Source: a virus (lineage: Duplodnaviria; Heunggongvirae; Uroviricota; Caudoviricetes). From it: 64,000 bases of DNA. The stretch lies in IMG/VR virus record IMGVR_UViG_3300045988_162656; one strand, written 5' to 3'. Numbering within the stretch: position 1 is the first letter of the stretch; each line of letters opens with the position of its first letter. The notes beneath the pieces were generated by a model that was not told the origin of the DNA, ran no database searches, and saw nothing but the letters and a program-made list of their open reading frames with translations. This document shows positions 1 through 64,000 of this stretch, in pieces. The position numbers and the translations under genes are program-made.

Positions 1-15
1 GTTAAAGTTGCCATA

Positions 16-537
16 TCACTCTCCTTTGATGCGAATGCCTGTTGCAATGCTGTTTATGATGCTGTCAGTGCATGGAGTAGAAAGCTGGGCATCTCCAGCA
101 ATTTTCATGACCTCAACATCCGCATATCGAATACCGAGGTGTATCAGACCGGCTATACCTGACTTAAGTCGAACATTTTCCATAAACAGATCTTTTTCCC
201 GCTGTTTAGCGGCTTCCAACTCCATCGACAATTTTTCCAACTGCTCTTTATGCTTCTTGTATTCCTGATACGCGTGCCAAGACTGACCTTTGCGCACACT
301 ATCAGTGATATCAGCAACCTGCTCCGGTGTTAGCGTGGTCAGTGGCTGTGCTGGAAAAATCATCACTTTCCCGGCATCCCAATCAAAACCCGCCTGAATT
401 GACTGAACCTCAACTGATGGTGTTGAACCGATGCGACCAGGCGAATGAACAACGATCGTTACATCCATATCGCGACGATGGCTGTGGTTGTTGGACAAAA
501 TACGATTCACCAACTCAGAAAATTTGGAAAATTTCAT
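16..537 (-). CDS. hypothetical protein; C-terminus ends GIRIKGE, the same tail as the gene at 859..1389
   Basis: ORF track 16..666 trimmed to ATG (cat 535-537) overlapping the upstream stop; last 24 nt identical to 858-881; no recognisable domain. Confidence 0.45.
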
Positions 538-857
538 GCTGATCCCTCTTTCTCTCCCCGGATAATTCTGTTGCACACATCCACACACTCGTCGCAGATG
601 AAAACGGCGTCCCCAGCAATTAACTTTTTGACGGCGTACTGGGATTTGTTGCAGAAGCTGCAACAAAGTGTTCGCCTGACTGATAAGGATGGAGCGCCAG
701 ATGTCAGCCGCTCCATATCGTTCTTGCGACGCAATATCACACGGCTGAACTCAACCAGTTTCTCCGGGGATATCTCCTCCTCCGTAGCAAGCGCCTCTAA
801 TCGTTCGAGTATGTGGAAGGCTTTTTTCTGGGTAATTGCAGAATGCGATGTGGTCAT
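534..857 (-). CDS. small zinc-ribbon protein resembling the ClpX N-terminal zinc-binding domain
   Basis: Motif CCSFCNKSQ...[17 protein letters not shown] matches the ClpX C4 zinc-binding domain pattern as I recall it; start ATG (cat 855-857) preceded by AAAGGAGAG; ORF track 534..899 trimmed. Confidence 0.5.
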
Positions 858-858
858 C

Positions 859-1389
859 TCACTCTCCTTTGATGCGAATGCCAGCGGCGCGGGAATCATT
901 CCATCGCTTTACTTCTTCACGAATTACGTCAATGCATTCTTTCGAATCCATTAGGTAATCTTCATCAAAAAGACGTTCCTGTTCGTTTTCTATCGCAACA
1001 ATGATTGCTTCAACTAACTTTTGTGCCTGAGAATCACTTTCTAACTCTGCTATGCGCTTACTTCCATCCGAGATAACGCCCTCGTAATACTCACGCTGCT
1101 CGTTGAGTTTTGATTTTGCCAACTCCAGTTGTTTTGTTAGTTCCGCAATACGGCAAACATCGTTGATACGCGTTTCCTCTAATGCGTTGATCTCATCCAG
1201 TAGTGCCAGCACGGTTTCTGGTCCGGCCAGAAATTTGAAGGCGTTGAGGGCATCAATATCAACACCGCTATCTTTAAGTTCCTGTTCACTTAACAAGTCA
1301 TCATCAGCTGGCAACATTAACAGGCGTTCCATTGCTGGAATTGCACGTTCCGCCACCTCACGCAGTGCCTGGTAATTAATTTCGCTCAC
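859..1389 (-). CDS. hypothetical coiled-coil protein
   Basis: ORF track; GTG start overlapping the upstream stop (GTGA), SD AAGGAGG 6 nt upstream; ends GIRIKGE. Confidence 0.5.
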
Positions 1390-1928
1390 TGGTTGCCTCC
1401 TTTGCGAAGCTGGGCAGCAAAGTCAACTAACCACTCAGTCATTTCAACCTTCCCTACCAGGTCTGAACCAGGGTGCATACAGCAATCACTCTGCGCCGCT
1501 TTGAAATCCTTATACTCATATTCTTGGGCCACCAGATTTTTTGCAGCTTCTATAGCAGCATCCACCCCCTGCGCACGTACTTCAGCCAGAAAAGCATCGG
1601 TGGCTGGAGTCTCCGTTAATTCGCTAACCCAATTATCTCCGTGTTCCTCGGCACACATCGCATCGAATGCTCGCTCAGATTCTTTCAGGGCTGCATTCTC
1701 CGCCGCTAATGCGTCTCTCTGCGCCCGCAACTTCTCAATTTCGGCAGCCATGTAGTAACCAACCATAGCGAAGACGGCAAAAGAGTTGTCTGCCTCATCA
1801 GGCGACACTGAGGCCATTAGCAGACCATCGTAATAATCGTGACTCCCATTGGTGATCGCCACCGCATAGGAGTCGTGGTTCTCACGCTTGTGAATGAGAA
1901 CTACGGGGTTTTCGATTTTGTTACTCAT
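1386..1928 (-). CDS. hypothetical protein
   Basis: ORF track; ATG preceded by the conserved initiation region GAAAAACACATG. Confidence 0.5.
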   Translation of the reverse strand: MSNKIENPVVLIHKRENHDSYAVAITNGSHDYYDGLLMASVSPDEADNSFAVFAMVGYYMAAEIEKLRAQRDALAAENAALKESERAFDAMCAEEHGDNWVSELTETPATDAFLAEVRAQGVDAAIEAAKNLVAQEYEYKDFKAAQSDCCMHPGSDLVGKVEMTEWLVDFAAQLRKGGNQ

Positions 1929-2066
1929 GTGTTTTTCTCTTCTTTGCTGTTACATAAGCACTACCAAGTGCTGGTTTATTTTCACAAATAAGAAAATGTA
2001 GAAAACAATTTATTTAAGGCCACAACTTATGGCCTTTATTTATTCATGCCGAAGGATTTGTAGCGT

Positions 2067-2447
2067 CTAATTGCCGTATAAAATGGGGTGAGGTGCTTGC
2101 CAGTAGGCTCCACCGGTCCATGTGAACCCCATGCGAATAAGAGTGTTTATTGCGGCTTTGGTAGACTCCGATTCGACACTGGCTTTACGAAACTCTTGAA
2201 CCTCTTTCGCCAACCTGTATGTAATTGTGCAGGGGACGATTGCAGCCCAGCCTTTCTCATGACTGTTAATGACCATCTGGATGTGACCATCCAGAATAGG
2301 TTGATTAGACATGTTATTGAAAATGTCTGCCTGTTTTTGAATGTGAAGAAAAAGCCTTGCCAGCTCCATTTGCTCACTACGAGACAAGGGATTATCAAGA
2401 GGGCTTTTTGCAAAAGCGGCTATACGCTGTGCGTCAATGCCAAACAT
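2067..2447 (-). CDS. hypothetical protein
   Basis: ORF track; start abuts the stop of the upstream gene. Confidence 0.45.
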   Translation of the reverse strand: MFGIDAQRIAAFAKSPLDNPLSRSEQMELARLFLHIQKQADIFNNMSNQPILDGHIQMVINSHEKGWAAIVPCTITYRLAKEVQEFRKASVESESTKAAINTLIRMGFTWTGGAYWQAPHPILYGN

Positions 2448-3151
2448 CAGCGCACCTCACCATCTTTATGGCTGGAGTTAACTTCCGCCATTAAATGTCT
2501 GACGTAATCGACAAGAGAGCCACCTGGTGGAATCTGGCATTCCTCAACTAACTGGAAGTAGATATCCGCAGCATTACGTGTATTGCTACCCGCGCATATT
2601 CTTTCTTCCCGAAGTGCATGAAGCTCGTTGATCAAACGGTCACACTCTCCGTTACGCTGATCCACAACAGCCTCAAGTTCTGCGACGCGTTCACCTGGCG
2701 TCTTACCTTCTTCGCGTTGGATGGTAACGACGAAATCGCCAATTGCAGGGACGTTGTAATCCAGCTCAAGGTAGTTTTTGGCACCGCTGCGGACGAACTC
2801 ACCCGCGAACATGGTGGCGAACATCTCAGAGGCCATTGTGCTGTTGAAAAGTGACTCCAGATCTAACGGAGTCCCGGCAGCCAGAGCCTCTTTTGCTGTA
2901 TCCATTGTATCCATGAACCGATCAAACTCATTAGCGCGCTTTTCCAGGTCTTTCCATTGCTCGCTCCAACGTTTGGCAATGAAGTCTATGAATGTTTTCG
3001 CGGATTCATCAAAATCCCCCTCAAACTTAACGATGCCTTTATCAATAATGATCTGGCCTACCGCATCCTCTGCATAACCTTTCAATGTAAACTTGAAAGG
3101 AAAATCAGAATGGCCTGTGACGTTAAAATGCTCTAACTGGAGGTTGTTCAT
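2447..3151 (-). CDS. hypothetical protein
   Basis: ORF track; ATG preceded by AAGAGAAAAACAT. Confidence 0.5.
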   Translation of the reverse strand: MNNLQLEHFNVTGHSDFPFKFTLKGYAEDAVGQIIIDKGIVKFEGDFDESAKTFIDFIAKRWSEQWKDLEKRANEFDRFMDTMDTAKEALAAGTPLDLESLFNSTMASEMFATMFAGEFVRSGAKNYLELDYNVPAIGDFVVTIQREEGKTPGERVAELEAVVDQRNGECDRLINELHALREERICAGSNTRNAADIYFQLVEECQIPPGGSLVDYVRHLMAEVNSSHKDGEVR

Positions 3152-3212
3152 ATGTTTTTCTCTTATCGTTTAGTTATTACATTCTTACACAAATTAAGTA
3201 AGTATTTACCTA

Positions 3213-4898
3213 TCATTTAACGCGTTTGAAAACGTATACGCTGACTGTGATCCCTGTGTCTTCAAACTCGTTGGTAAACGACTTCCCTCTGGCATAAACG
3301 TAATTATCCATCGTCATCCAGTCCAGTATTGGCGCAGTGCCCGGCAATACTGCTACAAGACGCCCGCCGACTTTCAGATGCCCCAGCGCAGCCAGCGTGT
3401 GCTCTCTATGACGACCAAGCGAGTACGGCGGGTTCATAACGATTTTGTCGAACTGATAACCTGCGTTGTCCTCAGACCACTTTATGAAGTCGCAGCAAAT
3501 CGTGTTCGTATACCCTTTTCCACGCAGGATATCAGCGAAGAGAGGTGCGATTTCTATGCAGGTAACATCTTCCAGATCGGCGTTAATATAGGCCAGAAGA
3601 TCCCCACGTCCGGCTTGAGGCTCCAACAGCTTCTCACCAGGCTTCAATTCAGTGGCTCTGGCAACGTACTCAGCAATCAAGCGTGGGGTAGGGTAGAACT
3701 GGTGTGATTTTGTATCCGGTATTAAACCGGTAGCCACAATCGTATTTAGCGTATGGCCGATCTCATACGGGAACTGCCAGTGCTTTTTCTCCTGCACGCC
3801 GCCAATGAAGCTCAGTGTGCGCTCAAGCTCTTCCACCTGCGACTTCTGGAGAGCTGAATCAGAGAAGTACCATACGCCTTTGTCTTTGCTCAATCGCCCG
3901 TCACGAAGCGCAGTGCGAACCGGCACGGAGATCGTCTTCTGGATTAACCCGAACTGCTTTGGTGCCCGTGTTTTTGGCGCAGTTCGGCATGGCGCGGGGA
4001 TTGCAGCAGGCATACTGTAAGCCAGCACCTCATTCAACTTCCAGGCCACGTCAGGATGTATTTCAAAGTGAACGTTGCCGTTCTTGAACATCTTCACGCG
4101 CATCAGATTTCCATCGACGTTCATCCAGTCACCGGTCTGGCAGTCGTTTGCCCGATACGCAGCTGATAGCACCTCAGCAGTGCGGTTGATGGTAATAAAT
4201 TCTTTGTGCGCGAAGAAATGAAGCAAGACACGCAGATCGTCGATGTAGTCCTCTTTGCGATAGTTCACGCTAACGCTGTCACGCCAGAAATCAGAAATGC
4301 AGTCAGCGATTATCAGACGCTCGCTGAAACCGTTTGTCTTATTTGTCTTGTGCGCAGGACTCAGCGCCTTAAACAAGCCATACACGCGCTCAGAGAGATA
4401 TTTGTGCCTGTCATTCAGCAAATTAAGCATCGTTGGTATGACCGTTTCTGCTTTGAACTCCGGTACACCAACGAACTCTTTAACCTTCATCTGATAGCCG
4501 GTTCTGTCAGTTTTGATGACTTCCTGCTTGCCCTCGATAAATAGCTCACGCCACTCGTCGCGACGGGAAGCTGGCATGATCAGCAGAACGTTAGTCATAT
4601 CCGTAACCTTCCTCCAGTACTCGGCCCAAATATTCTGTTTCACCCATTCCAGATCGACGTTATCCAGCCAGACTCGATTCAAACGTGAGCGATCTTCATC
4701 TGGTCGGTGGTTTAGTCGAAGCAGGCGATTAATCATGTTGTGGCGTTCATCGCCATAAACGAAGTCGTGTACCTGATACATGAAGGAGATCTCTTTCTCG
4801 CACTCGGCCACAATTTCGTGGATGACGTTCATTTCCTGTCGATAGTCGATAGCAGTGTTTGAGCTGGCATCGCCCATGATGGAAAGGGCTGTATTCAT
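3213..4898 (-). CDS. putative N6-adenine DNA methyltransferase with large N-terminal domain of unknown function
   Basis: C-terminal third carries LEPQAGRGDL (motif I-like) followed by NPPY (motif IV), the order seen in N6-adenine MTases; N-terminal ~350 aa unrecognised. Confidence 0.6.
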   Translation of the reverse strand: MNTALSIMGDASSNTAIDYRQEMNVIHEIVAECEKEISFMYQVHDFVYGDERHNMINRLLRLNHRPDEDRSRLNRVWLDNVDLEWVKQNIWAEYWRKVTDMTNVLLIMPASRRDEWRELFIEGKQEVIKTDRTGYQMKVKEFVGVPEFKAETVIPTMLNLLNDRHKYLSERVYGLFKALSPAHKTNKTNGFSERLIIADCISDFWRDSVSVNYRKEDYIDDLRVLLHFFAHKEFITINRTAEVLSAAYRANDCQTGDWMNVDGNLMRVKMFKNGNVHFEIHPDVAWKLNEVLAYSMPAAIPAPCRTAPKTRAPKQFGLIQKTISVPVRTALRDGRLSKDKGVWYFSDSALQKSQVEELERTLSFIGGVQEKKHWQFPYEIGHTLNTIVATGLIPDTKSHQFYPTPRLIAEYVARATELKPGEKLLEPQAGRGDLLAYINADLEDVTCIEIAPLFADILRGKGYTNTICCDFIKWSEDNAGYQFDKIVMNPPYSLGRHREHTLAALGHLKVGGRLVAVLPGTAPILDWMTMDNYVYARGKSFTNEFEDTGITVSVYVFKRVK

Positions 4899-5001
4899 AA
4901 TTGCACCATTAAGAAATGATTTGTTTAATGATGCAATTATTTCAAAAATAAAAAGGTGCTAAATAGAAATTAACAGGCAATACTTAAAATAAAGGCATTG
5001 A

Positions 5002-5676
5002 CTAATCATACTTGGATGTATTTATAACCAGGACTTTATTTGTATATAGTTTTTTTACATTCCATGTAACATTACTTGAATACCATTCACCATTATATAT
5101 TTGGTTTCCCGTTGCGCCTGTCATTGTTACGTATACAGGTCTGTCGTAAGGTGTTCGTCTATAGTTATATACTCCAACCATTGCAGGCATTATCGCACAC
5201 GGGTATCCCATATTTATGGTAAATTGAGGATTTGTAATAGTGATAATCTCTGCATCAAGGGGCATCATCTCACCGTGATATACCATTTTACCTGCGCTAT
5301 TATACATGGCAATACCATATCCTGAATGTGGTAACACCATATCAGAAAAAGCATAAACTGTTATCGTTCCGGGGTTTCCTCCAACCTGATTCAGTCTGAG
5401 AACATTATACCCATCTCTAAATTCATGAACGAACATCATATTCGCCTTATTACTGCTTTTTATAAAGAAAAAACATGATTTGTTCGACGGTATTGAAGTC
5501 TTAAAAACAGAACCTTTAGACGTGGACATTGTCCCCCTATTAATCAAATTTTGCGGTGTAAATTCTGGACTCATCCACACATTACCATTTGACTGAGTAA
5601 TTGACATCCCGAACATTATTGTTATCCCCAATATGTATATATATAAGATCCAAGTCCCTTGTATAAATTTGACCAA
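5002..5676 (-). CDS. hypothetical protein in AT-rich island (hydrophobic N-terminal segment)
   Basis: ORF track; region 4900-5950 is visibly AT-richer than its flanks; overlaps ORF 5622..5903 in another frame at a TA-repeat tract. Confidence 0.35.
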   Translation of the reverse strand: MVKFIQGTWILYIYILGITIMFGMSITQSNGNVWMSPEFTPQNLINRGTMSTSKGSVFKTSIPSNKSCFFFIKSSNKANMMFVHEFRDGYNVLRLNQVGGNPGTITVYAFSDMVLPHSGYGIAMYNSAGKMVYHGEMMPLDAEIITITNPQFTINMGYPCAIMPAMVGVYNYRRTPYDRPVYVTMTGATGNQIYNGEWYSSNVTWNVKKLYTNKVLVINTSKYD

Positions 5677-5903
5677 CTTACTGTATTGCCGTTAATAGTG
5701 ATAGTTGGTGTAGGTATATTTACATGGTTATCGTTATTTAAAGGCATCAATGAGCACACAGCATGTAATGATTTGCCAGGTGGTGGATTTGGGTAAGTCT
5801 TAGAGCCTGACGTGGTTGTAAATCGATCAAGAAAAAAAATAGGAGTAAGGAAGCCGGTAACGTTAACTCCCTTATTATTGTAGATCCCTGTACCGTATGC
5901 CAT
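5622..5903 (-). CDS. hypothetical protein in AT-rich island (possibly the N-terminal part of a frameshifted gene)
   Basis: ORF track; overlaps 5002..5676 by ~55 nt at a short TA repeat. Confidence 0.3.
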   Translation of the reverse strand: MAYGTGIYNNKGVNVTGFLTPIFFLDRFTTTSGSKTYPNPPPGKSLHAVCSLMPLNNDNHVNIPTPTITINGNTVSWSNLYKGLGSYIYTYWG

Positions 5904-5957
5904 TTTTCATCCTTGTTTTTATCAACATAATATGGCCGATCATGCGGCCATATCAGA

Positions 5958-6527
5958 TCAATTAGAGCTTTGAAAGGCTTTGTGTGGCTGTGTTGCGAGG
6001 TTATGTCGATGGCTTAACTCACGCATCATGTCTTCAAGGCGACTCTTTGTGTCGTCGAGTTGGTCAGCCATTGCTCCTAAAAGCTGACGAACTACCATCG
6101 GATCGTCGCTGTTTAGTGATGGCATTTTATAACCCGCCTGAGAAGACATCAGATTGAATGCTGACATCAACATCGTTAGAGAGGATTTAAGCCCGGCAAT
6201 TTCACGATCTTTGCTGGCAATAATCGTCTCACTTTTGTTACTGTCATGAGTTCCTTGAGTCTCGATCACCATATCCAAAGTCTCTTGCAACTTATCAGCT
6301 CTCTGTTTTTCAGCAAGATAATGAACACCGAAATGATGTGCTAAAGCTACAACCTGAGTTGGCTCTTCAAAGGTGGACTCAAAATTAAGTGCTGTAACCA
6401 CTCTCTCAAAAATGGAAACGTCTTCTATTCCTCGAAGAATGGCTAACATTTTGACAAGTTCATTAGCATCCATTTCTTCGAATAGGGCGTTTTGTTCATC
6501 AGCTATTGCTTTGCATTTCTCGCACAT
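5958..6527 (-). CDS. hypothetical protein
   Basis: ORF track; SD AAGGAAAACAT upstream, preceded by AAACAAGTTGTTTTC palindrome. Confidence 0.5.
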   Translation of the reverse strand: MCEKCKAIADEQNALFEEMDANELVKMLAILRGIEDVSIFERVVTALNFESTFEEPTQVVALAHHFGVHYLAEKQRADKLQETLDMVIETQGTHDSNKSETIIASKDREIAGLKSSLTMLMSAFNLMSSQAGYKMPSLNSDDPMVVRQLLGAMADQLDDTKSRLEDMMRELSHRHNLATQPHKAFQSSN

Positions 6528-6666
6528 ATGTTTTCCTTAATGCTTAAACAAGTTGTTTTCTTATTGGCTTTATTGTGATGTGGCATAAAAGGGGAGCAAG
6601 CTAAACGTAAAGGTGCAAACTCTCTATTTCGGTCAACGAAACACAATGGCCATTTGACCCTTGTCA

Positions 6667-6825
6667 TTAACACGTTGCTTTACGGACTAGCGGATAAGCG
6701 AAGTAGATCGCCAGACCAATGAGGACGCCATCAGAAATGACAGACATCATCTTTCCCGTAAAATCCACCAACACCGCCATCACCAGAAGAGCAATGACGG
6801 TCACAAGCCGGAATCTCTCAAGCAT
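6667..6825 (-). CDS. small hydrophobic protein (~52 aa), translationally coupled to the TerB-like gene
   Basis: Hand-translated (MLERFRLVTVIALLVMAVLVDFTG...); ATG overlaps upstream stop as TAATG; not in ORF track. Confidence 0.3.
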   Translation of the reverse strand: MLERFRLVTVIALLVMAVLVDFTGKMMSVISDGVLIGLAIYFAYPLVRKATC

Positions 6826-7250
6826 TAGAGATAAACATCCAGTGACAACTGAAGCGCCTGGGCGATCTTTTTCAGCGCCTGCTCTTCTGGTTCATCAATG
6901 CCGTCTTGGTCGGCAATATCAAGGCACAGACAAAGTACATCTACTGCATCATCAGTCCCGGCCACATCCGCCAGCTCACGTAAAGCCTGGGCATTAGCAC
7001 GGCGCGGTGAGGCTTCGTATTGAGCGCGGATATTGGCGCTCATCTGGGCAATCTCACCAGCAAAAGGAGAAAATGCAGGCAGAGCTGCAATTGTTTTCTC
7101 AAGAATGGAAATTTCTTTTGCATCGCATGTACCGTTGGCATAGGAGATCATGTACCCACCCCACACGGTGGCTTCAACCGCATCACGGTTCTCCATTTTT
7201 TTGACTTCGATAACTGCTTTACGAGTTTTCTTTTTGAAGAAACCTAACAT
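6825..7250 (-). CDS. TerB-like domain protein
   Basis: Overall resemblance to TerB-family proteins (helical, acidic C-terminal region DQDGIDEPEEQALKKIAQAL); conserved initiation region upstream. Confidence 0.5.
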   Translation of the reverse strand: MLGFFKKKTRKAVIEVKKMENRDAVEATVWGGYMISYANGTCDAKEISILEKTIAALPAFSPFAGEIAQMSANIRAQYEASPRRANAQALRELADVAGTDDAVDVLCLCLDIADQDGIDEPEEQALKKIAQALQLSLDVYL

Positions 7251-7293
7251 GTGTTTTCCTTTTGTTATTGGTCAAAACAAGTTGTTTTCTAGT

Positions 7294-7323
7294 TAAATAA
7301 ATTGCTTACGCAAAGACGGTCAA
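7294..7323 (-). promoter_or_regulatory. candidate sigma70 promoter for the TerB-like operon
   Basis: TTGACC, 17-18 bp spacer, TTATTT/TATTTA on minus strand, followed by AAACAACTTGTTTT palindrome near predicted +1. Confidence 0.35.
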
Positions 7324-7343
7324 TGCATATGCACTAACAACCG

Positions 7344-7532
7344 TCAGAAATAACCAAGTACCGAACCGACTGGAAAAATAAAAATCCCAACTACACGAGC
7401 CAAGGTCATGCCAGCCTGAAACTGGAGATCGCCAGAGCAAACAAGTTTTATAATGTTCGATACCCAACCGGCGGCCATGAGGGCAAGAATTGCCAGCCAA
7501 ATTTTTCCAAAGTGATTTGAAAACCAGTTCAT
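7344..7532 (-). CDS. small membrane protein
   Basis: 62 aa, two hydrophobic segments; SD AAGGCGG upstream. Confidence 0.45.
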   Translation of the reverse strand: MNWFSNHFGKIWLAILALMAAGWVSNIIKLVCSGDLQFQAGMTLARVVGIFIFPVGSVLGYF

Positions 7533-7747
7533 ACAACCGCCTTAGTCACAGCATGATCCTGAGTAACTGGATGAACTTGAGGTATCGCATCCACCGTCAT
7601 CCCATCCAGAGTGACAGGTCGCTCTACTGGAGTGGTGGTAATTGTCGTCGACGGAGGTGTGGTGATGGATGAATCCGGCATCAAAAGGCTCTGACCGGCT
7701 GGAACGGCTACCGTCGCCAGTGAAACTATAATGAGAACGTAGGCCAT
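7529..7747 (-). CDS. small secreted Thr/Pro-rich protein
   Basis: Signal-peptide-like N-terminus MAYVLIIVSLATVAVPAG; SD AAGAGG 9 nt upstream; conflicts with ORF 7542..8057 in another frame. Confidence 0.4.
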   Translation of the reverse strand: MAYVLIIVSLATVAVPAGQSLLMPDSSITTPPSTTITTTPVERPVTLDGMTVDAIPQVHPVTQDHAVTKAVV

Positions 7748-8034
7748 TGGTTTCAGCCTCTTTCTTTGAAAATTTTCCATTCGAACTGTCCTTGTTGTTT
7801 TTCTCCTTCACTAAAGGCCGTGCATTTTTCGCTTCGCGTGAAGAACCAGAGGCAACAATCGCCCACACGTTCGCAACAACTGACGCTTGATTATCTAAAC
7901 GTTCATTCAGCAACCGAACGGTAGTCTCTAGTTCATCAAGGCGTGACATAACACGACCGCTAAATAATTCGGCCAAAATTTGACGTAAAGAACGAGGACG
8001 TTTAGTTACAGAAGTGAAATAGGTTTGACGTGCC
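7542..8034 (-). CDS. hypothetical protein (uncertain; C-terminal part overlaps 7529..7747 and looks like wrong-frame translation)
   Basis: ORF track 7542..8057; N-terminal ~85 aa look protein-like (coiled coil), C-terminal region is low complexity. Confidence 0.25.
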
Positions 8035-8181
8035 ATGTGGACTCCATCCAGTGTCATAAAGAGTTGCGGCTGGCAATCGCCAGCCGCCTTTCTCGTTCCA
8101 TCCTGGAACTGTGTCTTACCGACACATTGTCATCCTGACGCCGATAAGATACATGATTTATAATGATAGGTAAACACTTAC

Positions 8182-8775
8182 TTACTGTTTGTTATAAACA
8201 AAACCAATATCTTTCTTGTGAGGCATATCTGCTGCTGAAAAAGCTGCGATCTTCGCGAGTCGATCACATATTTCATTTTCACGATGCCCGGCGTGACCTT
8301 TAACCCACTTCCAGCGAACATTATGTCGACTTGCGGCCTCATCCAGACGCTTCCACAGATCAACATTCTTTACCGGTTTTTTGTCAGAAGTCATCCATCC
8401 ATTGCGTTTCCACCATTTCATCCACTGTGTCATGCCGTTTTTCAGATACTGGCTATCAGAGTGCAAAATAACGTTGCATGGATATTTCAAACGCTCCAGC
8501 CCGATAAGTGCCCCCATCATCTCCATGCGGTTATTGGTGGTGCTATGAAAACCATCTGAGAACTCGCGTTCCTCGCCACGATACTGGAGAACGATACCGT
8601 AACCGCCCGGGCCACCCGGATTTTTAAGGCAAGAGCCATCACTAAAGATTTTCACGGTTTTAAGCTGGGGATTGAACTCTACGACAGGCGTTGTGGGATT
8701 GGTGCGGGGAGAATTTTTGTTTTTGTCTTTTTTGCGAGTTTTTGCTTGCGGTCGGGCTGGTGTCTTCGTTGTCAT
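8182..8775 (-). CDS. rnhA: ribonuclease H
   Basis: RNase HI-like blocks (IFSDGSC...[40 protein letters not shown]); start set at MTTKT with SD GGAG; ORF track 8182..8859 trimmed. Confidence 0.85.
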
Positions 8776-9356
8776 ATAAACTCCTGAATCAAGCGCCGCG
8801 CCGATTTTTCCTCGCGCGTGCGCACACGCGTGCGTGTTAATAATTATTAAAATAAACAAATTACTTCCCAGAACAGGTTTTTATAAACCTGAACTGAACG
8901 AACGAAGTGAGTGAAGTTCACCTCGAACGAAGTGAGAGGTTGTCTTTTCAGGTAATACTCTCCCAGGGAGGTGAGTATAAAATTCCTCACCAACCTGGTC
9001 GTTTCATAACCTGAAAAGCTATGGTCTAAGTCTACTGCCAGCTTAGACTTGGGAAGTTATGGATGACAGCACCCCAGAACCGAGATCTTCCCACACTTTA
9101 TGAAGGGGAGTACTGGATTCAACCTCTCGAAACACCCCAGACTCGACAATCATAAAGTGACCCTTGTCTCCGCTCACTTTGGTTCCCCCTTCCCCGACAC
9201 CTAAACGGCACCGGTTCTACGCTGGTAGTGAGCTTTTTTAAACCTGACGCCAGTGACGCTTACCCCCACCCATCAGGTCGAGTCTCCAGTCTACGACTGG
9301 AAACTATCAGATCTTAGCACTTACAATTCATCTTATGAATAGTTTGTACTTATCTA

Positions 9357-9587
9357 TCATTTCGATTGATTATTTTCTCGACCATGTAGTTGAACATTCA
9401 AGGCAAACACCTCGTTGATCAACTCACCTAAAAGCTGTTCAACAAGTTCGCGATGCTCCCCAAGATGCAAGCACTTAATTGCCCACTCGTACAAGTTGAA
9501 AGCCTGCTCACGATCTTTCATCATTTCACGAGCCTGGGCCAGAAAATCGCTGTCTACGAGCGCAACGACATTAGTCGGGTATGACAT
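9357..9587 (-). CDS. hypothetical protein
   Basis: ORF track 9357..9611 trimmed to ATG preceded by TAAGGAAACCAAC. Confidence 0.45.
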   Translation of the reverse strand: MSYPTNVVALVDSDFLAQAREMMKDREQAFNLYEWAIKCLHLGEHRELVEQLLGELINEVFALNVQLHGRENNQSK

Positions 9588-9774
9588 GTTGGTTTCCTTA
9601 AAGTGGTTCATAAAATCGATTTTAAAGCGTCTGGGAAGGGGGTCTAGTGGATTCTGTAGTGATGTTCAGGTCTGGAGTCTCTGATACAAAACAGCCTGCT
9701 TCCGTATATTAATAATTAATATGTAGTTATTTATATATATACAGAAGCAGGCTAATTACAGACGCCAGAACAAA

Positions 9775-10368
9775 CTAAGCAGCCTTCTTTGATGGTCTTT
9801 TTTTCCTGATCACATTCGCAGGATCATACCCTCCCAGACTTTTCATGACGTCCAAAGGGATCTTGCTTATAGAGTGCCCAGCGTCCTGACAGAATCCTCG
9901 AAAAACAACGAGCATACTGCCACCGGGGTTGATGTTTACTTCTACCTGACCCAAATTGACGTCAGGCTCGACAAACGCTACGCGGCCACCAGACAGAATA
10001 ATCGTCTCATTCGCATACTCTGTTGCACGCTCATACCACTTTGTATCGAGGGATTGAGGAATTAGCATCACTGTAGTAACTCCGCGAGCCTGCTCACGTA
10101 TAGCAGCATCAATCCAGGGGGAGATTTTGGAGTAGGGTGGATTGAGGAAGGCAATTGTACCTGGCTGTCCCCATTCAGATTTCAAAGCATCACGCTCAAT
10201 GCCTATGAAATTAGGCAGCTTTGCGTTGTCCTTGTTGCAGGCAACGTCAACATCAAATGTCACTCCAAGATAACGTTGAATGGCAGAAAACAGCCAATCA
10301 GGTGTTCTCCAGAGGTCACGAAGAGAGTTGTCGCGCTTTCGCTGTTTGATTTTTTCGGCTGCAATCAT
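9775..10368 (-). CDS. phage-type DNA N6-adenine methyltransferase (Dam-like)
   Basis: WRTPDWLF motif and FLNPPYS catalytic motif. Confidence 0.75.
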   Translation of the reverse strand: MIAAEKIKQRKRDNSLRDLWRTPDWLFSAIQRYLGVTFDVDVACNKDNAKLPNFIGIERDALKSEWGQPGTIAFLNPPYSKISPWIDAAIREQARGVTTVMLIPQSLDTKWYERATEYANETIILSGGRVAFVEPDVNLGQVEVNINPGGSMLVVFRGFCQDAGHSISKIPLDVMKSLGGYDPANVIRKKRPSKKAA

Positions 10369-10550
10369 CTTCTTTCTCGATAGGTAAGCAAATACCTATT
10401 TTTGCATTTGATTTTATGTATGGCAATCAAATAAAACGCGCCAGAAATGCGAACAAGAAGCTCTCTGGCGCGTTTTTTTGGTGCTGGGTATGGGTTATCT
10501 TACCCAGCACTATAAAGCTCTCTATGGGCTTTATTTTCAGTAGGGGAACG

Positions 10551-11360
10551 TCATCCAATAGTGTACTCCGCGACAAACTTCTTAACGATCGGTGATTCTT
10601 CGTTCAATGTTAGATTTCCACCGTCTCTAACGGCAATTCCTGTAGCTGGAAATACAGCCATCATTTGCCCAGCCTGAGTTGACGCAGTGTTAAGCGGATA
10701 CGGTTTTTCTGGATTGCTCATTAAAGCAATCTTAATACTATTACTTGTAGCCTTCTTTTCTGTAAGAAGGTGTCTCATGGAAATTACCGTGTAAACACTA
10801 ATATCTGGACCTCCGCTAAACCAATTAAGAAGGTTTAATATCTTATCCTTCGCTTTGACAGGCGCGTTTTCGTAAGCGTCTAAGAAAATATCTTTTTCTA
10901 AGCCTGCTTTATTGAAAAACGAATCATCTTTATCACTTAAAGTAAAACTAGGACCTCTTGCAGCACGAGTTTTTTTATTTGTATTGCTATCATTTGACTG
11001 TTGAACTTTTAATTCATCATTAACCTCAACACAATCTTCAACCTCAATGATCCCCAACTGTTCTGGCTCATTTTCGGCAGCTTCACCACTTTCAGCGTTA
11101 ATTACGTTTATAGGCTCATGCGCTAACTCCAACTCATTTAAAGCAGAGCTGAAATCACCTGCTTTTTCTTCATTGAACAGTTCTTCGGCAACATCATCAG
11201 AACTCATGGCTACGCCAGCATCGAGGCCGAGAAGCAGATCGTCAATATCATCAGTATTTTCAACCTGTGCAGCTTTTTTTACTGGTTCATCAAGTGATTG
11301 CAACATGGCTGTCAGCTCATCCAGATCATCATTTGTCATTACATTTTCAACCGAACTCAT
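10551..11360 (-). CDS. hypothetical protein with strongly acidic N-terminal half
   Basis: ORF track; N-terminal ~110 aa very rich in D/E; SD GAAGGAGA upstream. Confidence 0.55.
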   Translation of the reverse strand: MSSVENVMTNDDLDELTAMLQSLDEPVKKAAQVENTDDIDDLLLGLDAGVAMSSDDVAEELFNEEKAGDFSSALNELELAHEPINVINAESGEAAENEPEQLGIIEVEDCVEVNDELKVQQSNDSNTNKKTRAARGPSFTLSDKDDSFFNKAGLEKDIFLDAYENAPVKAKDKILNLLNWFSGGPDISVYTVISMRHLLTEKKATSNSIKIALMSNPEKPYPLNTASTQAGQMMAVFPATGIAVRDGGNLTLNEESPIVKKFVAEYTIG

Positions 11361-11471
11361 GTAAGTCTCCTTCTGTTTAGTTGCATTTGCGTTTCGATGG
11401 CTACATTTTGACTAAACCTATCAGGCGGAAAAGTATTAAATACAGGCAGGAAATGATTGAAAGGCGACTGT

Positions 11472-11516
11472 TCTTTAAAAGAAAGCCTGCTTCAAACTCT
11501 CTTTAAAGCAGGCTTT
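11472..11516 (-). terminator. rho-independent terminator after exonuclease gene
   Basis: 10-bp stem AAGCCTGCTT/AAGCAGGCTT followed on minus strand by TCTTTT. Confidence 0.6.
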
Positions 11517-11520
11517 TGTT

Positions 11521-12078
11521 TTACACAGTTTCAGAGGGTAATTTAAAAAATCCGTATTTATTACGTGCCTTAAAGAAGCATTGCATCATTAAGTTTGTGT
11601 CATATAAGGCACTATGTGCTTTGGCATGATCGTATATAAAGCCAAGAGAGAAGGCCAATTCTTCAAGGCGAGGACGTTTACCGTCTTCTGTGGCCCACAA
11701 TCCCGATAACATAGTATCTATAACGGGAACGTCTGGCAGTCTTACTCCATACCCTGAAAACTCGTGTCTAATAAATGGTATATCAAACGCTTCGCCGTTA
11801 TGAGCAACCCACGCACTACATGCCTCCATATAAGCGCCAATTTCGCTAGCATGATTTGACAACAAAGGTTCAGCTGCGAGCTGTTCTAATGAAATGCCAT
11901 GAACGGCTTGAGCTTTCGGATCTATGTTTCTGCGAGGGTTAAAACGCATCTCCAGACTATCAATATGTCTCTGTGTCTCCAGTTCATAGCGGGTAATTGC
12001 GATTTCAATAATTTTATGACCAGCAAGGAAATCCAGTCCCGTAGACTCGATATCGATGCCTGCAACAATCGTTGTCAT
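11521..12078 (-). CDS. DnaQ-like 3'-5' exonuclease (DEDDh family)
   Basis: Exo I motif GIDIESTGLD, C-terminal HSALYD motif; SD TAAGGAG. Confidence 0.7.
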   Translation of the reverse strand: MTTIVAGIDIESTGLDFLAGHKIIEIAITRYELETQRHIDSLEMRFNPRRNIDPKAQAVHGISLEQLAAEPLLSNHASEIGAYMEACSAWVAHNGEAFDIPFIRHEFSGYGVRLPDVPVIDTMLSGLWATEDGKRPRLEELAFSLGFIYDHAKAHSALYDTNLMMQCFFKARNKYGFFKLPSETV

Positions 12079-12087
12079 CAGAACTCC

Positions 12088-12507
12088 TTACAACTTCTTA
12101 GCGCCCTTAAGTAGTGCGCTACGTACAAATTGAGCCGCTTTTTTCAAAGTTTCTTCACTGGTTTCACAGACAATCGGATCTTTCCACTTACCTGACGCAG
12201 TGTTGAGAATATTGATTTGGTTGCTATCCAGACAAACAGAGATATAAAGCACCGTGCCACCAGCCAGCATCAAATGCATAGGAAACAGAGGCTTTTTACT
12301 GTCCTCACTGAACTGAGACATGGCGATGTTAATGGCTTCACCTACTTGTGCGCCAACAAGCCCCTGCGCAGTTTCGAATATGGCACGAATAGCCAGACGA
12401 GCCTCTCGATCGCTCATAAGCGACCGGGAATGTTCGTCCGCTACACGAATCAAAGCCTCTGTTGTTTTCCGATCCAGTTCATCTTCAAGCAACATTTCAC
12501 TAAACAT
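12088..12507 (-). CDS. hypothetical protein
   Basis: ORF track; SD TTAAGGATAAAAA upstream. Confidence 0.5.
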   Translation of the reverse strand: MFSEMLLEDELDRKTTEALIRVADEHSRSLMSDREARLAIRAIFETAQGLVGAQVGEAINIAMSQFSEDSKKPLFPMHLMLAGGTVLYISVCLDSNQINILNTASGKWKDPIVCETSEETLKKAAQFVRSALLKGAKKL

Positions 12508-12568
12508 TTTTTATCCTTAACCCATTTTGAGAGTTTTATTGTCGCAATGTCGAAGAGGCGAACAATTT

Positions 12569-13213
12569 CTAATGAACGGTCACTCGACCACAGAACCGGT
12601 TTTCTATCTTTTCTACAGCGTTATCTAGCATTCTCATCACTGATCTGGCTCTTGCTTCAACCGTGCGATATCGGTTGGAAACGACGAAGGTTTGCAGATC
12701 CCCCCTTTGCGGATGCAGGTGAATTTTTGTCAGTTCCCCGCACATCAACGCATCAATACGAGCGACATACAGACGGTCTAATGATGCTCGTTGTGATCGC
12801 AAGTAATCTCGCTCTGAGAGAGCGACTCCCGGGCGTAGGCCAGCAATGGCGTTAAAGTTTGAAATAGCAGTTTTGTGGCAAAACTTTTCGATATCGAGGG
12901 CTAACTCAATACATCGATCTTCATTGGTATGGCCGACCAAATCCAACGTGTAGGCCATAACATCAGCAGGTGTGCGATCGATAACAAAGCCTTCAACACC
13001 ACGCGTAAGTAGCTCTATATGCTTTGCGATTTCCATTTGAATCTGAAGCCGCTCATATAGAGGCATAGACTCACCTACTCGAACACCGAGTCGGCTCATC
13101 AAACTTCCGACACCAGCATCCACGTAAGGGATTCCGTAATGTTTGTCGATATATTTTGCCAGGGTTGTTTTCCCACTGCCCTGAGCACCAGTGATCCCAA
13201 TCCGGTAATCCAT
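12569..13213 (-). CDS. P-loop nucleotide kinase (possible dNMP kinase)
   Basis: Walker A GITGAQGSGKTTLAKY at N-terminus; sits in nucleotide-metabolism cluster. Confidence 0.6.
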   Translation of the reverse strand: MDYRIGITGAQGSGKTTLAKYIDKHYGIPYVDAGVGSLMSRLGVRVGESMPLYERLQIQMEIAKHIELLTRGVEGFVIDRTPADVMAYTLDLVGHTNEDRCIELALDIEKFCHKTAISNFNAIAGLRPGVALSERDYLRSQRASLDRLYVARIDALMCGELTKIHLHPQRGDLQTFVVSNRYRTVEARARSVMRMLDNAVEKIENRFCGRVTVH

Positions 13214-13689
13214 TACGACCTTCTGTATACGATCTGCGAAAAGCCAGGCTCTTCCTCGCTGGCTCGTTGGGTAAAAACTGTTTCAACAGGCACAAAGCCT
13301 AAATTACGCATCATGCTTGCCGGGAAGAATGCATCGGCGTTTGGCACATCAACGCCGATGTGGGAGAGCCAAATCTCTTCAACATGCGGCATGAATAGCG
13401 AGTAAATTTGTTCCCCGCCAATCACCCACACAAGCTCTGGTAATCGCAACACATCATCCACACCAGCAGGGTAGAATCCATTTGGTACAAAGCCATGAGA
13501 GCGCGTCAAAACGAGGTTATGACGCTCTGGAAGAGGGCGTTTGAGACTTTCCATCGTTTTACGCCCCATAACGACAGTGGCGTTTTTGGTGAGTCTCTTA
13601 AATAGCTTCAGATCGGTAGAACAACGCCAGGGCAGTTCGTTCGCTATGCCGATCTCATAGTTACGGCCAACAGCAGCTATCATCTTCAT
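13213..13689 (-). CDS. folA: dihydrofolate reductase
   Basis: 158 aa; MIAAVGRNYEIG...LPW...VVMGRKT pattern typical of DHFR; overlaps neighbours (ATGA / TAATG). Confidence 0.8.
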   Translation of the reverse strand: MKMIAAVGRNYEIGIANELPWRCSTDLKLFKRLTKNATVVMGRKTMESLKRPLPERHNLVLTRSHGFVPNGFYPAGVDDVLRLPELVWVIGGEQIYSLFMPHVEEIWLSHIGVDVPNADAFFPASMMRNLGFVPVETVFTQRASEEEPGFSQIVYRRS

Positions 13690-14087
13690 TTGCTCACCTC
13701 ATAGATGACCGGTCTATGATGAGAGTCAGCTAAAGCGGCACGGAGTCGAGGATCGTGCACCAGCGCAGCGATAAGCAGATCGCCTTTATGCTCCGCTAAT
13801 GTGCGCTTAATATGCTTCTCATAACTGGTGCCATTCGGTACGAGATGAAGCCAGTCGTAATCAACGCCAAAATCTTTCAGCCATCGTTTAGTGGGCGCTT
13901 CAAGAGTTTCAGAGCGGCTACTGATAAGCACCACTTCAGCCCCTGAGCGAGCAAAACCACGCAACATACGGCTGGTGGGGAAAATGAGTTCATCACCGGC
14001 AATGAGCTGGCCTGCATCCGTGTCAGGTACAGATTTACGATGGCTGGTATTTGCCAGCACACCTTCAATTTCGCATAAGACATACAT
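13686..14087 (-). CDS. hypothetical protein, possibly HAD-like phosphatase
   Basis: N-terminus MYVLCEIEGVL resembles HAD motif I but lacks the canonical DxD; start chosen for SD AAGAGG; alternative start at 14099. Confidence 0.35.
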   Translation of the reverse strand: MYVLCEIEGVLANTSHRKSVPDTDAGQLIAGDELIFPTSRMLRGFARSGAEVVLISSRSETLEAPTKRWLKDFGVDYDWLHLVPNGTSYEKHIKRTLAEHKGDLLIAALVHDPRLRAALADSHHRPVIYEVSK

Positions 14088-14100
14088 ACCTCTTGCCATA

Positions 14101-15204
14101 TCACACCGCCACTGGAACCTTGATCCACGGTAGAGGGTCATAGCCAAGAATCAGAATATCGTCCCATTTGAAATCATCCAGCTCAGACCATTCATGAGGG
14201 AAAATAACGACCGGATCTGAATGCTCTGGAGCCTGTCGTTTCATTAGCTCACACACACCTTCCATGTGGTTGTTGTACAAATGCACGTCAAAGCCAAAAT
14301 GCACAAATGCACCGGCCATGTGACCCGTAATCTTCGCGAGAAAATGAGTGAGAATGCCATAGCCAGCAATATTGAATGGCATACCAACAAAAGTGTCTAC
14401 GCTACGCTGTACGAGGCAGGAGTTGAGGATGCGTTTGGGGATTCCAAGTTCATCCAGTTCAGTTTCAGTAACACTGCCGTCCATCTCCAGATCGTATAGC
14501 ATCTTGGTGTAGATAGACTCATAACCGAAGCGACTGTGTTGAAGACCAATGTCAGTTGCCATCGTTAAACGGGTTTCAAAATCAAGCTCACGACTCCACA
14601 AAGAGAAGACAAAGTGGCAAGGTGGCAGTTTCATATCCTCAAGCTCGCCTACGTTCCATGCGTTAAGCATGATGCGACGATCGGTAGGGTTCGTGCGCAG
14701 TGTGTCGACAATACGCTGTAGCTGATCGATTTCACGGGACAGCACTACGCGATCTTCACTGATACCCAGGTATCCCTCGACTTTGTACCCGCGTTCACGG
14801 AAAGTAGCGATCTTGCTCAGATATTCACTATGGCTCACGATGCGGGTATCTTCCCATCGACGCCACTGCTTACCGTAAACCGGCCCCAAATCGCCATTCT
14901 CATCGGCCCATGCATCCCAAATCTTAACGCCGTTATCCTTAAGAAATTGGATGTTGCCCGTGCCTTTCAGATACCACTCAAGTTCGACAAGCAGTGGCTT
15001 AAGATTTACCGCCTTTCCAGAAATAAGCGGCACAGTCCCACCAGTAAGCATGTAGTAAGAGGGAACGTAGCAGGTGCTTAAAGTACCAGTGCCTGTGCGA
15101 TCATCAGTCTGCACGCCGCTTTTAAGCACCGTCTCAATAACTTTTGCATACGATGCGTTTGTTACCTGACCGTTCGTATGCTCACGATTCAAAAGGAGTG
15201 ACAT
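14101..15204 (-). CDS. thyA: thymidylate synthase (ThyA family, with two insertions)
   Basis: DRTGTGT, WDAWADENGDLGPVYGKQWR, active-site PCH, GMPFNIAGY blocks; 367 aa versus ~264 aa for E. coli ThyA. Confidence 0.85.
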   Translation of the reverse strand: MSLLLNREHTNGQVTNASYAKVIETVLKSGVQTDDRTGTGTLSTCYVPSYYMLTGGTVPLISGKAVNLKPLLVELEWYLKGTGNIQFLKDNGVKIWDAWADENGDLGPVYGKQWRRWEDTRIVSHSEYLSKIATFRERGYKVEGYLGISEDRVVLSREIDQLQRIVDTLRTNPTDRRIMLNAWNVGELEDMKLPPCHFVFSLWSRELDFETRLTMATDIGLQHSRFGYESIYTKMLYDLEMDGSVTETELDELGIPKRILNSCLVQRSVDTFVGMPFNIAGYGILTHFLAKITGHMAGAFVHFGFDVHLYNNHMEGVCELMKRQAPEHSDPVVIFPHEWSELDDFKWDDILILGYDPLPWIKVPVAV

Positions 15205-15275
15205 AAAACCTCACGAAGATAAGTAATCAATTATTTATCACGTGAGTTTACATTCATTGATAAAACAAGACCAGA

Positions 15276-15306
15276 TAGATAAAAAATGGTGGCCATAGGC
15301 CACCAA
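15276..15306 (-). terminator. rho-independent terminator (possibly bidirectional)
   Basis: Stem TGGTGGCC/GGCCACCA flanked by A/T runs on both sides. Confidence 0.6.
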
Positions 15307-15371
15307 AAAGAATAGTCGTTCCAGAGTTTTATACGCAAATCAAATATACATTAGTAGATAATCACCTACAA

Positions 15372-16241
15372 TTATTTTTTGATCATTCCGTACATTGCTG
15401 AGGCTTTAGCTTGCTCAACAAAGGAGGATAAATCGACATCACTATAGGTTGGAGACTTCAGAATCTTTCCATCGGAAATTCGAAAACCGATCATCTTATC
15501 GGTGCCATCAGCATGGCGAAATCCCAGGTCTGAAGAGTCGTATTTGCAGTTGGCCACAGCCTGGCGACGTTCCTCTACATCAGCAGGCCATAATTTTGTC
15601 ATGTTAGACCGATGAATTTCGCCAACCAGCTCGACTACATTGATACCGAGGAAATCAGCCAGTCGATAGGTCATCATGCACGCCACATAGATTTTGTTCA
15701 TGACACGGCGCAGTTCCTGAATCAGCTCAGAATCCTTAACAGTCTTGTTCTCAAGTTTATCTGCCAGCTCTTCGAGCATACATGACGCCTCACGAGCTTC
15801 CTGAAATGGCATTGCCATATCATCGAAAACAGTGTTACCGGGCACAAAAATTGTCTGCATAAAGCGATCAATGCTCTGTTCCTGCGTGTAATAGGTCATG
15901 CCGGTAGAAATACCACCTTTGATGGCGACCATCGTACCAACACCAACGTATAAAAAGTCGGCCATTGCATCCAGCAGTTGCTCAATATCCCCATTCATTG
16001 CAGCTGGAATACCTTCCACTACAGCTTCTTCATGAATCAGGCTTGCACGGAGACGAAGCAGCTCTGGTGTCGGCATAACGCGTCTCGGATGCTGGAAGAG
16101 TTCATGAAACTGATCGACCATCTTGTAAATACTTTCAGTAGCTACACCATGACCTTCATGCAACTCATATGGTTCTGGCTTAAATCCAATGAGACGATCG
16201 GTGGCAAGTTTCAGGTGGTCAGTCAGTTTGGTAAAGTTCAT
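15372..16241 (-). CDS. putative MazG-like nucleotide pyrophosphohydrolase
   Basis: Two helical EE..E/..D..F-type blocks (LIHEEAVVEG...DAMADFLYV; ELRRVMNKIYVACMMTYRLADFLG); start set at MNFTKL; ORF track 15372..16439 trimmed because it overlaps nrdB. Confidence 0.45.
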   Translation of the reverse strand: MNFTKLTDHLKLATDRLIGFKPEPYELHEGHGVATESIYKMVDQFHELFQHPRRVMPTPELLRLRASLIHEEAVVEGIPAAMNGDIEQLLDAMADFLYVGVGTMVAIKGGISTGMTYYTQEQSIDRFMQTIFVPGNTVFDDMAMPFQEAREASCMLEELADKLENKTVKDSELIQELRRVMNKIYVACMMTYRLADFLGINVVELVGEIHRSNMTKLWPADVEERRQAVANCKYDSSDLGFRHADGTDKMIGFRISDGKILKSPTYSDVDLSSFVEQAKASAMYGMIKK

Positions 16242-16318
16242 GCTAGTTTTGTTCCTTCTTAATTCTTGTGATCCATTGTGGCCCAGCGTTGCCAGGTCAC
16301 ATAATGCTTTGTATCGGT

Positions 16319-17461
16319 TCACAGGTCTGCAAACTGGCTTAGAGAAGCCTTGTCCACGGTAGAATCGATCTGACCTACCAGATATGTGCTTTGCTCTGCC
16401 TCTTGTGGTGCAATTTGCAGTGTGTCGGTTAACAACCACTTGTTCATCCAGACCAGCGGATCGGTGGTAACCTCTGGAAATAAAGCCTTCAGGCCAAGAC
16501 GATTCATAGCCAGATTGGTGCGGTATTTTACATAGGTCTTCAAAATATCCGCGTTTAAACCAATCATCGAACCGTCTTTGAAGAGATACTCGGCCCAGTT
16601 CATTTCTTGTTCGGCGACTGATTTCATGGTGTCGTAAATGACGTTTTCTTCATCAGCAGCAATCTCTTTCCACAATAAACCTTCGCGACCGGTACGCATG
16701 AAGCGGATCATGCGTTCAGTTCCTTCGCAATGCAGAGCTTCATCACGGGCAATAAAGCGCATAATTTTGGTGTTACCCTCAAGCAACTTCCGTTCGCCAA
16801 AGGCAAACGTACATGCAAAACTTACATAGAAACGGATCGCCTCAAGCGCATTAATGGACACCAACGTGCGGAAAAGCTGACGGTGCAAAGGATATGGCTC
16901 CCAGCCATATTCATTTACGTACAGACGCTCAAATTCCTTCTCGCCTAACGACTGGCGCTCGCAGGTCATCCCATAAAGCCTGTCATATTCAGCAGAGATA
17001 CTGATCGCTCGGTTGATGATTTCTTCATCCGTAACAATACCGTCAAAAACAATGCTCGGATCGTCCACCATGCCACGAATAATGTGGGTGTAGCTGCGGC
17101 TATGGATAGTCTCAGAGAAAGACCATGTTTCAACCCACGTTTCCAGTTCAGGAATAGAGATAAGCGGCAGCAGCGTTGCATTTGGGCTACGTCCCTGAAC
17201 TGAATCGAGTAACGTTTGATAACGGAGATTGCTCAGAAAAATGTGACGTTCGTGGTCCCGCAGCTTCGTGTTGAAGTCGATACGATCGCTCGAAATATCA
17301 ACTTCTTCCGGCCGCCAGAAGAAAGACAATTGACGTTCAATCAACTTTTCAAAATCACGGTATTTTTGCTGATCGTAACGTGCCACGTTGACAGATTGTC
17401 CGAGGAACATAGGCTCTTTGGTTGCATCATTAGCACCCAAACGGAACGTTGAATATGACAT
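16319..17461 (-). CDS. nrdB: ribonucleotide reductase class Ia beta subunit
   Basis: Colinear near-identity blocks to E. coli NrdB as recalled ([57 protein letters not shown]); start MSYSTF with conserved initiation region. Confidence 0.9.
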
Positions 17462-17527
17462 GTGTTTTTCCTTTTGCTTTTTGATGTGTTTAAACAAGTT
17501 GTTATCCTATTTGTTTAAACAAGGCTT

Positions 17528-17561
17528 ACAAATCAAAGAGAAGGTGGGGATACACCCCACC
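17528..17561 (-). terminator. terminator between nrdA and nrdB
   Basis: Stem GGTGGGG/CCCCACC followed on minus strand by TTCTCTTTGATTTG. Confidence 0.55.
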
Positions 17562-17566
17562 ATATG

Positions 17567-19882
17567 TCAGATTTTGCAGGCTCCGTCGCACTCATCTTCT
17601 GGCTCGACGGCTACAGCTTGCGTCAGTGGATTCTGCGGTTCGTCGTCATCACGCTTTCCTGCCCCATCTCTGGTGTTGTGGTAGTAAAGCGTTTTAACTC
17701 CCATCTTGTAGGCGAGAAGCAAATCTGACAGTAGCGTCATCATTGGGACTTTATCGCCTTCAAAGCGAGAAGGGTCATAGTTGGTATTGGCCGAAATAGC
17801 CTGGTCAAAGAACTTCTGGATGATCGCCACCTTTGTCAGATAGCCGCGGTTGTCCGGCATATCCCACAGGTATTCATACTGTTCCTTCAGTTTTTCAATC
17901 TCAGGCACGACCATCTTAACGATGCCGTCCTTAGAAGATTTCACCGACACCGGTCCACGAGGCGGTTCGATGCCGTTTGTGGAATTAGTGATCTGGCTGG
18001 AAGTCTCGCATGGCATTTGTGCCGTCAGTGTGGAGTTGCGAAGACCGTATTTTGCAATACGTTCACGCAGTTCTTCCCACGGCATCTTTAACTCAAAGTT
18101 GGTTTCGCCACTTTCGTCTAATGAAGAACGGTAATGGTCGATCGGCAACTGACCAATTGCGTACTTGGTCTGCTCAAACCAGTCACACTCACCTTTTGCT
18201 TCAGCAAGTTGGCAGCTGGCATCAAGAAGGTAATACTGGATAGCTTCGAACGTTTCATGCACCAGTTTATTACCAGCGGTATCAGAATAACGAATGCCAT
18301 TCTTTGCCAGGTAATAAGCAAAGTTGGTTACACCGATCCCCAGGCTACGACGAGCTTTGGCAGGCACTTCGGCTGCCTCCATCGGATAGTCTTGATAATC
18401 CAGTAACGAATCCAGTGCAGCAACGGCATAGAACGCCACCTCTTTAAGAGACTCCAGTGAACGGATGGCTCCGAGGTTAAAAGCGGATAAAGTGCATAGC
18501 GCGATCTCACCGTTCGGGTCGTCGGTAAATGCCAGTGGACGGGTAGGTAGGGTGATCTCCATACACAGGTTTGACTGGCGGACAGGTGCAAGAGCAGGAA
18601 TGAAAGCGCCATGCTCATTAATATGATCGACGTTCGCAATATAAATTCGGCCCGTGGACGCTCGTTCCTGCATCAGAGATGAGAACAGCTCAATGGCAGG
18701 TACTGACTTCTTGCGAATTGAATCATCGGCTTCGTATTTATGGTACAGCTTTTCAAACAGCTCCTGGTCTGTGAAGAAGGCTTCGTACATATCAGGCACA
18801 TCATGCGGGCTGAACAGAGTGATGTTCTCGCTTCTGACGAGTCGACGGTACATTAGACGGTTACTCATGACGCCGTAATCAAGATGGCGAACGCGGTTTT
18901 CATCAATACCACGGTTATTTTTCACCACCAGCAGACTTTCAACTTCAAGATGCCAGATCGGGTAAAACGCTGTTGCTGCGCCACCACGAACACCACCTTG
19001 CGAACAAGATTTAACAGCCGTCTGGAAATGCTTCAGGAATGGAATAACTCCGGTATGGGTGGCTTCACCATTGCGGATCTCGCTGCCCAGCGCACGGATA
19101 CGGCCAAAACCAATACCAATTCCAGCACGACGTGAAACGTAGTCGATAATTGCGGCTGAAGCTGCACTAATCCCTTTCAGACTATCGCCAGACTCAATCA
19201 GCACACAACTGGAGAACTGACGGGTTGGAGTACGGACGCCGGCCATGATTGGTGTGGGCAGAGACAGTTTGAACGTACTTGTAACGTCATAGAAACCTTT
19301 GACCATCTCCATACGTGTTTTGCCAGCGCAGTCGTCTTCCCAATTCTGGAACAGACACATGCCTACCAGCATATAGATATGTTGCGGCCCCTCATGAATC
19401 TCACCAGTAACACGGTTTTGAACGAGGTATTTGCTTTGCAACTGCACCGTAGCTGCATAGCCAAAAAGATCGTCACGTTTCGGCTTAATGTAATTACCGA
19501 GTTCTTCGATCTCTTCAAACGAATAATGTGTCAGCAAATCCTTGTCATAAACGCCCTTGTTAACGTTCTTGACAATGTGTTGGTAGAAGTTCGGATAGTC
19601 GTAACGACCGAAGGCATCTTTGCGGATTTTAAAAATGTTCAGGCGGGCAGCCACCTGTGAGTAATTTGGTGCTTCTGGTGAGATCAAATCAGCGGCAGAT
19701 TTAACCAAAGCCTCATGCAACTGGCTGGTGGTCATCCCATCAAAAATGCTGGCCGCAGCTCCCATTGCTACAGCGGATGCGCTTACACCACGAATGCCTT
19801 CTACGCCATACATTACGACGCGGTTGTATTTTTCTTCGGATAACGGCTCTGTTTGGCCGTTACGTTTTACGATGCTTATCAT
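17567..19882 (-). CDS. nrdA: ribonucleotide reductase class Ia alpha subunit
   Basis: 771 aa, colinear with E. coli NrdA across the whole length (PTPIMAGVRTPTRQFSSCVLIE, SCSQGGVRGGAAT, NLCMEITLPT, C-terminal CDGACKI). Confidence 0.95.
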   Translation of the reverse strand: MISIVKRNGQTEPLSEEKYNRVVMYGVEGIRGVSASAVAMGAAASIFDGMTTSQLHEALVKSAADLISPEAPNYSQVAARLNIFKIRKDAFGRYDYPNFYQHIVKNVNKGVYDKDLLTHYSFEEIEELGNYIKPKRDDLFGYAATVQLQSKYLVQNRVTGEIHEGPQHIYMLVGMCLFQNWEDDCAGKTRMEMVKGFYDVTSTFKLSLPTPIMAGVRTPTRQFSSCVLIESGDSLKGISAASAAIIDYVSRRAGIGIGFGRIRALGSEIRNGEATHTGVIPFLKHFQTAVKSCSQGGVRGGAATAFYPIWHLEVESLLVVKNNRGIDENRVRHLDYGVMSNRLMYRRLVRSENITLFSPHDVPDMYEAFFTDQELFEKLYHKYEADDSIRKKSVPAIELFSSLMQERASTGRIYIANVDHINEHGAFIPALAPVRQSNLCMEITLPTRPLAFTDDPNGEIALCTLSAFNLGAIRSLESLKEVAFYAVAALDSLLDYQDYPMEAAEVPAKARRSLGIGVTNFAYYLAKNGIRYSDTAGNKLVHETFEAIQYYLLDASCQLAEAKGECDWFEQTKYAIGQLPIDHYRSSLDESGETNFELKMPWEELRERIAKYGLRNSTLTAQMPCETSSQITNSTNGIEPPRGPVSVKSSKDGIVKMVVPEIEKLKEQYEYLWDMPDNRGYLTKVAIIQKFFDQAISANTNYDPSRFEGDKVPMMTLLSDLLLAYKMGVKTLYYHNTRDGAGKRDDDEPQNPLTQAVAVEPEDECDGACKI

Positions 19883-19887
19883 GTATC

Positions 19888-19921
19888 ACCAAATAAAGAG
19901 GGCCACTAAATATAGTGGCCC
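19888..19921 (-). terminator. hairpin with T-tract immediately upstream of nrdA start
   Basis: Stem GGGCCACTA/TAGTGGCCC then TCTTTATTT on minus strand; could be attenuator rather than terminator. Confidence 0.5.
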
Positions 19922-19955
19922 ATGTTAATAGATAAGCACTTACCTATCAATGAAA

Positions 19956-20525
19956 TCAAATGAGAGACTTAAGAACATCGCGCACCTGGCGGAACTGATC
20001 TGTTTGCATACCGGTATGGATGGCAGCCACCGCATCAGCCAAATGTTCGTTTTTGTTCACGAGAACATCCTGTCCAGATTGCTTACGACGCAGCCACGGT
20101 GCTTTAGAGTGTTTTTTCGTAGCCCACTGGATAATCTCTTCTTTCGATGTAGTAAGTTTATTGCCGACAAAATGCTTGATTTCGTTTGGAGTAACCTGGA
20201 TCAATGGCTTATCCACACACGCAAGTACACCGATACAAATACCGTAAGACGTCTGCGAACGAGAGTTTTGGCTCCCAACCGGTAGCTCACAAAAAACCAT
20301 ATTTGCCTTATCAATGATTGGCTTCGCAACACGCCATATTTCACTGGCTCGGCGCAGATCGTCACTGTTCACACGAACGGTCTTTTTGTTACTCCCCGCT
20401 TTAGTCTCAACAAGAGTAAGGTCGTGAATCTCAAGTTCGTCCGTTTCAAGGTCTAAAGTGCCCACAGCAAGCCCAAAGTTGCTCATTGAGGGATCAACAC
20501 CAACTACGCTGATTTTTTTACTCAT
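19956..20525 (-). CDS. putative RuvC-like Holliday junction resolvase
   Basis: N-terminal VVGVDPSMSNFGLAV and C-terminal HLADAVAAIHTG resemble RuvC-fold catalytic motifs; SD AAGGAGA. Confidence 0.55.
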   Translation of the reverse strand: MSKKISVVGVDPSMSNFGLAVGTLDLETDELEIHDLTLVETKAGSNKKTVRVNSDDLRRASEIWRVAKPIIDKANMVFCELPVGSQNSRSQTSYGICIGVLACVDKPLIQVTPNEIKHFVGNKLTTSKEEIIQWATKKHSKAPWLRRKQSGQDVLVNKNEHLADAVAAIHTGMQTDQFRQVRDVLKSLI

Positions 20526-20534
20526 ATAGTCTCC

Positions 20535-21278
20535 TTACCATGTTCCCCATATAGGGTTTTCCAATAATCTCGCCTCCAACGAATTGGTTACTATTGCCGT
20601 TTGCAACGTTGGTTGGGGAGAGTTTGCAAAGTCTGAATACTCATTTTCCTGCGTGACACGTTTATCTACGGCATGTTTAACGCCACTTGCTATGAAATGA
20701 CGCATGATGCCCAACAGCCTCCGACTGTCTGCACTATCGTTTGCTAAAACATGCGGGAGCTGAAGTTCGATTTCTACCATTTCTCCATACTTACCAACAA
20801 ACTGTAGTTTGTCCGCACTGTACTTTTTATCCCTCCTTTGGATAAGGAAACCAGTAAAAGCATCACCTGGCGATGCCAAACTATCCACCCGCTTATTGGC
20901 AAGTCGAATAAGGTTGGTGAAAGCCATACAGTGATGCGCACCCATTCCCCCAAAGAACCCTTCGCTATTAATGTTAAGATCTTCATTTTCATGGGATGCA
21001 ATAAACCCAGGCCCGACGTTGGGAAGATATCCCCCCTCAACAAAAGGATTAATCAGGATCGGCGCAATACATCCAGGTGGTAGTGATTTCAAACTTTGCA
21101 TCAATGGCGTCTCGGATATTAGACCAAGCAACGCGGCAAATTGTACTCCGTCAATATTGTTGCTGCCCCACAGAATACGTGGAGCCGCACCATTGGAAGT
21201 ATGCCCATTGATCAGTTTTATCGACTGCATCACTGCAAATACCTGCAAAAACTGCGAGCGGCTTAATTTAAACGACAT
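20535..21278 (-). CDS. hypothetical protein
   Basis: ORF track; SD AAAGAGGGG; overlaps the SbcC-like stop. Confidence 0.5.
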   Translation of the reverse strand: MSFKLSRSQFLQVFAVMQSIKLINGHTSNGAAPRILWGSNNIDGVQFAALLGLISETPLMQSLKSLPPGCIAPILINPFVEGGYLPNVGPGFIASHENEDLNINSEGFFGGMGAHHCMAFTNLIRLANKRVDSLASPGDAFTGFLIQRRDKKYSADKLQFVGKYGEMVEIELQLPHVLANDSADSRRLLGIMRHFIASGVKHAVDKRVTQENEYSDFANSPQPTLQTAIVTNSLEARLLENPIWGTW

Positions 21279-23184
21279 AGCTGCGCCCCTCTTTAACTTC
21301 CAGCGTAATAGTTTCCCGGAACCATGACTTCATCTCTTTATGGGAGATAATCAGCACAGTACCTCGCTCGCGAGCTTTGGACTCCAGAATACCCATGAGG
21401 CGTTCAAGACCGGCTGTATCGAGTGCATCGTCAATTTCGTCGCCGATAAACAAATCGATGTTTTTACTCGCCCGGTTACTAACCAGATCCTGCAATGCCA
21501 AAGAACACGCAATGCGAACCTTCCGCTTCTCACCACCAGAGAGGGTCTGGAACGACTTACTTGAACCTTTCTTCTGCACACTAATGTTGAATTTGTCGCG
21601 ATACTCACCTTTTTTGGTGACATCCATCGTCGACCACTCAGCAGTAATATTCCCGTCAGACAACGTATTGAGATACTCGGCAGTGCGTGTATTCAGGAAA
21701 GGCGTAACAGACGTCAAAATATGAGAACGCACCCCGGCAGGAGAGTAGACCTGACGAGCTTTTTCCAATAGCAACGTTTGTTCCTGAATAGCCTTCAACT
21801 CATCTTTTAAGGACTTGAAGGTAGACTTACTGGATACCAGGTTATCTTCGTGTCTGGCGATAAGAGCAATAAACGGATTAATCTCTTTTGATATACGATC
21901 GACCTCAGTACGAGCACGAGTCACAAGAGACTCAATAGCAACAATCTCCTTCTCACGATGACGCAAAGATGAGAGTTGTTTCGTAAGCTCTTCAATCCGG
22001 GCAATGATAGCCGTTACATCAGGTGTCGTTTTAACAAGGGCAGACTCAATGCTTAACGCTTTCTCAAGATTCGTTTTGTGTTTAGCCATTGCCTCTGCAA
22101 GTGTCTTCGCCTGACCAATTTCCTGACGTGCTTGTTCAATGAAATTCTCCTTCACCGTTGATAGATCTTCTTCGCAGTAGGCTTTGCCACAAGTAGGGCA
22201 TGGTGATCCCACTTTAGTACCAACCTCTTCTGCTTTGGTCTTAAAATTACGCGCGCGGTTCATTGCATCAGCCTGACTATTTTCTGTAGCTTTGATGCTT
22301 GCCCGAATATCAGTTATCGCACCACGAACTTTGAGCAACTTGGCGTCATGTTCTTCTTTTGAGGCTAACTTTTTGCGCTCACTTTCGATTGCCTTCTCGG
22401 TATCACGGATCTGTTCGGGAAGAGTGCGGATCTCAAGTTCAACTTCCGTTAACTCAACTTCGGCACTTGCCAGCCCAGCCAGGGCATCGTCATAACGTTT
22501 AGAACGCTCTTGTTCCCATGATTCAGAGGAGGCTTTCGCGGACTCAATTTCTGACTGTGTTGCCTCAATGGTCGAGATTGTCGACTCCAATTTGGTTTTA
22601 ACCACATCCATACGTGCGGCAGCTGCATTAGCTCGCTCACGAGCAATAGCGTAGGCGCGTGTCAGTCTGTCAACGCCAGCGGCTTCTTCTACGATGGTTT
22701 TGAGGTTTTTGTCGGACATTCCAGGTAAATCTGGCATAGCTTCTTGGCTCGCATAGATGGAAGCCATGAAAACCTCTTTAGATGCACCGATCAGACGCTC
22801 GACGAACTCTTGCGTCAGCGCATCTTTGCCTTTCGTCATATCGCCGTCTTCACCACGAACGATAAGCCGATTTTTGAACTCTTTGTGTTTACGGTGACGA
22901 ATGATCGCATATCTCTTGCCTTCATCCTCGATGGTTACTGCAACACGACAGTTCTTTTCATGGTCGGTAGACAACACATCGTCACCCTTCACACCATGAG
23001 CTGTTTCGCCATAAAGACACCACATCAGGCTATTCATTAGCGTTGACTTTCCAGAGCCATTACTTGATGCGGAACTATCATCACTATTAACACCCTGAAT
23101 GAGCACTAAACCACGCTGATCTAACTCGACCTCCGCGCTGGCGATAGCCATAAAATTCTCAACCTGGAGCTTTAAAAACTTCAT
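21268..23184 (-). CDS. SbcC/Rad50-like SMC ATPase
   Basis: N-terminal Walker A GSGKST, long coiled-coil middle, C-terminal LSGGEKRKV signature and LFIGDEIDDALD Walker B. Confidence 0.7.
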   Translation of the reverse strand: MKFLKLQVENFMAIASAEVELDQRGLVLIQGVNSDDSSASSNGSGKSTLMNSLMWCLYGETAHGVKGDDVLSTDHEKNCRVAVTIEDEGKRYAIIRHRKHKEFKNRLIVRGEDGDMTKGKDALTQEFVERLIGASKEVFMASIYASQEAMPDLPGMSDKNLKTIVEEAAGVDRLTRAYAIARERANAAAARMDVVKTKLESTISTIEATQSEIESAKASSESWEQERSKRYDDALAGLASAEVELTEVELEIRTLPEQIRDTEKAIESERKKLASKEEHDAKLLKVRGAITDIRASIKATENSQADAMNRARNFKTKAEEVGTKVGSPCPTCGKAYCEEDLSTVKENFIEQARQEIGQAKTLAEAMAKHKTNLEKALSIESALVKTTPDVTAIIARIEELTKQLSSLRHREKEIVAIESLVTRARTEVDRISKEINPFIALIARHEDNLVSSKSTFKSLKDELKAIQEQTLLLEKARQVYSPAGVRSHILTSVTPFLNTRTAEYLNTLSDGNITAEWSTMDVTKKGEYRDKFNISVQKKGSSKSFQTLSGGEKRKVRIACSLALQDLVSNRASKNIDLFIGDEIDDALDTAGLERLMGILESKARERGTVLIISHKEMKSWFRETITLEVKEGRSYVV

Positions 23185-23413
23185 ATAACACCTTTGATAC
23201 CGTGTGTTAGCTTTTGACCTTCTTTCAATCAGAACTCCGTATGCGCCGGGAAGGATCTGCGCCTCAATACGCCTTTTCTGGTTAACCTTCCAAGATAAAA
23301 CGCTACGGGATTTCCTTGTGGCGGGTAGGGCTTGTGAAACATCACCGTCTGGCCTCGTTCAAGTCTTTTCATCGTGATGGCAAAGTCTCGAAAGCTCCCA
23401 TAACGACTTTGTC

Positions 23414-24499
23414 TCACACAGCCTCCGAACTCTCCGCTTCGGTGAGGATTTCCTGACACAAAATATCCAACTTGCTCAGATCAAATCCGCCGTCAGTATC
23501 GTGGACAATCTTGCAATAAGCAGATACCGACTCTCCCAGGCTATCGATTTTGCTGGTTTCAGTTGTGCTGGCTGTCCCTTCCATCATTGATGACTTACGG
23601 ATGAAGTTGCACACGACACCTTTTGCGCCCATTGTTTTGAGGATGTTCTGGTACTTAATGCCTTCTTCATCGTTCTCAATTACGGCGCGGAAACGCACGT
23701 AGTTGCCGCGAATTTGGTCATCAGCAACATCATCTTCCAGGTTAATGAATTTAGGCGCACTGGTTTCGTAGTGACTGAAACTGCCGTCCGGGTTTACGAT
23801 CATGTAACCAGCCAGAGATCCAACATCTCCCCAATTTTGATGGGTCAGTGCACCGACACTGATAACTCCAGGAATGACCTCTTTGTGGTTGTGGTAATGC
23901 CCACTAAGCACGAGACGAAAGCCGATATCCTTTAACTCCTGCGCATCGATACCGACGTCAGGCATTGTTGGAATGGCTTTGTTAATGGATGTATGGATAA
24001 CAACGTCATGATTATCACCTTCTACGCTCTTACGTAATGCTTTCAGATCGCTGATAAGCTCCGCATGATTGTTACGCCAGCTAATCAGGTGGACAGTCAC
24101 ATCACCAATTTTTATTGAGTGTGGGCGTTTGCCACATACGATTACCACGCCGATAGAACTCAGCGATGCTGCTGCGTTGGCGCTATATACTGAATCGTTG
24201 GTTTCAAGATCGTGATTACCGGCCAGCATTACTACTGTCAGATCAAGCTCGTTGATAATCCACTTGTACGTTTCAGTTACGTAATGCAAAACAGAAGGGG
24301 ACACAGTTCCTCGGACGTGAAATGTATCACCGGCAACCAACATGTACTTACAACCGGCCTTCTTCATGGCGATGGCTGCTTCTTTCGTTGCTTCCAACTG
24401 TATTTCAAGTCTGGAGTTAAGCCCCTCTGCGTTCGTCGTGGAGAACGCATCCCATTTGTGGTAGTGGCAGTCAGAAATGACGCCGTATGGCAAAGTCAT
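23414..24499 (-). CDS. SbcD/Mre11-like nuclease (calcineurin-like phosphoesterase)
   Basis: Motifs DCHYH, AGDTFH, LAGNHD, GHYH; immediately downstream of SbcC-like gene; conserved initiation region. Confidence 0.75.
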   Translation of the reverse strand: MTLPYGVISDCHYHKWDAFSTTNAEGLNSRLEIQLEATKEAAIAMKKAGCKYMLVAGDTFHVRGTVSPSVLHYVTETYKWIINELDLTVVMLAGNHDLETNDSVYSANAAASLSSIGVVIVCGKRPHSIKIGDVTVHLISWRNNHAELISDLKALRKSVEGDNHDVVIHTSINKAIPTMPDVGIDAQELKDIGFRLVLSGHYHNHKEVIPGVISVGALTHQNWGDVGSLAGYMIVNPDGSFSHYETSAPKFINLEDDVADDQIRGNYVRFRAVIENDEEGIKYQNILKTMGAKGVVCNFIRKSSMMEGTASTTETSKIDSLGESVSAYCKIVHDTDGGFDLSKLDILCQEILTEAESSEAV

Positions 24500-24753
24500 G
24501 TGTTTTTCCTTTGTGGTTATTTTGATACAAATTTTAAGAGCAATGAGAAGGTAAACAACTATGCATAACGGTATGTTAGGAATGAAACGAGCGTCTTAAT
24601 ATACAAAATTTATAAGTAAGTATATACCTATTTATTGTGGCGCAACTTTGCTTGTCTGTATGACTAAAAATAAGACAGGATCACTGTAGAACGCTATGAG
24701 AGCTATTTTGAGGAGGCGTAGATTCTATCTACGCCAATATACGATCTGGAGGG

Positions 24754-25398
24754 TTACAGCGCGTCAGTGGGCTTTTTACGCGCTGCGTTTATGCTTATGA
24801 CGCCAGCTTTTGGACGTGGGTCAACAAGGTTAAGCTCTTCTTCGCTGTGGTATTCGAGGTCGAACTCACGTTTTACATGTCTGATGTAGATTGCGGTGAG
24901 CAGGCTATCTTTGGTCAGAAAGTGTCCGTAGGATTTGCGGATCACTTCTTCTACCTTCTCGATTTTCTCACCACCCATACAGAGATGATTAAACCGGCTG
25001 TGTTTCCGCAACATTTCGTCTACTGGGCCTGAGTAAACCTTGTCTACTTTCCCAAAACGGATGATTTTTCCTGTGTCTGCGGATACGAGGCAAATCAGCT
25101 TGTCTGGTGATAAACGATCTCGCCACGTCACACCTGAACGGAGTGTGTTGAAGTAGGGGGCATCCAATCCGATGATCGGTTTACGAAATGCGAGTAATGG
25201 AACGTACCTGATGCAACTGTTTAAATGAAAATTCACACCAGCCTTATCAAGTTTAATTCTGGTTTCGTAGATCTGGCACTTCGCCGCTATACCGCAGATG
25301 TCACAAAGCAACTTCTGCTTATTCAGGTTGGAATTTGATTCGATAGTGTAGGAGCCGTCTTCAAGACGACGAACCCAGCGCGTGCGTTTTAGATCCAT
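24754..25398 (-). CDS. hypothetical protein (divergent from repA)
   Basis: ORF track; no recognised domain. Confidence 0.45.
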   Translation of the reverse strand: MDLKRTRWVRRLEDGSYTIESNSNLNKQKLLCDICGIAAKCQIYETRIKLDKAGVNFHLNSCIRYVPLLAFRKPIIGLDAPYFNTLRSGVTWRDRLSPDKLICLVSADTGKIIRFGKVDKVYSGPVDEMLRKHSRFNHLCMGGEKIEKVEEVIRKSYGHFLTKDSLLTAIYIRHVKREFDLEYHSEEELNLVDPRPKAGVISINAARKKPTDAL

Positions 25399-25439
25399 AT
25401 GTCATTTTTCTGTGATTGTTAGCCGAGGCAACGATAACC

Positions 25440-25705
25440 CACCAGGTGCGCCGAAGGTAGTAAATGCCTGTTTTAATTATTCACATATCCACAGGATAGA
25501 TCCTAATAAAGAGATCCATAGATAGATCCTTATATAGATCAAATAAGATCCCCGATCGCTGTAAGCCGCGCCACGACTGGTCTGAAGTCATGTTCATGTA
25601 TGCTGTCAGCGGTAATTGATAGTCTGTCAGCGGTTCACCGTATGCTGCCAACTGTTTTTGGTATTCTGTCAGCGGCAAATCAAGTATGCTGTCAGCGGTT
25701 GAATG
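25440..25705. promoter_or_regulatory. plasmid-type replication origin: DnaA-box-like site, GATC cluster and upstream iterons
   Basis: ATATCCACA (one mismatch to TTATCCACA) near 25485; five or six GATC within ~70 bp (25490-25560); about 5 copies/partials of TATGCTGTCAGCGGT at 25598-25700. Confidence 0.6.
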
Positions 25706-25719
25706 ACAAAGGTGTCCAC

Positions 25720-26814
25720 ATGTCCACAAAAAATAAAAAAGGTAAAAATAACAAAGAAGTAGAAGATAACATCGACAACTTTGAAGAAGGTTCCCTTGAA
25801 TTGTACACAGGGGAACTTGTCCCTAATAGCAACAATACAGTCCAACCAATTGCGTTGATGCGACTGGGGTTGTTCGTCCCCACGCTTAAGGGAACAAAAT
25901 ACAGTAAACGTAACAAGCCAAATGAGATCGATGCTTCAAAGGAGCTTGTCCAGCTCGAAGTAGCCCGTTCTGAAGGCTATTCCGATATCAAGATAACCGG
26001 TCCTCGTCTCGACATGGATCATGATTTCAAAACGTGGGTGGGCGTTGTGCGTTCGCTGGCAGAATACGGCGAACCTAACGGTCGTGTCGAGTTAAGCATC
26101 ACGAAATTTGCTAAGTTTTGTGGCTATCCATCGTCACAGATCCGCAAAACACTCCGCGACCGGCTTACAAACAGTCTTTTGAAGATCATGCGTACAACTC
26201 TGTCTTTCCAGAGAACGTATGAAGAAAAGAACGTCGACGGCTCTAACAAGATCTCGCTTCTGATGGTGCACCTCATCAATAGCGTGGACTACAACGAGCA
26301 GAAAGATACGGTGGTGTTCTATGCAGAACCGAAGCTGGCCGAACTATATCGCTTTGACCATAAGGTTCTTTTGCAGTTAAAGGTTATCAATAAGCTACCA
26401 CGCAAAGAAACAGCACAGGCTCTGTACACCTTCATCGAAAGTCTTCCAACCAAGCCTGCGCCGGTATCGCTTGCTCGATTGCGTGCGCGACTCAATTTGA
26501 GTAGCAGGAATGTCAGCTCGCAGAATCAGACTATACGTAACGGCTTAAAAGCTCTCCAAGATTTGGGCTATCTCGAATACAGCGAGATTAAGCGTGGGCG
26601 GTCGATCTATATCCAGATTCACAGCCGCAATCCAAAACTCAAAGTCGCACCGCCAAAACCTGAAGACATCGAACCCAAAAAACCAGATGAGAAAGCTGGG
26701 GAAATTGATGCCAAACAGAACATTATCAACAAGATAACCGAACTTTCGCAGAATTTGACGCCTGAAAATATCAAGATGATTGAGATCCTTTCCAATAGTC
26801 TCAAACTGCTTTGA
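25720..26814 (+). CDS. repA: iteron-binding plasmid replication initiator (RepA-like)
   Basis: Flanked by iteron arrays; ORF track start 25600 lies inside an iteron, so start set at ATG 25720 (MSTKNKK) with SD AAAGGTG. Confidence 0.7.
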   Translation: MSTKNKKGKNNKEVEDNIDNFEEGSLELYTGELVPNSNNTVQPIALMRLGLFVPTLKGTKYSKRNKPNEIDASKELVQLEVARSEGYSDIKITGPRLDMDHDFKTWVGVVRSLAEYGEPNGRVELSITKFAKFCGYPSSQIRKTLRDRLTNSLLKIMRTTLSFQRTYEEKNVDGSNKISLLMVHLINSVDYNEQKDTVVFYAEPKLAELYRFDHKVLLQLKVINKLPRKETAQALYTFIESLPTKPAPVSLARLRARLNLSSRNVSSQNQTIRNGLKALQDLGYLEYSEIKRGRSIYIQIHSRNPKLKVAPPKPEDIEPKKPDEKAGEIDAKQNIINKITELSQNLTPENIKMIEILSNSLKLL

Positions 26815-26931
26815 TATGCTGTCAGCGGTGAAATGTATGCTATCAGCGGCTATTTTTCTGAAAAGTATGCTGTGAACGGTTAAAGATATGCTACCAGCGG
26901 TATAGTGAGATGAACGTATGCTGTGAGCGGT
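26814..26931. repeat. iteron array (5 copies) downstream of repA
   Basis: (G/A)TATGCT(G/A)(T/C)(C/G)A(G/A)CGG(T/C) at ~26814, 26835, 26865, 26886, 26916; spacing alternates 21/30 bp. Confidence 0.8.
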
Positions 26932-27090
26932 AAATCATCTATCACCACTCAATGCTCTGTCATACCTCCCCAGTGGTTACTAACCTCGAAGAGTGCATTC
27001 CATATAGGTTTGCGCTCACTAACATTCTATTGCTATTGCGCTGATTGCTTGTAGTGAAAGGCATTTATTGCCTGCTACTCCCTGATAGAA

Positions 27091-27346
27091 CGTATGCTGT
27101 CAGCGGTGTTTTATTGAGGAATTTTTGTTTGGATATGCTATCAGCGGTAATTAATGGCATATGTCAGACATTCGTATGCTGCCAGCGGTAATTTTGTTCT
27201 GGTTATACCCATACCGGTACACATTATTCATGCAATGTCTTAAGTATGCTGTCAGCGGTAAAAAATCGAGTAAAGTATGCTGTGAGCGGTGAGATAGACT
27301 CTCGATATGCTATCAGCGGTAGTTGATTGTGTATGCTGTCAGCGGT
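27091..27346. repeat. second iteron array (about 7 copies), incA-like
   Basis: Same 16-bp repeat at ~27091, 27132, 27174, 27244, 27275, 27305, 27331. Confidence 0.8.
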
Positions 27347-27393
27347 GACGACTATGAAATATGACTGCGGAACGTGCCGCAGTCAGTTTGCAT

Positions 27394-27606
27394 TTAGTGT
27401 ATTTTCTTTAACAGACCCCAAAGTGTTCCGGCTTTTGTAGTCAGTTTTCCTGTTTCTGGATCGTACATACGCCATTCACGCCGCTGGTGGACGATATACC
27501 CATCTTCACGTTCCAGACGCTCAAGAATGCCAGGCTGCTTGAAACCCTTAGCACGCCAGTAGCCGCTTGTTTTCTCGATTTCCAGACCTGCCAGTGTTAA
27601 TGCCAT
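27394..27606 (-). CDS. hypothetical protein
   Basis: ORF track; start overlaps upstream stop. Confidence 0.4.
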   Translation of the reverse strand: MALTLAGLEIEKTSGYWRAKGFKQPGILERLEREDGYIVHQRREWRMYDPETGKLTTKAGTLWGLLKKIH

Positions 27607-27941
27607 TACCCAACCTCCTTGCAGTCATCGAAAAGGTAGCTTTGCTGAGAAGCGTGAACGCCATAGAAGCCCTTGTATTTGTTGTATACGAAGTGGTCTT
27701 CTCCGACGCCGGTTAATTTGCCATTACGATTTGTGAGATATGGGGATGACAACACTCGATCGTCACGCACAACATAGAACTGGTCGCCGCTGTCTACGAC
27801 CATCGCTCCATATGGTGCTTTTATGACGTCGGTAAGAGCGCCATTCTTAACGTCGGCTACAGACATTTCACACTGATAAACAGTGGTGTCGGCCACAACG
27901 ATCGAAGAAAGAAACAACAGCGCGAATGGGATGGTCTTCAT
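27606..27941 (-). CDS. small secreted protein
   Basis: Signal-peptide-like MKTIPFALLFLSSIVVA; SD AAAGAGGTGG. Confidence 0.5.
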   Translation of the reverse strand: MKTIPFALLFLSSIVVADTTVYQCEMSVADVKNGALTDVIKAPYGAMVVDSGDQFYVVRDDRVLSSPYLTNRNGKLTGVGEDHFVYNKYKGFYGVHASQQSYLFDDCKEVG

Positions 27942-28156
27942 GCTGCCACCTCTTTGATTACATCAAATGCTGAATTAAATACGAGCACGATAGCCAAAGC
28001 GTTTATGACTACGTCGTGCACCGGGGAAAAGACTTTACGAATGACACCAGTGAAAATGCAGTCGATGACAAAAGCTATTGAAACGATGAGTAACAAGTAT
28101 TCAATAAAAATCTTCATGATAGGTAGATACTAACTTATATAAACTTTACTGTAAAC

Positions 28157-28432
28157 TCACTCAAAAGTGCTGATGCTTAAAATACGCTCAAGATGTTCAG
28201 CATCTTCATTACTGATTTGTTGAGTCTCTTCTACGTACCAACAGTTGCCGTTATGCCAACAAACACCATCATCATCAACCATCACTGAATCAGCGTCATG
28301 ACCTGTATATTCAACAAGAGTACGCTGGATCAGCGCGTCAGTTTCTTCATCGTTAAGGCCATCGACTTTGACCATAAAAAGCGGAAACACGTCATAGACA
28401 GTGCTGGTAACGATTCGAACTAAAACTCTCAT
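28157..28432 (-). CDS. hypothetical protein
   Basis: ORF track; conserved initiation region AAAGGAAAAACACATG. Confidence 0.5.
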   Translation of the reverse strand: MRVLVRIVTSTVYDVFPLFMVKVDGLNDEETDALIQRTLVEYTGHDADSVMVDDDGVCWHNGNCWYVEETQQISNEDAEHLERILSISTFE

Positions 28433-28487
28433 GTGTTTTTCCTTTTGTGGTTAGTGTTTACTTATTTTGTTAGTTATGAATAGGCGA

Positions 28488-28913
28488 TCAATCTTCTTGG
28501 TTAGGGAAAAACTGTTCAATAACTCTGTCAACGGCTGTGTCTATATGGAGTAGATGCCACACAACCATATCTTTGCTTCCCATGCCTTGTGTGAATATCA
28601 CGTCATACTTACGCCATGCGCAGTGGAACCAATATGCTGAGTCATCAATTGGTAAATCCTCTCCCGCCTCTTTGAAGTATTTCAGCAGCATTGCCTGCTC
28701 TGCCGTTGGCGTTGGACCTATTTCCTGAGCGTACATACGGATGAATCGCTGCCAGTCTGTCTCGTCGGGGGTTGGATCTGGTGGGGTCATTTCTGCGATA
28801 GCGTTTCGTAGCTGATGCGCCCAATCAGGTTCAGGAAAGCCTTTTGCTACTTCATCATCAATAACATCCAGAGCCACGTTTGCGGCATCGTAGAGTTTCT
28901 TAATTGCTGCCAT
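28488..28913 (-). CDS. hypothetical protein
   Basis: ORF track; SD AAGGAGAAG. Confidence 0.5.
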   Translation of the reverse strand: MAAIKKLYDAANVALDVIDDEVAKGFPEPDWAHQLRNAIAEMTPPDPTPDETDWQRFIRMYAQEIGPTPTAEQAMLLKYFKEAGEDLPIDDSAYWFHCAWRKYDVIFTQGMGSKDMVVWHLLHIDTAVDRVIEQFFPNQED

Positions 28914-28974
28914 GTTTACTTCTCCTTATAAATAGGAAAATAATCACCTTTGAAAAAATAAAGCAAAGATATAT

Positions 28975-29364
28975 TCACTCCGATACAAGACGTTTATATG
29001 CTTCGATGTCTCGACGTGCTTCACCGAGTTTTCTTCTTAGGTCCATATTTTCTGATTCAAGTTTTTCAATGTTTTTTTGGTATCGGCCACGATGTTCTTC
29101 CCAGGCATCCTGATATGCCTTCATATATGTCGTATTAGCCTTTCTTTTTGCCTGACGAACCGCGTGGTGATTTTCTACAAACCAGTCAGGGTCGTTAAAT
29201 GCTGCTCTTGCGCATTTATACCAATAATCGGTTGACTCTCTGTTTAACCAATGAATGGTGATAAATGGTAATCGAATAGACAGAATTTTTCGTTTGGAAT
29301 CTCGCTCACCAAACATATGCCCTTTTTTTATCTTTAAACCGAACCCAGGTTGAATTAAAAGCAT
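28975..29364 (-). CDS. hypothetical protein
   Basis: ORF track; SD TGAGGTA. Confidence 0.45.
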   Translation of the reverse strand: MLLIQPGFGLKIKKGHMFGERDSKRKILSIRLPFITIHWLNRESTDYWYKCARAAFNDPDWFVENHHAVRQAKRKANTTYMKAYQDAWEEHRGRYQKNIEKLESENMDLRRKLGEARRDIEAYKRLVSE

Positions 29365-29384
29365 TGTCAGTACCTCAGATGCAT

Positions 29385-30125
29385 TTATGGCAGTAATTCT
29401 TTACCGCTTTCCATTTTGGTGATAGAGACAGTAGGATCATCGTTAATGCATGATTCTGTGCCTAATGCTGCTAACCCTTTACGCATAACCGTGCCCGCAA
29501 CATACGCCTCAATCTCCGCCTTTCCAGATGAGACAATTTCATCCATTTGTTCCTGCATTAATTCGGTAGCAAAGCACAGATTTTCAGGAAGGTTAGCTAC
29601 AGCAGATGCTAGTTTTCTATATAGTTCTTCAAGGTCACGTTTTCCAGCTCTTCCTTTTTTCACAAGTTCACCTAGCTCTGAAACTTGCTGATTAAGTCGA
29701 TCAATCTCACTATTCGTAGCGGCCTTTATTTGATCGTTGAATTTTTGCCGAATACTTTTTTGCTCGGCAATATCATGAACTCTAATTGAGTCTCCAATGG
29801 TTTTATATGAAATAGTGCATGGCACACCTTCGCCCACTCCAAAACTGCTAACCATAGCAGCCCATTGTGCCTGGCTAAGTCTAATTTCAACTAAAGGCCG
29901 TCTATTGCAACTTCTTTGTGGGCGGGTTCGTTCATTGTCTAAGGACAGTTCCGCCTCGTAAACGCCTATTTCAATATAGTCTCTATGTTCCAGTTCTGAA
30001 TCAAATAGGCGAATGCCAGTTGTGCTAACACGGCTTGTTTTCACAAGACCGAACGCTGGATGTGTTTGAATTTTTTCCCCATGTTTATTAAGGGTCGTTT
30101 TTGGTTCTTCAATTTTTCTTTTCAT
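29385..30125 (-). CDS. hypothetical protein
   Basis: ORF track; SD AGAGGT. Confidence 0.5.
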   Translation of the reverse strand: MKRKIEEPKTTLNKHGEKIQTHPAFGLVKTSRVSTTGIRLFDSELEHRDYIEIGVYEAELSLDNERTRPQRSCNRRPLVEIRLSQAQWAAMVSSFGVGEGVPCTISYKTIGDSIRVHDIAEQKSIRQKFNDQIKAATNSEIDRLNQQVSELGELVKKGRAGKRDLEELYRKLASAVANLPENLCFATELMQEQMDEIVSSGKAEIEAYVAGTVMRKGLAALGTESCINDDPTVSITKMESGKELLP

Positions 30126-30172
30126 CTTATTAACCTCTATGCTTCATGCGTAAAGCTAAATGACAATTTTTT

Positions 30173-30997
30173 TTAATATCCGGCGTATTCGTATTCTTCA
30201 TTTAGACCGTATTCTTGTGGAGTGATACCAGGACAACATAACTCAAAGGCGAACTTGCGCCATTTGATTTTTTCTTCTGACGATTGTTTGTTATTCGCCG
30301 GTGCAATGTAGTCATATTCCCATTTGCCGTTGCGAAGTAAAATGAATCCGCAGTTATTGCCGAAGTCTTCGTCTGCATAACGTATTACAAACTCAAGGTG
30401 CGGGAACTTTCTAGCCATCGCTTGATAAATTGGTTTTGGCATAGACCAGGCTGTTTCAAAGCGAATCACCAACTCACCACCAGTTGCGGCATGTCTTGCA
30501 AGACGTTTTTTATAGATTCGTTTTGCATATGCTCGAACGTGTGTATGGCGGAAATTATGGCCGTACTTAATACGTGTAGGGATACGTTTTACGGGCATTT
30601 CGATGTTGTAGGCATTCCATTTTGTTCCCCAATTAGCTCGCGACCAGTCAAACCATGAGTAATAGCCATAGCGACGATAATTCTCAAGCCGCATAAGAGC
30701 CTGCTCTTTGATTTTGCGAATTTCCTTGCGTGTCATTCCTGATTCACGCATAGCTAATTCGACCTGTTCTGGAGTCTTTAATTCACCGAACATGTGGTCG
30801 TAAACTGTTTCGCCCGCCATTGCAGAGGCCATGCGCCTGATATGATTGTTTTCTTCCATTTCTATACTTTTCGGACGTCTGCAAATGGTATTAAAGTCAA
30901 TTAGACCTTTTTTGTTAGTTATGGCACGTATGAAATCTAAGCGTTGTTTATTTGTACCACCTATGACTCGGATTTCGTTTGTAATGTGGTTGGGCAT
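30173..30997 (-). CDS. hypothetical protein
   Basis: ORF track; AAACAATTTGTT palindrome plus SD upstream; contains WFDWSRANWGTKWN block that I cannot place. Confidence 0.5.
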   Translation of the reverse strand: MPNHITNEIRVIGGTNKQRLDFIRAITNKKGLIDFNTICRRPKSIEMEENNHIRRMASAMAGETVYDHMFGELKTPEQVELAMRESGMTRKEIRKIKEQALMRLENYRRYGYYSWFDWSRANWGTKWNAYNIEMPVKRIPTRIKYGHNFRHTHVRAYAKRIYKKRLARHAATGGELVIRFETAWSMPKPIYQAMARKFPHLEFVIRYADEDFGNNCGFILLRNGKWEYDYIAPANNKQSSEEKIKWRKFAFELCCPGITPQEYGLNEEYEYAGY

Positions 30998-31044
30998 AAT
31001 TAACTTAACCTTTTAACAAATTGTTTTCTTGTGTGTGATAATAA

Positions 31045-31074
31045 CGAGAATAAAACGGCGTCCAACTGGACGCC
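31045..31074 (-). terminator. rho-independent terminator after SPFH gene
   Basis: Stem GGCGTCC/GGACGCC then GTTTTATT on minus strand. Confidence 0.65.
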
Positions 31075-31092
31075 TGATCTTCTTAATGAGAG

Positions 31093-31923
31093 TTATTTCA
31101 CTGTAATGAAAGGAGTGTTAGCCCCTTGAGTCATGTACTGCGGTAACTGGCCATTCCATTTATTGATGGCTTCCAGTTCCATAACGTTCGGGTTTTGACG
31201 CAGAGCTTCACCGCGCAGACGAATGGCGTCTGCTTCTGCTTGCGCACGAGCACGGATAGCATCAGCTTCACCATTAGCCTGTTCACGTAGCATATTCGCC
31301 TCAGCTTTACGTTGTTCAACTTCCTGCTGACGTTGCAGAGTACGCTGGTTAGCCGTTACTTTGGCGTTGATAGATTCAATGACGGTTTTTGGGTAATCAG
31401 GCTTTCCAACCCATGACAGGCTCAGTACCTCAATACCAACCGGAGACATCTCTTTCTGAATATCTTTCAGTGCGTTGTCCAGCAATTGCGCCTTACCACC
31501 GTCGATAAATGAGTCAGTGGTCATACGGCTGGCCAAACGGTTTAGAGAGTCGGCAATTTTCTGACGCAGATCTGATTCGGTGATATCGTCTACGCCTTTG
31601 CGATAGGTCTGGAACACCGTCGTTACCTTGTCACGATTAACCAGATACGCAACGCCAATTTTGTGACCAATAGCAGTACCGTCACTCATCTGGAATGTGA
31701 ACGGTTCGTCGTAGGTCTTCATTTGTTTGAAGGTCGGGAATACGTAAAGTTCGGTGTTAAGACCTGTCCATTGGCGACCAACGCCAACCACTTCACCGAT
31801 CCCTTTGTCTTCACCTAATTTGTTTACTTTGATGCCAACGTATCCAGGCTCCACGCGATCACAGCCAGTAAGACCCATTGTGCAAATAGCCGCCAGAGCA
31901 ACTGCAAGTAAACCTTTCTTCAT
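31093..31923 (-). CDS. SPFH/band-7 domain lipoprotein
   Basis: Lipobox MGLTGC after signal peptide; SPFH-like core; C-terminal A/E/R-rich coiled coil. Confidence 0.7.
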   Translation of the reverse strand: MKKGLLAVALAAICTMGLTGCDRVEPGYVGIKVNKLGEDKGIGEVVGVGRQWTGLNTELYVFPTFKQMKTYDEPFTFQMSDGTAIGHKIGVAYLVNRDKVTTVFQTYRKGVDDITESDLRQKIADSLNRLASRMTTDSFIDGGKAQLLDNALKDIQKEMSPVGIEVLSLSWVGKPDYPKTVIESINAKVTANQRTLQRQQEVEQRKAEANMLREQANGEADAIRARAQAEADAIRLRGEALRQNPNVMELEAINKWNGQLPQYMTQGANTPFITVK

Positions 31924-31926
31924 TAC

Positions 31927-32127
31927 TTATTTCCCCTTTGCTTTGATTAATGAGTTGATAAACTTACGACCAGCAATAAGACCGATTACAGGAGCACCAA
32001 AACCAACGATAACTCCAAACATGACGGCTAAATCACTCTTGGTAGAAATCAGCGACGGAACCAGTAAACTGTAGATGAGAGCCACTGAAACGCCTGTGGC
32101 TACTGCCAATAGATAGATTTTGATCAT
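31927..32127 (-). CDS. small membrane protein (partner of SPFH protein)
   Basis: 66 aa, two hydrophobic helices; conserved initiation region. Confidence 0.5.
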   Translation of the reverse strand: MIKIYLLAVATGVSVALIYSLLVPSLISTKSDLAVMFGVIVGFGAPVIGLIAGRKFINSLIKAKGK

Positions 32128-32129
32128 GT

Positions 32130-32185
32130 GTTTTCCTATGTGGTTGTTATGCGAAAATAATAAGTAAGTACTTATATATTTTCAA
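32130..32185 (-). promoter_or_regulatory. candidate sigma70 promoter overlapping a dyad motif
   Basis: Minus strand TTGAAA - 17 bp (ATATATAAGTACTTACT) - TATTAT, then conserved initiation region. Confidence 0.4.
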
Positions 32186-32215
32186 GAGATAAAAAAGGCG
32201 TCCTGTGGACGCCTT
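32186..32215 (-). terminator. rho-independent terminator after RecA-like gene
   Basis: Stem AAGGCGTCC/GGACGCCTT then TTTTTTAT on minus strand. Confidence 0.75.
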
Positions 32216-32219
32216 GTGT

Positions 32220-33293
32220 TTACTCTTCTACTGACTCGGTGGGGTTGTCTTTTGCTCTTCGGTCGTCGATTGCCTGCAAAGCCGCAATGATTTCAGCCAG
32301 TGGCTTCTCCCGATACATCTCGACGATCTGCGATTTGGTGTATTTCTTGTCACCAATTTCAACTCGCCCGCTGGCGTTCTTTGGCAGGTATCCTTCTTCC
32401 AGCATGTACTCGACGAGCGATTCGATAACGTCGAGGCCACGAGTAGGATCGAAGTAGAATTTCCAGGTGCATTTGCCATACGGTGGTGCAACTTTGTTTT
32501 TGATGCATTCTGCGCCTACGTCCTGGCCGATCTTCTCTTTACCATCCTTCATCACCGATGCACCAAGACGGATACGTACAGAAGCGTAGAACTTCGGTGA
32601 ATCTCCACCTGGAGACGTAGTAGGGTCGCCAAACATTACACCGATTTTTGTGCGAACCTGATTCAAGAAGATGATGCAGGCGTTGTATTTGCGTGCCCAC
32701 AAAGCCAGAGTAGGGAAGTTCGCACTTGTCGCACGAGCCAGTGCCGTATTGTCGTTCATGTTTAGCTGATCTTTGTCTTTGGCAGTGCCTTCAGCCATCT
32801 TTTCGAACTTCTCGGCTTTGGAGTTCGGAACCATAGACGCAAGTGAGTCAGCCACGATACAGATAGGTGCTGATTCAGGAATAAGCTCTTCATCACGTAC
32901 CAATTTAAGAATTGTGCCGATCAACTCTACAGAGTCTTCGAAGGTATCAGGCTGCTTGTATACCCACTGACCGTCATCCTCATCTGCATTCAAACCATTG
33001 GCTACAGCCAGGCCAACGTCAAAACTGTTCTCATGATCGAGGAATACCGCCAGACCATCTTGTTTCTGTGCGGAGATCATTGCTGCCGTTGCCAAAAAGG
33101 TTTTCCCCGCGCTTGGTGGCCCGAATACTTCTACGATACGACCACATGGGAAACCGCCATCGTAACGACCGGAAATCGCTTTGTTTAACGGAGGAAAGCC
33201 TGTGTCAATCCAATGAGTTACTTTCTGAATTTCGTCGTTGCTACCGATTTTCTTTTTCAGAGCAAGTGCCAGTGCGGATTTTCCTTTTGCCAT
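32220..33293 (-). CDS. RecA-family recombinase
   Basis: Walker A GPPSAGKT; block FLNQVRTKIGVMFGDPTTSPGG parallels RecA [22 protein letters not shown]. Confidence 0.8.
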   Translation of the reverse strand: MAKGKSALALALKKKIGSNDEIQKVTHWIDTGFPPLNKAISGRYDGGFPCGRIVEVFGPPSAGKTFLATAAMISAQKQDGLAVFLDHENSFDVGLAVANGLNADEDDGQWVYKQPDTFEDSVELIGTILKLVRDEELIPESAPICIVADSLASMVPNSKAEKFEKMAEGTAKDKDQLNMNDNTALARATSANFPTLALWARKYNACIIFLNQVRTKIGVMFGDPTTSPGGDSPKFYASVRIRLGASVMKDGKEKIGQDVGAECIKNKVAPPYGKCTWKFYFDPTRGLDVIESLVEYMLEEGYLPKNASGRVEIGDKKYTKSQIVEMYREKPLAEIIAALQAIDDRRAKDNPTESVEE

Positions 33294-33295
33294 GA

Positions 33296-33568
33296 TCAGG
33301 CTCCTTTTGTTTCGTTGATTCGTTTTAAAGCGGCGGATTCGTCGAATACAATCGCATCGTGGTTAAGGAGTCTGGATACACGAGCGAGGATTTTTACGAC
33401 CTGCTCGCTGACTAATCCAAACTCGCGATCTGTCGCTTTCATTCCGGCAGCGCCTAGAATTGACGGCAGTGCGATGACAGCGTACTCACCGTGATAAAAG
33501 ACAATCTCTTTTGCCAGTTGGGTAGGGGTGGTTGTAGCGCCATTAATAATCGATTTAAGCATTAGCAA
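33296..33568 (-). CDS. hypothetical protein
   Basis: ORF track; overlaps flap endonuclease stop. Confidence 0.4.
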   Translation of the reverse strand: MLMLKSIINGATTTPTQLAKEIVFYHGEYAVIALPSILGAAGMKATDREFGLVSEQVVKILARVSRLLNHDAIVFDESAALKRINETKGA

Positions 33569-34506
33569 TACCTTTCGAATGGAAGAACAAACACTTCAAG
33601 GTCTTCAAGGAACGAACGGAAATTCAGCTCGTAGCACAGTTGCTCGAATGCTTTCACGTCACGATTGCCTTTGATTGTTTCGATTTCGGTAGGCGGAAAC
33701 TTCGTCTCAATCAGGTTCATTAGCGTGATGTTTCTCTTGAACGCTTCGAGCATTCGACAGCCTGTTTTCTCGTTGAAGGCATTCTTCGCTAGTTTGTTGA
33801 AGGCGGTCTTATGGCGTCCTTTGTCAACCACGATTGAGCCGTCGTTGATGCCGCGTACCATCGTTGCGACACTTCCCCATTCATGCAGCAGCTCTTTCGC
33901 ACCGCCAGCACCAATGCCACCAACACCGCTAATGTTGTCCGATTTATCGCCTTGTAATGCTTTTGCTTCCAAAAATGCGCGAGGAGTAGCGAATCCTGTC
34001 AGCTCCGCAAATTGCTCAAAATTAACCTGCTTGTTTTTGGCGTCTTCGCGCAGGCTTACCCAGCTTACGTTTTCGCGAACTAACTGAAGCCAGTCGCTAT
34101 CGCCTGTTAACAGATAGATGTGTTCAACAATTGGCTGCGGTGCAATGCTGGCTACCAGCAGCCCGGCCAGATCATCCGCTTCTGCATCTTTTGCAATGAG
34201 TTGGGTAACTCCAAGCGCGGTCATCATTTTGAGGATGTATGGCTTCTGGATAGCAAAGCCTTCCTTCATCTTTTTCATATCAGGATCGTCGTCGCGATTT
34301 GCTTTGTAGTCCGGGTAAAAGTCGCGACGCTTGTCACTAAATCCATCCCAAAGAATCATAGGTCGGGCATGGAGGATGGAGGCATAACGACGGACGTTCT
34401 TAACAAAGCCGAAAGCAGCCTGTACTTCCATTTCGCCGTTGTGCAATTTGTCAGATTGTTGGTGGTAATAACCCAGGCTATTGCCATCTACGAAGAGATA
34501 ATTCAC
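33562..34506 (-). CDS. flap endonuclease / 5'-3' exonuclease
   Basis: N-terminal LFVDGNSLGYY, acidic clusters and H3TH region; ORF track start (34557) lies inside a terminator hairpin, so start reset to GTG 34506 with SD GGAAGGAA. Confidence 0.75.
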   Translation of the reverse strand: MNYLFVDGNSLGYYHQQSDKLHNGEMEVQAAFGFVKNVRRYASILHARPMILWDGFSDKRRDFYPDYKANRDDDPDMKKMKEGFAIQKPYILKMMTALGVTQLIAKDAEADDLAGLLVASIAPQPIVEHIYLLTGDSDWLQLVRENVSWVSLREDAKNKQVNFEQFAELTGFATPRAFLEAKALQGDKSDNISGVGGIGAGGAKELLHEWGSVATMVRGINDGSIVVDKGRHKTAFNKLAKNAFNEKTGCRMLEAFKRNITLMNLIETKFPPTEIETIKGNRDVKAFEQLCYELNFRSFLEDLEVFVLPFERYC

Positions 34507-34518
34507 CGGTACATTCCT

Positions 34519-34550
34519 TCCAAAAAGTAAGGCGTCCGTAGACGCCTTAC
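34519..34550 (-). terminator. rho-independent terminator after SSB-like gene
   Basis: Stem GTAAGGCGTC/GACGCCTTAC then TTTTTG on minus strand. Confidence 0.65.
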
Positions 34551-34566
34551 TGGTCACGTAATGGGA

Positions 34567-35595
34567 TTACAGAGAGTCCAGCTCTCTCAGTAGGTCATCC
34601 AGACCTTCATCTTCCGTCGCAGATGCGGCTGCTACAGATGTCGCTGCGACTGCTTCAGACTCTTTGACTGATACTGCAACGGCAGCGGAACTTGCTTCTG
34701 GTTTAAATTCAGTTTCAACGGCACGGAGGATTTCTTCATCAACCAGACTGGTTGGTTCAGAAGCTGGGGTGTGAGCGGTAGCTACAGCAGTCGCACCCTC
34801 CGTATGACCAGTGACAGAGCCAAATCCAGGCAGTGCCGCGGCCGATGTTTTCGCGGTAGAGGAAATTGCTGGTGCCGATGCAGAGGCAGTTGGTGCTGCG
34901 ATGCCAATCAGACGACCCATAGTGCGAACTGTCGAGAGAAGACGAGTTTCATCAGCCTGATTTGCGTATGCGATCAGATCATGCTGGGTATTCCAGAATT
35001 TATCTTCGATATCGCCTTTGTAGACTTTACGCTTAGGCGAGACGTCATATTTGGTATCGCGACCAGAGCCAGTACGTTTAATCAGGAATGCGTAGCCTTC
35101 CTCTTTGCTCAGTGGATTGCCGATATCATCAGCGATGTCTTCGGTGATTGCTTTGCAGATATCATCGAATACAGTAGACGGCAGCTCGATTAACTGGCAT
35201 TTCTCAGCATCTGCGAAATCCTCACGAGCAGAAAGAATGCCGTTGACCAGATAGCGAGGAGTGGCACGCATTTGACCGATGCGTTCTTCCATTGCTTTGT
35301 TACCCTTGTGACGAGCGCGACCTTCCATCACCATTTCGCATAGCTGACAAGCGCGACCGTGAGTATGTTGCTCACAAATATAAGCGTTGGTTGCTTCTTT
35401 ACCTTCCTCGTTCTGATACTTAACGTAGTGCATACCGAAAGTCTGGAAGAACTTACCGTTTGGGTCGTCTTTATTCGGGAAGATGCGGATATAGTTGACG
35501 CCGTCTTTTAAGCGAGTCAGATCAACGTTGTTACCACGTTTGGCGGCAATGTCTTCACGAGTTTTGTTAAGCAAATCAAGTAATGTCTTAGACAT
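34567..35595 (-). CDS. putative single-stranded DNA-binding protein (gp32-like)
   Basis: Cys/His cluster CEQHTHGRACQLCEM and acidic C-terminal tail DEGLDDLLRELDSL; position beside replication genes. Confidence 0.5.
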   Translation of the reverse strand: MSKTLLDLLNKTREDIAAKRGNNVDLTRLKDGVNYIRIFPNKDDPNGKFFQTFGMHYVKYQNEEGKEATNAYICEQHTHGRACQLCEMVMEGRARHKGNKAMEERIGQMRATPRYLVNGILSAREDFADAEKCQLIELPSTVFDDICKAITEDIADDIGNPLSKEEGYAFLIKRTGSGRDTKYDVSPKRKVYKGDIEDKFWNTQHDLIAYANQADETRLLSTVRTMGRLIGIAAPTASASAPAISSTAKTSAAALPGFGSVTGHTEGATAVATAHTPASEPTSLVDEEILRAVETEFKPEASSAAVAVSVKESEAVAATSVAAASATEDEGLDDLLRELDSL

Positions 35596-35712
35596 GTGTT
35601 TCTCCTTGTTGTGATTTGGCCGATGGCGCTATGCGCGTTGGGCTTTCGTTCATTCGTGGCTCTTTCGAGCTGTTAAATGATAGATCAGTACTTACTTATT
35701 ATCTATCAAAAA

Positions 35713-36144
35713 TCAACGGGGAGTAATAAAGCGTTCAGAGCCTAATCGCTCTAATTCAACGATGGCCATCTTTGACGCCTGAACGATCATGTCTCGGCGA
35801 TGCGAAAAGGCGGCGACAGCATGTTTGTATATGTCTGCGATGTGCCGTGCTTCATCCAACTTCTGCCGTTTAGACAGATACTGTGGGTTTGTTTTAACCT
35901 TAGCGTCCAGTACAGACTCGTTGAACTTAATGCCGTTCATACTCAAGTTCTTACGCTCTGTGTCGTATAGCTTTGCTTCAACAGCTTCAAGGTTAAGTTT
36001 TGCCTCTGCGACACTTCTTTCTGCATGAGCGAGTTTTGAGCCATACTCCATTAAAAGGCGGGGTTGTCTACGCCAGACTTCCTCCAGATTGTCTCGGTCA
36101 AACTCGAGATCAGACATTATTTTCTCGTAAATATCGGTGATCAT
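35713..36144 (-). CDS. hypothetical protein
   Basis: ORF track; conserved initiation region. Confidence 0.5.
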   Translation of the reverse strand: MITDIYEKIMSDLEFDRDNLEEVWRRQPRLLMEYGSKLAHAERSVAEAKLNLEAVEAKLYDTERKNLSMNGIKFNESVLDAKVKTNPQYLSKRQKLDEARHIADIYKHAVAAFSHRRDMIVQASKMAIVELERLGSERFITPR

Positions 36145-36227
36145 GTGCTTTCCTTTTTACTTATCATTTTATATTGATTATATCATTGTGATGATAAGGC
36201 AAGGAGTTCGAGGATAGGGGATATGAG

Positions 36228-36263
36228 GGGATAAGGGAAAACATGGCCATAGAGGCCATGTTT
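36228..36263 (-). terminator. rho-independent terminator after dnaE
   Basis: Stem AACATGGCC/GGCCATGTT then TTTTCCC on minus strand. Confidence 0.6.
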
Positions 36264-36269
36264 ATGGGA

Positions 36270-39200
36270 TCACGTCTTAATGGTTTCTGCTACGTCGGCT
36301 AATATCGCTTCTAGTCGTTCTCCCTCTTCAGGTCTGAAGTAAAGAATGTTGGGGTTAAACCCGTAAAAGACAGTAACGTCAAGGTCTGGAAGGTACTCCT
36401 TCCTGCCGACCAAATCGGATGGCTTGTTTTTGTTGTTAAACAATGCCGTTGCCCGGCTGCCACACGTCAGCACATAGGTCGGACGCACCAGATTGATCTC
36501 TTCACGTATAAAGTCGGTGAACTGGCCGATCTCGTCTTTGGTGTAGTCTTTTTCTTTGTCTTTAACCTTCTTGCAAACGCCTGTGACATAGAGATCGCCC
36601 ATGCGTAAATCTCCAGCCGTCAATAGCTTGGCCTTAAAGTCGTCGTATCCGTTCTCCATAAAGTAACCGGTTCGAGCATCATTGCCGTTCGCATTGTCCA
36701 GAATGATCATGATTTTCGGCTTAATGCCAATGCTAGGGCGGATTAGTTCATCACCTAATCCCATTTCAGCCGCCATCCGTGTCATGAGCACGTTAATCTC
36801 AGCCGAACGTTTGGGGTTCATCTCAAACGGACGTGAGGCTTTAACTGCGTCTATGACAAGGTTTCCCATCAATTCAGCCTGGTCGCGGAGACGCTCTGGA
36901 TCAGTTGCTGGCAGACTACCTGGCTCGATGGATGCAAACGCACCTACTTTTTGCAGTGATTCGCGCACTCGACTATTACAGGCACGTTTCTCGACAGCTT
37001 CTTCGAATTGCGCCAGTGACTCGAATTTGCCGCCAACTTTTTCTCGCGCTCTCATGATGGCTTGGCAGCCATTCTCAGAACACCCTTTCACAGCAGAGAA
37101 GGGCGCATACAGCACCTGGCTGCCATCTTCAAGCGTGCGGATCTCGATTCGGTTAGATGACACGTTAACGTCTGGTGGCAATACGCGAATACCATAGGTC
37201 AGCGCATCTTTAACCAGCCCCTGGTGTTTATCTTCGCCAAGAATAGTGAGAGCAGCAGCGAAGAACTCCGCGGGATAATGAGTTTTCAACCACATAGATT
37301 GATAACTGATTAAGGAGTAAGCAACAGAGTGTGATTTGTTGAACTGGTAGGCACCATTCTTTTCGAATGCGGTCCAGATCTCCTTCGCTTTCATCTCTGA
37401 TAGCCCTGGATGTGACGCTGTAACGCGTACTGCGTTTATAGGTAGTTTTGCGCCGTACTCAAGTGCCTCTTCGACAGTTTTCAGAGTTCCGTCTTCGCAT
37501 TTAAAATGTTCCGCACGGTGAATGCGCTGTGTAGTGCCATCTTCCAGCTCAACGTCTATCCAGCCAGCTTGAGCCTGAACGATGAACTTCTCGCCCATGC
37601 TCTTCATTTTTTCCATGTCTTTTTTGCCGATCGCTTTACGAACGCCGTCAGCTTCAGCCATTGTGAAGCCAGCAAGCAATCGAGTCGCGTTCATCGTCTG
37701 TTCCTGATAGAGAATCACGCCATTTGTTTCTGCGGTAAGTTCATCAAGAACGGGGTGTAATGATTCCGGCGTCATAAAGCCTTTGGCTACAGAAACATAG
37801 TCATCCAACATGCCTGACTGAATTGGCCCCGGCCGGAAGAGCGCAGTCGTAGCAACAACCGTTTTAAAGCTCATTGGCTCAATTCCACCACCTAAATCTT
37901 TAAGCAGCTTGCGCATTGGGCCTGATTCAAGCTGGAAAACACCTTGAGTGTACCCAGCAGCAAAACCATCCAGCACCTTGCGATCTTCAAGAGAAATGGC
38001 ATCAAGATTGATATCTTCACCTGTGTTCTCTTTTATGTAGCGTTTTGCACTATCGAGCAAATCGAGAGTTGCCAGACCAAGTACGTCCAGCTTAATTAGG
38101 CCCATAGCCTCGCAGTAACGCTTGTCAAATGCGATACAACGCGCGTCACCACGGCGTTCAACCGGTGTACGTTCTGTCAGAGGAACACCTGCTACGATCA
38201 TCCCTGCCGCATGTCTACCAAAGCCACGCATAAGACTTTGTAACTTGCAGGCAGCATTGAATGCATCAGGGTATTTTGTCGCGTATTTGTCGAGACTTGC
38301 CAGTTGTTCGCGCAGCTCCTCCAATGGAAGGCTATCATCCTCGACGTTCTTCAGCTCTTTTGATACCGCCATATCTGCGGACTCCACACCATAAATACGA
38401 GCGGTATCACGTAGTGCTGAGGCTGCGCCCAGGTAGGTGAAGTTCGGAATGCCTGCAACGTAATCTTCGCCGTAGCGTTCATTCAGATACTCGATCACCT
38501 CATGGCGACGTGCCTGGCTGAAGTCCAAGTCCGCATCCGGCAAGTCGAGACGCTCAGGGTTGATGAAACGCTCAAACAGAAGACCGTGACGGATTGGGTC
38601 GACGTTGGTTATGCCTATGCACCACGCCACCAGAGAACCGGCAGAGGAACCACGACCAGGCCCGACAGGAATGCCAGTTTCACGGCTGTGATTCATCAGA
38701 TCGCGTACCATCAGGAAGTAACCACAAAATCCCAGGCGAGTCAGCGTGTCCATTTCGTACTTTAGCCGCTCAACATAAACCCTGTTCTCAGAAGCAGGTG
38801 GTGTGTAGCCAAACTCTTTTGTGGTAAGACGTTTACGCAGCCCTGCAACAGCCAGTTTCATAAGCGTTGCAGGCTCGTCGTCTGCCATCTTTGGCAGTGC
38901 TGGTGGCAATTCATGCCAGCGCCATGTGCAGGCATCGATAATGGTATCCTGCGTTGTTGAGGCCATTGCAGCTGTTACCGGCACATCCATGCGAACGGAG
39001 AAGGTTTTCAGCGCCTCAAGGAGATGGCGGCGACCATTGACGGCGTTATCTCGCTGGTGGGGGATACGCAGACGATGCGGCTGGTCGATTTTGATGTTGT
39101 TCGTAACCATGTGCGCAATGTCTTTAATGTCTGCATCGTCGATCGATTCGTAATAAGCGGGATAGAACGCCACTGGCTCTATTTTCAATGCGCTGGCGAC

Positions 39201-39788
39201 TTTCATCGCCCGGACGTTAATCTGGTCGTAGAATGGGGTAGGGTGCGGATAAACCACACTATAGAAGTTGTCTTTTCCACCCGCTGTAATCAGTGTGCTT
39301 ATGATTTTTGCAAAATCGTTGCGTTGGAACACGCTACCGATGTCGGAAGTGAGCAGGATGATGTTGCCTTTGGCATATGTAGAAACCAACTGTTCGAGCG
39401 AGAGACGCGGTACAAAGTAGAACTGTTCTCGTGTGTTGGCCACCGTCATTAGTTCGCAGATGTCGCGATATCCTTGCTCATTTTTAATTAGAGCGGTAAA
39501 CGAGTAGTTACGTCCTCGCTCTAATGATTCCATACATCCCTTAGACTCTTTAGCAATTTTAGCCCGGTACTCGTATGTGGGATCATCAACAATGTTTAGT
39601 TTCACACCACAAATAACCGCCATGTCGTCACCAGCGGCACGTTGTAGTGGAATAACACTCGCAATATTCATGCTATCTGCCGAAATTACAGCGGTGTAGC
39701 CAGCTTCTCTGGCAATCTTCACCGCGTTTTCTGCTTTTAGAGCCGACTCCCCAAGAGAGAAGTCAGTTCGAACCATCAGAGCCTTCAT
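36270..39788 (-). CDS. dnaE: DnaE-type DNA polymerase III alpha-like replicative polymerase
   Basis: 1172 aa; block GFCGYFLMVRDLMNHSRETGIPVGPGRGSSAGSLVAWCIGITNVDP typical of DnaE family. Confidence 0.9.
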   Translation of the reverse strand: MKALMVRTDFSLGESALKAENAVKIAREAGYTAVISADSMNIASVIPLQRAAGDDMAVICGVKLNIVDDPTYEYRAKIAKESKGCMESLERGRNYSFTALIKNEQGYRDICELMTVANTREQFYFVPRLSLEQLVSTYAKGNIILLTSDIGSVFQRNDFAKIISTLITAGGKDNFYSVVYPHPTPFYDQINVRAMKVASALKIEPVAFYPAYYESIDDADIKDIAHMVTNNIKIDQPHRLRIPHQRDNAVNGRRHLLEALKTFSVRMDVPVTAAMASTTQDTIIDACTWRWHELPPALPKMADDEPATLMKLAVAGLRKRLTTKEFGYTPPASENRVYVERLKYEMDTLTRLGFCGYFLMVRDLMNHSRETGIPVGPGRGSSAGSLVAWCIGITNVDPIRHGLLFERFINPERLDLPDADLDFSQARRHEVIEYLNERYGEDYVAGIPNFTYLGAASALRDTARIYGVESADMAVSKELKNVEDDSLPLEELREQLASLDKYATKYPDAFNAACKLQSLMRGFGRHAAGMIVAGVPLTERTPVERRGDARCIAFDKRYCEAMGLIKLDVLGLATLDLLDSAKRYIKENTGEDINLDAISLEDRKVLDGFAAGYTQGVFQLESGPMRKLLKDLGGGIEPMSFKTVVATTALFRPGPIQSGMLDDYVSVAKGFMTPESLHPVLDELTAETNGVILYQEQTMNATRLLAGFTMAEADGVRKAIGKKDMEKMKSMGEKFIVQAQAGWIDVELEDGTTQRIHRAEHFKCEDGTLKTVEEALEYGAKLPINAVRVTASHPGLSEMKAKEIWTAFEKNGAYQFNKSHSVAYSLISYQSMWLKTHYPAEFFAAALTILGEDKHQGLVKDALTYGIRVLPPDVNVSSNRIEIRTLEDGSQVLYAPFSAVKGCSENGCQAIMRAREKVGGKFESLAQFEEAVEKRACNSRVRESLQKVGAFASIEPGSLPATDPERLRDQAELMGNLVIDAVKASRPFEMNPKRSAEINVLMTRMAAEMGLGDELIRPSIGIKPKIMIILDNANGNDARTGYFMENGYDDFKAKLLTAGDLRMGDLYVTGVCKKVKDKEKDYTKDEIGQFTDFIREEINLVRPTYVLTCGSRATALFNNKNKPSDLVGRKEYLPDLDVTVFYGFNPNILYFRPEEGERLEAILADVAETIKT

Positions 39789-39968
39789 GTGTTTTTACCT
39801 TTCTGGTTTTTTTGATTTTGTCATTGGGGAAGCCTACGAACTTCCCATACATCGAAATCGCAACTTCTTTTGCTGATTGGTGACAATCGGGCTTGTCTGG
39901 ACACACCAGGCAAGCCTTGCCAGTTTCAGAAGCAGCGATAAGAGAGCCGAAACATCCTTTACGCACGA

Positions 39969-41204
39969 TTAACCAAATATTTTTTGAACAACTTCACGTG
40001 CCGCTTGCGCAGAAGCTGAAGGGAGTTTGTTAATGAAAGAACGCTCAATACCTGTCACAAAGTCGCCTCGCATCATTCCAATCTTGGCCGACAACAAAAG
40101 TTCACGAGGGCCAATCGGCTGACTGATCAGGTGTTCTTCGTATCCATCGCGAACGATACCGGCAAACTTAACCATCTTTTCAGCGTATTCATCCACGATG
40201 CCAGCATTTATCAACATGCTGATCTCTGCCTCTTTGCTCATGTATTTCACATTCGAAACGATGCCAAAACGCGAAAAGTTAGCGGCGTTCTGGATGTTTG
40301 TACCCTGGTACAAGCCGGTTTCATCACCAGATCCGTTCGTGTTGCCAGTGCCAATGAAAGCAAACCGTTCATGCGGAGTAATGCGACGCCATTCTGGAGT
40401 CGCCTCTTTGATGACCAACGCTTCACCTTCCAGCACTGGCTGATACACGCCAAGAATCTGTGGAAACGCAAAGTCGTATTCATCCGCGAGGTAAACCCAG
40501 CCATGCTTCATTGCGAGCGCAAGCAAGCCAGGCTCGAAATACGTAGAGCCATCACGCGCCAGAATTTGTCCCGTAACATGAGCCTCTTCCATTGATGCTG
40601 TATGTTGGGCACGGATTAACGGACGATTGAGCAAAGCACATAGTTGTGTAGGCAATGAAGATTTGCCTGTTCCTGCATGACCCCACAAATAGCCTGGTAT
40701 GCCAAGTTCAAGCATCATGAAAATGTCTTTGATCAGTTCGAAGTCGCCATATACGTATCCCTTCTTCACTTCTGGAACGAACTCTGGAAACGGCGTATTG
40801 ACGTTGACGCTAACCATGAGCGGCGTCCCACGTTTTGTTCCGAGTTCTTCCACCGTTACGTTTAGCAGTTCGTGAGCTGCGACCAGATCTGTCTTGTACT
40901 CAACTGTGCCTGTGTAGCCAGGGCTACTGGTCAAGCCAGAAGATTTGGCCATTTCGCTTTTTTGCTCGGCACGTTTAGCTTGAATTGCATCAAGTGCCTT
41001 TTTCGATAGCGTTGGTTCATCTGGAAACTGCGTTGTGTACATTTTCAGTACGGTGTCAGGATCGGCATCTTTTACTGACTCAGGAATGCCCTCGCAATTA
41101 CCATTGGCTACATGGGACTTAAAATAGTGAAATGATTTGCCGCACCACTTGCAAACAAGGTAATCAGAAGGATTTTTTTCATTTTGCAGTGCAGTAGTCG
41201 TCAT
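39969..41204 (-). CDS. CobS/MoxR-like AAA+ ATPase
   Basis: Walker A GHAGTGKSS; size and layout like phage CobS-like proteins. Confidence 0.7.
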   Translation of the reverse strand: MTTTALQNEKNPSDYLVCKWCGKSFHYFKSHVANGNCEGIPESVKDADPDTVLKMYTTQFPDEPTLSKKALDAIQAKRAEQKSEMAKSSGLTSSPGYTGTVEYKTDLVAAHELLNVTVEELGTKRGTPLMVSVNVNTPFPEFVPEVKKGYVYGDFELIKDIFMMLELGIPGYLWGHAGTGKSSLPTQLCALLNRPLIRAQHTASMEEAHVTGQILARDGSTYFEPGLLALAMKHGWVYLADEYDFAFPQILGVYQPVLEGEALVIKEATPEWRRITPHERFAFIGTGNTNGSGDETGLYQGTNIQNAANFSRFGIVSNVKYMSKEAEISMLINAGIVDEYAEKMVKFAGIVRDGYEEHLISQPIGPRELLLSAKIGMMRGDFVTGIERSFINKLPSASAQAAREVVQKIFG

Positions 41205-41299
41205 GCGTTTTTCCTTTGTTCTCTAATGAGCGTTCAACTTCTTATATAAATATACCATTAACTATCGTAAGTGGTTACTTATCATTAAGGCTGTTTTAT

Positions 41300-43408
41300 T
41301 CACTTCAAAATGATACGAGATAGTTCAGTAACTACAGATGAACCAAGACTATCAACGCTCGTTACCAGGGCATGATTTGAGTAAAATCTCTCCGGTGCGT
41401 CAGTCATGATGCCAATTGCCATCAAATCAATGTCAGTCTGCGTTTCAATTTGCTTCGCAACCGAACGCAAATGAGCGTCAAAATCTCTCCCAACAGCCCA
41501 CGGCGCGCCATCGCTCAGAACAAGCATGATCTTCCTGTCCTCCAAGCGACCGGAAAATAACGATGCAAGGCTGGCTATGCTTTCACCATCCACGTTATTA
41601 AGAAGTGGGAATGTGTAGCCTACGCACCCCATACGTGAGCGAACTTCGCGAGAATTTACCTTTTCATTCCAATTTTTGATGATAGGTAGCATTAAAGATT
41701 CAAAGCGAGAGAACTCATACTTGACAGCCTTAAGTTCTCCTGCCGCCATATGACTACCAAATGTAGTGAAGCCGGTGATAATGTTGGGAACATTTATTCG
41801 ATCAAGAGCATCGGCGATGGTATATGCACTTGCAAGAGCCAATTGTATCGTTATACCACTCATTGAACCTGATAAATCAATAACTTGTTGAACACAGGCG
41901 TTAACGGCTTTAGATTCTTCTTTTTTACGAAACACGCGATCATCATTCATTGCTAATCTGTAGATACTAGAACCATGAATGCGCCCCCGACGCTGGCCCG
42001 GTATAAACTGAACTCTGTTTCTGCTTGCTATTGCTCGCTCCAGGTCTTTTGCCAGCGTCGACGAAACACCTGACGAAAGATGCTTTTCAATATATTTGTC
42101 GAAGAGCTGGTTGCCTTCAGGAACGATGCGATAGCGGCTGATTGGATATCCTCCTAAATCAATATCGGAGAATGTTTTAATAAGCCGTTTGATATGGGCT
42201 TCTGCCTGATCAATCGAGCCGATGAAGTCGTATGAGCGATTGTATGGCCTGTATTCGCTTTTCGAGCTTTCTGTTAACTCGCTTTTAATCGTTTCGGATA
42301 GAGCATCTTCTGTCATGCCTCCGACTTCATCTTCTATGCTATCCAGCTCCTCTAAAGCCTCTTCCAGACTTATTTTTGACGGAGTTGGAATATCTGAAGA
42401 GCCGTCTTCTGTCGTTTTTCTTTTTTCGTGGTCAGCGGTTAATGATTCTGACGCCGCGTTATCAGAAGCATCAGAATCTGATACCTCTTTATCATTTTCT
42501 GTATCATCGAATATTGTTTCTGATGATTCAGAATTATCTGAATCATCACTGTCGTTAATATCATGTTTGTGCTTACTGTGTGATTCAGATTTGATAGATT
42601 TGTGGCTATCTAACGCTTCGGGTGTCTCATGATCTCCGTTGTCTTCATTGTTTTCTCCAGAGGCATCCGTCTGGTCAGCGTCTGAAGGATCGGGTGTTTT
42701 TCCCGGAGCTGACTCCTTACCTTTGCTTTCACTTTCAGTGTCTTTGAGGATCTTAGCTATGGTCGCAGCCACCTTTACACAATCCTCGGTGCAGGACATG
42801 TTACGCACGGCCACATCGATACCATGTTCTTTTAATAATGAAATTGGTTTCTCAATGACAGGCCAGTATTCATCCATGAAATCTACGAACGGTGCTTGGC
42901 CATCCCAGGCTCTTACAACCGGACAGAGAAAGAAGTTTAGAAAAAGCGCGCGCTGATCTTTGCCACAATAAGCAATAGCCTCTGAAGCCTTTGGTTTAAA
43001 GACTTTTTCGATTATAAGGCGCTGAGTTGCCATCAGATTACGTCTCGTTCCGTTAAAGACCTGCCCCATTTTTCGCTCGATGAACACGTCTTCTAATGCA
43101 TTCCATAGTGACCGGGAAGGAACGCGTCCTTTTTCTCTCATTTTGTTGGACACACGAATATCGGTAAACAAAATGTGAGCAACCTCATGATCGAGAAATC
43201 CGCGCACAGCATTCATCAATGCCGGTGTTGCGTTATCCGGAATTGATGGGATGTTTACGAGAATTGGCTCTCCATCATCGTTATAGCGTACATAAGCGTC
43301 GTCTCCTCGTTCTGCAACAGGGATGTTTTTACCTGAAAGGAGAGCGACTACTCGTTTTACACTGTCACGGAAGTCCTGAACCTCTTTGATGGAACGTTTT
43401 TTAGACAT
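41300..43408 (-). CDS. von Willebrand factor A domain protein (CobT-like) with acidic Ser/Asp-rich central region
   Basis: MIDAS motif DLSGSMSG in C-terminal region; adjacent to AAA+ ATPase. Confidence 0.65.
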   Translation of the reverse strand: MSKKRSIKEVQDFRDSVKRVVALLSGKNIPVAERGDDAYVRYNDDGEPILVNIPSIPDNATPALMNAVRGFLDHEVAHILFTDIRVSNKMREKGRVPSRSLWNALEDVFIERKMGQVFNGTRRNLMATQRLIIEKVFKPKASEAIAYCGKDQRALFLNFFLCPVVRAWDGQAPFVDFMDEYWPVIEKPISLLKEHGIDVAVRNMSCTEDCVKVAATIAKILKDTESESKGKESAPGKTPDPSDADQTDASGENNEDNGDHETPEALDSHKSIKSESHSKHKHDINDSDDSDNSESSETIFDDTENDKEVSDSDASDNAASESLTADHEKRKTTEDGSSDIPTPSKISLEEALEELDSIEDEVGGMTEDALSETIKSELTESSKSEYRPYNRSYDFIGSIDQAEAHIKRLIKTFSDIDLGGYPISRYRIVPEGNQLFDKYIEKHLSSGVSSTLAKDLERAIASRNRVQFIPGQRRGRIHGSSIYRLAMNDDRVFRKKEESKAVNACVQQVIDLSGSMSGITIQLALASAYTIADALDRINVPNIITGFTTFGSHMAAGELKAVKYEFSRFESLMLPIIKNWNEKVNSREVRSRMGCVGYTFPLLNNVDGESIASLASLFSGRLEDRKIMLVLSDGAPWAVGRDFDAHLRSVAKQIETQTDIDLMAIGIMTDAPERFYSNHALVTSVDSLGSSVVTELSRIILK

Positions 43409-43508
43409 GGCTAATCCTTTGTTATGAAAACAAATTATTTACTAGTGTGTTTAATGTAGCACTGCGCGAACAGGGAACTAAGCCATTCGCGCAGGTAGCA
43501 GAGAGGGG

Positions 43509-43721
43509 TTAACAGGTTCTGACGGCTAAAGAGCCAGAGCCGGTATTGATAAGCGTGAAGCGTTTGTTATTAAGTAGGAATATAAAGGCTGTTGCGTCAT
43601 GCATACCAACCTGAATCTGCTCATTTGGTAATTCGGTGAGAATGTCAGCTACACATTCATCAGCTAATTTTTCAACGTGTCCGATCTCAAGAGTGATTAG
43701 GCTGGAAATAGTTGTTTTCAT
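43509..43721 (-). CDS. hypothetical protein
   Basis: ORF track; weak SD. Confidence 0.35.
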   Translation of the reverse strand: MKTTISSLITLEIGHVEKLADECVADILTELPNEQIQVGMHDATAFIFLLNNKRFTLINTGSGSLAVRTC

Positions 43722-43968
43722 TCAATCAATCCATTCTAACTTAAAGTATGGTAGGGAGTACTATTAAATCTTATATCATAATTGAACTTATCTATATCAT
43801 ATCTGAGTTAGTTTTGTTACATGTTATTAGTCGTTTTTCTCCATTAATGAATGCTGATTGGTTAATATTTGTGCCTGTAGAAAAAATGATTATATCTTTA
43901 CAACCCTAACCTTTGATGTAATATCGGTAAGCACTTACCAGAGAGTTTAACGCGCAAAGGTCGCAATA

Positions 43969-44355
43969 ATGTCTGACAAAAACATTGAATTTATAGAAAG
44001 TCGCTATGCTGCTTTTATCGCAGGGCTGATTGAATCCTCACCTATGAGTCAGGCCCAAATAGCCAGACTTATTGGTTATAAAAATGCCAACAACCTTTCT
44101 TTAATTAAAAGTGGTAAAATTCCTTTGCCTATCGATAAGGTTCGTCCGCTGGCGTTGGCGCTGGGTATTGAGCCAAGTCGTCTTATGATGATGGTGCTGG
44201 AAGAACGCCAACCTGAACTCGCAGCATTTTTATACAAAGAAGGCACCGCTCCTCTTAACGAGGACGAAAAACAGGTTCTTGCTGCATATAACGAGCGATT
44301 CGGTAAAGAGAAAGGCGCATCACAAAAGGTTGTTGAGGCCATAAAGTCTCTATGA
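43969..44355 (+). CDS. helix-turn-helix DNA-binding protein
   Basis: HTH-like segment SQAQIARLIGYKNANNLSLIKSGK; perfect palindrome GGTAAGCACTTACC ~30 bp upstream of the start. Confidence 0.6.
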   Translation: MSDKNIEFIESRYAAFIAGLIESSPMSQAQIARLIGYKNANNLSLIKSGKIPLPIDKVRPLALALGIEPSRLMMMVLEERQPELAAFLYKEGTAPLNEDEKQVLAAYNERFGKEKGASQKVVEAIKSL

Positions 44356-45453
44356 AAAATTTAGACGAATAAGCTCTGTTGATAGACGATCTCCCTTGAA
44401 TTTGTGGTCAATTTCGTCTAAATCCGGTTGCTCTACGATTGATGCGATGTACGTTGAGAAACTTTCTAAGGCGTCTCGCATCTCGTCCATATAATCGTGC
44501 CGGTCGTAGACCCGATCTATCCCCTCAAGACTGTGGTTCATTATTTTGCGTGATACCTCCTGGCTTATACCTAATGCTGGGAAGTAACTACGCGCAGTAC
44601 GACGCAAATCTCGAGGTGTAAATGGCGCAAGCTCCATCAGTTCTGGTCGTTCCAGAATACGACGTAATGCCTGGGCTATTGCCACTTTAGACATAGGAAG
44701 GTCTTTCCCGATTTTTTTATTCGAAGGCACGAGCCACTGGCTGTCTTTACCGTATTCGAACAACTCTTCAATGCATGTGCGCATTAATGTGCTTAAAGGC
44801 AGCGAATGCTCACGTGCTGACTTGTTTCTCTTGCCTTGATTCCAAACTCCACGCTTAAGATTGAACTCACTTTTTTTAGCCCTCAGTACTTCGTCAGGTC
44901 GTCTTGCTGATACAAGACACAGCCTGGCCGCCCATTTTGTACCAGCGCACACATTGAAGTAGTCCCATATATTCCAGAACACCCATACCTCTGCGTCGGT
45001 CAGCTTCCGCTCGCGAGGTGTGGGCTTTGCGCCACCGGCAACTTTGTTTAGTGACATATCGTTTAACGGTGACACGTCTATCATCCCCTGGAAGGCGCAC
45101 CAGCTAAGGAACTGCTTCATCAGAGAGAAAACGCGGCGGCCCATAACAATTTTGCCATCCAATATTAGAGGGTTGACCAGTTGGTTAACCATGAACCTAT
45201 TAATGTCACTTACTTTTACATCAGCAATGTGCGGCAAAACATGTATCAAAATACAATGAACAGCGATCTCTGGCCGACGTCTGGTTATCAGCAGAGATAA
45301 GCGAGTGAATAACATGAATGCGTCCGAGAATATCATGTTATTGTTGATCTGTGAGATCATAATGGCCTGCATTTGAGATGCTCTTTCGAGATACTCAATT
45401 GCCTCTTTTGAGGTGTTTTCTGCTGCGCGTGCTCTGTCAAAGCTATTTTTCAT
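44350..45453 (-). CDS. int: tyrosine recombinase / integrase
   Basis: Catalytic-region motifs ARRPDEVLRAK, FTPRDLRRTARSY, MNHS...IDRVYDRHDY (C-terminal tyrosine). Confidence 0.75.
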   Translation of the reverse strand: MKNSFDRARAAENTSKEAIEYLERASQMQAIMISQINNNMIFSDAFMLFTRLSLLITRRRPEIAVHCILIHVLPHIADVKVSDINRFMVNQLVNPLILDGKIVMGRRVFSLMKQFLSWCAFQGMIDVSPLNDMSLNKVAGGAKPTPRERKLTDAEVWVFWNIWDYFNVCAGTKWAARLCLVSARRPDEVLRAKKSEFNLKRGVWNQGKRNKSAREHSLPLSTLMRTCIEELFEYGKDSQWLVPSNKKIGKDLPMSKVAIAQALRRILERPELMELAPFTPRDLRRTARSYFPALGISQEVSRKIMNHSLEGIDRVYDRHDYMDEMRDALESFSTYIASIVEQPDLDEIDHKFKGDRLSTELIRLNFS

Positions 45454-45549
45454 TTATTGGCATTCACCTAGTTACGCTGATCACCTGTATAAGTAACCAG
45501 TATATTAGGCATTGATTCTTTTGGAATCAAGCTAAAATCTTTCATGCGG

Positions 45550-45586
45550 AAAATGATTCCATACCTAAAGAGTATGGAATCATTTT
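45550..45586. terminator. long hairpin, possible bidirectional terminator after esterase gene
   Basis: 14-bp stem AAAATGATTCCATA/TATGGAATCATTTT with T-run on plus side. Confidence 0.5.
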
Positions 45587-45660
45587 TTTCTGTAGAGCTA
45601 GTTTTAAATATTTGATTCGATATGAAGCCAGGCAATTTCATGCCTGGCTGTTACTTTGTG

Positions 45661-47574
45661 TTAGGTTGGGTTGTTGATGCTAATGGTAAGTGTTTCGATA
45701 GCAAGATCATGAGTTTGGTTGTTTGTTATATCTGTTAAAACAAAAGCCTCATCACCAAGAGCAATATTGTCTTTAACCAGCTTGAATTTACTCCCCGCCT
45801 TGCCATCGAGAACGGGAATTACAGTTCCTGTGCCTTTCTCATATTGCAACTCAAGAGTGTGCCAATTGTTGTCGTAGTCACCATATGAGTCTATCTGAAC
45901 ATTTCGATTATTGCCTGTCCTGTGCATCATAATGTTCAACTTGCCTCCAATTGTTTGAAGGAAGAAGTTAGCCAGAAACAGGCTCCCAGTACCGTCGAAT
46001 GATATATCGTCAGCAACAGGTTTACTGGTTTTGTAATATATACCAAAGCCAAACTTAGCTTTTTTTGGATCAGGGTTTCCAGATAATTTAAACTTACAAA
46101 GTAATTTACCTCCATTCTCAAGAAGAGTCTGTGCTATGTCAGTAGCTTTACTGATCGTCCAAGTTTCGTTGGAAACCGCTTTAGTTAAAGCAATTGCTTT
46201 TCCGTTTTCAACTGACTGAATATTTGCACCAGTTACAGTCCATCCTTGTTCAGTAGCGACATCACCACCAGCTCCAGTTAAGGAAATAACCGTTCGCGGG
46301 GTTGGAGTTGTGACAATGTTGTCATTTTTAGGTTGAGTAGGTTGTTCTTGTTTAATAATCTCACCTGTAACGCCATTCACAAAAGCAGATGATTTCGCTG
46401 AATGTGCAAGCAGCGCAGTTGCGAGACGATCAGATATTATTCCGCGTCGCTGCCATGAACCAAAATGACTCTCTCTACTCTCGGAAGTCCATGTTTTATT
46501 ATCCTTGCGATGACCGGAACCATAATAGCCAATAGATGTGATGTCTGGATCATCTGTAGGGCTATTGGTTAATACGTTATTATCATTCTCATCTTTCATG
46601 AATGGAACGAAATAAATTGCTTGTGAGGTTTTTCCCTTATAACCACCATAAACAATTTCGTACTGTTTTGGATATTTGTTTTTCCACCAGTGGGTCGTAT
46701 CGCCACAAATCCAGGGTACATTTGCAGCACTTCCGAAAACACATTGTGCGTCGTATTGAGATAGCTCTTTTCTGAAACCTTCGACCATCTTGAGGAACAG
46801 TTCGTTATGCTGCGAGTACTTGCCAGTTGCCAAATCAGCTTCGCCTTGCATCCAGACAACACCAAGAAATACATTCTTTTTGTTTTTACTTAAGGCCGCT
46901 TTTGTTCTGGCTACAATATCCTTATACAAAGGAGTATTTAATCCCCATTTTAAAGATGATTCGATTGCACCTGACTCTTCATAATATTGGCCTTCAGAGC
47001 CTGTAACAGTGAAACCAGAACCACCTCTTCCGCAAGGAACGAGCAAAATACCTGCGTTTGCTGGAATGAATGGTAATAGTTTTTTGCCAATGTGTAGTCC
47101 CTGACCAACACATCCATATTCAGAGTCGTTTGCTTTTGGATGCTTGAATTTAGTCATGTCTTGTACATCATGAAGACAGTGATCAGCGGGAATTATTTCA
47201 TTGTACTTACAGGCAAAACCACCAGGTTTAATATTGCTGCGTCGAGCTAACTGTTTTACGCGAGGATGTGGCCGATCAAAAGTTTTTGGCATAGGCAGTC
47301 CTTCGCCGTATGACATTGAGTTGGATTGACCTGCGATAGTAACTACATAATAATAGTCAGGCTCTTCATCTTCATTTGATACCGGTGTGGGCAATTGTGA
47401 TAAATCACCAGATCGCACAATTGCTTGATTGTACGCATTTGGTCCGCCCTTACTTGGTTCAACAATGTTTGGTGACTCGAAAGGTTGCCAACCCTCTGCG
47501 ATTTTCTTCGCAAGTTTTTCTCTAAGCTCTTTGCTTGATGATGCTGACAAAATATCATAGTCAATGAATGACAT
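45661..47574 (-). CDS. SGNH-type carbohydrate esterase (sialate O-acetylesterase-like) with C-terminal beta-rich domain
   Basis: Motif YYVVTIAGQSNSMSYG resembles the GQSN block of SGNH/O-acetylesterases; SD AAAGGAG. Confidence 0.6.
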   Translation of the reverse strand: MSFIDYDILSASSSKELREKLAKKIAEGWQPFESPNIVEPSKGGPNAYNQAIVRSGDLSQLPTPVSNEDEEPDYYYVVTIAGQSNSMSYGEGLPMPKTFDRPHPRVKQLARRSNIKPGGFACKYNEIIPADHCLHDVQDMTKFKHPKANDSEYGCVGQGLHIGKKLLPFIPANAGILLVPCGRGGSGFTVTGSEGQYYEESGAIESSLKWGLNTPLYKDIVARTKAALSKNKKNVFLGVVWMQGEADLATGKYSQHNELFLKMVEGFRKELSQYDAQCVFGSAANVPWICGDTTHWWKNKYPKQYEIVYGGYKGKTSQAIYFVPFMKDENDNNVLTNSPTDDPDITSIGYYGSGHRKDNKTWTSESRESHFGSWQRRGIISDRLATALLAHSAKSSAFVNGVTGEIIKQEQPTQPKNDNIVTTPTPRTVISLTGAGGDVATEQGWTVTGANIQSVENGKAIALTKAVSNETWTISKATDIAQTLLENGGKLLCKFKLSGNPDPKKAKFGFGIYYKTSKPVADDISFDGTGSLFLANFFLQTIGGKLNIMMHRTGNNRNVQIDSYGDYDNNWHTLELQYEKGTGTVIPVLDGKAGSKFKLVKDNIALGDEAFVLTDITNNQTHDLAIETLTISINNPT

Positions 47575-47799
47575 AATCGTTACTCCTTTAACGATAAACT
47601 TTAGCTAAAATCGATACGATTTTAGCAGTTAAAAAACGACAATAAAATATAAGAGTAATGTATGAAAGAACAATAAAAATTGCGTAAATGGATATGTGTA
47701 AAATATGTGGAATTTCACACACAGCGTTGAGCGGTCTGGTTTATGTTAGCGGAGTCTTAATCGAGTTGATTAAAAGGCCAAACCGCTCAACGCTGTGTC

Positions 47800-47886
47800 T
47801 GGCGGAGAGTAATGGAATCGAACCATCATCGCTTGCGCAATGGGACGGTTTTCAAGACCGCTTGAGCACCATGCTCCCTACTCTCC
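47800..47886 (-). tRNA. tRNA-Ser (anticodon UGA), type II
   Basis: Hand-folded: acceptor GGAGAGT/ACTCTCC, anticodon arm GCGGT-CTTGAAA-ACCGT, long variable arm, T-loop TTCGATT, encoded CCA; D-arm atypical. Confidence 0.7.
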
Positions 47887-48110
47887 GGCCGTTGTGGTGG
47901 CCGGTACTGAATCTCCGGCATACGGTGCAGCCAATTAGGACTACGGACGATCACCGCTCGCGAAAGGGAAGATTTGCGGCCGCATTTCCCTAACATCCAA
48001 GAAAGCTATCGCATTAGTCTGCGAATCCACCACAACGGTAAGATCACTACCTTTCGACCAGTCATTGTGCACATGAACGACGATTAACCGTAATGATCTT
48101 ATCGTTGTAT

Positions 48111-48186
48111 TGGTGCCGGTTAGCGGACTCGAACCGCTGACATCCTGCTTACAAGGCAGGCGCTCTACCAACTGAGCTAAACCGGC
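48111..48186 (-). tRNA. tRNA-Thr (anticodon UGU)
   Basis: Hand-folded cloverleaf: acceptor GCCGGTT/AACCGGC, D-arm GCTC-AGTTGGTA-GAGC, anticodon loop CTTGTAA, T-loop TTCGAGT, CCA. Confidence 0.85.
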
Positions 48187-48190
48187 AATT

Positions 48191-48277
48191 TGGTGGGGAG
48201 TGATGGAGTCGAACCACCCGAGTTGCAATGACAGTAGATTTACAGTCTACCCAGCTGCCCCTACGGACTAACTCCCC
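48191..48277 (-). tRNA. tRNA-Tyr (anticodon GUA), type II
   Basis: Acceptor GGGGAGT/ACTCCCC, anticodon arm GTAGA-CTGTAAA-TCTAC, long variable arm, T-loop TTCGACT, CCA. Confidence 0.8.
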
Positions 48278-48282
48278 TAAAT

Positions 48283-48357
48283 TGGCGATGGTGGGTGGAT
48301 TCGAACCACCGACCAGTTGGTTAACAGCCAACTGCTCTACCGCTGAGCTACACCATC
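48283..48357 (-). tRNA. tRNA-Asn (anticodon GUU)
   Basis: Acceptor GATGGTG/CACCATC, D-arm GCTC-AGCGGTA-GAGC, anticodon arm GTTGG-CTGTTAA-CCAAC, T-loop TTCGAAT, CCA. Confidence 0.85.
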
Positions 48358-49117
48358 AATTCAGCACTGCCAGTATTTATTACTCAACAGTGCCAATCGC
48401 GGCGGTGTTAGTTTCTGCCAGGAAACGCACCGCTACTTGCACTTTTTCGTTAGTGTCAGACGCTTTCGACTTCTCTCAATAGAAGGCAAAATCTTTAAGT
48501 AGATGATGTTTCTGAGGACAGCACCTACTTTGTAATTTATACAATGTGATGTATGGAATCATTTGTTGTGGAAAAGTGGTTAAACCTACACAACAATCCT
48601 GTCTTCACAACGTTGAGGCCACTACTCCGATTGAATGTTTGCCCAACATGTTACATATCAACGCTCGCCGGTATCTCTGTGAATAGAACCTTAGAATTGA
48701 TAAAAATGTAATGGCCTCAACGTTGTGTGCTGGCTAACCATACCAGCCGGGCTACGTCGCCGCTTTTTAACCCAGTATAAACGACATAATTGAACAAAAT
48801 GACGTAACAGAATGGGCGGTCAGTGGCTAAGAATCCGGGAGTCATATGGAGTTGAAAATATACCGACCGCCCATTCTGTTACTTCATCGGAGGGAACATG
48901 AGTGTTCCCTCCTGCGTTCTGCAATCACACTCGCTCAGTGTGTCCCATTTCGGTAACGAGGCTGGAAACTGACCTCGCTGGTGTTTGGCTTATTAGGCTA
49001 CTGCCAGATAGACTTCTTCGTTTGCACTTGTATTTAAGTTCAAACAGTCGCATCTCAACGAAAACAAAGTCATCTTATACACAAAGGATAAGTAAGTAAA
49101 TACTTATCGATATGTTT

Positions 49118-49408
49118 TTATTCGGTTGTGACTTTTTTGATCAAGGCCACTCTACGACTAGGTGTTCTTGTGATGGTGGCAGTGAATCGTTTCGCTTGGA
49201 TAGTAATGGTTTCGTTCTCCTTAAGTTGCCCGTAGCGAGTTTCCACCAGGGTGCCAAGACGCCACAGACCATCATCGATACGTTTATGACTAGCAAATTT
49301 AATCAGCAACAGTTTTACGACTAACTGACCTACGTAAAAGGCGAATGCGACTCCGACCGCTAAGAAATAGGTGGCCAACCACCAGTCCCAAGAAGTTAAA
49401 TTGCTCAT
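49118..49408 (-). CDS. membrane protein
   Basis: N-terminal hydrophobic helix WWLATYFLAVGVAFAFYV; SD AAAGG. Confidence 0.5.
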   Translation of the reverse strand: MSNLTSWDWWLATYFLAVGVAFAFYVGQLVVKLLLIKFASHKRIDDGLWRLGTLVETRYGQLKENETITIQAKRFTATITRTPSRRVALIKKVTTE

Positions 49409-49553
49409 TTTCTAACCTTTGTTTCATGAACTACCCGATACACACGCTTTCCGATGCACAGTGTTTTGGTTTTAAGTTCCTGCTTAATTAAATCACGACA
49501 GATGCCGAAGCCGATAAGGAAGCCACCAATAAAAGCTAATGAGATGTATGGAA
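49405..49553 (-). CDS. small membrane protein (~49 aa)
   Basis: Hand-translated MIPYISLAFIGGFLIGFGIC...; SD AGGAG 8 nt upstream; stop overlaps next start; not in ORF track. Confidence 0.35.
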
Positions 49554-49769
49554 TCATTTTAACACTCCTGATTCTACTAATTGCTGTAGCAATACTTTCC
49601 CTTTATCAGTTAACTGGTAGTTGGCTGAGCACCACGTTTCCGAAATGTTTGCAACCAACCCTAAACGCTCTAAATTAGCTCGCGTTTTAGGCTTCCAGTA
49701 CTGAGGGAACTCCGGCCACTTACTTATTTCATGAAGCGTTTCTTTCTCCCGTTTACTTAATACGATCAT
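49554..49769 (-). CDS. hypothetical protein
   Basis: ORF track; start overlaps ligase stop. Confidence 0.45.
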   Translation of the reverse strand: MIVLSKREKETLHEISKWPEFPQYWKPKTRANLERLGLVANISETWCSANYQLTDKGKVLLQQLVESGVLK

Positions 49770-51088
49770 TCTTTATCTCCGATTCGATCTTCGGTATCGC
49801 GTAAGCAACGCGGCCATTTCAGTCGTGGGTGGCGTAAGCTGCCATCAGGTGTTTTCTCGTGACAATGAACCTCGACAATACGACCACGGTACTTCTCTTT
49901 GTTGTTCCAGATCTCGTCCAGATATTTATGCTTAATGCCGCTCGCACGAACGATGACGCCGTTTTCAAGACGAATAACTATTTTTCCAAGCGTGTTGGCA
50001 AAACCAGAGTCCGGGTCGCCCGGCTCAAAATCGATAATTTCACCATCTTCTGAATCTTCGTCTTTTAACTTCCACCAGCTGCGGGTACGTTTAAACTCGT
50101 AAACAGAGTTCGGATCTTTGCCCATCTCCCCTTCTTCGTTATCGTCCAGGCGTTTCATGAAGCGTTCGATGAAGTCTTCGTGGCTATGGATGATATAGAA
50201 CGGATGCAGGTGAATGTCTTGTGTGTAGCCTTCACTGCGATCGTTTTTAAACAACGCCACCAGCATAGCCAGGCGCTCTTTCAGCTTCATACCTGTCTTT
50301 GCATACTCTTTGGATTTAGCCTGTGCTCGCCATTCCGGTAGGAAGAAGTCGAAAACATGATAAATAGCGCCAATTGCCTGCACGTTCTTTTTGCGCAATG
50401 CAGATACGGACTGGTTAAATGAACCGGCAGTTCCTTCACCATCGAAGAAGATGTGTTTGTGGCCTGAAAGTTTGCCTAATTCTAGCATTGCTGGCTTTAG
50501 GTGATCGAGAGACGTGATTGGATTACCAGTACGAGAAAGGAAGTTAACCTCTTCCTCGTCAACAATAACCTCGCAAATTACTCGCAAACCATCGAGCTTA
50601 AGACTGCCAATCATCGGCCATTTTGCTTTAGGATTTGGCTTGAAGGGGTATTTGTCGCCTTTTTCTTTATACGGTGACGCCAGCTGCACCTCGAATTTCG
50701 GAATGGGATTTTCAAAAACCTTGTTGCATAGGCTAATCCCAACACCTGCTTTCGGGTCTTTTAAGAGGAAACGACGGAACACGTCCTGCCCATCGGCGCA
50801 CATTGACGCCACGATAGACTCAACAGCTGCTATTGCTGCGTTCCCCGTTAGCTCGCGAGAGGCCAGCTTATTCAGTACATCAATGGCTTTTTCGTCACTT
50901 GGGATGGACTCACTAAGCGGCTCTGCCACTTTGTATTTCTTTACCCCAAAACGGATGAAAGGGTTGAGCATCAATGAAACCATGCTTTGCTCGAAGTCAT
51001 CCATGTTGGCCAATGCCTCTTTTTTTGCATTGGTTCCCATAGCTTTCATTTCGTCCAGCTTATGCTTAAGTGCGATCAACTTTTTCAT
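49766..51088 (-). CDS. ATP-dependent DNA ligase
   Basis: Adenylation motif I KLDG (SLKLDGLRV) and overall size; SD GGAGG. Confidence 0.75.
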   Translation of the reverse strand: MKKLIALKHKLDEMKAMGTNAKKEALANMDDFEQSMVSLMLNPFIRFGVKKYKVAEPLSESIPSDEKAIDVLNKLASRELTGNAAIAAVESIVASMCADGQDVFRRFLLKDPKAGVGISLCNKVFENPIPKFEVQLASPYKEKGDKYPFKPNPKAKWPMIGSLKLDGLRVICEVIVDEEEVNFLSRTGNPITSLDHLKPAMLELGKLSGHKHIFFDGEGTAGSFNQSVSALRKKNVQAIGAIYHVFDFFLPEWRAQAKSKEYAKTGMKLKERLAMLVALFKNDRSEGYTQDIHLHPFYIIHSHEDFIERFMKRLDDNEEGEMGKDPNSVYEFKRTRSWWKLKDEDSEDGEIIDFEPGDPDSGFANTLGKIVIRLENGVIVRASGIKHKYLDEIWNNKEKYRGRIVEVHCHEKTPDGSLRHPRLKWPRCLRDTEDRIGDKE

Positions 51089-51567
51089 TGTTGTTTTACC
51101 TCCATATGTTGATCGATTTGCTCATGTGTTTCTTTTGTTGTTTCTTCAAGCAACGCCGCATACACGTCAGTGATCGCTGTTTGTGATGTGGTGCTCTTCT
51201 TAACCATGCTATTAATCGTTACACTGTCACGTTTTCGTTTTAAAGTTCTGGCTTGTTTATTCCGTTCTTCAACCTCCTTAATGAGCGCGGTCATATCTTC
51301 GAAATACAGAGATTCTCCTTTACGAATCTCTTCAACCATCATTTTTAACGCCTTGCATTTGCCTGCTTTGATAGCGGTTGCGCACGACTGGAATGAAGTT
51401 CGAGGAAGACGGTTTTCTTTGAAGGCAAGAATGGTGTGCTGGCAAACGGAGTAGCTGCAATATGCCGACTCACCGTTTATCTTTACTTCCTCACAACGAA
51501 GTGAATAACCATTATTTCCTGAAATAGAGGGGATTTTTGACAAATCAGCTTTCACAACTACCGCCAT
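51085..51567 (-). CDS. hypothetical Cys-rich protein (possible zinc-binding)
   Basis: Cys cluster C..C...C......C; start uncertain (no SD). Confidence 0.45.
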   Translation of the reverse strand: MAVVVKADLSKIPSISGNNGYSLRCEEVKINGESAYCSYSVCQHTILAFKENRLPRTSFQSCATAIKAGKCKALKMMVEEIRKGESLYFEDMTALIKEVEERNKQARTLKRKRDSVTINSMVKKSTTSQTAITDVYAALLEETTKETHEQIDQHMEVKQQ

Positions 51568-51622
51568 AAATAATCTTGTACTTACCTATCGTTATTTGCG
51601 TAAAAAACGACGCGCGGAGAGA

Positions 51623-52399
51623 TTACCAACTTCCCCAGCTAATCATCTTGCGCTGATTGCTTTCTAAGCGATAGGGGGCAAGAAGCTCTGTGACATGATT
51701 GGTGGCGTATGATTTAGCCTCTTGCTCTATCATCGGTAATTCGTTAGCAATCCTGACCACCTTCCAAGCAAATTCCGCCATTACGCCATCACATGCCTTC
51801 CCAGCATCAATAACGATATGCACCAGATCCAACTGGCTTTTGCACATGTCGCAAAGAGACGCATACTCACTCTCTCTGATTACATTTACGGCATCATTAG
51901 CCCCTTTATTAAGCAAGACTTCCAACAGATTTTTCGGGGTAACGAAATCTGCTTTCAGAGATAATGTCTTTTCACCACTTATCGAACGCAAGTACTCTTC
52001 GTAGTTATTCTTCATCAAACCGCTGCTGCGCATTGCTAGAACTGCTTCTTGAATGGCCGCTTCAATAGTTTCGTCGTTTGAAAGACAAAAAACGGTATTT
52101 GTGTAGATCACTCTGCCATCAAGCCATGCTCCAACCTGCACTTTAAGACTGAGCGGGTTTTCTTTGCTAATAAAAACAACTAATGCAGAACGTCGTGCAC
52201 AAGAAGGTTCACCCCATACGTGTAACTTAACCTTCAGATAAGGTAGCCCCGGTAGCGGGATCTCGACCAAACGAGTGGCGATATGATCCATTGCTGTTTT
52301 TACCGCTTTTTCAATGATGTCTAGTCGATTGCTCTCGCTGATTTCTAAACCAGTTTTATCAATGATGTCGCAGGCTAATTTCTGAATTTCGTCTTTCAT
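51623..52399 (-). CDS. hypothetical protein
   Basis: ORF track; SD AGGAG. Confidence 0.5.
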   Translation of the reverse strand: MKDEIQKLACDIIDKTGLEISESNRLDIIEKAVKTAMDHIATRLVEIPLPGLPYLKVKLHVWGEPSCARRSALVVFISKENPLSLKVQVGAWLDGRVIYTNTVFCLSNDETIEAAIQEAVLAMRSSGLMKNNYEEYLRSISGEKTLSLKADFVTPKNLLEVLLNKGANDAVNVIRESEYASLCDMCKSQLDLVHIVIDAGKACDGVMAEFAWKVVRIANELPMIEQEAKSYATNHVTELLAPYRLESNQRKMISWGSW

Positions 52400-52474
52400 A
52401 CCAACTCCTAGCTAACAGATGAAAGTATTCTCACAGAAAGATAAGTAATCATCTACTTATTTTAAAGGTGATTG

Positions 52475-53656
52475 TTATGATAGAGCCTTAATGCCCAAAA
52501 CCTTGCTTTGCAACTCCAACTGTTTGGTATACGGTTTTGCCCGATAATAGGCTTTGATAATTTGTTCTGGCGTTGCACCGCCCGGGTCGAGTCCTTCCTC
52601 ACCCAAACACGCAACTTTGACATTAAGACCGATACTGGTCAGTCGCCTGGCTGCGGCCATCGTGTTGCGTATAGCTTGCTTTTCACTATCCCACATCATG
52701 ATCACATTACGTAATCCACGCGCCTTGAGCGTCAGGAACGCGCCCAACTGATCTTCTGCATCCTGAGTGGTGTTGCCAGATAGATGCATCCCGAACGTTC
52801 CTATTGGCTCCACGTAATCACGTAATGTTTCTTCGTCGAAAATAGCTCGTTTGACCCCCATAACATCGAACGCACCCTCACAGACAACTACAGTCTGTTT
52901 GCCGACTGCATTATGGCCGTTGTAGAGAAATTTACCTGAAGCTGGAAGCTGCATAGGAAAGAGGTAGCGGCGTTCTGCTGTACCGGTAATGTCTCGTCCC
53001 TGAAATGTCTTCATTACCCCATCCAGATCGTAAACCGGTATCAGTATTCGCATATCGAATATCTGCCCTTTTACCTGATCTGTATACGGATCTACATAAG
53101 CGTGCTTGCCTTCGACGCAGTATCGTAGGTCAAAATACTTTGCCATTTCAGGTGATATGTTTCGTTCAACCAGATAATCTGGAAGACGGCCATCTATAGG
53201 AAGCTCGTAATGACGAGGGAGTGCAACTGGCCCCTCTAACTCGACTGTGCTTGCAAGCACTAGCTCTTCTTTCTTTGGTGCCCACCCCTGGGAAAGAAGA
53301 GCGTTCTGCACATATTCCTCGAACTGTCGTCGTGATTTACCGCTGTAGTGCTTGAGGAAGACCAGCTTATTGAACTGAATCTCTTCGGGATGATCACCAG
53401 CGAAGCATTTGCCGACGCCACTGGTCAGATTGAAATATACCTTCCAGTTGGAGCTGCCGCATACCGGACACTCCTTGATATTCACTTCACGACCGCGAGT
53501 ACTCACGCCTCCACGTCGATAAACGATACCTTCAGTATCCAACCATTGTTCAAAATCTAATTCGGCAATTAGCTCTTTCAGCTCGCTCACGATAATTCCA
53601 CTTTTAACAGGCAATATTGTGACCAATCTAAATGTTGATATAACATAAAGGCTCAT
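52475..53656 (-). CDS. DNA primase (zinc-ribbon + TOPRIM)
   Basis: Zinc ribbon CPVCGSS...KCFAGDH and TOPRIM-like VVVCEGAFDVMGV; start set at MSLYV with conserved initiation region; ORF track 52475..53728 trimmed. Confidence 0.8.
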   Translation of the reverse strand: MSLYVISTFRLVTILPVKSGIIVSELKELIAELDFEQWLDTEGIVYRRGGVSTRGREVNIKECPVCGSSNWKVYFNLTSGVGKCFAGDHPEEIQFNKLVFLKHYSGKSRRQFEEYVQNALLSQGWAPKKEELVLASTVELEGPVALPRHYELPIDGRLPDYLVERNISPEMAKYFDLRYCVEGKHAYVDPYTDQVKGQIFDMRILIPVYDLDGVMKTFQGRDITGTAERRYLFPMQLPASGKFLYNGHNAVGKQTVVVCEGAFDVMGVKRAIFDEETLRDYVEPIGTFGMHLSGNTTQDAEDQLGAFLTLKARGLRNVIMMWDSEKQAIRNTMAAARRLTSIGLNVKVACLGEEGLDPGGATPEQIIKAYYRAKPYTKQLELQSKVLGIKALS

Positions 53657-53737
53657 GTGTTTTTCTTTTGTGGTTTGGCAAAAGAAAAGTTGTTTCACCA
53701 ATGAATCAAGCGTGGAGGTGTTCTCCACGCTTATTTT

Positions 53738-55078
53738 TTAGGTAACGTCTAAGATTCGCTCAATGAAGCGCATTTGTTCGAGGTTTTGTTTAACGCGAAT
53801 GCTGATCCCTCCCTGCTGGTTACGTGAACCAGCAAAGTAGAGACGAGCCTCTCCTTTCGCTTCTTCTTCTTCGGTTTTGTTGATCGTTATTACCAGGTCA
53901 GCAATACGTACTTTTTCGATGTTGTCGGCAGCGTGCATCATTGTGGCAACTTCTGACGCGCCACCTTCACGGTTTGTCTGCGATGCCGTGATCCCAGCAA
54001 CGTTATGCTTGTCATAAAGAGCACGTAAATCGGTGTAGATACTACGAATGTTGGCGCGATCATCACGAAGGTCATAACTGGCACGCATCAAATCTGCGTA
54101 GTCGACAACAACCATGTCAGGCACCATGCCGTTGGCTTTCATGCTGTTAAGCATACGGTCCAGATCTGCCGGTGACATACTTCCTGACGGACGCTCAACC
54201 ACCCACAAACTACCAATCCCCTTCGTGGCTCCCAACTCTGCCAACTTACGATGAACCTCATCGCGCCGTTCCACCAGCTTGGACATTTCTGTCTCCGACA
54301 ATCTTGCATCAAAACGGTCGGATAAAATGGTGGTGTGAACCTCCAGCGAGAGATACAGAACATTGTAGCCAGCAAGCGTTGCGTTTATGGAAAACTCACC
54401 CATTGCGGTCGATTTACCGGATTTAGCGAACCCCATGAAGAGCACCATTTCACGCTTCGCCCAGCCTTTTTGGTACAGCAACCTATCGAGCAGAGGGAGT
54501 CCAGTTGTAATGCTGTTTGGCACATACTCCTCTGAAGCCTCATATTCACGCGCTTTCAATCGCTCACTTGCGGAGGTGTAGTAGTCATAGATTCCGGTCG
54601 CTTCGTTCGATCCAATCTGCTGAACCTTAGCCATGATTGCCATCGCTCCCTGAAAGTCGCCTTTCTCTTTCAGTTCAGCAGCCTTAATCAGAGCATCATC
54701 AAACGCTACACTTTTTGCGAAGGTTGATACCTGGTCAACCATGTACGAGGTATCGGACAATTTTTCTGCAAGAATGCGCTTAAACGCAGCAACAACATCG
54801 GCGAATAGTTCCTCACGGATAGTCTTATCGCGTTTCGCACGCTTAAGCATATCCAGAATTGCAGATGAAGAGGGCGCGCTCTTGTACATACGGTAATAGC
54901 CCGAAACCATATTAACCAATATGGCATTGGCCGCATTGGCAAATTGGCTAGGCACAACCAGATCTCCCGCACGAGTAAGAAACTCGTGATCACGACAAAA
55001 ATATGCCGTCAGTCTGTTCTGGAAATCTTCATCAAACTCTTCGGACAGCCCGCGTCCTGTATGGCAAAGTTCTGTCAT
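53738..55078 (-). CDS. DnaB-like replicative helicase
   Basis: Walker A GFAKSGKST and downstream RecA-fold blocks; conserved initiation region. Confidence 0.8.
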   Translation of the reverse strand: MTELCHTGRGLSEEFDEDFQNRLTAYFCRDHEFLTRAGDLVVPSQFANAANAILVNMVSGYYRMYKSAPSSSAILDMLKRAKRDKTIREELFADVVAAFKRILAEKLSDTSYMVDQVSTFAKSVAFDDALIKAAELKEKGDFQGAMAIMAKVQQIGSNEATGIYDYYTSASERLKAREYEASEEYVPNSITTGLPLLDRLLYQKGWAKREMVLFMGFAKSGKSTAMGEFSINATLAGYNVLYLSLEVHTTILSDRFDARLSETEMSKLVERRDEVHRKLAELGATKGIGSLWVVERPSGSMSPADLDRMLNSMKANGMVPDMVVVDYADLMRASYDLRDDRANIRSIYTDLRALYDKHNVAGITASQTNREGGASEVATMMHAADNIEKVRIADLVITINKTEEEEAKGEARLYFAGSRNQQGGISIRVKQNLEQMRFIERILDVT

Positions 55079-55121
55079 GTGCTTTCCTTTGTTTTTTAAA
55101 CAAATTGTTTTCTAGTATTAG

Positions 55122-55862
55122 TTAATTAGATAGGGGATCAATAAACCGCCGTGCTTCTTCCAGTTCTTCTGGAAAGTGGGCGGAAATAAGGCGCTCTGGA
55201 ACGATTTCCATTAGCCAGATAGCGGAGAAAATTGCGCGTATGCGCTTGCTGCGAGGGATGGTGCGCAAACACTCCAGAATCCACTCAAAATAGCTTTCCT
55301 GAATCGGGTTGAACTGCATGTCTCCCATATGCTTAAAGCTAACAAGAGAGTCATCCAGACGGGTTGTTGCGCGTCTGGCTAATTTCTCTTCGAATATCTC
55401 AACCAGCTCTGGCTGCCACAAATGCTGTGGGCGCGGCAGCTTGTCCCACAGCCGTCGTGCAGCTGCGGAAAGAACGGTGGAGATAAAGTAGTCGTATGAG
55501 CAGCAATAGCGGTCAGCAAACTGGCGTGCTTTCCATAGAGACGTTTTATTGGCAGTCGACAACTCCTGATAAGGCAGGCGTTTTAACCCGGTGGTGAACG
55601 GAGCTGTTTCAAAGTGTTCGCGACCGTGCGTCAGCATGATATTTGAGTACTGACGTTTGTATGCCTCCGTAAACAGACAGGTGGCCATAAGAGGATGCAT
55701 GTCTCGGTAATCAAACCACTTCGTCTCGAAGAGTTCAGCCTCGTCTTTACAGCGCGACAAACCAATGTTTTCAGCGACCCACTTGTCCATAACAGCGGTA
55801 TTCCACTCTGTCATGAAGTCGTACTGGTCGTTGTCGATGGTATCGAAAAAGATTTGGCTCAT
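55122..55862 (-). CDS. hypothetical protein (possible helicase-associated replication factor)
   Basis: ORF track; GTG at 55871 rejected in favour of ATG 55862 with SD AGGTGA. Confidence 0.5.
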   Translation of the reverse strand: MSQIFFDTIDNDQYDFMTEWNTAVMDKWVAENIGLSRCKDEAELFETKWFDYRDMHPLMATCLFTEAYKRQYSNIMLTHGREHFETAPFTTGLKRLPYQELSTANKTSLWKARQFADRYCCSYDYFISTVLSAAARRLWDKLPRPQHLWQPELVEIFEEKLARRATTRLDDSLVSFKHMGDMQFNPIQESYFEWILECLRTIPRSKRIRAIFSAIWLMEIVPERLISAHFPEELEEARRFIDPLSN

Positions 55863-56136
55863 GTGGCTCACCTGGTAGGTAGTTACTTACTTATCACAAT
55901 GGACGGATGATAGCGACTGGTGTCAGTTTTTGGAAGTGAAAACGGAAGGGAGTTGTTCTGGTGGTGTCTTTTAAAAGACCTGCTTCCGTATATATTTAAT
56001 AAGTTACTTATTATTTATATACAGAAACAGGCTCCTAATGGATACCAAGAACAACATAATTTGACTCCAACTCCAGATGCTATGTCATTGACAGATTTAT
56101 CAAGGGAGATCATGTTAGAATTAGTGTTTTAGCCTC

Positions 56137-57210
56137 GTGGATATTGTCACCATGCGCATGAATAGACTTCCAGGATATGGCCTTCCCGAACTGGCTTTTT
56201 GGCCTCAGCCTAAATATGAACGGAATAAATGGTCGATGTTCTGTCTGAAACTCCGTAATGATGGAACCCTTGCTTGGTATCGGCGATATGTTGATCGTGG
56301 TATGCCAAACCACGCTGTTGATGACGACTACGATAACTATCCTGAAGCAAGAAAAGCGGCATTAGAGCTGAATAAAAACGTGAGCTTTGACATTGAAAAA
56401 CTTCCTCTATCTATGTTTCAAAAGAAGTCATTGCGTTTGAAAGTTGACAAAGCACTCAAAGCCAAATCACGTCTCATGGATGAAGAGTATATAATGCTCA
56501 ACGAAGCAATTAAGGCACACGCCAACGATCCGCGAGTGACATTAAATGAGTTAATAATTAACCCAGATTACGAAACTTTGCGTCAACCCCTTTTTGACGT
56601 GCTAAGCGAGATGCCTTACTTACATTTTGTTTTTCTTCCCAAATTCCAAGTTTCACTTCAACTCGTTGCTCCTAACACTTGGGAATGTTCATATAACAAC
56701 AAAGCTAAGACAGCGAAGATCTGCTACCAAGAACGCATAGCCAGAGGTTTTGGTTTATCAGGTGCTGCACATTGGGGAAAAACAAAAGCGACTATTCGCT
56801 CAATGCTTCTGCCGCGTGCTAACCGGTTACTGCAACTCGCCAGCGTAAAAAGAATGCTGGATGAAGCTCTCAGGAATGGGCAAAAGGTACTGGTTGTTGG
56901 CAACTTTGTTTTCTGGTTTGAGGACAAAAATCAGGTAGGTTGGAGTGTTAAAGTTGCTAGCGAAAGCGAAACCACCTCAAGAGGCAATACGCTCTGGAAA
57001 GAAGGAACTATCATTTCAAAAAATCACGGTCGAATTGTCGTGCTGCCGTATACAAAAGAAAACGGTAAACATGTAAAAGGTTATACCAAGAATGCCCCTA
57101 ACGACGGCAATGCAATTCCGAGACATAAGGATGAGTATGTTGAGTTGCCCTTTGAAATTTTGGATGGTGACTTGATGTTCAGTCTGTTCGGTGAGCTTAA
57201 CTACGAATAG
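56137..57210 (+). CDS. hypothetical protein (plus-strand, opposite to surrounding operons)
   Basis: ORF track; start ambiguous (GTG 56137 or ATG 56152/56158); preceded by a 6-codon ORF with strong SD. Confidence 0.45.
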   Translation: MDIVTMRMNRLPGYGLPELAFWPQPKYERNKWSMFCLKLRNDGTLAWYRRYVDRGMPNHAVDDDYDNYPEARKAALELNKNVSFDIEKLPLSMFQKKSLRLKVDKALKAKSRLMDEEYIMLNEAIKAHANDPRVTLNELIINPDYETLRQPLFDVLSEMPYLHFVFLPKFQVSLQLVAPNTWECSYNNKAKTAKICYQERIARGFGLSGAAHWGKTKATIRSMLLPRANRLLQLASVKRMLDEALRNGQKVLVVGNFVFWFEDKNQVGWSVKVASESETTSRGNTLWKEGTIISKNHGRIVVLPYTKENGKHVKGYTKNAPNDGNAIPRHKDEYVELPFEILDGDLMFSLFGELNYE

Positions 57211-57270
57211 CTTTCATAGAACGAAATATTTCTAAGGCTGTCCAATGCAGACCAGCCTTAGAGATTTATA

Positions 57271-57630
57271 TCAACCTTTCTTCATTAACTCGCGTTTAAT
57301 TTCATCGGTACGCATCGTGACATCGGCAGCAGTGATCGCCTCGTTAAGCTTCACGATGTCCTCGATTTCCTGCGGTGACTTCTCTGCCAGATGGAAAATA
57401 GCAGCACGAATCACATCAGAGCGGGTGAATTTCTCGAAGCGAGGGATGAACTTCATCATCTCCAGCAGTTCGAAGTATTCGTCCTCCAGTGACATTGTGC
57501 GGCTTTTAATTTTCTCTTTGCCACGAGTCGGGCGTCCCTGTGGTCTGACTGGTTGGCGCAAAGGAGTTGTGTTCTTAGCCGGTGCATCAGACTCTTTGCG
57601 CTTTGCTAGGTCACCCATTTTCATGGACAT
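57271..57630 (-). CDS. ribbon-helix-helix partition protein (ParG/ParB-like)
   Basis: C-terminal RHH-like segment FTRSDVIRAAIFHL; immediately downstream of parA, TAATG overlap. Confidence 0.5.
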   Translation of the reverse strand: MSMKMGDLAKRKESDAPAKNTTPLRQPVRPQGRPTRGKEKIKSRTMSLEDEYFELLEMMKFIPRFEKFTRSDVIRAAIFHLAEKSPQEIEDIVKLNEAITAADVTMRTDEIKRELMKKG

Positions 57631-58298
57631 TATTCTTCTTCCTCCAGACTCAACAGATAATCTACAAATTCTTCAAACTCGGCTTCCGCCTTTTTGTCGC
57701 GCTCGCTACCGGTCATTTCAAAGATAGAACGACCAGACTCTTCCGCATCATCATAGACGTTGCGGTTATATAGATTGACTGGCGCAGACTCGATGCCAAA
57801 CGTCTCAACAATCTCTTTAGCCGCCAGAATGCGAGACACTTGTGATGGCAAAGCCGGGCACTGGTTCATGACCGCGCGGACCTTCACTTTATCGTTTACA
57901 TTGCGAACATTGTCGATAATAGGATCGATGTCACGTAAAGATTTCAAATCACGACGCTTAGGACGCAGCGGGATAATGATAACGTCAGCCATCAGCATCG
58001 CTTGTCGCTGAATTTCGGAGTCGAAGCCACCAGCATCTACCACTACAAACTCAGCTCTACCCTGAAGCGATTTTAGGTGCTTAATGATGTCATCCTGAAC
58101 GTATGCAAAAGGAATCAGCTCAAGGTCTTCGTTCTGTCGACGGTCTTCACACCAGCTCGTTGTCGTGCGCTGAATATCTATATCGGTAATATAAACCTTC
58201 TTCTTCTTTTTGACTTTCAGGCAAACGGCAATTTGCTGGGCAACGGTGGATTTGCCAGGCCCGCCCTTTGTGCCGCCAACCACAAAGATCTTGGTCAT
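57630..58298 (-). CDS. parA: ParA-family partition ATPase (small, type Ib)
   Basis: Deviant Walker A GGTKGGPGKST; 222 aa. Confidence 0.8.
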   Translation of the reverse strand: MTKIFVVGGTKGGPGKSTVAQQIAVCLKVKKKKKVYITDIDIQRTTTSWCEDRRQNEDLELIPFAYVQDDIIKHLKSLQGRAEFVVVDAGGFDSEIQRQAMLMADVIIIPLRPKRRDLKSLRDIDPIIDNVRNVNDKVKVRAVMNQCPALPSQVSRILAAKEIVETFGIESAPVNLYNRNVYDDAEESGRSIFEMTGSERDKKAEAEFEEFVDYLLSLEEEE

Positions 58299-58424
58299 TG
58301 GAGAGTTTCCTTTGCGTCTATTATTATTGTCTGAAACAACTTGTTTTCTTATATGTGATATAGCCTAAATGCCTACGGCTGCTGTGTAAAGGTTTAATGA
58401 TAGGTACATAGATTTGGTAAGGAC

Positions 58425-58456
58425 TTAATAACAAAAAACCCGCCGTAGCGGGTTTA
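58425..58456 (-). terminator. rho-independent terminator upstream of the par operon
   Basis: Stem AAACCCGC/GCGGGTTT then TTTGTTATT on minus strand. Confidence 0.75.
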
Positions 58457-58460
58457 GGAA

Positions 58461-59237
58461 TTAGTGGTTGGTAGACCTGGCATCAAATGTTGTAACGCCC
58501 ACTTCAATGTGGCGGTCTTCTTTGGAGATGATGGTGAGAATCTGACTAGATGGGTCTATGCTGACAGCCATAGGGTTCCAGTGACGTAACTGAGCCTCGC
58601 TGTTCAATAGCAGCGCATCCCACGGTTTGACGCCATTCTGCCCAATACCACCTTCAACAAGGACATCTATAAATTCTTTATTTAAATTGTCATAGATTTG
58701 GACACGACCGACCAAAAGCATACCTACAGCCCAAATTCTGGCACCGTAAACCGTCTGATGGTCATCACATACTACATGGTCATGCCAATTGAGAAGAAAA
58801 TTGTAAACTCTTCTAGCAAGTCCCTTTTGTTCCTTTGAAGGGGTTACAAATGCCCCTTTAATCTGGACCCCAAGGTGAGAGCCTTTTTGTGAGCGAAACT
58901 GGAATCGTTTGTAGACGAACCTGGCGATCTGAATGCCGTCATCATCTTCTTGCTCATCACCAACTAATTCACGAACACTATGAACTATCTCTTCTTCTGA
59001 ATGCCCCTGCTCGTCAAGATCCATTGCATGTTCTTGAAGCCAATCTGCATCAGGGTCGCCTACAAATGACACTGTCAAACAGTAATCATAATTAGACCCG
59101 ATCAAGGACCACTCTGTGAGCCGTAAAACAGAAAAATCAGAGTTAACCATGTAGCCAACTCTGATTTTCTCTCTTGCTTCACATTCAGGGAAATCAGACA
59201 GTACTTTTGAATACTCTGCTATGAATGATGGTGACAT
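58461..59237 (-). CDS. hypothetical protein
   Basis: ORF track; followed by a strong terminator. Confidence 0.5.
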   Translation of the reverse strand: MSPSFIAEYSKVLSDFPECEAREKIRVGYMVNSDFSVLRLTEWSLIGSNYDYCLTVSFVGDPDADWLQEHAMDLDEQGHSEEEIVHSVRELVGDEQEDDDGIQIARFVYKRFQFRSQKGSHLGVQIKGAFVTPSKEQKGLARRVYNFLLNWHDHVVCDDHQTVYGARIWAVGMLLVGRVQIYDNLNKEFIDVLVEGGIGQNGVKPWDALLLNSEAQLRHWNPMAVSIDPSSQILTIISKEDRHIEVGVTTFDARSTNH

Positions 59238-59636
59238 TTAGTTAGCAAGCCGCATATCCGTAGATGAATCCAGTTTCGCTATTTTAACATCTACGCGGTA
59301 TTTATCTTTGATAAATTTAGCTATTTTGCTTTCAATCTCATAGAAAGCATCCTGTTCACAACGCACAACATCGGGAAACTGTTTTTCTGGCTTAACAAGA
59401 AAACGTAACCGATTGTTGAGCACCATCATTTCTGCAAACAATTTGATGGTAAACTTGCCTTCTTCAACGTCACTTTTAAGGTTAACGATGAAACGCTGAT
59501 CCTTAAGCATACCCGGTTTGTTCATTTCACGAATTTGGAGCGAGTCATTCCAATGCCGCAACGGAACCGATGCGATCATCTTGGTACAGTCTCTTATCGT
59601 CTGAATAGAACGAGATGCGTTAAGCGCAGTATGCAT
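59238..59636 (-). CDS. hypothetical protein
   Basis: ORF track; SD AAGGTGGAAAC. Confidence 0.5.
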   Translation of the reverse strand: MHTALNASRSIQTIRDCTKMIASVPLRHWNDSLQIREMNKPGMLKDQRFIVNLKSDVEEGKFTIKLFAEMMVLNNRLRFLVKPEKQFPDVVRCEQDAFYEIESKIAKFIKDKYRVDVKIAKLDSSTDMRLAN

Positions 59637-59810
59637 GTTTCCACCTTAGCCGGTAATAACTTTATGTCATAGCGGCGACCTTGTCGGTTTAGAGGCTACG
59701 AGTATGCGTCGATTTATTAAAACAAGGTATGATTTACTTGACATCCATGCTTCAAATCTACCTTGTGCTCTAATAATATGCAAATTTTATGTTAGAAAAT
59801 TCCGCTTTTA

Positions 59811-60041
59811 TTATGGCACTTTTCTGCCCCATCCACACAATCGCTCCCCTATCATATTGTGAAAAAGTACTTCCCTTTCAGTCTCTTCGGTCATGAGATC
59901 ATCACGGCTGATGTATAGCGGTGTAGCCGCATCGCAGAAAAGCACACCAGAGGATTGAGGCTTAATCACGCAACCACTTATTGTGCAACTCATGATGAAC
60001 AGTAGAAGCATCTTTGCGCCGTAACTCATCAAGTGTTTCAT
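59811..60041 (-). CDS. Rz1-like outer-membrane spanin lipoprotein
   Basis: Signal peptide plus lipobox LLLFIMSCTISGC in a frame overlapping the 3' end of the Rz-like gene; exact start uncertain. Confidence 0.45.
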   Translation of the reverse strand: MKHLMSYGAKMLLLFIMSCTISGCVIKPQSSGVLFCDAATPLYISRDDLMTEETEREVLFHNMIGERLCGWGRKVP

Positions 60042-60213
60042 TTTTGACATCCACTGTGCTTTGAAGTCGTTTCCTGTCTTCCTGTTTTGCCTTCTCTTCC
60101 ATTGCTCGTCGCGCCGCATTTCCGCCCATCGTGTAAGCGCCGACAAGAACGAAAAGTACGGCAGCCAGCGTAATCAAAGCAACTTTTAGCTTTGTCATCA
60201 GGCTGCCTAGCAT
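59962..60213 (-). CDS. Rz-like inner-membrane spanin
   Basis: N-terminal TM helix then charged coiled coil; SD AAAGGGATGG; overlapped by Rz1-like frame. Confidence 0.55.
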   Translation of the reverse strand: MLGSLMTKLKVALITLAAVLFVLVGAYTMGGNAARRAMEEKAKQEDRKRLQSTVDVKNETLDELRRKDASTVHHELHNKWLRD

Positions 60214-60214
60214 A

Positions 60215-60907
60215 TTAGACCATCCCTTTCTGGTGTTTTCTTACCTGCGACCAGGCAATGAATCCTGCCACAACAATAGTGGCAATACCGAAGATGATGC
60301 GTACTGTATCCCCACTAGAGATATGACCTTGTGCTTTATCCATAGCAGCGGAAACCTGCGGCATAACATCGGCCAGCTGCGCCAGACCAATACCTGCTGT
60401 AACAGTTGCGCCTGCTGTTTCTTTAGTTACAGGAACAGCCTTCACGGTTTTCACCGGCTTAACGACGCCAGCTCGACGCAGACCTTCCTCAATAACTTCT
60501 GCCGCATACCAGGTGTTCAGCGTTTTTAGCGGACCTCGCCCATTCTCATGGCGAATGATTGCCTCAACCAAAGGTCGAAGAATGTCGTAATCATGCAGAT
60601 CGATAATCATGTCTGCGGTCACACCAACGGCTTTAGACACCTCATTAATGTAGGCGTCAGTGTTGTTTTCATTCGGCGGTGCCCAACGTTCAATAACTTC
60701 ACGAATGGTATCGATACTTGAGCCGTCTTTTGCGCGACGTTTGTCGTGGTAGGTAATTAGAGTCACCGCCAGCGCACGAATCCCCCAAACAGGGTCTTTA
60801 AACGTACAAAAGCGCGGTTCGTCTGGATTCGCAACCAGACCTTGCCACGGTGATCCTTTATCAAGATTACCGGGGTTATTATTACGAATGCCTCTCGGAG
60901 TCTTCAT
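60215..60907 (-). CDS. putative cell-wall hydrolase (endolysin candidate) with C-terminal membrane anchor
   Basis: Sits directly upstream of the Rz/Rz1 pair; N-terminal GIRNNNPGNL block; C-terminal hydrophobic helix IIFGIATIVVAGFIAW; function inferred from context only. Confidence 0.4.
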   Translation of the reverse strand: MKTPRGIRNNNPGNLDKGSPWQGLVANPDEPRFCTFKDPVWGIRALAVTLITYHDKRRAKDGSSIDTIREVIERWAPPNENNTDAYINEVSKAVGVTADMIIDLHDYDILRPLVEAIIRHENGRGPLKTLNTWYAAEVIEEGLRRAGVVKPVKTVKAVPVTKETAGATVTAGIGLAQLADVMPQVSAAMDKAQGHISSGDTVRIIFGIATIVVAGFIAWSQVRKHQKGMV

Positions 60908-60920
60908 CCTCAATCTCCTG

Positions 60921-61244
60921 TTATTGCAGTCCATTTTTTACGCCATACGCGGCTAACCCCAAAAGCAGTGCGGTAATAATGAACGACGTTATTTTAGAAA
61001 CAATGCCGCCAAAGAACCCACTGGAGATGGAATCTAACCGGTTAAGGAGTTTGTCAAGGTTGGAGTGTTGAATACTATGTTGCGCCGGGGTCATATCACC
61101 AAAGTAGGTTTTCAGCTGATCATTGACCTCCTGGCCAATTTCTTCACGTATCTCTTTACCTAATTTGCCAACAACCTCCCTAGCAACGATCGCGGCAATA
61201 CGCTCAACATGCTCTGTTGTAACGCCCGCCATCTCGTTCGACAT
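60921..61244 (-). CDS. small membrane protein (holin or lysis-regulator candidate)
   Basis: C-terminal TM helix; SD GGAGGAAAC; start set at MSNEM; ORF track 60921..61265 trimmed. Confidence 0.4.
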   Translation of the reverse strand: MSNEMAGVTTEHVERIAAIVAREVVGKLGKEIREEIGQEVNDQLKTYFGDMTPAQHSIQHSNLDKLLNRLDSISSGFFGGIVSKITSFIITALLLGLAAYGVKNGLQ

Positions 61245-61376
61245 GTTTCCTCCGTGAAAAGTCAAATCGGGATGGCGTGTTTATATCATATTTTAACCAT
61301 TTGTAGTAGGTGTGTACCTACCTAGCATATATCTTGCAAACTAATCGTTGTTAATAATGCAGATATAATCTGCCCC

Positions 61377-61958
61377 TTACTCTGCTGGTATTGTTGGCCA
61401 CTCAATATCAGGTGCAGTTGATGTATCAACACGGTTCAGCAACACCCGATACTTTTTCCAGGCTTCCAGCAATGAGGTTTCTTCCTCCGTTGCAATTTCC
61501 AGATCTGCAGCATCCTGAAGCGGCGCAATATGCTCACTGGCTACCTGCATCAGGTTGTTTTTTGTTTCTTCCGCCTCCCGGATCCGGAACAGTTTTTCTG
61601 CTTCCGTATCCTTCACCCAGGCTGTGCCGTTCCACTTCTGAAACTCCCCTTCCGGCGATAACCAGGTAACATTTTCCGGTAACGGACCGAGTTCAGAAAT
61701 AAATAACTCGTCCCCTGACGCTACGTCATAAACCGTTTTACCCCGATGGTCTTCAACGAGATGCCACGATGCCTCATCACTGTTGAAAACAGCCACAAAG
61801 CCAGCCGGAATATCTGGCGGTGCAATATCGGTACTGTTTGCTGGCAGACCTGTATGAGGCGGAATATATGCGTCACCTTCACCAATAAATTCATTAGTTC
61901 CGGCCAGCAGATTATAAATTTTTATGGTCCGTGGTTGTTCACTCATTCTGAATGCCAT
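61377..61958 (-). CDS. tfa: tail fibre assembly protein (lambda Tfa-like)
   Basis: N-terminus [20 protein letters not shown] and C-terminal [21 protein letters not shown] match my recollection of lambda-family Tfa proteins. Confidence 0.85.
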
Positions 61959-64000
61959 TATGCAAGCCTCACAATATAGTTAAATGCGATGTTTTTGACG
62001 GTGTTTTCCGCGTTACCAGCAGCGTTAACGGTGATGGTGTGTCCGTGTGAGCCAATCGCAACGGAGTGCGTATGAGCACCAATACCGACAGTATGTGCAT
62101 GTGCGCCTGCGCTTGCAGCAGTGCCGGACAGCGAGTGGGTATGAGCACCATCTGATGATGTCTTCCCTGCATTACGAGTCTGGCCACTACCGCTTGTTGT
62201 GCTCATAATCCCCGCGCTTAGATTTGAAATCGCGGTATAACCATTAGGGAAAATGCTCGTGTTCGTGCCACCAAATGCACCGGAACTCTTGTGTTGGTGC
62301 GCACCGGCACTATTTGCAGTCCCGCTAATACTATGGGTATGCGCCCCGGTGTTATTCGTGGATTTGGTTCCGTAATCAAACGACGATGTGTTTTTCGTCC
62401 CCAAATCCGTACTGGATGCGCTGGCGCTGTGGGTGTGCGATTTAATGCCGTCCTGTTCCTGAGACAATACGGCACGACCACTGGCGGGTTTGCCCTTAAT
62501 CGTCCAGCCACGCATATCAGGGATCACGCCTGACGGATAAGCCGCTGCAAGTTTCGGGTATGCAGATTTGTCAAAAGTCTGCCCCTGCATCAGGGCATAA
62601 CCAGACGGAACGGTATCTGATGGCCACGGGATTGGTGCACCGACTGGGTAGCTTTCTGGTGGAAGATTTTTCGAGGTATAAACTTCTGCCCAGTCTTCCT
62701 CAAAACCATAACCGTCTCTTGAAGAACGGTAGAACAGACCACCATTTCTGTAATGCGCCTTCATCTGCAGGGTCCGGCAACTTCCGACTCCGGTATAGAA
62801 GTTAACCAGAATATAGCTGTCGCCAGAGCGGGTGACTTTGTAAGCGCCTGATTCGGCATTCCAGGGAACGGCTCCATCCGAATCCGCATAAGCCCCCGTC
62901 GAACGTCGGGCAAATGCACCAATATTTTCCGGCGTGAGGTTAATATCCGCCGAGCCATCAAACTTAACACCGTTAATTTTTGGGGCTGCCGCAAGTTTCG
63001 TCGCGGTATCGGCGTTCCCCTTCAGTGCCCCGGTGATCCCATCAGTAACAGACAACGGACCTGAAATAGTCCCTCCAGTCGTTGGCAGCGCTCCAATATC
63101 TGATGGTGTAGGTTTCTGATGTGAGCTATACATCGTATAAACAACACCATAGGTAACGCTGGAAGGCTTACTCGCTGAATATGTTGGCGAGGTATAAACA
63201 GAAACTGACGCATTTGCAGTACAATCCCAATGGATATTTACACTCGTCGCATAATTGCCAATCTCAACGTAAATATCATATGTATCGCCGGATGTGTTGA
63301 TCCAGGCGAAATTCGTTAATCCGACGGCTGTACGCTTCCACAAAGCCCCGGTAATTCCTTTGGGGTTTCCATTGCCTGCTCGTAGAACCAGTTCTGAAAT
63401 GCCTGCCTGATGTGGGGAACCGACGTTGTAACCAGCGCCACCAATCAATGCGATGTAAACGATGGAACTCGCTTGTGGCATGGTAACCGTAGCCAGTTTG
63501 AACCACCCAGCCCCGCCAGAGAAAGACATCGTTACTGAATTTAAAGTACCAATATCTTTCGGCGTTAATGTTATATCCGCAGTCAATGCTTTTCCGTTAA
63601 CTTTTCGGTTAGATGGCACCCTGCTATTCGCATTGTCATTGGCTGCTTTAACTGCTTTTGGCGTTGCGGCCAGCGATTCACTGGTGCTATCAACAGCACT
63701 GCTAAGTTTCACAACACCTTTAGTTGTAAGGCTTGCGTCTTCCATCGCAACTGCACCGGCAATCTCTTCAGCACGATCAGCAGCAGCTTCCGCACGGGTC
63801 GCAGCGGATTCAGCAGTAGTTTTGCTCTGAGATGCTGCCGTCGCACTGCCTGCCGCCTCTGTTGCCTTCGTGGATGCTGTCGTGGCGCTGCCCTTCGCTG
63901 CGGACGCTTGTCTGGTCGCCTCATCTTTTGAAGCTGACGCCGATGATGCCGATGACGCCGCCGAACTGGCGGACGATGCGGCAGGCGGTTCCGCAGCCAG
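61958..64000 (-). CDS. stf: side tail fibre protein (lambda Stf-like), 5' end outside window
   Basis: Frame stays open to the window edge (ORF track starts at an internal Met, 63745); conserved [31 protein letters not shown] block; Gly/Ser/Thr-rich repeats with SAGAH..H motifs. Confidence 0.85.

Follow-up and report, generated by a model that had tools for sequence, protein, structure and literature searches.

The window analysed here, a stretch of viral DNA of 64,000 nucleotides (64 kb), carries four tRNA genes, each found by both ARAGORN and Rfam on the minus strand: tRNA-Asn (GUU; 48283–48357), tRNA-Tyr (GUA; 48191–48277), tRNA-Thr (UGU; 48111–48186), and tRNA-Ser (UGA; 47800–47886). Sequence comparison showed that the region is approximately 97% identical to E. 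coli plasmids of about 110 kb and to phages of the SSU5 group, and only tRNAs are annotated at this region in the near-identical E. coli plasmids and the SSU5-group phages. The related phage Cyrano lacks tRNA-Tyr. The tRNA-Asn gene is preceded by a partly conserved minus-strand segment (48358–48605) with small hairpins, to which no identity could be assigned; a mini-helix formed by GUUGUG (48606–48611) and CACAAC (48565–48570) also lies before tRNA-Asn.

At the upstream end of the region, a putative sigma-70 promoter on the minus strand (TTTACT/TTACTT, a spacer of 16–17 nt, and TAAGAT; 49072–49100) was read directly from the sequence, and a promoter consensus scan made no call at 49072–49100. 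The RNA start is predicted from sequence alone to lie at approximately 49065, at a conserved GUUUUCG motif. Klebsiella siphophage relatives possess a TTGACA-17-TAGATT promoter at an equal distance from this motif. The putative −35 region is overlapped by an operator-like dyad, TAAGTAAGTAAATACTTA (TAAGTA..TACTTA; 49089–49106, no strand assigned). The pattern TAAGTA-N(0–10)-TACTTA has four matches at three places in the 64-kb window (32161, 49089/49093, and 52442), against 0.02 expected. In phage P7, the annotation places the homologous operon under control of the C1 operator Op(ban). By analogy with P7, we infer that the dyad may be a repressor operator acting on the putative promoter.

Four long hairpins are encoded on the minus strand. 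The hairpin at 48799–48887 has 26-nt arms (48799–48824 and 48862–48887; 92% complementary, z = −9.1) and a 37-nt loop. That at 48606–48727 has 20-nt arms (48606–48625 and 48708–48727; 95%, z = −6.7), an 82-nt loop, and the base CACAACG..CGUUGUG. The third, at 48027–48113 (arms 48027–48050 and 48090–48113; z = −4.8), begins 2 nt past the CCA end of tRNA-Thr, and its homologue follows the tmRNA-like core described below in Klebsiella phage SCNJ1-C. The fourth abuts the 3′ end of tRNA-Ser at 47716–47801 (24-nt arms, 47716–47739 and 47778–47801; 92% complementary, −45.1 kcal/mol, z = −10.1) and has the base CACAGCG..CGCUGUG; Cyrano and Klebsiella pJN2-26 both keep this hairpin. Two of the four long hairpins, then, begin right after tRNA 3′ ends. 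A shorter hairpin on the same strand, with a perfect stem of 10 bp, lies at 48889–48912 (arms 48889–48898 and 48903–48912; z = −5.2). The 64-kb window has nine inverted repeats with a length of 16 nt or more; three fall in this region, and only these have loops of 37–82 nt.

The arms are complementary within each long hairpin, though their sequences differ from one hairpin to another. The stems have been kept through compensatory changes in the Escherichia, Salmonella, and Klebsiella relatives, while the loops drift. In the 48606–48727 hairpin, GGCC/GGCC is replaced by GACC/GGUC in Klebsiella; in the 48799–48887 hairpin, the SSU5-lineage relatives keep the stem, and their loops cannot be aligned. 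The stem of the 10-bp hairpin differs in sequence yet remains paired in the SSU5 and Klebsiella relatives, three pairs being changed on both sides in three of the six sequences and a fourth pair in one of the six. RNase III sites consist of about two turns of double-stranded RNA; stems of 20–26 bp are present here, and their cleavage by RNase III is inferred only. We rejected the possibility that the hairpins are intrinsic terminators: none of the five is followed by a U-tract, and a terminator scan called zero of the five.

The tRNA-Thr and tRNA-Ser genes are separated by a spacer of 8 bp in Cyrano, of 224 bp in the window, and, with two modules, of 490 bp in an O104:H4 plasmid. The spacer is thus a module gained and lost between near-identical plasmids, whose first half is the 48027–48113 hairpin and which further comprises a tRNA-shaped domain (47889–48038, minus strand). 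The domain was recognized by folding, comparison with homologues, and its resemblance to the architecture of the small RNA STnc100. It is closed by a 12-bp helix (47889–47900 and 48027–48038), within which two hairpins lie on either side of a variable middle, one D-arm-like (UCGCA-GACUAA-UGCGA) and one T-arm-like (GCCGG-AGAUUCAGUA-CCGGC, followed directly by CACCACAAC). The domain shows 97% identity to a segment of P7 and D6 and 74% to Klebsiella phage BUCT_49532; the terminal structure is conserved, and a loop–loop pair covaries from G-C to A-U. Neither ARAGORN nor Rfam called a tRNA at 47889–48038. The domain was also rejected as an alanine acceptor: it has a U3-A70 pair, its G.U pairs are at other positions, and no CCA is encoded. 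The layout is the same as the consensus of STnc100 (RF02076), namely a closing helix ..UGGUG/CACCA.., then AAU, and then a 5′ and a 3′ hairpin separated by a variable middle, the 3′ one abutting CACCA. However, a search of 47400–49400 gave no match to STnc100 even at E ≤ 10, and the related copy in P7, a paralogue, scored 43 bits against a gathering cut-off of 47.

These features agree with much of a first-pass annotation of the region, which had described four tRNAs embedded in about 1.2 kb of structured non-coding sequence (47590–49110). That description held, every item it listed being found at or near the place it gave. The 17-bp-stem hairpin that it placed at 47720–47799 beside tRNA-Ser is the 47716–47801 hairpin; the inverted repeats noted in the leader (approximately 48607/48712, 48808/48866, and 48890–48915) are the three hairpins found there; the segment with tRNA-like pieces that could not be folded into a cloverleaf (47887–48110) contains the closing helix and the D-arm-like and T-arm-like hairpins; and the dyad motif at about 49088 is the one at 49089–49106.

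It might be argued that the hairpins and the Thr–Ser module are mobile cassettes acting at the DNA level (homing-endonuclease cargo, MITE-like elements, or recombination sites), with the RNA structure being incidental. The module is present in zero, one, or two copies between plasmids that are otherwise 97% identical; a repeated CACAAC/GUUGUG motif flanks every unit; in BUCT_49532, an HNH endonuclease gene that interrupts the series of tail genes lies immediately upstream of the tRNA-shaped domain; and a tyrosine recombinase gene is about 2 kb away. On the other hand, all units are oriented as the tRNAs are in every phage examined, the covariation of the stems with drift of the loops fits selection on the duplex, and the same modules occur in lytic phages without an integrase at the examined loci. 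Integron attC sites (RYYYAAC ... GTTRRRY) in particular were rejected: the hairpin bases, CACAAC ... GTTGTG, share just AAC/GTT with them, and the neighboring recombinase is by annotation an ordinary phage tyrosine integrase. We consider this explanation unlikely as a replacement for a role at the RNA level, with which it is nevertheless compatible, as mobility and RNA function may coexist.

The region also carries a tmRNA-like core on the minus strand (48914–49066), supported by a covariance model, by a sub-threshold match to Rfam beta_tmRNA, and by covariation. The covariance model, R1, was built from P1-like, N4-like, siphophage, and Kuttervirus copies and included no SSU5-lineage sequence. 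It matched 48914–49066 over its full length (model positions 1–167) with 73.3 bits (E = 3.3e-18), and this was its sole match in the 64-kb window. Genuine permuted tmRNAs on two viral contigs (L018 and L046) were matched only weakly by R1, at 25 and 21 bits. In both the window and its relatives, the tag region gives only sub-threshold matches to the tmRNA models of Rfam; beta_tmRNA gave 17.3 bits at 48942–49044. The curated scores are accordingly missed, the 17.3 bits of the window standing against 84 (RF01850) and the 21–32 bits of the relatives against a cut-off of 47 (RF04321).

In the order of transcription, the core comprises a 5′ GUUUUCG..GCGAC motif, a tag frame, a helix at the stop codon, a hairpin with a pseudoknot, and a second hairpin. 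In the family alignment A1, 94.8% of the helix and pseudoknot cells were paired, compared with at most 45% in slid controls; 13 pairs were changed on both sides, and none of 500 shuffles reached the observed values. The covariation supports helix 5 and two H-type pseudoknots for the family. On the minus strand of the window, helix 5 encloses the stop codon (49004–49007 with 48978–48981) and is followed on its 3′ side by a hairpin (48973–48977 with 48957–48961), whose loop UCCA (48963–48966) forms a pseudoknot with UGG.A (48943–48947). These three elements are 91–97% paired in A1 with two or three doubly changed pairs each, and the window row retains all of their pairs. The tmRNA criterion of a stop codon inside helix 5 flanked by pseudoknots is therefore fulfilled. 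A further minus-strand hairpin, CACAC-UGAGCGA-GUGUG (48926–48942), corresponds to stem 1 of the second pseudoknot in the relatives; the second stem of that pseudoknot is not evident in the window copy. Several additional pairings were rejected: candidates for an upstream PK1 or a ring-closing helix were invariant or inconsistent between phages, the long-range pairs proposed by RNAalifold in the SSU5 lineage showed no covariation, and Kuttervirus does not preserve a pairing between GUUUUCG and the beginning of the tag.

The first-pass annotation had allowed that further RNA genes might be present, and comparative analysis bore this out with the tmRNA-like core, the long hairpins, and the tRNA-shaped domain. 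It had also proposed that its reading would be refuted if predictors returned only the four tRNAs and no conserved structure. The former was the outcome with ARAGORN and Rfam at curated thresholds, the sub-threshold beta_tmRNA match being the sole sign of anything further; the latter was overturned by the R1 match, the covariation in A1, and the compensatory changes in the hairpins. It had overlooked the tag frame, the kinship of the long hairpins, the variability of the Thr–Ser spacer, and the fourth long hairpin at 48027–48113.

The tag frame (GCA AAC GAA GAA GTC TAT CTG GCA GTA GCC TAA; 48993–49025, minus strand) encodes ANEEVYLAVA*, and a second TAA follows. It fulfills the tmRNA criterion of an alanine resume codon without a start codon, a hydrophobic ..LAA-like C-terminus, and a stop codon. 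Ten codons plus a stop are kept in all 40 of 40 family members, a sample anchored outside the tag and hence independent of it. The stop is TAA, TAG, or TGA in the family, the last alanine codon is GCG, GCT, GCC, or GCA, and in Kuttervirus the initial Ala-Asn is encoded by GCT AAT. The corresponding tags are ANEDTYLAVA in SSU5 and ANDNQYLAVA in the Klebsiella relatives; within the SSU5 lineage, variation is confined to the middle tag codons, and the flanking RNA is nearly invariant. The constant length of 10 codons, the synonymous changes, and the interchange of stop codons show that the tag frame is under selection at the peptide level. No in-frame AUG in the tag frame is conserved across the family members compared. 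A small ORF from an AUG overlapping the resume codon was also considered and rejected, its length being 5–9 codons and the ORF being absent in phage CBA120.

The non-tRNA sequence could alternatively be what is left of old tRNA and tmRNA genes in decay, without any present function. The tRNA-like pieces do fail the tRNA predictors, and the module content differs between relatives. However, conservation reaches deep into different phage families and is accompanied by compensatory changes, and the frame is intact in 40 of 40 sampled copies. These findings largely refute the idea, which we regard as very unlikely.

Another alternative takes the leader for a plain 5′ untranslated or regulatory region of a tRNA operon, made up of attenuators or terminators. 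Its position, with a promoter-like site on one side and the first tRNA on the other, and its several very stable hairpins would fit this. Against this, the hairpins lack U-tracts and terminator calls as noted above, and the core is found in other phages without downstream tRNAs, ending at its own terminator (L113, L078, and L099). This alternative also seems very improbable.

A tRNA-like domain, as opposed to the tag, could not be found. ARAGORN, applied to the window together with some 45 related loci, detected no tmRNA in the window or in any enterobacterial-phage relative, and Rfam at permissive thresholds (the region, the whole window, and the relatives) matched only the tag region of tmRNA. 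A scan near every core copy for a T-arm followed by 7 nt and NCCA with U70 returned only ordinary tRNAs. No acceptor stem with G3.U70 occurs near any core copy, and the tRNA-like units that were found lack G3.U70. Searching the surroundings for sequence complementary to the conserved 5′ motif GCGACUUUGCGG gave nothing consistent. In Kuttervirus, moreover, the unit after the core differs between close relatives, so that the core behaves as a free-standing module. Pairing of the core with the host ssrA was rejected, as the duplex energy (−116.6) was no better than the shuffled mean (−124.5). Hence the tmRNA criterion of a tRNA-like domain (a 7-bp acceptor stem, G3.U70, a canonical T-arm loop, and a 3′ ACCA) is unmet. 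We conclude that the core is derived from tmRNA and is not a demonstrable tmRNA; alanine charging, SmpB binding, and peptide tagging have not been shown. For want of a canonical tRNA-like domain that could accept alanine, the step that delivers the core RNA to the ribosome is unexplained. The route of the tag frame to translation is unresolved, and its use as a template is inferred.

The lack of a tRNA-like domain raises the possibility that the tmRNA-like RNA is a decoy, which by imitating the mRNA-like and pseudoknot portion of tmRNA titrates a host factor (such as ribosomal protein S1 or RNase R) or otherwise disturbs host trans-translation, comparable to the RNA of mycobacteriophage DS6A that consists only of a tRNA-like domain. 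Surveys of tmRNA from 2014 and 2025 (PMC4131195 and PMC11915505) describe a phage RNA, made of a tmRNA domain alone, that inhibits tmRNA. A mere RNA mimic, however, needs no fixed 10-codon frame, interchangeable stops, or synonymous codon replacement, and the middle codons are the least conserved nucleotides, as in real tags. We therefore think a decoy unlikely and prefer the reading as a tag template.

Among the closest known systems are the two-piece permuted tmRNAs (RF01850 beta_tmRNA and RF04321 tmRNA_permuted) of Betaproteobacteria and their phages. These share the resume context AUAAAU-GCA AAC GA.., tags of the ANDERFLMAA type, and a stop codon in a helix followed by pseudoknots, and it is to this part that the Rfam models align. 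They differ in that the window RNA and its enterobacterial-phage relatives have no acceptor stem, G3.U70, canonical T-arm, or ACCA end. The one-piece E. coli ssrA (tag ANDENYALAA) resembles the window RNA in the length and chemistry of the tag, and the tag regions can be aligned (AGU-GCAAACGAAGAAGUCUA.. versus AGUCGCAAACGACGAAAACUA.., both ending in UAAUAA); there is, however, no similarity beyond the tag region, and R1 does not match ssrA at E ≤ 1. Phage tmRNAs or their fragments have been described in mycobacteriophages of cluster C, Bacillus phage G, DS6A, and, as two pieces, an OM43 methylophage (PMC4131195, PMC11915505, PMC9004378). Like the present RNA, they are tmRNA-related genes in phage genomes, often beside tRNAs, but most of them are complete tmRNAs that standard tools detect. 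The reverse holds for DS6A, which has a tRNA-like domain without a tag, whereas the window RNA has a tag without a tRNA-like domain. No published description of the tmRNA-like RNA in these phages was found in the literature searched.

Taken as a whole, we favor, with moderate confidence, the explanation that 47716–49106 is a single stable-RNA operon of an SSU5-like phage-plasmid, all of its features being on the minus strand; its transcription is inferred, and there are no transcript data. Transcription would probably start at a putative repressor-controlled promoter near 49072–49100. From 5′ to 3′, the transcript would contain the tmRNA-derived RNA, with its 10-codon tag template ANEEVYLAVA, helix over the stop, and pseudoknots; the long double-stranded hairpins; tRNA-Asn, tRNA-Tyr, and tRNA-Thr; a hairpin and the tRNA-shaped STnc100-like domain; and tRNA-Ser followed by the final hairpin. 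RNase P and 3′ processing enzymes may divide the precursor into separate RNAs by cutting at its tRNAs and tRNA-like units, for which there are no processing data, and the stems of about 20 bp may serve as RNase III sites or exonuclease blocks, cleavage not having been shown. The tmRNA-like RNA would provide a tag template for rescuing stalled ribosomes during phage growth, beside tRNAs that would sustain translation. A similar arrangement is known from phage T4, in which two further small stable RNAs, whose function is unknown, are co-transcribed with the tRNA cluster and freed by the tRNA-processing enzymes; the likeness lies in tRNA genes accompanied by additional stable RNAs, and a sequence relationship has not been established.

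The same modules are present, unannotated, in hundreds of enterobacterial phages and are conserved and covarying across unrelated ones. A bolder reading, which we consider possible, is that a free-standing tag-template RNA works without a canonical tRNA-like domain of its own in many enterobacterial phage families, possibly including the SSU5-like, P1/P7, N4-like, Kuttervirus, and several siphophage groups. It could represent a new architecture for trans-translation or a capture of the host SmpB/tmRNA machinery. The part responsible for delivery might be the tRNA-shaped STnc100-like domain or another partner in trans, and the RNA might belong to a modular system of tRNA-like units spaced by long processing hairpins.

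In the general view, tmRNA is a single, highly stereotyped molecule, and standard tools rely on the tRNA-like domain to detect it. In the present case, the tag template is clearly under selection and the tRNA-like domain is absent, and the RNA is unannotated in P7, relatives of N4, CBA120, and SSU5 as well as in common phage-plasmids of E. coli, Salmonella, and Klebsiella. If it is functional, phages reprogram or supplement ribosome rescue by an undescribed route, and phage "tRNA clusters" are broader operons for the support of translation. The modules also account for kilobase-sized "empty" regions of phage genomes, and the covariance model could be used to annotate hundreds of genomes.

The tRNA-shaped domain also provides a setting for STnc100/PasD, an orphan family of prophage sRNAs. 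These prophage-encoded sRNAs of Salmonella and E. coli have been discussed as base-pairing sRNAs of lambdoid prophages and, unlike the window domain, not as parts of tRNA operons. Esterase genes reportedly adjoin PasA and PasD (bioRxiv 10.64898/2026.05.13.724894), and the gene neighboring the present domain encodes a DUF1737-SASA esterase.

The leader of the RNA operon (47716–49106, read on the minus strand) contains a tmRNA-like RNA at 48914–49066 (-), hereafter the core; the first-pass annotation had proposed that further RNA genes might accompany the tRNA cluster in this structured non-coding sequence, and this proposal held. An Rfam search at E ≤ 10 gave a beta_tmRNA match at 48942–49044 (17.3 bits), and the Rfam permuted-tmRNA models scored 21–32 bits on the copies from phages P7, PE007, and SCNJ1-C, below threshold and in the tag region only. 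In an alignment of 23 core copies, the stop-codon helix and two pseudoknots were 94.8% paired versus at most 45% with slid partners. The hairpin loop of the first pseudoknot pairs downstream in the variants CCGA/UCGG, CCAG/CUGG, CCAA/UUGG, and CUAG/CUAG. Changes on both sides were found in 13 of 23 pairs, and none of 500 shuffles matched the observed values. Of the aligned elements, the core in the window lacks only stem 2 of the second pseudoknot. Eighteen copies from outside the SSU5 lineage were used to build a covariance model, which matched 48914–49066 at full length (73.3 bits, E = 3.3e-18; the sole match in 64 kb) and gave 72–74 bits (E = 2e-18 to 8e-18) with SSU5 and two Klebsiella relatives.

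The core carries a 10-codon frame at 49025–48990 (-), GCA AAC GAA GAA GTC TAT CTG GCA GTA GCC TAA TAA, encoding ANEEVYLAVA*. The E. coli tag, ANDENYALAA, is very similar, and the two can also be aligned in their nucleotide context. When a tag-independent anchor (TTTTAGAAACTGACCAC) was used to sample the family, a 10-codon frame with the stop at the same position was present in each of the 40 distinct members, although the stop codon itself varied (TAA, TAG, or TGA). The last alanine codon was GCG, GCT, GCC, or GCA, synonymous changes occurred at the Val, Glu, and Asn codons, and Ala-Asn is written GCT AAT, not GCA AAC, in Kuttervirus. In the SSU5 lineage, the RNA flanking the tag is almost invariant and codons 3–5 vary (EEV, EDT, and DNQ). 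The tag frame is thus selected as a peptide. A fixed frame with synonymous and stop changes and variable middle codons is the pattern of a trans-translation template; neither a pure RNA mimic nor a pseudogene would readily account for it. The possibility that the RNA is a decoy remains, but this reading fits the codon evidence poorly. No conserved in-frame AUG or Shine-Dalgarno sequence was found at the tag frame across the copies. An out-of-frame AUG was also considered as the start of a small ORF and rejected, since the ORF length varies between copies.

Tracing the spacer between tRNA-Thr and tRNA-Ser into other phages revealed the same core arrangement there, with the tags ANDDLMMAAA in P7, ANDDVVLMAA in the N4-like phage PE007, and ANEDRFLMAA in the Klebsiella siphophage SCNJ1-C. 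A blastn search with the SCNJ1-C unit matched 692 phage records, including N4-like, Kuttervirus (e.g., CBA120), phAPEC8-like, and Erwinia phages, P1, and several siphophage groups. Of the matches listed, almost all lack annotation, and a few coincide with a 'hypothetical protein'. In CBA120 (NC_016570), the locus 840–3010 spans 2.2 kb without an annotated gene and holds the core, with the tag ANDNTFLAVA, together with several tRNA-like units not called by ARAGORN; these have canonical T-loops, and some end in CCA. The locus ends at an HNH homing endonuclease gene. IMG/VR, scanned for the resume context, also yielded genuine permuted (two-piece) tmRNAs on AT-rich viral contigs (L018, L046, L056, L111, and L014), which ARAGORN reports as 'tmRNA*' and RF04321 scores at 102–130 bits. 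The tags found there, e.g., ANDERFLMAA and ANDNAFLMAA, nearly match the tags of the enterobacterial-phage RNAs, and the core model matched the tmRNAs of L018 (25.1 bits, E = 2.4e-5) and L046 (21.4 bits, E = 2.5e-4); E. coli ssrA gave no match at E ≤ 1. A 2014 survey (PMC4131195) lists phage tmRNAs from mycobacteriophages, Bacillus phage G, and DS6A only, a 2025 database paper (PMC11915505) gives a total of 79 phage sequences, unnamed in its main text, and a two-piece tmRNA has been described for an OM43 phage. No description of a tmRNA-like RNA in P1/P7, N4-like, SSU5-like, or Kuttervirus phages was found in the full-text literature searched. An earlier mention cannot be excluded, as the P1 genome paper was not covered.

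By eye, the GUUUUCG..GCGACUUUGCG segment of the core resembles the tmRNA D-loop and the start of helix 2 (E. coli UUCGAC GGGAUUUGCG), and we therefore regard the core as a putative derivative of the permuted tmRNA coding piece. Yet it fails the defining test of a canonical tRNA-like domain. ARAGORN called no tmRNA in any enterobacterial-phage copy, Rfam over the entire window aligned the tag part alone and no tRNA-like domain, and scans for T-arm/acceptor/CCA units with U70 found ordinary tRNAs only. There was no partner strand nearby for the conserved 5' motif and no special complementarity of the core to host ssrA. In Klebsiella siphophages, transcription from a good promoter would begin the RNA just a few nucleotides ahead of GAUAGUUUUCG, which leaves no room for a 5' acceptor strand; the putative promoter in the window (TTACTT-16-TAAGAT), which a promoter scan did not call, would likewise leave no space.

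This putative promoter is overlain by a dyad at 49089–49106, in agreement with the first-pass report of a dyad before the leader. The pattern TAAGTA-N(0–10)-TACTTA occurs four times in the window, at three sites (32161–32174, 49089–49106, and 52442–52459), versus 0.02 matches expected, and the three sites may be operators of a phage repressor, an inference made without binding data. The homologous operon of P7 is annotated under the C1 operator Op(ban). From the dyad and this homolog, we infer that one precursor would be transcribed from a repressor-controlled promoter. The precursor would be cut at the tRNAs and tRNA-like units, the hairpin duplexes would act as processing or stability elements, and the tmRNA-like RNA would provide a tag template during phage growth.

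All genes of the stretch lie on the minus strand, and the region is thus read from 49110 to 47590. ARAGORN and Rfam agreed on the four tRNAs recognized in the first pass, tRNA-Asn (48283–48357), tRNA-Tyr (48191–48277), tRNA-Thr (48111–48186), and tRNA-Ser (47800–47886), all on the minus strand; at curated thresholds, these predictors returned tRNAs only. The 2-kb query 47400–49400 showed approximately 96–97% identity to E. coli plasmids of about 110 kb and SSU5-group phages, including NZ_CP027369, plasmids of O104:H4 strains, and phage Cyrano, and Salmonella phage SSU5 is 78% identical over 48595–49400. In the close-relative records, tRNAs are the sole annotation between the DUF6645 gene and a small ORF. 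Cyrano lacks tRNA-Tyr. P7 (AF503408) has a tRNA-Ser (UGA) at 2663–2749 of the locus analysed by ARAGORN, unannotated in its record, and three hairpin-plus-domain modules in the 800 bp after tRNA-Thr.

A repeat finder and folding confirmed each hairpin noted in the first pass and added one more, all on the minus strand: 47716–47739/47778–47801 (z = -10.1), 48027–48050/48090–48113 (z = -4.8), 48606–48625/48708–48727 (z = -6.7), 48799–48824/48862–48887 (z = -9.1), and 48889–48912 (z = -5.2). Inverted repeats of ≥16 nt within 200 nt number nine in the 64-kb window; the three located here are the only ones with large loops. None of the five hairpins is followed by a U-tract, and a terminator scan called none of them. 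Three of the four long hairpins (47716–47801, 48027–48113, and 48606–48727) share the base CACA(A/G)CG..CG(U/C)UGUG, and the fourth (48799–48887) starts with GUAACAG instead. Further in, the sequences of the arms diverge, each arm pairing with its own partner. In Escherichia, Salmonella, and Klebsiella relatives, the stems are kept via G-C to A-U and G.U changes and the loops are unalignable; the 10-bp stem at 48889–48912 is likewise kept, with three pairs changed on both sides in half of six sequences. We infer that it is the duplex that functions, perhaps as a site for RNase III or by protecting the 3' end, roles proposed without cleavage data. Two of the long hairpins, after tRNA-Thr and tRNA-Ser, start 0–2 nt from the tRNA 3' end, and many phages have members of this hairpin family on one side of the core or on both. 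In three IMG/VR contigs (L036, L044, and L099), a T-arm of near-canonical form (GAGGGUUCGAAUCCCUAC) lies in the loop of the long hairpin upstream of the core, along with a second small hairpin, which gives the whole hairpin the look of a tRNA whose acceptor stem is too long.

The Thr-Ser spacer varies in length among otherwise ~97%-identical phage-plasmids: 8 bp in Cyrano (locus L003, 3168–3175; ACACAAT, with one motif copy left), 224 bp with one module in the window (47887–48110), and 490 bp with two tandem modules in the O104:H4 plasmid (locus L002, 3488–3977). The operon holds conserved, covarying RNA modules in the tRNA orientation, with gain and loss of modules between relatives. Each spacer module comprises one long hairpin and a tRNA-shaped domain (47889–48038), which accounts for the tRNA-like pieces reported in the first pass. 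The tRNA regions of P7 and D6 contain a piece that matches the domain at 97% identity. A copy in Klebsiella phage BUCT_49532 matches at 74% and comes after an HNH endonuclease gene inserted among tail genes, a hint that the domain may travel with a homing endonuclease. The BUCT_49532 unit (locus L005, 1863–2720; HNH gene, domain copy, and terminator) is opposite in orientation amid baseplate/tail genes. Fourteen distinct copies have in common a closing helix (GUUGUGGUG/CACCACAAC), a 5' hairpin (UGCGCA-GGCUGA-UGCGCA) followed by a hypervariable middle, and a 3' hairpin (GCCGG-AGAUCAGCA-CCGGC). The loops of these two hairpins could pair with each other (GCUGA/UCAGC). One position of this loop-loop pairing covaries without any mismatch: nine copies have G-C, and three, the window copy among them, have A-U. 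This suggests a possible kiss like that of a D-loop and T-loop. The domain is unlikely to serve as a non-canonical carrier of the core to the ribosome because it lacks both G3.U70 and CCA; delivery might instead depend on host components or on a partner encoded elsewhere.

The layout of the domain is the same as that of Rfam STnc100. A P7 paralog scored 43 bits against a cut-off of 47, and Rfam gave no STnc100 match for the window copy at E ≤ 10. Both STnc100 and PasD are sRNAs of prophages, and in a recent preprint esterase genes are reported to adjoin PasA and PasD (bioRxiv 10.64898/2026.05.13.724894). The product of the gene downstream of the operon, 45661–47574 (-), is 637 aa long and combines DUF1737, SASA (sialate O-acetylesterase-like), and DUF6645 domains; Cyrano has other genes in place of this one. 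A perfect 10-bp palindrome, GCTAAAATCG-TAT-CGATTTTAGC, lies at 47604–47626, just upstream of the ribosome-binding site of this esterase gene. Elsewhere in the window, weak sub-threshold Rfam matches were obtained for IS009 at 53879–53969 and isrG at 63775–63990, and the sRNA IS009 was matched at full length at 61417–61615 (-) with 225 bits versus a gathering score of 117.

Follow-up and report, generated by a model that had tools for sequence, protein, structure and literature searches.

An orphan gene cassette in a variable slot of SSU5-like phage-plasmids as a candidate single-protein defence system

Phage "morons" are Hendrix-type autonomous transcription units found in prophages, and ermC, cat and tnaC are leader-peptide attenuators; both types of arrangement resemble parts of the locus described here. 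The P4-type hotspots hold interchangeable, mostly defence-related cargo at a fixed position of the backbone, and six of eight randomly chosen unknown genes at these sites were protective against phages (PMC13586616). The systems Crouga, Bandua, Aernus, Toga and Reve, plus one termed Hailong, have recognisable domains (PMC13586616), which the protein considered here lacks. With DefenseFinder 1.3.0, no defence system was found in pHCM2-like or pWPMR2-like phage-plasmids (10.1101/2025.09.12.675607); this empty result is consistent with novelty, yet gives no support for a defence function. Here, a 352-aa ORF of such an element is described as an autonomous accessory cassette, whose likeliest function, judged from sequence and genomic context, would be single-protein defence against phages or mobile elements, a candidate role with a probability of roughly 0.55.

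The window, i.e., the whole 64,000-nt stretch analysed, belongs to an SSU5-like phage-plasmid and resembles the pWPMR2-like phage-plasmids of Shigella sonnei; the 1.5 kb tested (55800-57300) shows 100% identity with S. sonnei plasmids of about 108 kb. As originally counted, the window contains three plus-strand genes, namely a Rep_3-type initiator (25600-26814), an HTH regulator (43969-44355) and the ORF at 56137..57210, which is indeed an open frame and a real, lone plus-strand gene distinct from its neighbours. Helicase and primase genes lie to its left, a ParB-like gene followed by parA to its right. Its proposed position between the replication and partition modules holds for these flanks and less so for replication itself, since the plasmid's Rep initiator is located about 30 kb away and the "replication module" beside the gene is thus the helicase/primase operon. 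A repeat search of the region revealed no iterons, and the direct repeats near the gene are short and chance-like.

The start codon at 56137 did not withstand comparison. PGAP annotates the identical S. sonnei plasmid with this same GTG (56137..56139, plus strand; 357-aa form, WP_243668210.1), which is probably not the true start: the codon reads CCA in pHCM2 and C. freundii and GTA in Cronobacter, no Shine-Dalgarno (SD) sequence precedes it (anti-SD duplex +0.2 kcal/mol), and it overlaps the weak GGA SD of a downstream ATG at 56152. This ATG is invariant across six phage-plasmid lineages, matches the start methionine of the orphan family PHROG 22329 and of nearly all homologues, and opens a plus-strand CDS of 352 aa (56152..57210) with a weak anti-SD duplex of -3.1 kcal/mol. 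Purifying selection on the gene is strong (dN/dS = 0.08-0.15). Its 346 homologues, mostly of ~352 aa and about 50% identical, are found in Gammaproteobacteria, including Pseudomonas, Vibrio, Aeromonas and Shewanella, as well as in some Beta- and Alphaproteobacteria, and most of them are chromosomal.

Comparison with the sister phage-plasmids PhiR41_1 and Cyrano delimits the slot in which the gene resides. Homology to both ends at ~56033, just past an AT-rich palindrome with 26-nt arms (55979..56031, 85% complementary), and restarts at ~57263, beside the stop codon of the ParB-like gene. Between these edges, at about 56034..57265 on the plus strand, lies what appears to be a self-contained cargo cassette of putative promoter, gene and terminator, flanked by phrog_2500 and the helicase/primase operon on one side and by ParB-like/parA on the other. 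The same slot holds PD-T4-3, a GIY-YIG protein, in PhiR41_1 (PADLOC 1.6e-23) and PDC-S31, a DUF2971 protein, in Cyrano (PADLOC 3e-41), while pHCM2 and C. freundii carry a homologue together with an adjacent DUF2971 gene. PD-T4-3 and PDC-S31 are, like the cassette, single genes at the identical position, and they differ from it in that the main protein has no sequence or domain similarity to either and no PADLOC match. Since the slot's occupants in the sister elements are one known and one candidate defence gene, the orphan gene is probably a defence gene as well. The P4-type hotspots show the same combination of fixed position and exchangeable cargo; in contrast to these, the backbone here is that of an SSU5-like phage-plasmid, and the slot runs from the palindrome to where the ParB-like gene ends. 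This interval from palindrome to ParB-like gene end may serve as a landmark for mining further cargo in SSU5-like phage-plasmids.

The variability of the slot also bears on whether the gene could instead serve the backbone, as a replication or partition accessory acting on the palindrome or the par locus. Its place between the helicase/primase operon and ParB-like/parA, the conserved palindrome just 5' of it and a homologue close to parA and parM on a P. ananatis plasmid would fit such a role, which is nevertheless highly improbable. Sister elements with the same backbone lack the gene and carry unrelated genes in its place, and of the 356 PLSDB plasmids with the same left flank, 138 contain it. 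The original prediction had taken absence of the main ORF from relatives to count against it, and this is partly what is seen, with about 218 of these plasmids (~60%) lacking the ORF and one Klebsiella plasmid retaining a 3'-end remnant. The palindrome was found in all six SSU5-like lineages compared and backbone homology stops directly after it; by this comparison, it is part of the backbone and lies outside the cassette. Furthermore, homologues are mostly chromosomal, and Pfam-type domain searches of the main protein detected no Rep, Par or DNA-binding domain. Given the latter and the Rep_3 initiator elsewhere in the window, a role as replication initiator was rejected.

At the right end of the cassette, a hairpin with 13-nt arms and a 12-nt loop (57228..57265) lies between the convergent cargo and ParB-like genes. 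Klebsiella and pHCM2 retain this hairpin through compensatory changes (CTAAGGCTG/CAGCCTTAG to CTAAGGCGG/CCGCCTTAG), whereas PhiR41_1 and Cyrano have other sequence at that place. It is a probable bidirectional terminator that moves together with the cassette. A promoter/terminator scan reported only two weak terminator-like sites, on the minus strand inside the gene.

At the left end of the cassette, a plain two-hexamer promoter scan gave no canonical hit. The sequence TGTTAGAAT (56113..56121, plus strand) corresponds to the extended -10 consensus TGnTAtAAT and is conserved as TGnTAaAAT in seven lineages: the distance from its end to the ATG is 28 nt in the P. ananatis plasmid and 30 nt in the other six, namely the window, two Klebsiella lineages, pHCM2/C. 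freundii, Enterobacter RIT637 and Pantoea KPR_PJ. The relatives show the variants TGTTAAAAT, TGCTAAAAT or TGATAAAAT, and one Klebsiella lineage has TGTTAAACT, with TAAACT as the -10 hexamer. The element thus combines a TGn directly before a TATAAT-like hexamer with conservation at a fixed distance from the gene, and it is rare, occurring six times in the 128 kb of both strands of the window. The Enterobacter, Pantoea and P. ananatis elements have non-SSU5 backbones. The motif is seen in four genomic contexts, and in these sequences it travels with the gene into unrelated surroundings. The role of a -35-like TTGACA (56088..56093, plus strand) is uncertain. Its distance is 17 nt to CATGTT and 22 nt to TAGAAT, the latter a poor spacing for a -35; Klebsiella has CTGACA and pHCM2 has GTCACA instead, and the hexamer is not kept outside SSU5-type elements. 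From the putative extended -10, transcription is predicted to start near 56127-56130, i.e., ~7 nt past TGTTAGAAT at about 56128. The resulting mRNA would have a 5' UTR of ~24 nt with the weak GGA as its SD. The cassette would thereby qualify as a "moron" placed in the swap-in slot of SSU5-like elements: like these units, it has its own terminator and putative promoter, runs on the strand opposite to its neighbours and is variably present, with the provisos that "moron" is a descriptive class rather than a function and that the promoter is deduced from the conserved extended -10.

The original prediction had drawn attention to a short ORF upstream of the gene as a possible leader peptide. Both of its elements are present, a strong SD-like heptamer AAGGGAG (56102..56108, plus strand; anti-SD duplex -8.4 kcal/mol) and a six-codon frame encoding MLELVF plus stop (56112..56132, plus strand; ATG 56112, TAG 56130-56132). 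The frame does end just before the GTG at 56137, but this is 19 nt before the conserved ATG. If leader-peptide control operated, the mRNA would begin upstream of 56102, and translation of the short ORF from the strong AAGGGAG would set the output of the main ORF, whose own initiation is weak, by stalling, coupling or re-initiation. The arrangement indeed recalls the ermC, cat and tnaC attenuators, in which a short ORF with a strong SD precedes a weakly initiating gene, and the difference in duplex strength between the two starts is in keeping with it. Moreover, ATG or GTG is kept at the start of the short ORF in seven lineages, three of which also retain an SD-like purine run, and the frame extends 9-13 nt into the main ORF in five lineages, where coupling would be possible in principle.

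Conservation argues against this proposal, which is accordingly considered improbable. In contrast to the known attenuators, the short ORF has no conserved peptide or length and no alternative RNA structure. It comprises six codons in the window and 17, 33, 17, 17, 25 or 15 in relatives, in which the frame is longer because the TAG is replaced by TAT or AAT; the six-codon form is restricted to the E. coli/Shigella lineage. Klebsiella has AAGGCTG at the SD position and pHCM2 has GGAGCC; three to four of the lineages compared, among them Enterobacter RIT637, Pantoea KPR_PJ and the P. ananatis plasmid, lack the SD, and Cronobacter has ATA as the start codon. Between the Klebsiella and pHCM2 frames, the majority of differences alter the encoded residue. 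The predicted leader RNA is no more stable than shuffled sequences (minimum free energy -21.3 kcal/mol, shuffle mean -22.6, z = 0.39) and matches no Rfam family, and homologues in Pseudomonas and Vibrio have an ordinary SD immediately 5' of the conserved ATG.

The optimum distance between SD and start codon is roughly 5-9 nt. Here, the heptamer lies 3 nt from ATG 56112, below this range. Within the 280-nt intergenic region, a 4-mer SD followed by an ATG arises in 40% of dinucleotide shuffles, and an ATG whose anti-SD duplex is at least as strong as -8 kcal/mol in 15%; among antisense ATGs in the window, 8 of 1056 reach this strength. Compared with chance, the short ORF is mildly unusual, not compelling. 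Its six codons form the 3' end of a longer open frame of 70 codons (55920-56132), which was rejected as a gene since the in-frame open stretch upstream of the short ORF start covers just 2-57 codons in relatives. The retained start codon is equally accounted for by the promoter: the ATG overlaps the conserved TGnTAaAAT and supplies the TG of the extended -10. If this promoter is in use, the start of the short ORF lies upstream of the transcript, a further probable difference from the attenuators. The six-codon ORF is therefore most likely a by-product of the promoter rather than a functional leader peptide, and it cautions that a strong SD and an ATG in an intergenic region can arise in this manner.

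The genomic contexts of the homologues provide a second line of evidence for the proposed defence function. Homologues are found near Gabija-like genes, AbiJ, P4 cII and Bil-type ThiF/Multi_ubiq/BubE genes, near BrxR and Wadjet-type genes (DUF3584, MksE, DUF7281) as well as AAA_15/21 genes, beside SIR2-HerA with DpnII and SIR2-HerA in a second context, and beside CAP12-TIR with a NERD-helicase. Others accompany SMEK/SLATT within a prophage tail module or AbiTii in a P22-like prophage, and in a Vibrio P2/186-like prophage the order is cI, PD-T4-4 A/B, integrase and then the homologue. In the Wadjet-type/BrxR, SIR2-HerA and Gabija contexts, the 8-10 kb flanks contain no phage structural genes. 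By our own count, which is qualitative and has no genomic background, about 11 of 15 independent contexts place the homologue no more than a few genes from known defence genes. Three or four contexts have no known defence neighbour, namely the P. ananatis plasmid, a Salmonella prophage end, where the homologue adjoins the integrase, and Aeromonas prophages. No partner gene is conserved among the neighbourhoods, and GajA-like proteins account for 6 of 145 de-duplicated neighbours, a coarse count as redundant GajA models dominate the PADLOC summary of these proteins. Judged from these neighbourhoods, the family's distant members occur as lone genes, within defence islands and in the cargo slots of prophages.

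Recurrent defence neighbours and residence in a defence-holding hotspot are both signs by which defence genes are recognised, and both are present; a match to a described defence family is lacking. The cassette and hotspot evidence would fit equally well with non-defence accessory cargo, i.e., an anti-defence protein, an excluder of competing plasmids or phage-plasmids, or a host-fitness "moron." Mobile-element hotspots also hold counter-defence genes, SSU5-like elements carry the Rad anti-retron gene, some homologues adjoin effectors or umuDC instead of defence genes, and the protein has no toxic-effector domain. Set against this are the many homologues in chromosomal defence islands, where anti-defence would have no obvious use, and the alternative occupants of the slot, anti-phage PD-T4-3 and the PADLOC defence candidate PDC-S31. 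Non-defence cargo is thus the less likely reading, though one that retains appreciable weight.

Under the favoured defence reading, expression of the protein would be low for as long as the element is maintained as a plasmid prophage. It may further be proposed, if only tentatively and at slightly less than even odds, that the 352-aa protein founds a new single-protein defence family without known domain or fold, which has spread across Proteobacteria via prophages, phage-plasmids, plasmids and defence islands and would be cargo of two clinically prominent SSU5-like lineages, namely pHCM2, which carries the gene, and the pWPMR2-like elements that the window resembles. If the gene is a defence factor, the bacterial immune repertoire would be extended by a family whose fold is new, and hidden anti-phage cargo would reside in SSU5-like phage-plasmids of both S. 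Typhi (pHCM2) and XDR S. sonnei, with consequences for the persistence of "cryptic" phage-plasmids and for phage therapy against S. Typhi and S. sonnei.

The protein itself proved as unrecognised as first described, with no Pfam, NCBIfam, PADLOC or PDB match in single-protein searches; PADLOC 2.0.0 gave none at E <= 1. Pfam searches of all 43 aligned homologues at E <= 5 returned scattered noise only, a Foldseek search of BFVD with the model gave no structural neighbour at E <= 0.001, domain and fold searches of the 352-aa protein found no nuclease, toxic effector, enzymatic motif or known fold, and a literature search by accession numbers returned nothing on it. The AF2 model shows an alpha/beta region of high confidence at residues 1-245, and residues 246-352 constitute a highly conserved beta-rich module, compared with which the N-terminal region evolves faster. 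A profile search for remote relatives among 1.84 billion representative proteins yielded only 142 clusters, in which the C-terminal module is common and fused to other N-termini; these show no Pfam domain. Invariant even in remote relatives are W282, S289, N291, G293, P299, G310, T312 and R324. The histidines of the NHG and GHT motifs were rejected as catalytic residues, the former being Tyr, Phe or Thr and the latter Tyr in remote relatives.

The N-terminal region, which is replaced in remote relatives, may sense the invader, with the near-invariant beta-rich C-terminal module acting as effector or oligomerisation core. Because remote relatives retain no invariant catalytic set of His, Asp or Glu, our guess, a weakly supported one, is that the protein would not be a classical nuclease or NADase and would instead work through binding or assembly. 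The only lead from the profile search against the PDB is a weak match (E = 2.5) to the T4 fibritin foldon, a trimerisation motif. In this weak match, the foldon is aligned with the profile consensus GhtknapndGkalpRhkdeyveL, which reads GYTKNAPNDGNAIPRHKDEYVEL in the window protein; G, DG, A, R and L, all invariant in the family, coincide with identical T4 foldon residues. Separately, the protein ends in an acidic tail, DLMxGLFGELxYE, which might speculatively be read as beta-clamp-like or SSB-tail-like.

The stretch around the gene under study (55800–57300) is 100% identical to ~108-kb Shigella sonnei plasmids and at least 99% identical to many E. coli plasmids of 103–117 kb; with Klebsiella phage-plasmids that were submitted as phages it shares ~80% identity. 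Because of this plasmid identity and of nearby genes for a DnaB-like helicase, a primase, ParA, a tail fiber, a holin and an endolysin, the window is assigned by its sequence to the SSU5-like phage-plasmids. S. sonnei carries highly conserved SSU5-group elements of the pWPMR2-like type, and S. Typhi carries pHCM2 (preprint 10.1101/2025.09.12.675607). Almost all window genes lie on the minus strand, and the gene is indeed, as the original prediction had it, one of three on the plus strand, the others encoding a Rep_3 initiator (25600–26814) and an HTH regulator (43969–44355). The former spans 404 aa, contains a Rep_3 WH1 domain (PF01051, 5e-9) and is likely the plasmid replication initiator; PLSDB does not list it among the genes of the identical S. 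sonnei plasmid.

The gene is genuine. Its open frame (56137–57210, plus strand) is real, and the PGAP annotation uses exactly GTG 56137. Sequence comparison places the conserved start at ATG 56152, not at GTG 56137; the ATG is invariant across six phage-plasmid lineages, three of which have lost the GTG, and PHROG 22329 and nearly all 346 homologues start at the corresponding Met, with a length of ~352 aa. The 352-aa protein is under strong purifying selection (dN/dS 0.08–0.15, lower in the C-terminal third), is labelled hypothetical by all sources and belongs to a small family (1.84 billion representatives yield 142 clusters at 50% identity). Homologues of ~50% identity are found in Enterobacterales, Vibrio, Aeromonas, Shewanella, Pseudomonas and Marinomonas, and others in some Beta- and Alphaproteobacteria and one Chlorobiaceae MAG.

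Backbone homology with sister elements stops just past an AT-rich palindrome (55979–56031; 26-nt arms, 85% complementary, 1 nt between them) and resumes at ~57263, beside the stop codon of a ParB-like gene (57271–57630, minus strand). All six SSU5-like lineages under comparison have the palindrome, precisely at the boundary between backbone and cargo; it could act as operator or terminator for the helicase operon, which runs divergently, or serve as a landmark in recombination that exchanges cargo. Two intergenic backbone blocks at 55877–55950, TAGGTAGTTACTTACTTATCA and GTTTTTGGAAGTGAAAACGGAAGGGAG, are near-invariant in the six lineages and may be regulator binding sites of the replication operon; the second holds another AAGGGAG, at 55946, and the motif GTTACTTA(C)TTAT at 55880–55894 recurs within the palindrome at 55997–56011. 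In the sister phage-plasmids PhiR41_1 and Cyrano, this slot contains a GIY-YIG protein matching PD-T4-3 (1.6e-23) and a DUF2971 protein matching PDC-S31 (3e-41), respectively, while pHCM2 and a C. freundii plasmid carry the homologue and a DUF2971 gene (3632–4387 of the pHCM2 locus, L011) side by side. That the gene serves replication or partition, as its place between the helicase/primase operon and the partition genes might suggest, is highly improbable. In Cyrano, the DUF2971 gene (L003, 5257–6416) and the ParB-like gene run on one strand and share 4 nt, so that the former is probably transcribed together with the par operon and not from a promoter of its own. The 119-aa ParB-like protein itself (PHROG 5111, function not assigned) weakly matches the aCcr1 family (NF053762, E = 2e-4), and its gene lies just upstream of parA and overlaps it; the protein probably binds the centromere as ParA's partner. 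The homologue in Cyrano is recorded as “RelE/ParE putative toxin,” which looks mis-annotated.

The gene is found in 138 of the 356 PLSDB plasmids having the left flank and in 37 of 5426 complete E. coli genomes, plasmid-borne every time and nearly always on plasmids of 103–126 kb. K. pneumoniae pK5880C-NR retains only its last ~300 bp and the downstream hairpin (L095, 4501–4808; 89% identity) by the ParB-like gene, all that cargo turnover or a rearrangement left behind; PLSDB annotates nothing in the 1.4 kb on its left. On Cronobacter sakazakii pGK1025B_1 (L013), the alignments of helicase and parA are each broken in two and the cargo ORF, on which no CDS is annotated, is open for 316 codons only; either the assembly has indel errors or several genes have really decayed.

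The hairpin (57228–57265) accompanies the gene, and its pHCM2 version carries compensatory changes. Upstream regions were compared in seven gene-bearing lineages, namely the window, two Klebsiella lineages, pHCM2/C. freundii, Enterobacter RIT637, Pantoea KPR_PJ and a P. ananatis plasmid. A TGnTAaAAT element is conserved, as TGTTAGAAT in the window (56113–56121) and as TGTTAAAAT, TGCTAAAAT or TGATAAAAT elsewhere, with TGTTAAACT in its place in a single Klebsiella lineage. In all seven lineages, three of which lie outside any SSU5 backbone, its end is 30 nt before the ATG (28 in one of them). The sigma-70 extended -10 consensus is TGnTATAAT, and the element, of which both strands of the window hold six copies only, is a putative extended -10 promoter; a simple two-hexamer scan detects no promoter at the gene. 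Since the hairpin moves with the gene and the -10 element is conserved, the gene appears to form a transcription unit with its own terminator hairpin and putative promoter. The SD of the main ATG (GGA, -3.1 kcal/mol) is weak, which would result in low expression, and the cassette gene would be weakly expressed from this promoter. TGCTAAAAT (TGnTAAAAT) also occurs at 47619–47627 (minus strand), 45 nt 5' of the start of a 637-aa DUF6645 gene (45661–47574, minus strand), and is possibly its promoter.

A 6-codon upstream ORF (uORF) with a strong SD had been proposed as a leader peptide. AAGGGAG (56102–56108), ATG 56112 and the stop (56130–56132) are present and encode MLELVF; the spacing is, however, only 3 nt, and the six codons are the end portion of a longer open frame. 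A core SD with ATG arises in 40% of shuffles of the intergenic region, and one as strong as this (-8.4 kcal/mol) in 15% of them; on the largely non-coding plus strand, 8 of 1056 ATGs have one, so that the pair is unusual, not compelling. From the equivalent ATG or GTG, the frame spans 6, 17, 33, 17, 17, 25 and 15 codons in the seven lineages as listed, the 6-codon form stemming from a TAT-to-TAG change confined to the E. coli/Shigella lineage. An SD-like run precedes it in three lineages and is absent in three, Cronobacter has ATA at the start position, and most differences between the Klebsiella and pHCM2 frames alter the encoded residue. The predicted fold of the 103-nt leader is no more stable than that of shuffled sequences (z = 0.39), and Rfam yields only sub-threshold miRNA-hairpin noise on the backbone palindrome. 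With length, SD and peptide varying across relatives and a leader without significant fold, the leader-peptide role is not borne out, and control of the gene by the uORF is improbable. In Pseudomonas and Vibrio homologues, the conserved ATG follows an ordinary SD (AGGGAG, AAGGTG) at a distance of 5–8 nt. The uORF is probably without function and, its “ATG” providing the TG of the -10 element, most likely a by-product of the putative promoter; if transcription started ~7 nt past the hexamer, the uORF start would lie off the mRNA.

We read the gene, with a probability of roughly 0.55, as an autonomous cargo cassette encoding an unrecognized single-protein defense candidate, a moderately interesting one in clinically relevant phage-plasmids. 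At every homologue locus the gene stands alone, with no conserved partner. Pseudomonas neighbors include Gabija-like AAA_15/OLD-TOPRIM with UvrD, AbiJ, P4 cII, Beta_protein and Bil-type ThiF/Multi_ubiq/BubE, and Vibrio neighbors BrxR with Wadjet-type genes, DUF6119 and AAA_15/21; one further context shows SIR2-HerA, AAA_21 and DpnII, another CAP12-TIR with a 1655-aa NERD-helicase, and a third SIR2-HerA, RadC and umuDC. Prophage homologues accompany SMEK and SLATT within a tail module, AbiTii and a NucS-like nuclease in a P22-like prophage, and PD-T4-4 in a Vibrio P2/186-like prophage (order cI, PD-T4-4 A/B, integrase, homologue); others lie at the integrase end of a Salmonella lambdoid prophage and in Aeromonas prophage regions. 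Recognized defense genes lie within a few genes in ~11 of 15 independent contexts by our own raw, qualitative count, and GajA-like proteins make up 6 of 145 de-duplicated neighbors at 27 further loci. In P4 defense hotspots, six of eight randomly chosen unknown genes gave phage protection (PMC13586616), which sets a favorable prior for a defense role. Five named systems from there (Crouga, Bandua, Aernus, Toga, Reve) and one left unnamed, to which the authors refer as Hailong, all have recognizable domains, unlike the 352-aa protein (PMC13586616). DefenseFinder 1.3.0 reportedly detects no defense system in pHCM2-like or pWPMR2-like elements (10.1101/2025.09.12.675607), and the family is accordingly absent from current catalogues as far as PADLOC 2.0.0, that preprint and open-access text show. 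Another accessory role, e.g., anti-defense or exclusion, is a possible but less probable reading of the same lone cargo gene.

Remote relatives retain the C-terminal module alone (W.EG.IISRN.G..IV.PY...DG..V.GYTRN.P.EG), and known domains were not found in their unrelated N-termini. W282, S289, N291, G293, P299, G310, T312 and R324 are invariant across all of them; His residues are not, and hence no classical catalytic set is seen. The T4 fibritin foldon is weakly matched by the profile (E = 2.5; consensus GhtknapndGkalpRhkdeyveL), which offers a lead for oligomerization only. The candidate defense protein might combine an N-terminal sensor with a C-terminal effector or assembly core acting by binding, not catalysis. 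An acidic-hydrophobic C-terminal tail, LPFE.L.GDLM.GLFGEL.YE (residues 332–352; 57145–57207), is near-invariant in the subfamily and missing from remote relatives, and may be a peptide through which the protein docks onto a partner of host or phage origin. On the P. ananatis plasmid, the homologue adjoins umuDC and par genes. It is divergent from a umuD/umuC-like pair (Peptidase_S24 and IMS) in two unrelated contexts, P. ananatis plasmids (L084–L086, 5872–9068) and a marine gammaproteobacterium (L093/L094, 6099–9056), with ~250–400 nt between starts depending on the start called, an adjacency that may reflect a common ICE/plasmid hotspot or SOS-linked regulation.

What the first reader, a model, noticed from the sequence alone, without database searches (positions are those of the whole stretch)
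59811..64000. Lysis cassette and lambda-type tail fibre module show mosaicism
The Tfa and Stf genes look lambda-like while the replication machinery (DnaE, primase, DnaB-like) is unrelated to lambdoid phages, implying module exchange. The lysis cassette has an endolysin candidate with a C-terminal rather than N-terminal membrane anchor, and an overlapped (not embedded) Rz/Rz1 pair.
Basis: partly seen in the sequence, partly recalled or inferred. Interest (0 to 1): 0.4.

Follow-up and report, generated by a model that had tools for sequence, protein, structure and literature searches.

The report
Phage-plasmid lysis genes, borrowed tail fibre
This is the ordinary late-gene end of an SSU5-type phage-plasmid of E. 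coli: a known lysis cassette, including a known type of cell-wall enzyme with a membrane anchor at its tail end, sits next to tail-fibre genes swapped in from lambda-like prophages, and all of these features are already described.

Summary
All genes in window 59811-64000 lie on the minus strand. In order they are a side tail fibre gene (cut by the window end), tfa, a 107-aa holin-like gene, a 230-aa endolysin, and an overlapped i-spanin/o-spanin pair.

- **Backbone:** it is an SSU5-type phage-plasmid, 97.7% nt identical to Escherichia phage PhiR41_1. It carries DnaE, primase, a DnaB-like helicase and ParA.
- **Tail fibre:** Tfa is 95% identical to lambda Tfa. The whole in-window stf-tfa stretch is 97.4% nt identical, in one piece, to a chromosomal lambdoid prophage. 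SSU5-type backbone homology stops sharply at 61324.
- **Endolysin:** it belongs to the published Enc34/M4Lys type. The catalytic domain matches PDB 7Q47 (E=2.6e-54), the catalytic Glu/Trp/Tyr are conserved, and the C-terminal two-helix membrane domain is conserved.
- **Spanins:** the o-spanin belongs to the phage Chi family. Overlapped spanins are the commonest architecture.
- **Holin-like gene:** it is specific to SSU5-type elements and has no detectable homology to the Chi-type partner.

How this endolysin type crosses the membrane is an open question already stated in the literature.

The parts
61958..64000 (-). Side tail fibre gene (stf), 3' part only. The frame is open to the window end (at least 680 aa), with a C-terminal HxH-rich tip.
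   Evidence: Translation has no stop. Pfam Phage_fiber_2, Collar and Phage_fiber. 69% aa identity to lambda orf-314 over 252 aligned positions, Stf residues 450-680. Seven HxH motifs. 61396-63990 is 97.4% nt identical in one piece to the E. coli MS15047 lambdoid prophage stf-tfa.
61377..61958 (-). Tail fibre assembly gene (tfa), 193 aa. Its ATG overlaps the stf stop by 1 nt, as in lambda.
   Evidence: Caudo_TAP E=2.9e-44. phrog_105 E=1.5e-100. 95% aa identity to lambda Tfa.
61395..62880 (.). Block of 95-100% nt identity to lambdoid phages (ev099 throughout, lambda for tfa). It covers tfa and the distal half of stf.
   Evidence: blastn map and 100-bp identity profile.
61325..61394 (.). Junction segment between the SSU5-type backbone and the lambdoid block. 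It holds the last 6 codons of tfa plus the 3' flank, and is shared only with the pCUVET18-789.1-type SSU5-like plasmids that also carry a tfa next to the lysis cassette.
   Evidence: Multiple alignment of the junction. 96% identity to pCUVET18-789.1 in 61301-61400.
60921..61244 (-). Holin-like gene, 107 aa. It has a soluble charged N-terminal part and a single C-terminal TMD (about 60939-60989). It is a holin candidate by position only.
   Evidence: GGAGG Shine-Dalgarno sequence 5 nt upstream of the ATG. Hydropathy. phrog_5093, unknown function. Annotated 'putative holin' in SSU5 and 'Holin' in Cyrano. Found only in SSU5-type elements.
60215..60907 (-). Endolysin of the Enc34/M4Lys type, 230 aa. 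The catalytic domain is about 60458-60907. The linker and amphipathic helix are about 60302-60457. The distal TMD is about 60245-60301, followed by a dibasic tail.
   Evidence: PDB 7Q47 (Enc34 ORF39 catalytic domain) E=2.6e-54. phrog_873 endolysin E=6e-89. Full-length 51-58% identity to Chi-like phage endolysins, with E121, W75 and Y86 invariant. AF2 pLDDT is 80-96 for most of residues 31-150; helices 178-192 and 199-226.
59962..60213 (-). i-spanin, 83 aa, with an N-terminal TMD (about 60130-60192) and a short periplasmic domain of about 55 aa.
   Evidence: phrog_1026 Rz-like spanin E=1.7e-23. Hydropathy. Weak similarity to the Chi-like i-spanin, E=4e-4.
59811..60041 (-). o-spanin, 76 aa precursor, lipobox I-S-G-C at 59970-59981, mature lipoprotein 53 aa. 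The +1-frame overlap with the i-spanin gene is 80 nt. Alternative starts lie at 60050, 60029 and 60011.
   Evidence: phrog_1275 Rz-like spanin E=1.1e-22. 41% identity to the Chi-like (SPN19) o-spanin, E=5e-18. The lipobox and a basic n-region are conserved in SSU5, Cyrano, PhiR41_1 and pCUVET18-789.1.

Best explanation
The region is the late-gene end of an SSU5-type phage-plasmid of E. coli, transcribed right to left.

**Tail fibre.** The distal part of the side tail fibre gene and its assembly chaperone gene (tfa) were exchanged by homologous recombination with lambda-like prophages. These fibre genes are a shared pool in E. coli. This changes the receptor-binding tip while keeping the part of the fibre that fits the SSU5-type tail.

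**Lysis cassette.** Downstream lies the lineage's own lysis cassette.
1. A small tail-anchored membrane protein occupies the holin position.
2. An Enc34/M4Lys-type endolysin follows. Its N-terminal all-helical glycosidase domain (catalytic Glu121) cuts murein. Its conserved C-terminal two-helix membrane domain tethers it to the inner membrane and is needed for the enzyme to reach the wall.
3. An i-spanin/o-spanin pair then disrupts the outer membrane.

**Shown versus inferred.** Shown here are gene identities, homologies, junction positions and conservation. Taken from experiments on homologues are muralytic activity, the TMD-dependent, holin- and Sec-independent lysis by M4Lys, and the toxicity of full-length Enc34 ORF39. 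Inferred are that the 107-aa protein times or assists lysis, and that the exchanged fibre tip sets host range.
For: - **Backbone:** 97.7% nt identity to phage PhiR41_1 over 58000-61324 and 79-93% to SSU5 and Cyrano, with the same gene order tail fibre, holin, endolysin, Rz, Rz1, ParA. DnaE, DnaB-like helicase, primase and ParA are present.
- **Exchange:** there are sharp identity breaks at 61324/61395. Tfa is 95% identical to lambda Tfa. A one-piece 97.4% match to a lambdoid prophage covers 2.6 kb. 5267 of 5426 complete E. coli genomes carry matching sequence.
- **Endolysin:** 7Q47 E=2.6e-54. The catalytic Glu/Trp/Tyr are conserved and the C-terminal domain is strongly conserved across 35 homologues at 56-90% identity.
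- **Experiments on homologues:** PMC8943055 and PMC7143992.
- **Spanins:** PHROG hits, a lipobox conserved in relatives, o-spanin homology to Chi-like phages, and SSU5 listed in the Chi o-spanin family (PMC6139136).
Against: - No experiment exists on this element.
- The holin call rests on position and one TMD only. There is no homology to any characterised holin or to the Chi-type lysis protein B.
- The membrane topology of the endolysin cannot be decided in silico. The dibasic C-terminal tail favours C-in, which would place either a hairpin or the whole N-terminal domain outside. The AF2 confidence for the C-terminal domain is low.
- The direction and number of recombination events are not resolved. 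The fibre gene is a fine patchwork with several best relatives.
Confidence: 0.88

Rival explanations
1. The 230-aa protein is a virion-associated (ejection) peptidoglycan hydrolase or structural protein, not the endolysin. The true endolysin would lie elsewhere in the genome.
For: The catalytic domain also occurs inside internal virion proteins, tape-measure proteins and injection transglycosylases (phrog_7182, phrog_2276 and phrog_992; PDB 9VVP Gp29; T7-like internal virion protein D hits). Public annotations include 'structural protein P5' and 'internal (core) protein'.
Against: It sits between the holin-like gene and the spanins. It is full-length homologous, including the TMD, to M4Lys/Enc34-type proteins that lyse or kill E. 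coli when expressed alone. It is a small single-domain protein with a membrane anchor, unlike the large virion proteins.
Confidence: 0.04
2. The apparent mosaic is an assembly chimera that joins a phage-plasmid contig to a chromosomal lambdoid prophage through shared fibre repeats.
For: No record in the phage, plasmid or complete E. coli genome collections carries this exact 5-kb combination at high identity. The best full-length matches are about 86% identical, and the best high-identity match covers 69%.
Against: Complete circular SSU5-like plasmids (pCUVET18-789.1 and two others) have the same order stf, tfa, holin-like, endolysin. Their homology is continuous across the junction and 96% identical in 61301-61400. 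The proximal in-window stf (63101-64000) is 91-100% identical to the SSU5-type phage Cyrano fibre. Reading frames are intact through both junctions.
Confidence: 0.03
3. The endolysin's C-terminal domain is itself the membrane-lesion device, making the protein a built-in holin/pinholin-endolysin fusion. The 107-aa upstream protein would then be only a timing regulator (antiholin-like) or unrelated to lysis.
For: - M4Lys alone lyses E. coli. This lysis is azide-insensitive and needs the last 13 residues, and the TMD alone is bacteriostatic (PMC7143992).
- The C-terminal domain is far more conserved than a simple anchor would need: PVTKET, G174, Q177, S198-G199, G207/A214/A218, Q221 and a dibasic tail.
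- The upstream partner is non-homologous between Chi-type and SSU5-type cassettes.
Against: - The lysis data come from strong over-expression, and the authors say so themselves.
- The same endolysin type is found behind a canonical Phage_holin_3_3 holin in other elements.
- The holin-like gene is highly conserved and always adjacent in SSU5-type elements.
- No pore has been shown.
Confidence: 0.3

Closest known systems
Enc34 ORF39 / M4Lys (BSPM4) / Siskin-type endolysins of Chi-like siphophages (PHA02564 catalytic domain plus C-terminal TMD)
   Same: Homology is full-length at 51-58% identity. The catalytic Glu/Trp/Tyr are the same, as are the linker, the amphipathic helix and the distal TMD with its dibasic tail. 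The position is also the same, directly upstream of an overlapped spanin pair whose o-spanin is homologous.
   Different: The host element is a roughly 110-kb phage-plasmid rather than a 60-kb flagellotropic virulent siphophage. The upstream partner has a C-terminal TMD and is not homologous to the Chi-type lysis protein B, which has an N-terminal TMD. The Enc34 paper described the architecture as limited to Chivirus and relatives. Here it is seen throughout SSU5-type elements of many Enterobacterales.
Salmonella phage SSU5 lysis cassette (SSU5_026-030) and E. coli relatives PhiR41_1 and Cyrano
   Same: The gene order and sizes match (324, 693 and 252 nt, plus an overlapped o-spanin). The endolysin is identical to PhiR41_1's over the 229 residues aligned and 94% identical to SSU5's.
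   Different: SSU5 carries a different fibre tip with an adhesin, a Lom-like gene and Cor between fibre and holin. Cyrano has a P1 S-like fibre and no tfa. The window has a lambda-type stf-tfa instead.
Lambda side tail fibre module stf-tfa (orf-401/orf-314/orf-194) and its homologues in E. coli lambdoid and cryptic prophages
   Same: Tfa is 95% identical. The stf stop and tfa start overlap by 1 nt, as in lambda. The HxH-rich C-terminal tip is 69% identical to lambda's. The match to an MS15047 prophage module is 97.4% nt.
   Different: The module sits in a non-lambdoid replicon next to a lysis cassette, not next to the b region. The middle of the fibre (fragment residues about 130-450) is absent from lambda itself. 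The N-terminus is outside the window.
SAR endolysins (P1 Lyz, phage 21 R21)
   Same: These are also membrane-tethered muralytic enzymes. The weakly hydrophobic Gly/Ala/Thr-rich helix (residues about 165-192) is reminiscent of a SAR domain.
   Different: The membrane domain is C-terminal, not N-terminal. There is no signal-like N-terminus. Export of the homologue M4Lys is azide-insensitive. It is therefore not a member.

Membership tests
Enc34/M4Lys-type endolysin | N-terminal catalytic domain homologous to Enc34 ORF39 (PHA02564; PDB 7Q47) | tested here: met
   phmmer E=2.6e-54, residues 3-151 against chain residues 6-168.
Enc34/M4Lys-type endolysin | Catalytic Glu (Enc34 Glu131) with the conserved Trp79 and Tyr95 equivalents | tested here: met
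   E121, W75 and Y86 are invariant in 35 homologues. Their positions map onto the 7Q47 alignment with a constant +1 offset. Residue roles come from PMC8943055.
Enc34/M4Lys-type endolysin | C-terminal membrane domain (proximal amphipathic helix plus distal TMD with a positively charged tail) and no N-terminal signal | tested here: met
   Hydropathy shows only a C-terminal segment. The alignment with Chi-like endolysins runs through the C-terminus. Tail net charge is mostly +2 to +3. AF2 gives helices 178-192 and 199-226.
Enc34/M4Lys-type endolysin | Muralytic activity, and TMD-dependent lysis on expression | not testable with these tools
   Shown only for the homologues Enc34 ORF39deltaC and M4Lys.
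Two-component spanin, overlapped architecture | i-spanin with an N-terminal TMD and a periplasmic C-terminal domain | tested here: met
   Hydropathy windows covering residues 1-34. phrog_1026 E=1.7e-23.
Two-component spanin, overlapped architecture | o-spanin with a lipoprotein signal and lipobox Cys | tested here: met
   MKHLMSYGAKMLLLFIMSCTISG|C. The lipobox is conserved in four relatives. phrog_1275 E=1.1e-22.
Two-component spanin, overlapped architecture | The o-spanin gene starts inside the i-spanin gene in another frame and extends beyond its stop | tested here: met
   Start at 60041, i-spanin stop at 59962-59964, o-spanin end at 59811, +1 frame, 80-nt overlap.
Lambda Tfa family (Caudo_TAP) | PF02413 domain and a position immediately downstream of the fibre gene | tested here: met
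   E=2.9e-44. 95% identity to lambda Tfa. 1-nt overlap with stf.
Lambda Stf-type side tail fibre | C-terminal HxH-repeat tip and collar domain homologous to lambda Stf | tested here: met
   69% identity over 252 aligned positions, Stf residues 450-680. Collar E=3e-12. Seven HxH motifs.
Lambda Stf-type side tail fibre | N-terminal tail-attachment domain | not testable with these tools
   The 5' end of the gene lies beyond the window end.
SSU5-type phage-plasmid | Backbone with DnaE, DnaB-like helicase, primase and ParA, and nucleotide similarity to SSU5-group genomes | tested here: met
   for the genes. for similarity (PhiR41_1 97.7%, SSU5 79-86%). 521 of 536 matching plasmids are non-mobilizable, and those listed are about 107-117 kb, apart from one of 163 kb.
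Holin | Small membrane protein with at least one TMD encoded next to the endolysin | tested here: met
   107 aa, one C-terminal TMD, directly upstream of the endolysin.
Holin | Homology to a characterised holin family, or demonstrated hole formation | tested here: not met
   No Pfam or NCBIfam hit. phrog_5093 has unknown function. No similarity to the Chi-type lysis protein B. Function is untested.
SAR endolysin | N-terminal weakly hydrophobic signal-anchor-release domain | tested here: not met
   The N-terminus is hydrophilic (MKTPRGIRNNNPGN). The only TMD is C-terminal.

The most novel reading that the evidence does not exclude
The SSU5-type cassette may pair a self-delivering endolysin with a lineage-specific tail-anchored partner. 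In this reading the endolysin's strongly conserved C-terminal two-helix domain acts as a built-in pinholin-like device. The partner (phrog_5093) has replaced the non-homologous Chi-type lysis protein B. It would then be a new class of lysis-timing regulator rather than a holin.
Probability: 0.15. Interest if true: 0.5.

Novelty: already known. Interest (0 to 1): 0.15.

Why it matters
It matters little beyond correct annotation.

- It shows that the Enc34/M4Lys endolysin architecture is the standard endolysin of SSU5-type phage-plasmids across Enterobacterales, not only of Chi-like phages.
- Public records often mis-annotate it ('structural protein', 'membrane protein', 'hypothetical') and truncate the o-spanin so that its lipobox is lost.
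- The stf-tfa swap is a clean example of host-range modules moving between integrated lambdoid prophages and plasmid-borne phages that often carry resistance genes. This is relevant to predicting the host range of such elements.
- How a C-terminally anchored endolysin reaches the periplasm remains an open question. These elements offer a second, inducible system in which to study it.

Tried and rejected
1. **Is the SSU5-type holin-like protein a permuted homologue of the Chi-type lysis protein B?** A MAFFT alignment suggested shared residues. BLASTP (E=16) and hhalign (probability 0.2%) show no relationship, so this is rejected.
2. **Is the invariant 'ISSG' just before the TMD, shared by the holin-like protein and the endolysin, a sign of common origin or interaction?** hhalign of the two C-terminal regions gives probability 0.1% and only a 6-residue match. 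It is not significant.
3. **Promoter and terminator scan of 59500-62100.** Nothing was found on the minus strand and counts were below the shuffle expectation. No regulatory element can be named at the junction.
4. **Pfam and NCBIfam on the lysis proteins.** There were no significant hits for the endolysin, the holin-like protein or the o-spanin. Identification needed PHROGs, PDB sequences and the literature.
5. **AF2 model of the full endolysin.** The catalytic domain is confident. The C-terminal domain has low confidence (pLDDT about 40-69), so it does not settle hairpin versus single-span topology. No fold search was run, because a solved homologue exists.
6. **Dual-start motif in the holin-like gene (MSNEM).** The second Met is absent from the Providencia homologue (MANRVGELT) and from several database homologues. 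It is not taken as a holin/antiholin pair.
7. **Literature search for lysis studies on SSU5-type elements.** None was found.


Full report
**What is there**

All genes in window 59811-64000 lie on the minus strand. Reading right to left they are:

| Gene | Coordinates | Size | Key evidence |
|---|---|---|---|
| Side tail fibre (stf) | 61958-64000 | at least 680 aa; frame open to the window end | |
| tfa | 61377-61958 | 193 aa; ATG overlaps the stf stop by 1 nt | |
| Holin-like | 60921-61244 | 107 aa; GGAGG 5 nt upstream of the ATG | |
| Endolysin | 60215-60907 | 230 aa; start at the ATG behind AGGAG/GAGG, not the upstream ATG of the 239-aa ORF | |
| i-spanin | 59962-60213 | 83 aa | |
| o-spanin | 59811-60041 | 76 aa; lipobox ISG\|C | |

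The o-spanin is in the +1 frame. It begins 80 nt before the i-spanin stop and runs 151 nt beyond it. Hydropathy gives one TMD at the N-terminus of the i-spanin, one at the C-terminus of the holin-like protein, and one at the C-terminus of the endolysin.

**What element this is**

- The window carries a Pol III alpha (DnaE) gene, a DnaB-like helicase, ribonucleotide reductase, CobT/AAA_5, an ATP-dependent ligase and an SMC-like ATPase. It also carries a primase and ParA.
- Window 58000-61324 is 97.7% identical to Escherichia phage PhiR41_1 and 97.0% to plasmid NZ_CP062814. The lysis cassette is 93% identical to phage Cyrano and 79% to Salmonella phage SSU5.
- The gene order tail fibre, holin, endolysin, Rz, Rz1, unknown genes, ParA is that of SSU5 and Cyrano.
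- 536 plasmids match, 521 of them non-mobilizable. Those listed are about 107-117 kb, apart from one of 163 kb.
- It is therefore an SSU5-type phage-plasmid.

**Tail fibre module**

- Tfa has the Caudo_TAP domain (E=2.9e-44) and is 182/191 identical to lambda Tfa.
- The C-terminal 230 aa of Stf are 69% identical to lambda orf-314. A proximal Ala/Ser-rich stretch is 66% identical to the end of orf-401. The middle is absent from lambda.
- Stf carries seven HxH motifs, against eight in lambda orf-314. From my own knowledge, these are the iron-binding motifs of the T4 gp37 / lambda Stf fibre tip.
- At the DNA level, all SSU5-type matches stop at exactly 61324.
- Lambdoid matches begin at 61395 (lambda 95% over tfa; ev099 95.9% over 61395-62971).
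- The 70 bp in between are shared only with pCUVET18-789.1-type SSU5-like plasmids, which also have a tfa beside the cassette.
- A 100-bp identity profile shows the fibre gene to be a fine patchwork:
  - 61401-62800: ev099-like.
  - 62801-63500: pCUVET-like.
  - 63101-64000: Cyrano-like.
- Against complete E. coli genomes, 61396-63990 matches the chromosome of strain MS15047 in one piece at 97.4%.
- That match lies in a prophage next to trp/ompW with the lambda order tape measure, M, L, K, I, J, lom, stf, tfa.
- 5267 of 5426 genomes contain matching sequence.
- The module is thus drawn from the common lambdoid fibre pool. Exchange of fibre genes among unrelated coliphages (lambda, P2, P1, Mu, T4) has been textbook knowledge since the early 1990s (my own knowledge).
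- An assembly chimera is unlikely. Complete circular plasmids have the same arrangement with continuous homology across the junction.

**Endolysin**

- Pfam and NCBIfam find nothing. PHROGs gives phrog_873 'endolysin' (E=6e-89).
- The PDB sequence search gives 7Q47 with E=2.6e-54. This is the catalytic domain of Hafnia phage Enc34 ORF39 (PMC8943055).
[quoted passage not shown] - The equivalents here are E121, W75 and Y86. They are invariant in 35 homologues.
- The homologue M4Lys of Salmonella phage BSPM4 has the following published properties (PMC7143992):
  - It lyses E. coli when expressed alone.
  - It is insensitive to azide.
  - It needs its C-terminal TMD.
  - It shows N-acetylglucosaminidase activity.
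- tblastn shows full-length homologues at about 50-55% identity in Chi-like phages. The catalytic domain alone also occurs in internal virion proteins and Mu-like Pseudomonas phage endolysins.
- The protein database holds 1934 relatives with E<=1e-10. Most of the top 120 are about 230 aa, and many of these lie on contigs of about 100-114 kb from Cronobacter, Klebsiella, Xenorhabdus, Providencia, Photorhabdus and Salmonella.
- The C-terminal 70 residues are strongly conserved:
  - a PVTKET motif;
  - G174, Q177 and A188;
  - S198-G199;
  - G207, A214 and A218;
  - Q221 followed by a dibasic tail.
- AF2 models most of residues 31-150 (the core of the catalytic domain) at pLDDT 80-96. It predicts helices 178-192 and 199-226 with low confidence.
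How its catalytic domain reaches the murein is an open question already stated by the authors.

**Spanins**

- PHROGs label both proteins as Rz-like spanins.
- The o-spanin is 41% identical (E=5e-18) to that of Chi-like phage SPN19. The i-spanin is only weakly similar.
- This matches Kongari et al. 2018, who placed the SSU5 o-spanin in the Chi family and its i-spanin as a singleton. They counted 228 overlapped, 182 embedded and 118 separated systems (PMC6139136).
- The lipobox and a basic n-region are conserved in SSU5, Cyrano, PhiR41_1 and pCUVET18-789.1.
- The GenBank annotations of Cyrano (39 aa) and PhiR41_1 (52 aa) start after the lipobox, so they miss the signal peptide.
- The overlap encodes the o-spanin signal peptide and the first residues of the mature lipoprotein; the remaining about 50 mature residues lie downstream of the i-spanin stop.

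**Holin-like gene**

- The 107-aa protein (phrog_5093, unknown function) occurs only in SSU5-type elements. There are 12 phage records, all at 85% identity or more, 29 protein clusters, and a divergent homologue in a Providencia phage-plasmid.
- It shows no relationship to the Chi-type lysis protein B, which has its TMD at the N-terminus.
- The holin assignment is positional.
- In other elements the same endolysin type follows a canonical Phage_holin_3_3 holin.

**Mechanism and confidence**

1. Late transcription produces the fibre and its chaperone. The exchanged tip presumably sets receptor specificity (inferred).
2. The endolysin accumulates tethered to the inner membrane through its C-terminal domain.
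3. Access to murein follows membrane permeabilisation or depolarisation. This comes from the holin-like protein, from the endolysin's own membrane domain, or from both.
4. The spanin complex then removes the outer membrane barrier.

I put 0.88 on the identification as a whole. I put about 0.3 on the variant in which the C-terminal domain is itself the lesion-forming device.

**Verdict**

Interest is low.

Noticed in passing
window 58461-59636, compared with L002 3131-3965 and L007 4167-4965: The slot between parA and the spanins is variable. The window has two genes of unknown function (phrog_3307, phrog_2594). Cyrano and pCUVET18-789.1 carry a DUF1778/GNAT (KacAT-like) toxin-antitoxin pair there instead.
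   Followed up: partly
window 57271-57630 (-): This 119-aa gene directly downstream of parA (phrog_5111, unknown function) is annotated 'RelE/ParE putative toxin' in Cyrano. By position it could instead be the partition adaptor protein.
   Followed up: no
L002 3998-4117; L005 6812-6970; L008 1650-1988: Public annotations of the o-spanin in Cyrano (39 aa) and PhiR41_1 (52 aa) start after the lipobox Cys, so they lack the signal peptide. In SPN19 the lysis protein B gene is labelled 'Rz-like spanin'.
   Followed up: yes
L013 and L014 1911-3947: In two metagenome contigs an Enc34-type endolysin (59% identical) sits behind a canonical Phage_holin_3_3 (PF16083) holin. In one contig a LysC-like lipoprotein is also present. 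An 83-aa i-spanin-sized gene follows the endolysin.
   Followed up: partly
window about 60100 (inside the i-spanin gene): There is a minor mosaic boundary within the lysis cassette. Cyrano is 96-100% identical from 60101 to 61200 but only 73-80% from 59801 to 60100. The periplasmic part of the i-spanin and the o-spanin therefore vary together.
   Followed up: partly
L007 7141-8043: pCUVET18-789.1 has a 300-aa 'macro domain-containing protein' gene inserted between the tail fibre gene and tfa. It is absent from the window.
   Followed up: no
window 60215-60457 (endolysin residues 151-230): The linker and membrane domain carry invariant motifs across 35 homologues at 56-90% identity (PVTKET, G174, Q177, A188, S198-G199, G207/A214/A218, Q221 and a dibasic tail). 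This is more constraint than a passive anchor needs.
   Followed up: partly
window 56137-57210 (+): This is the only plus-strand gene in the neighbourhood (357 aa from a GTG start, phrog_22329, unknown function). Relatives annotate a 255-aa product, so the true start is probably further downstream.
   Followed up: no
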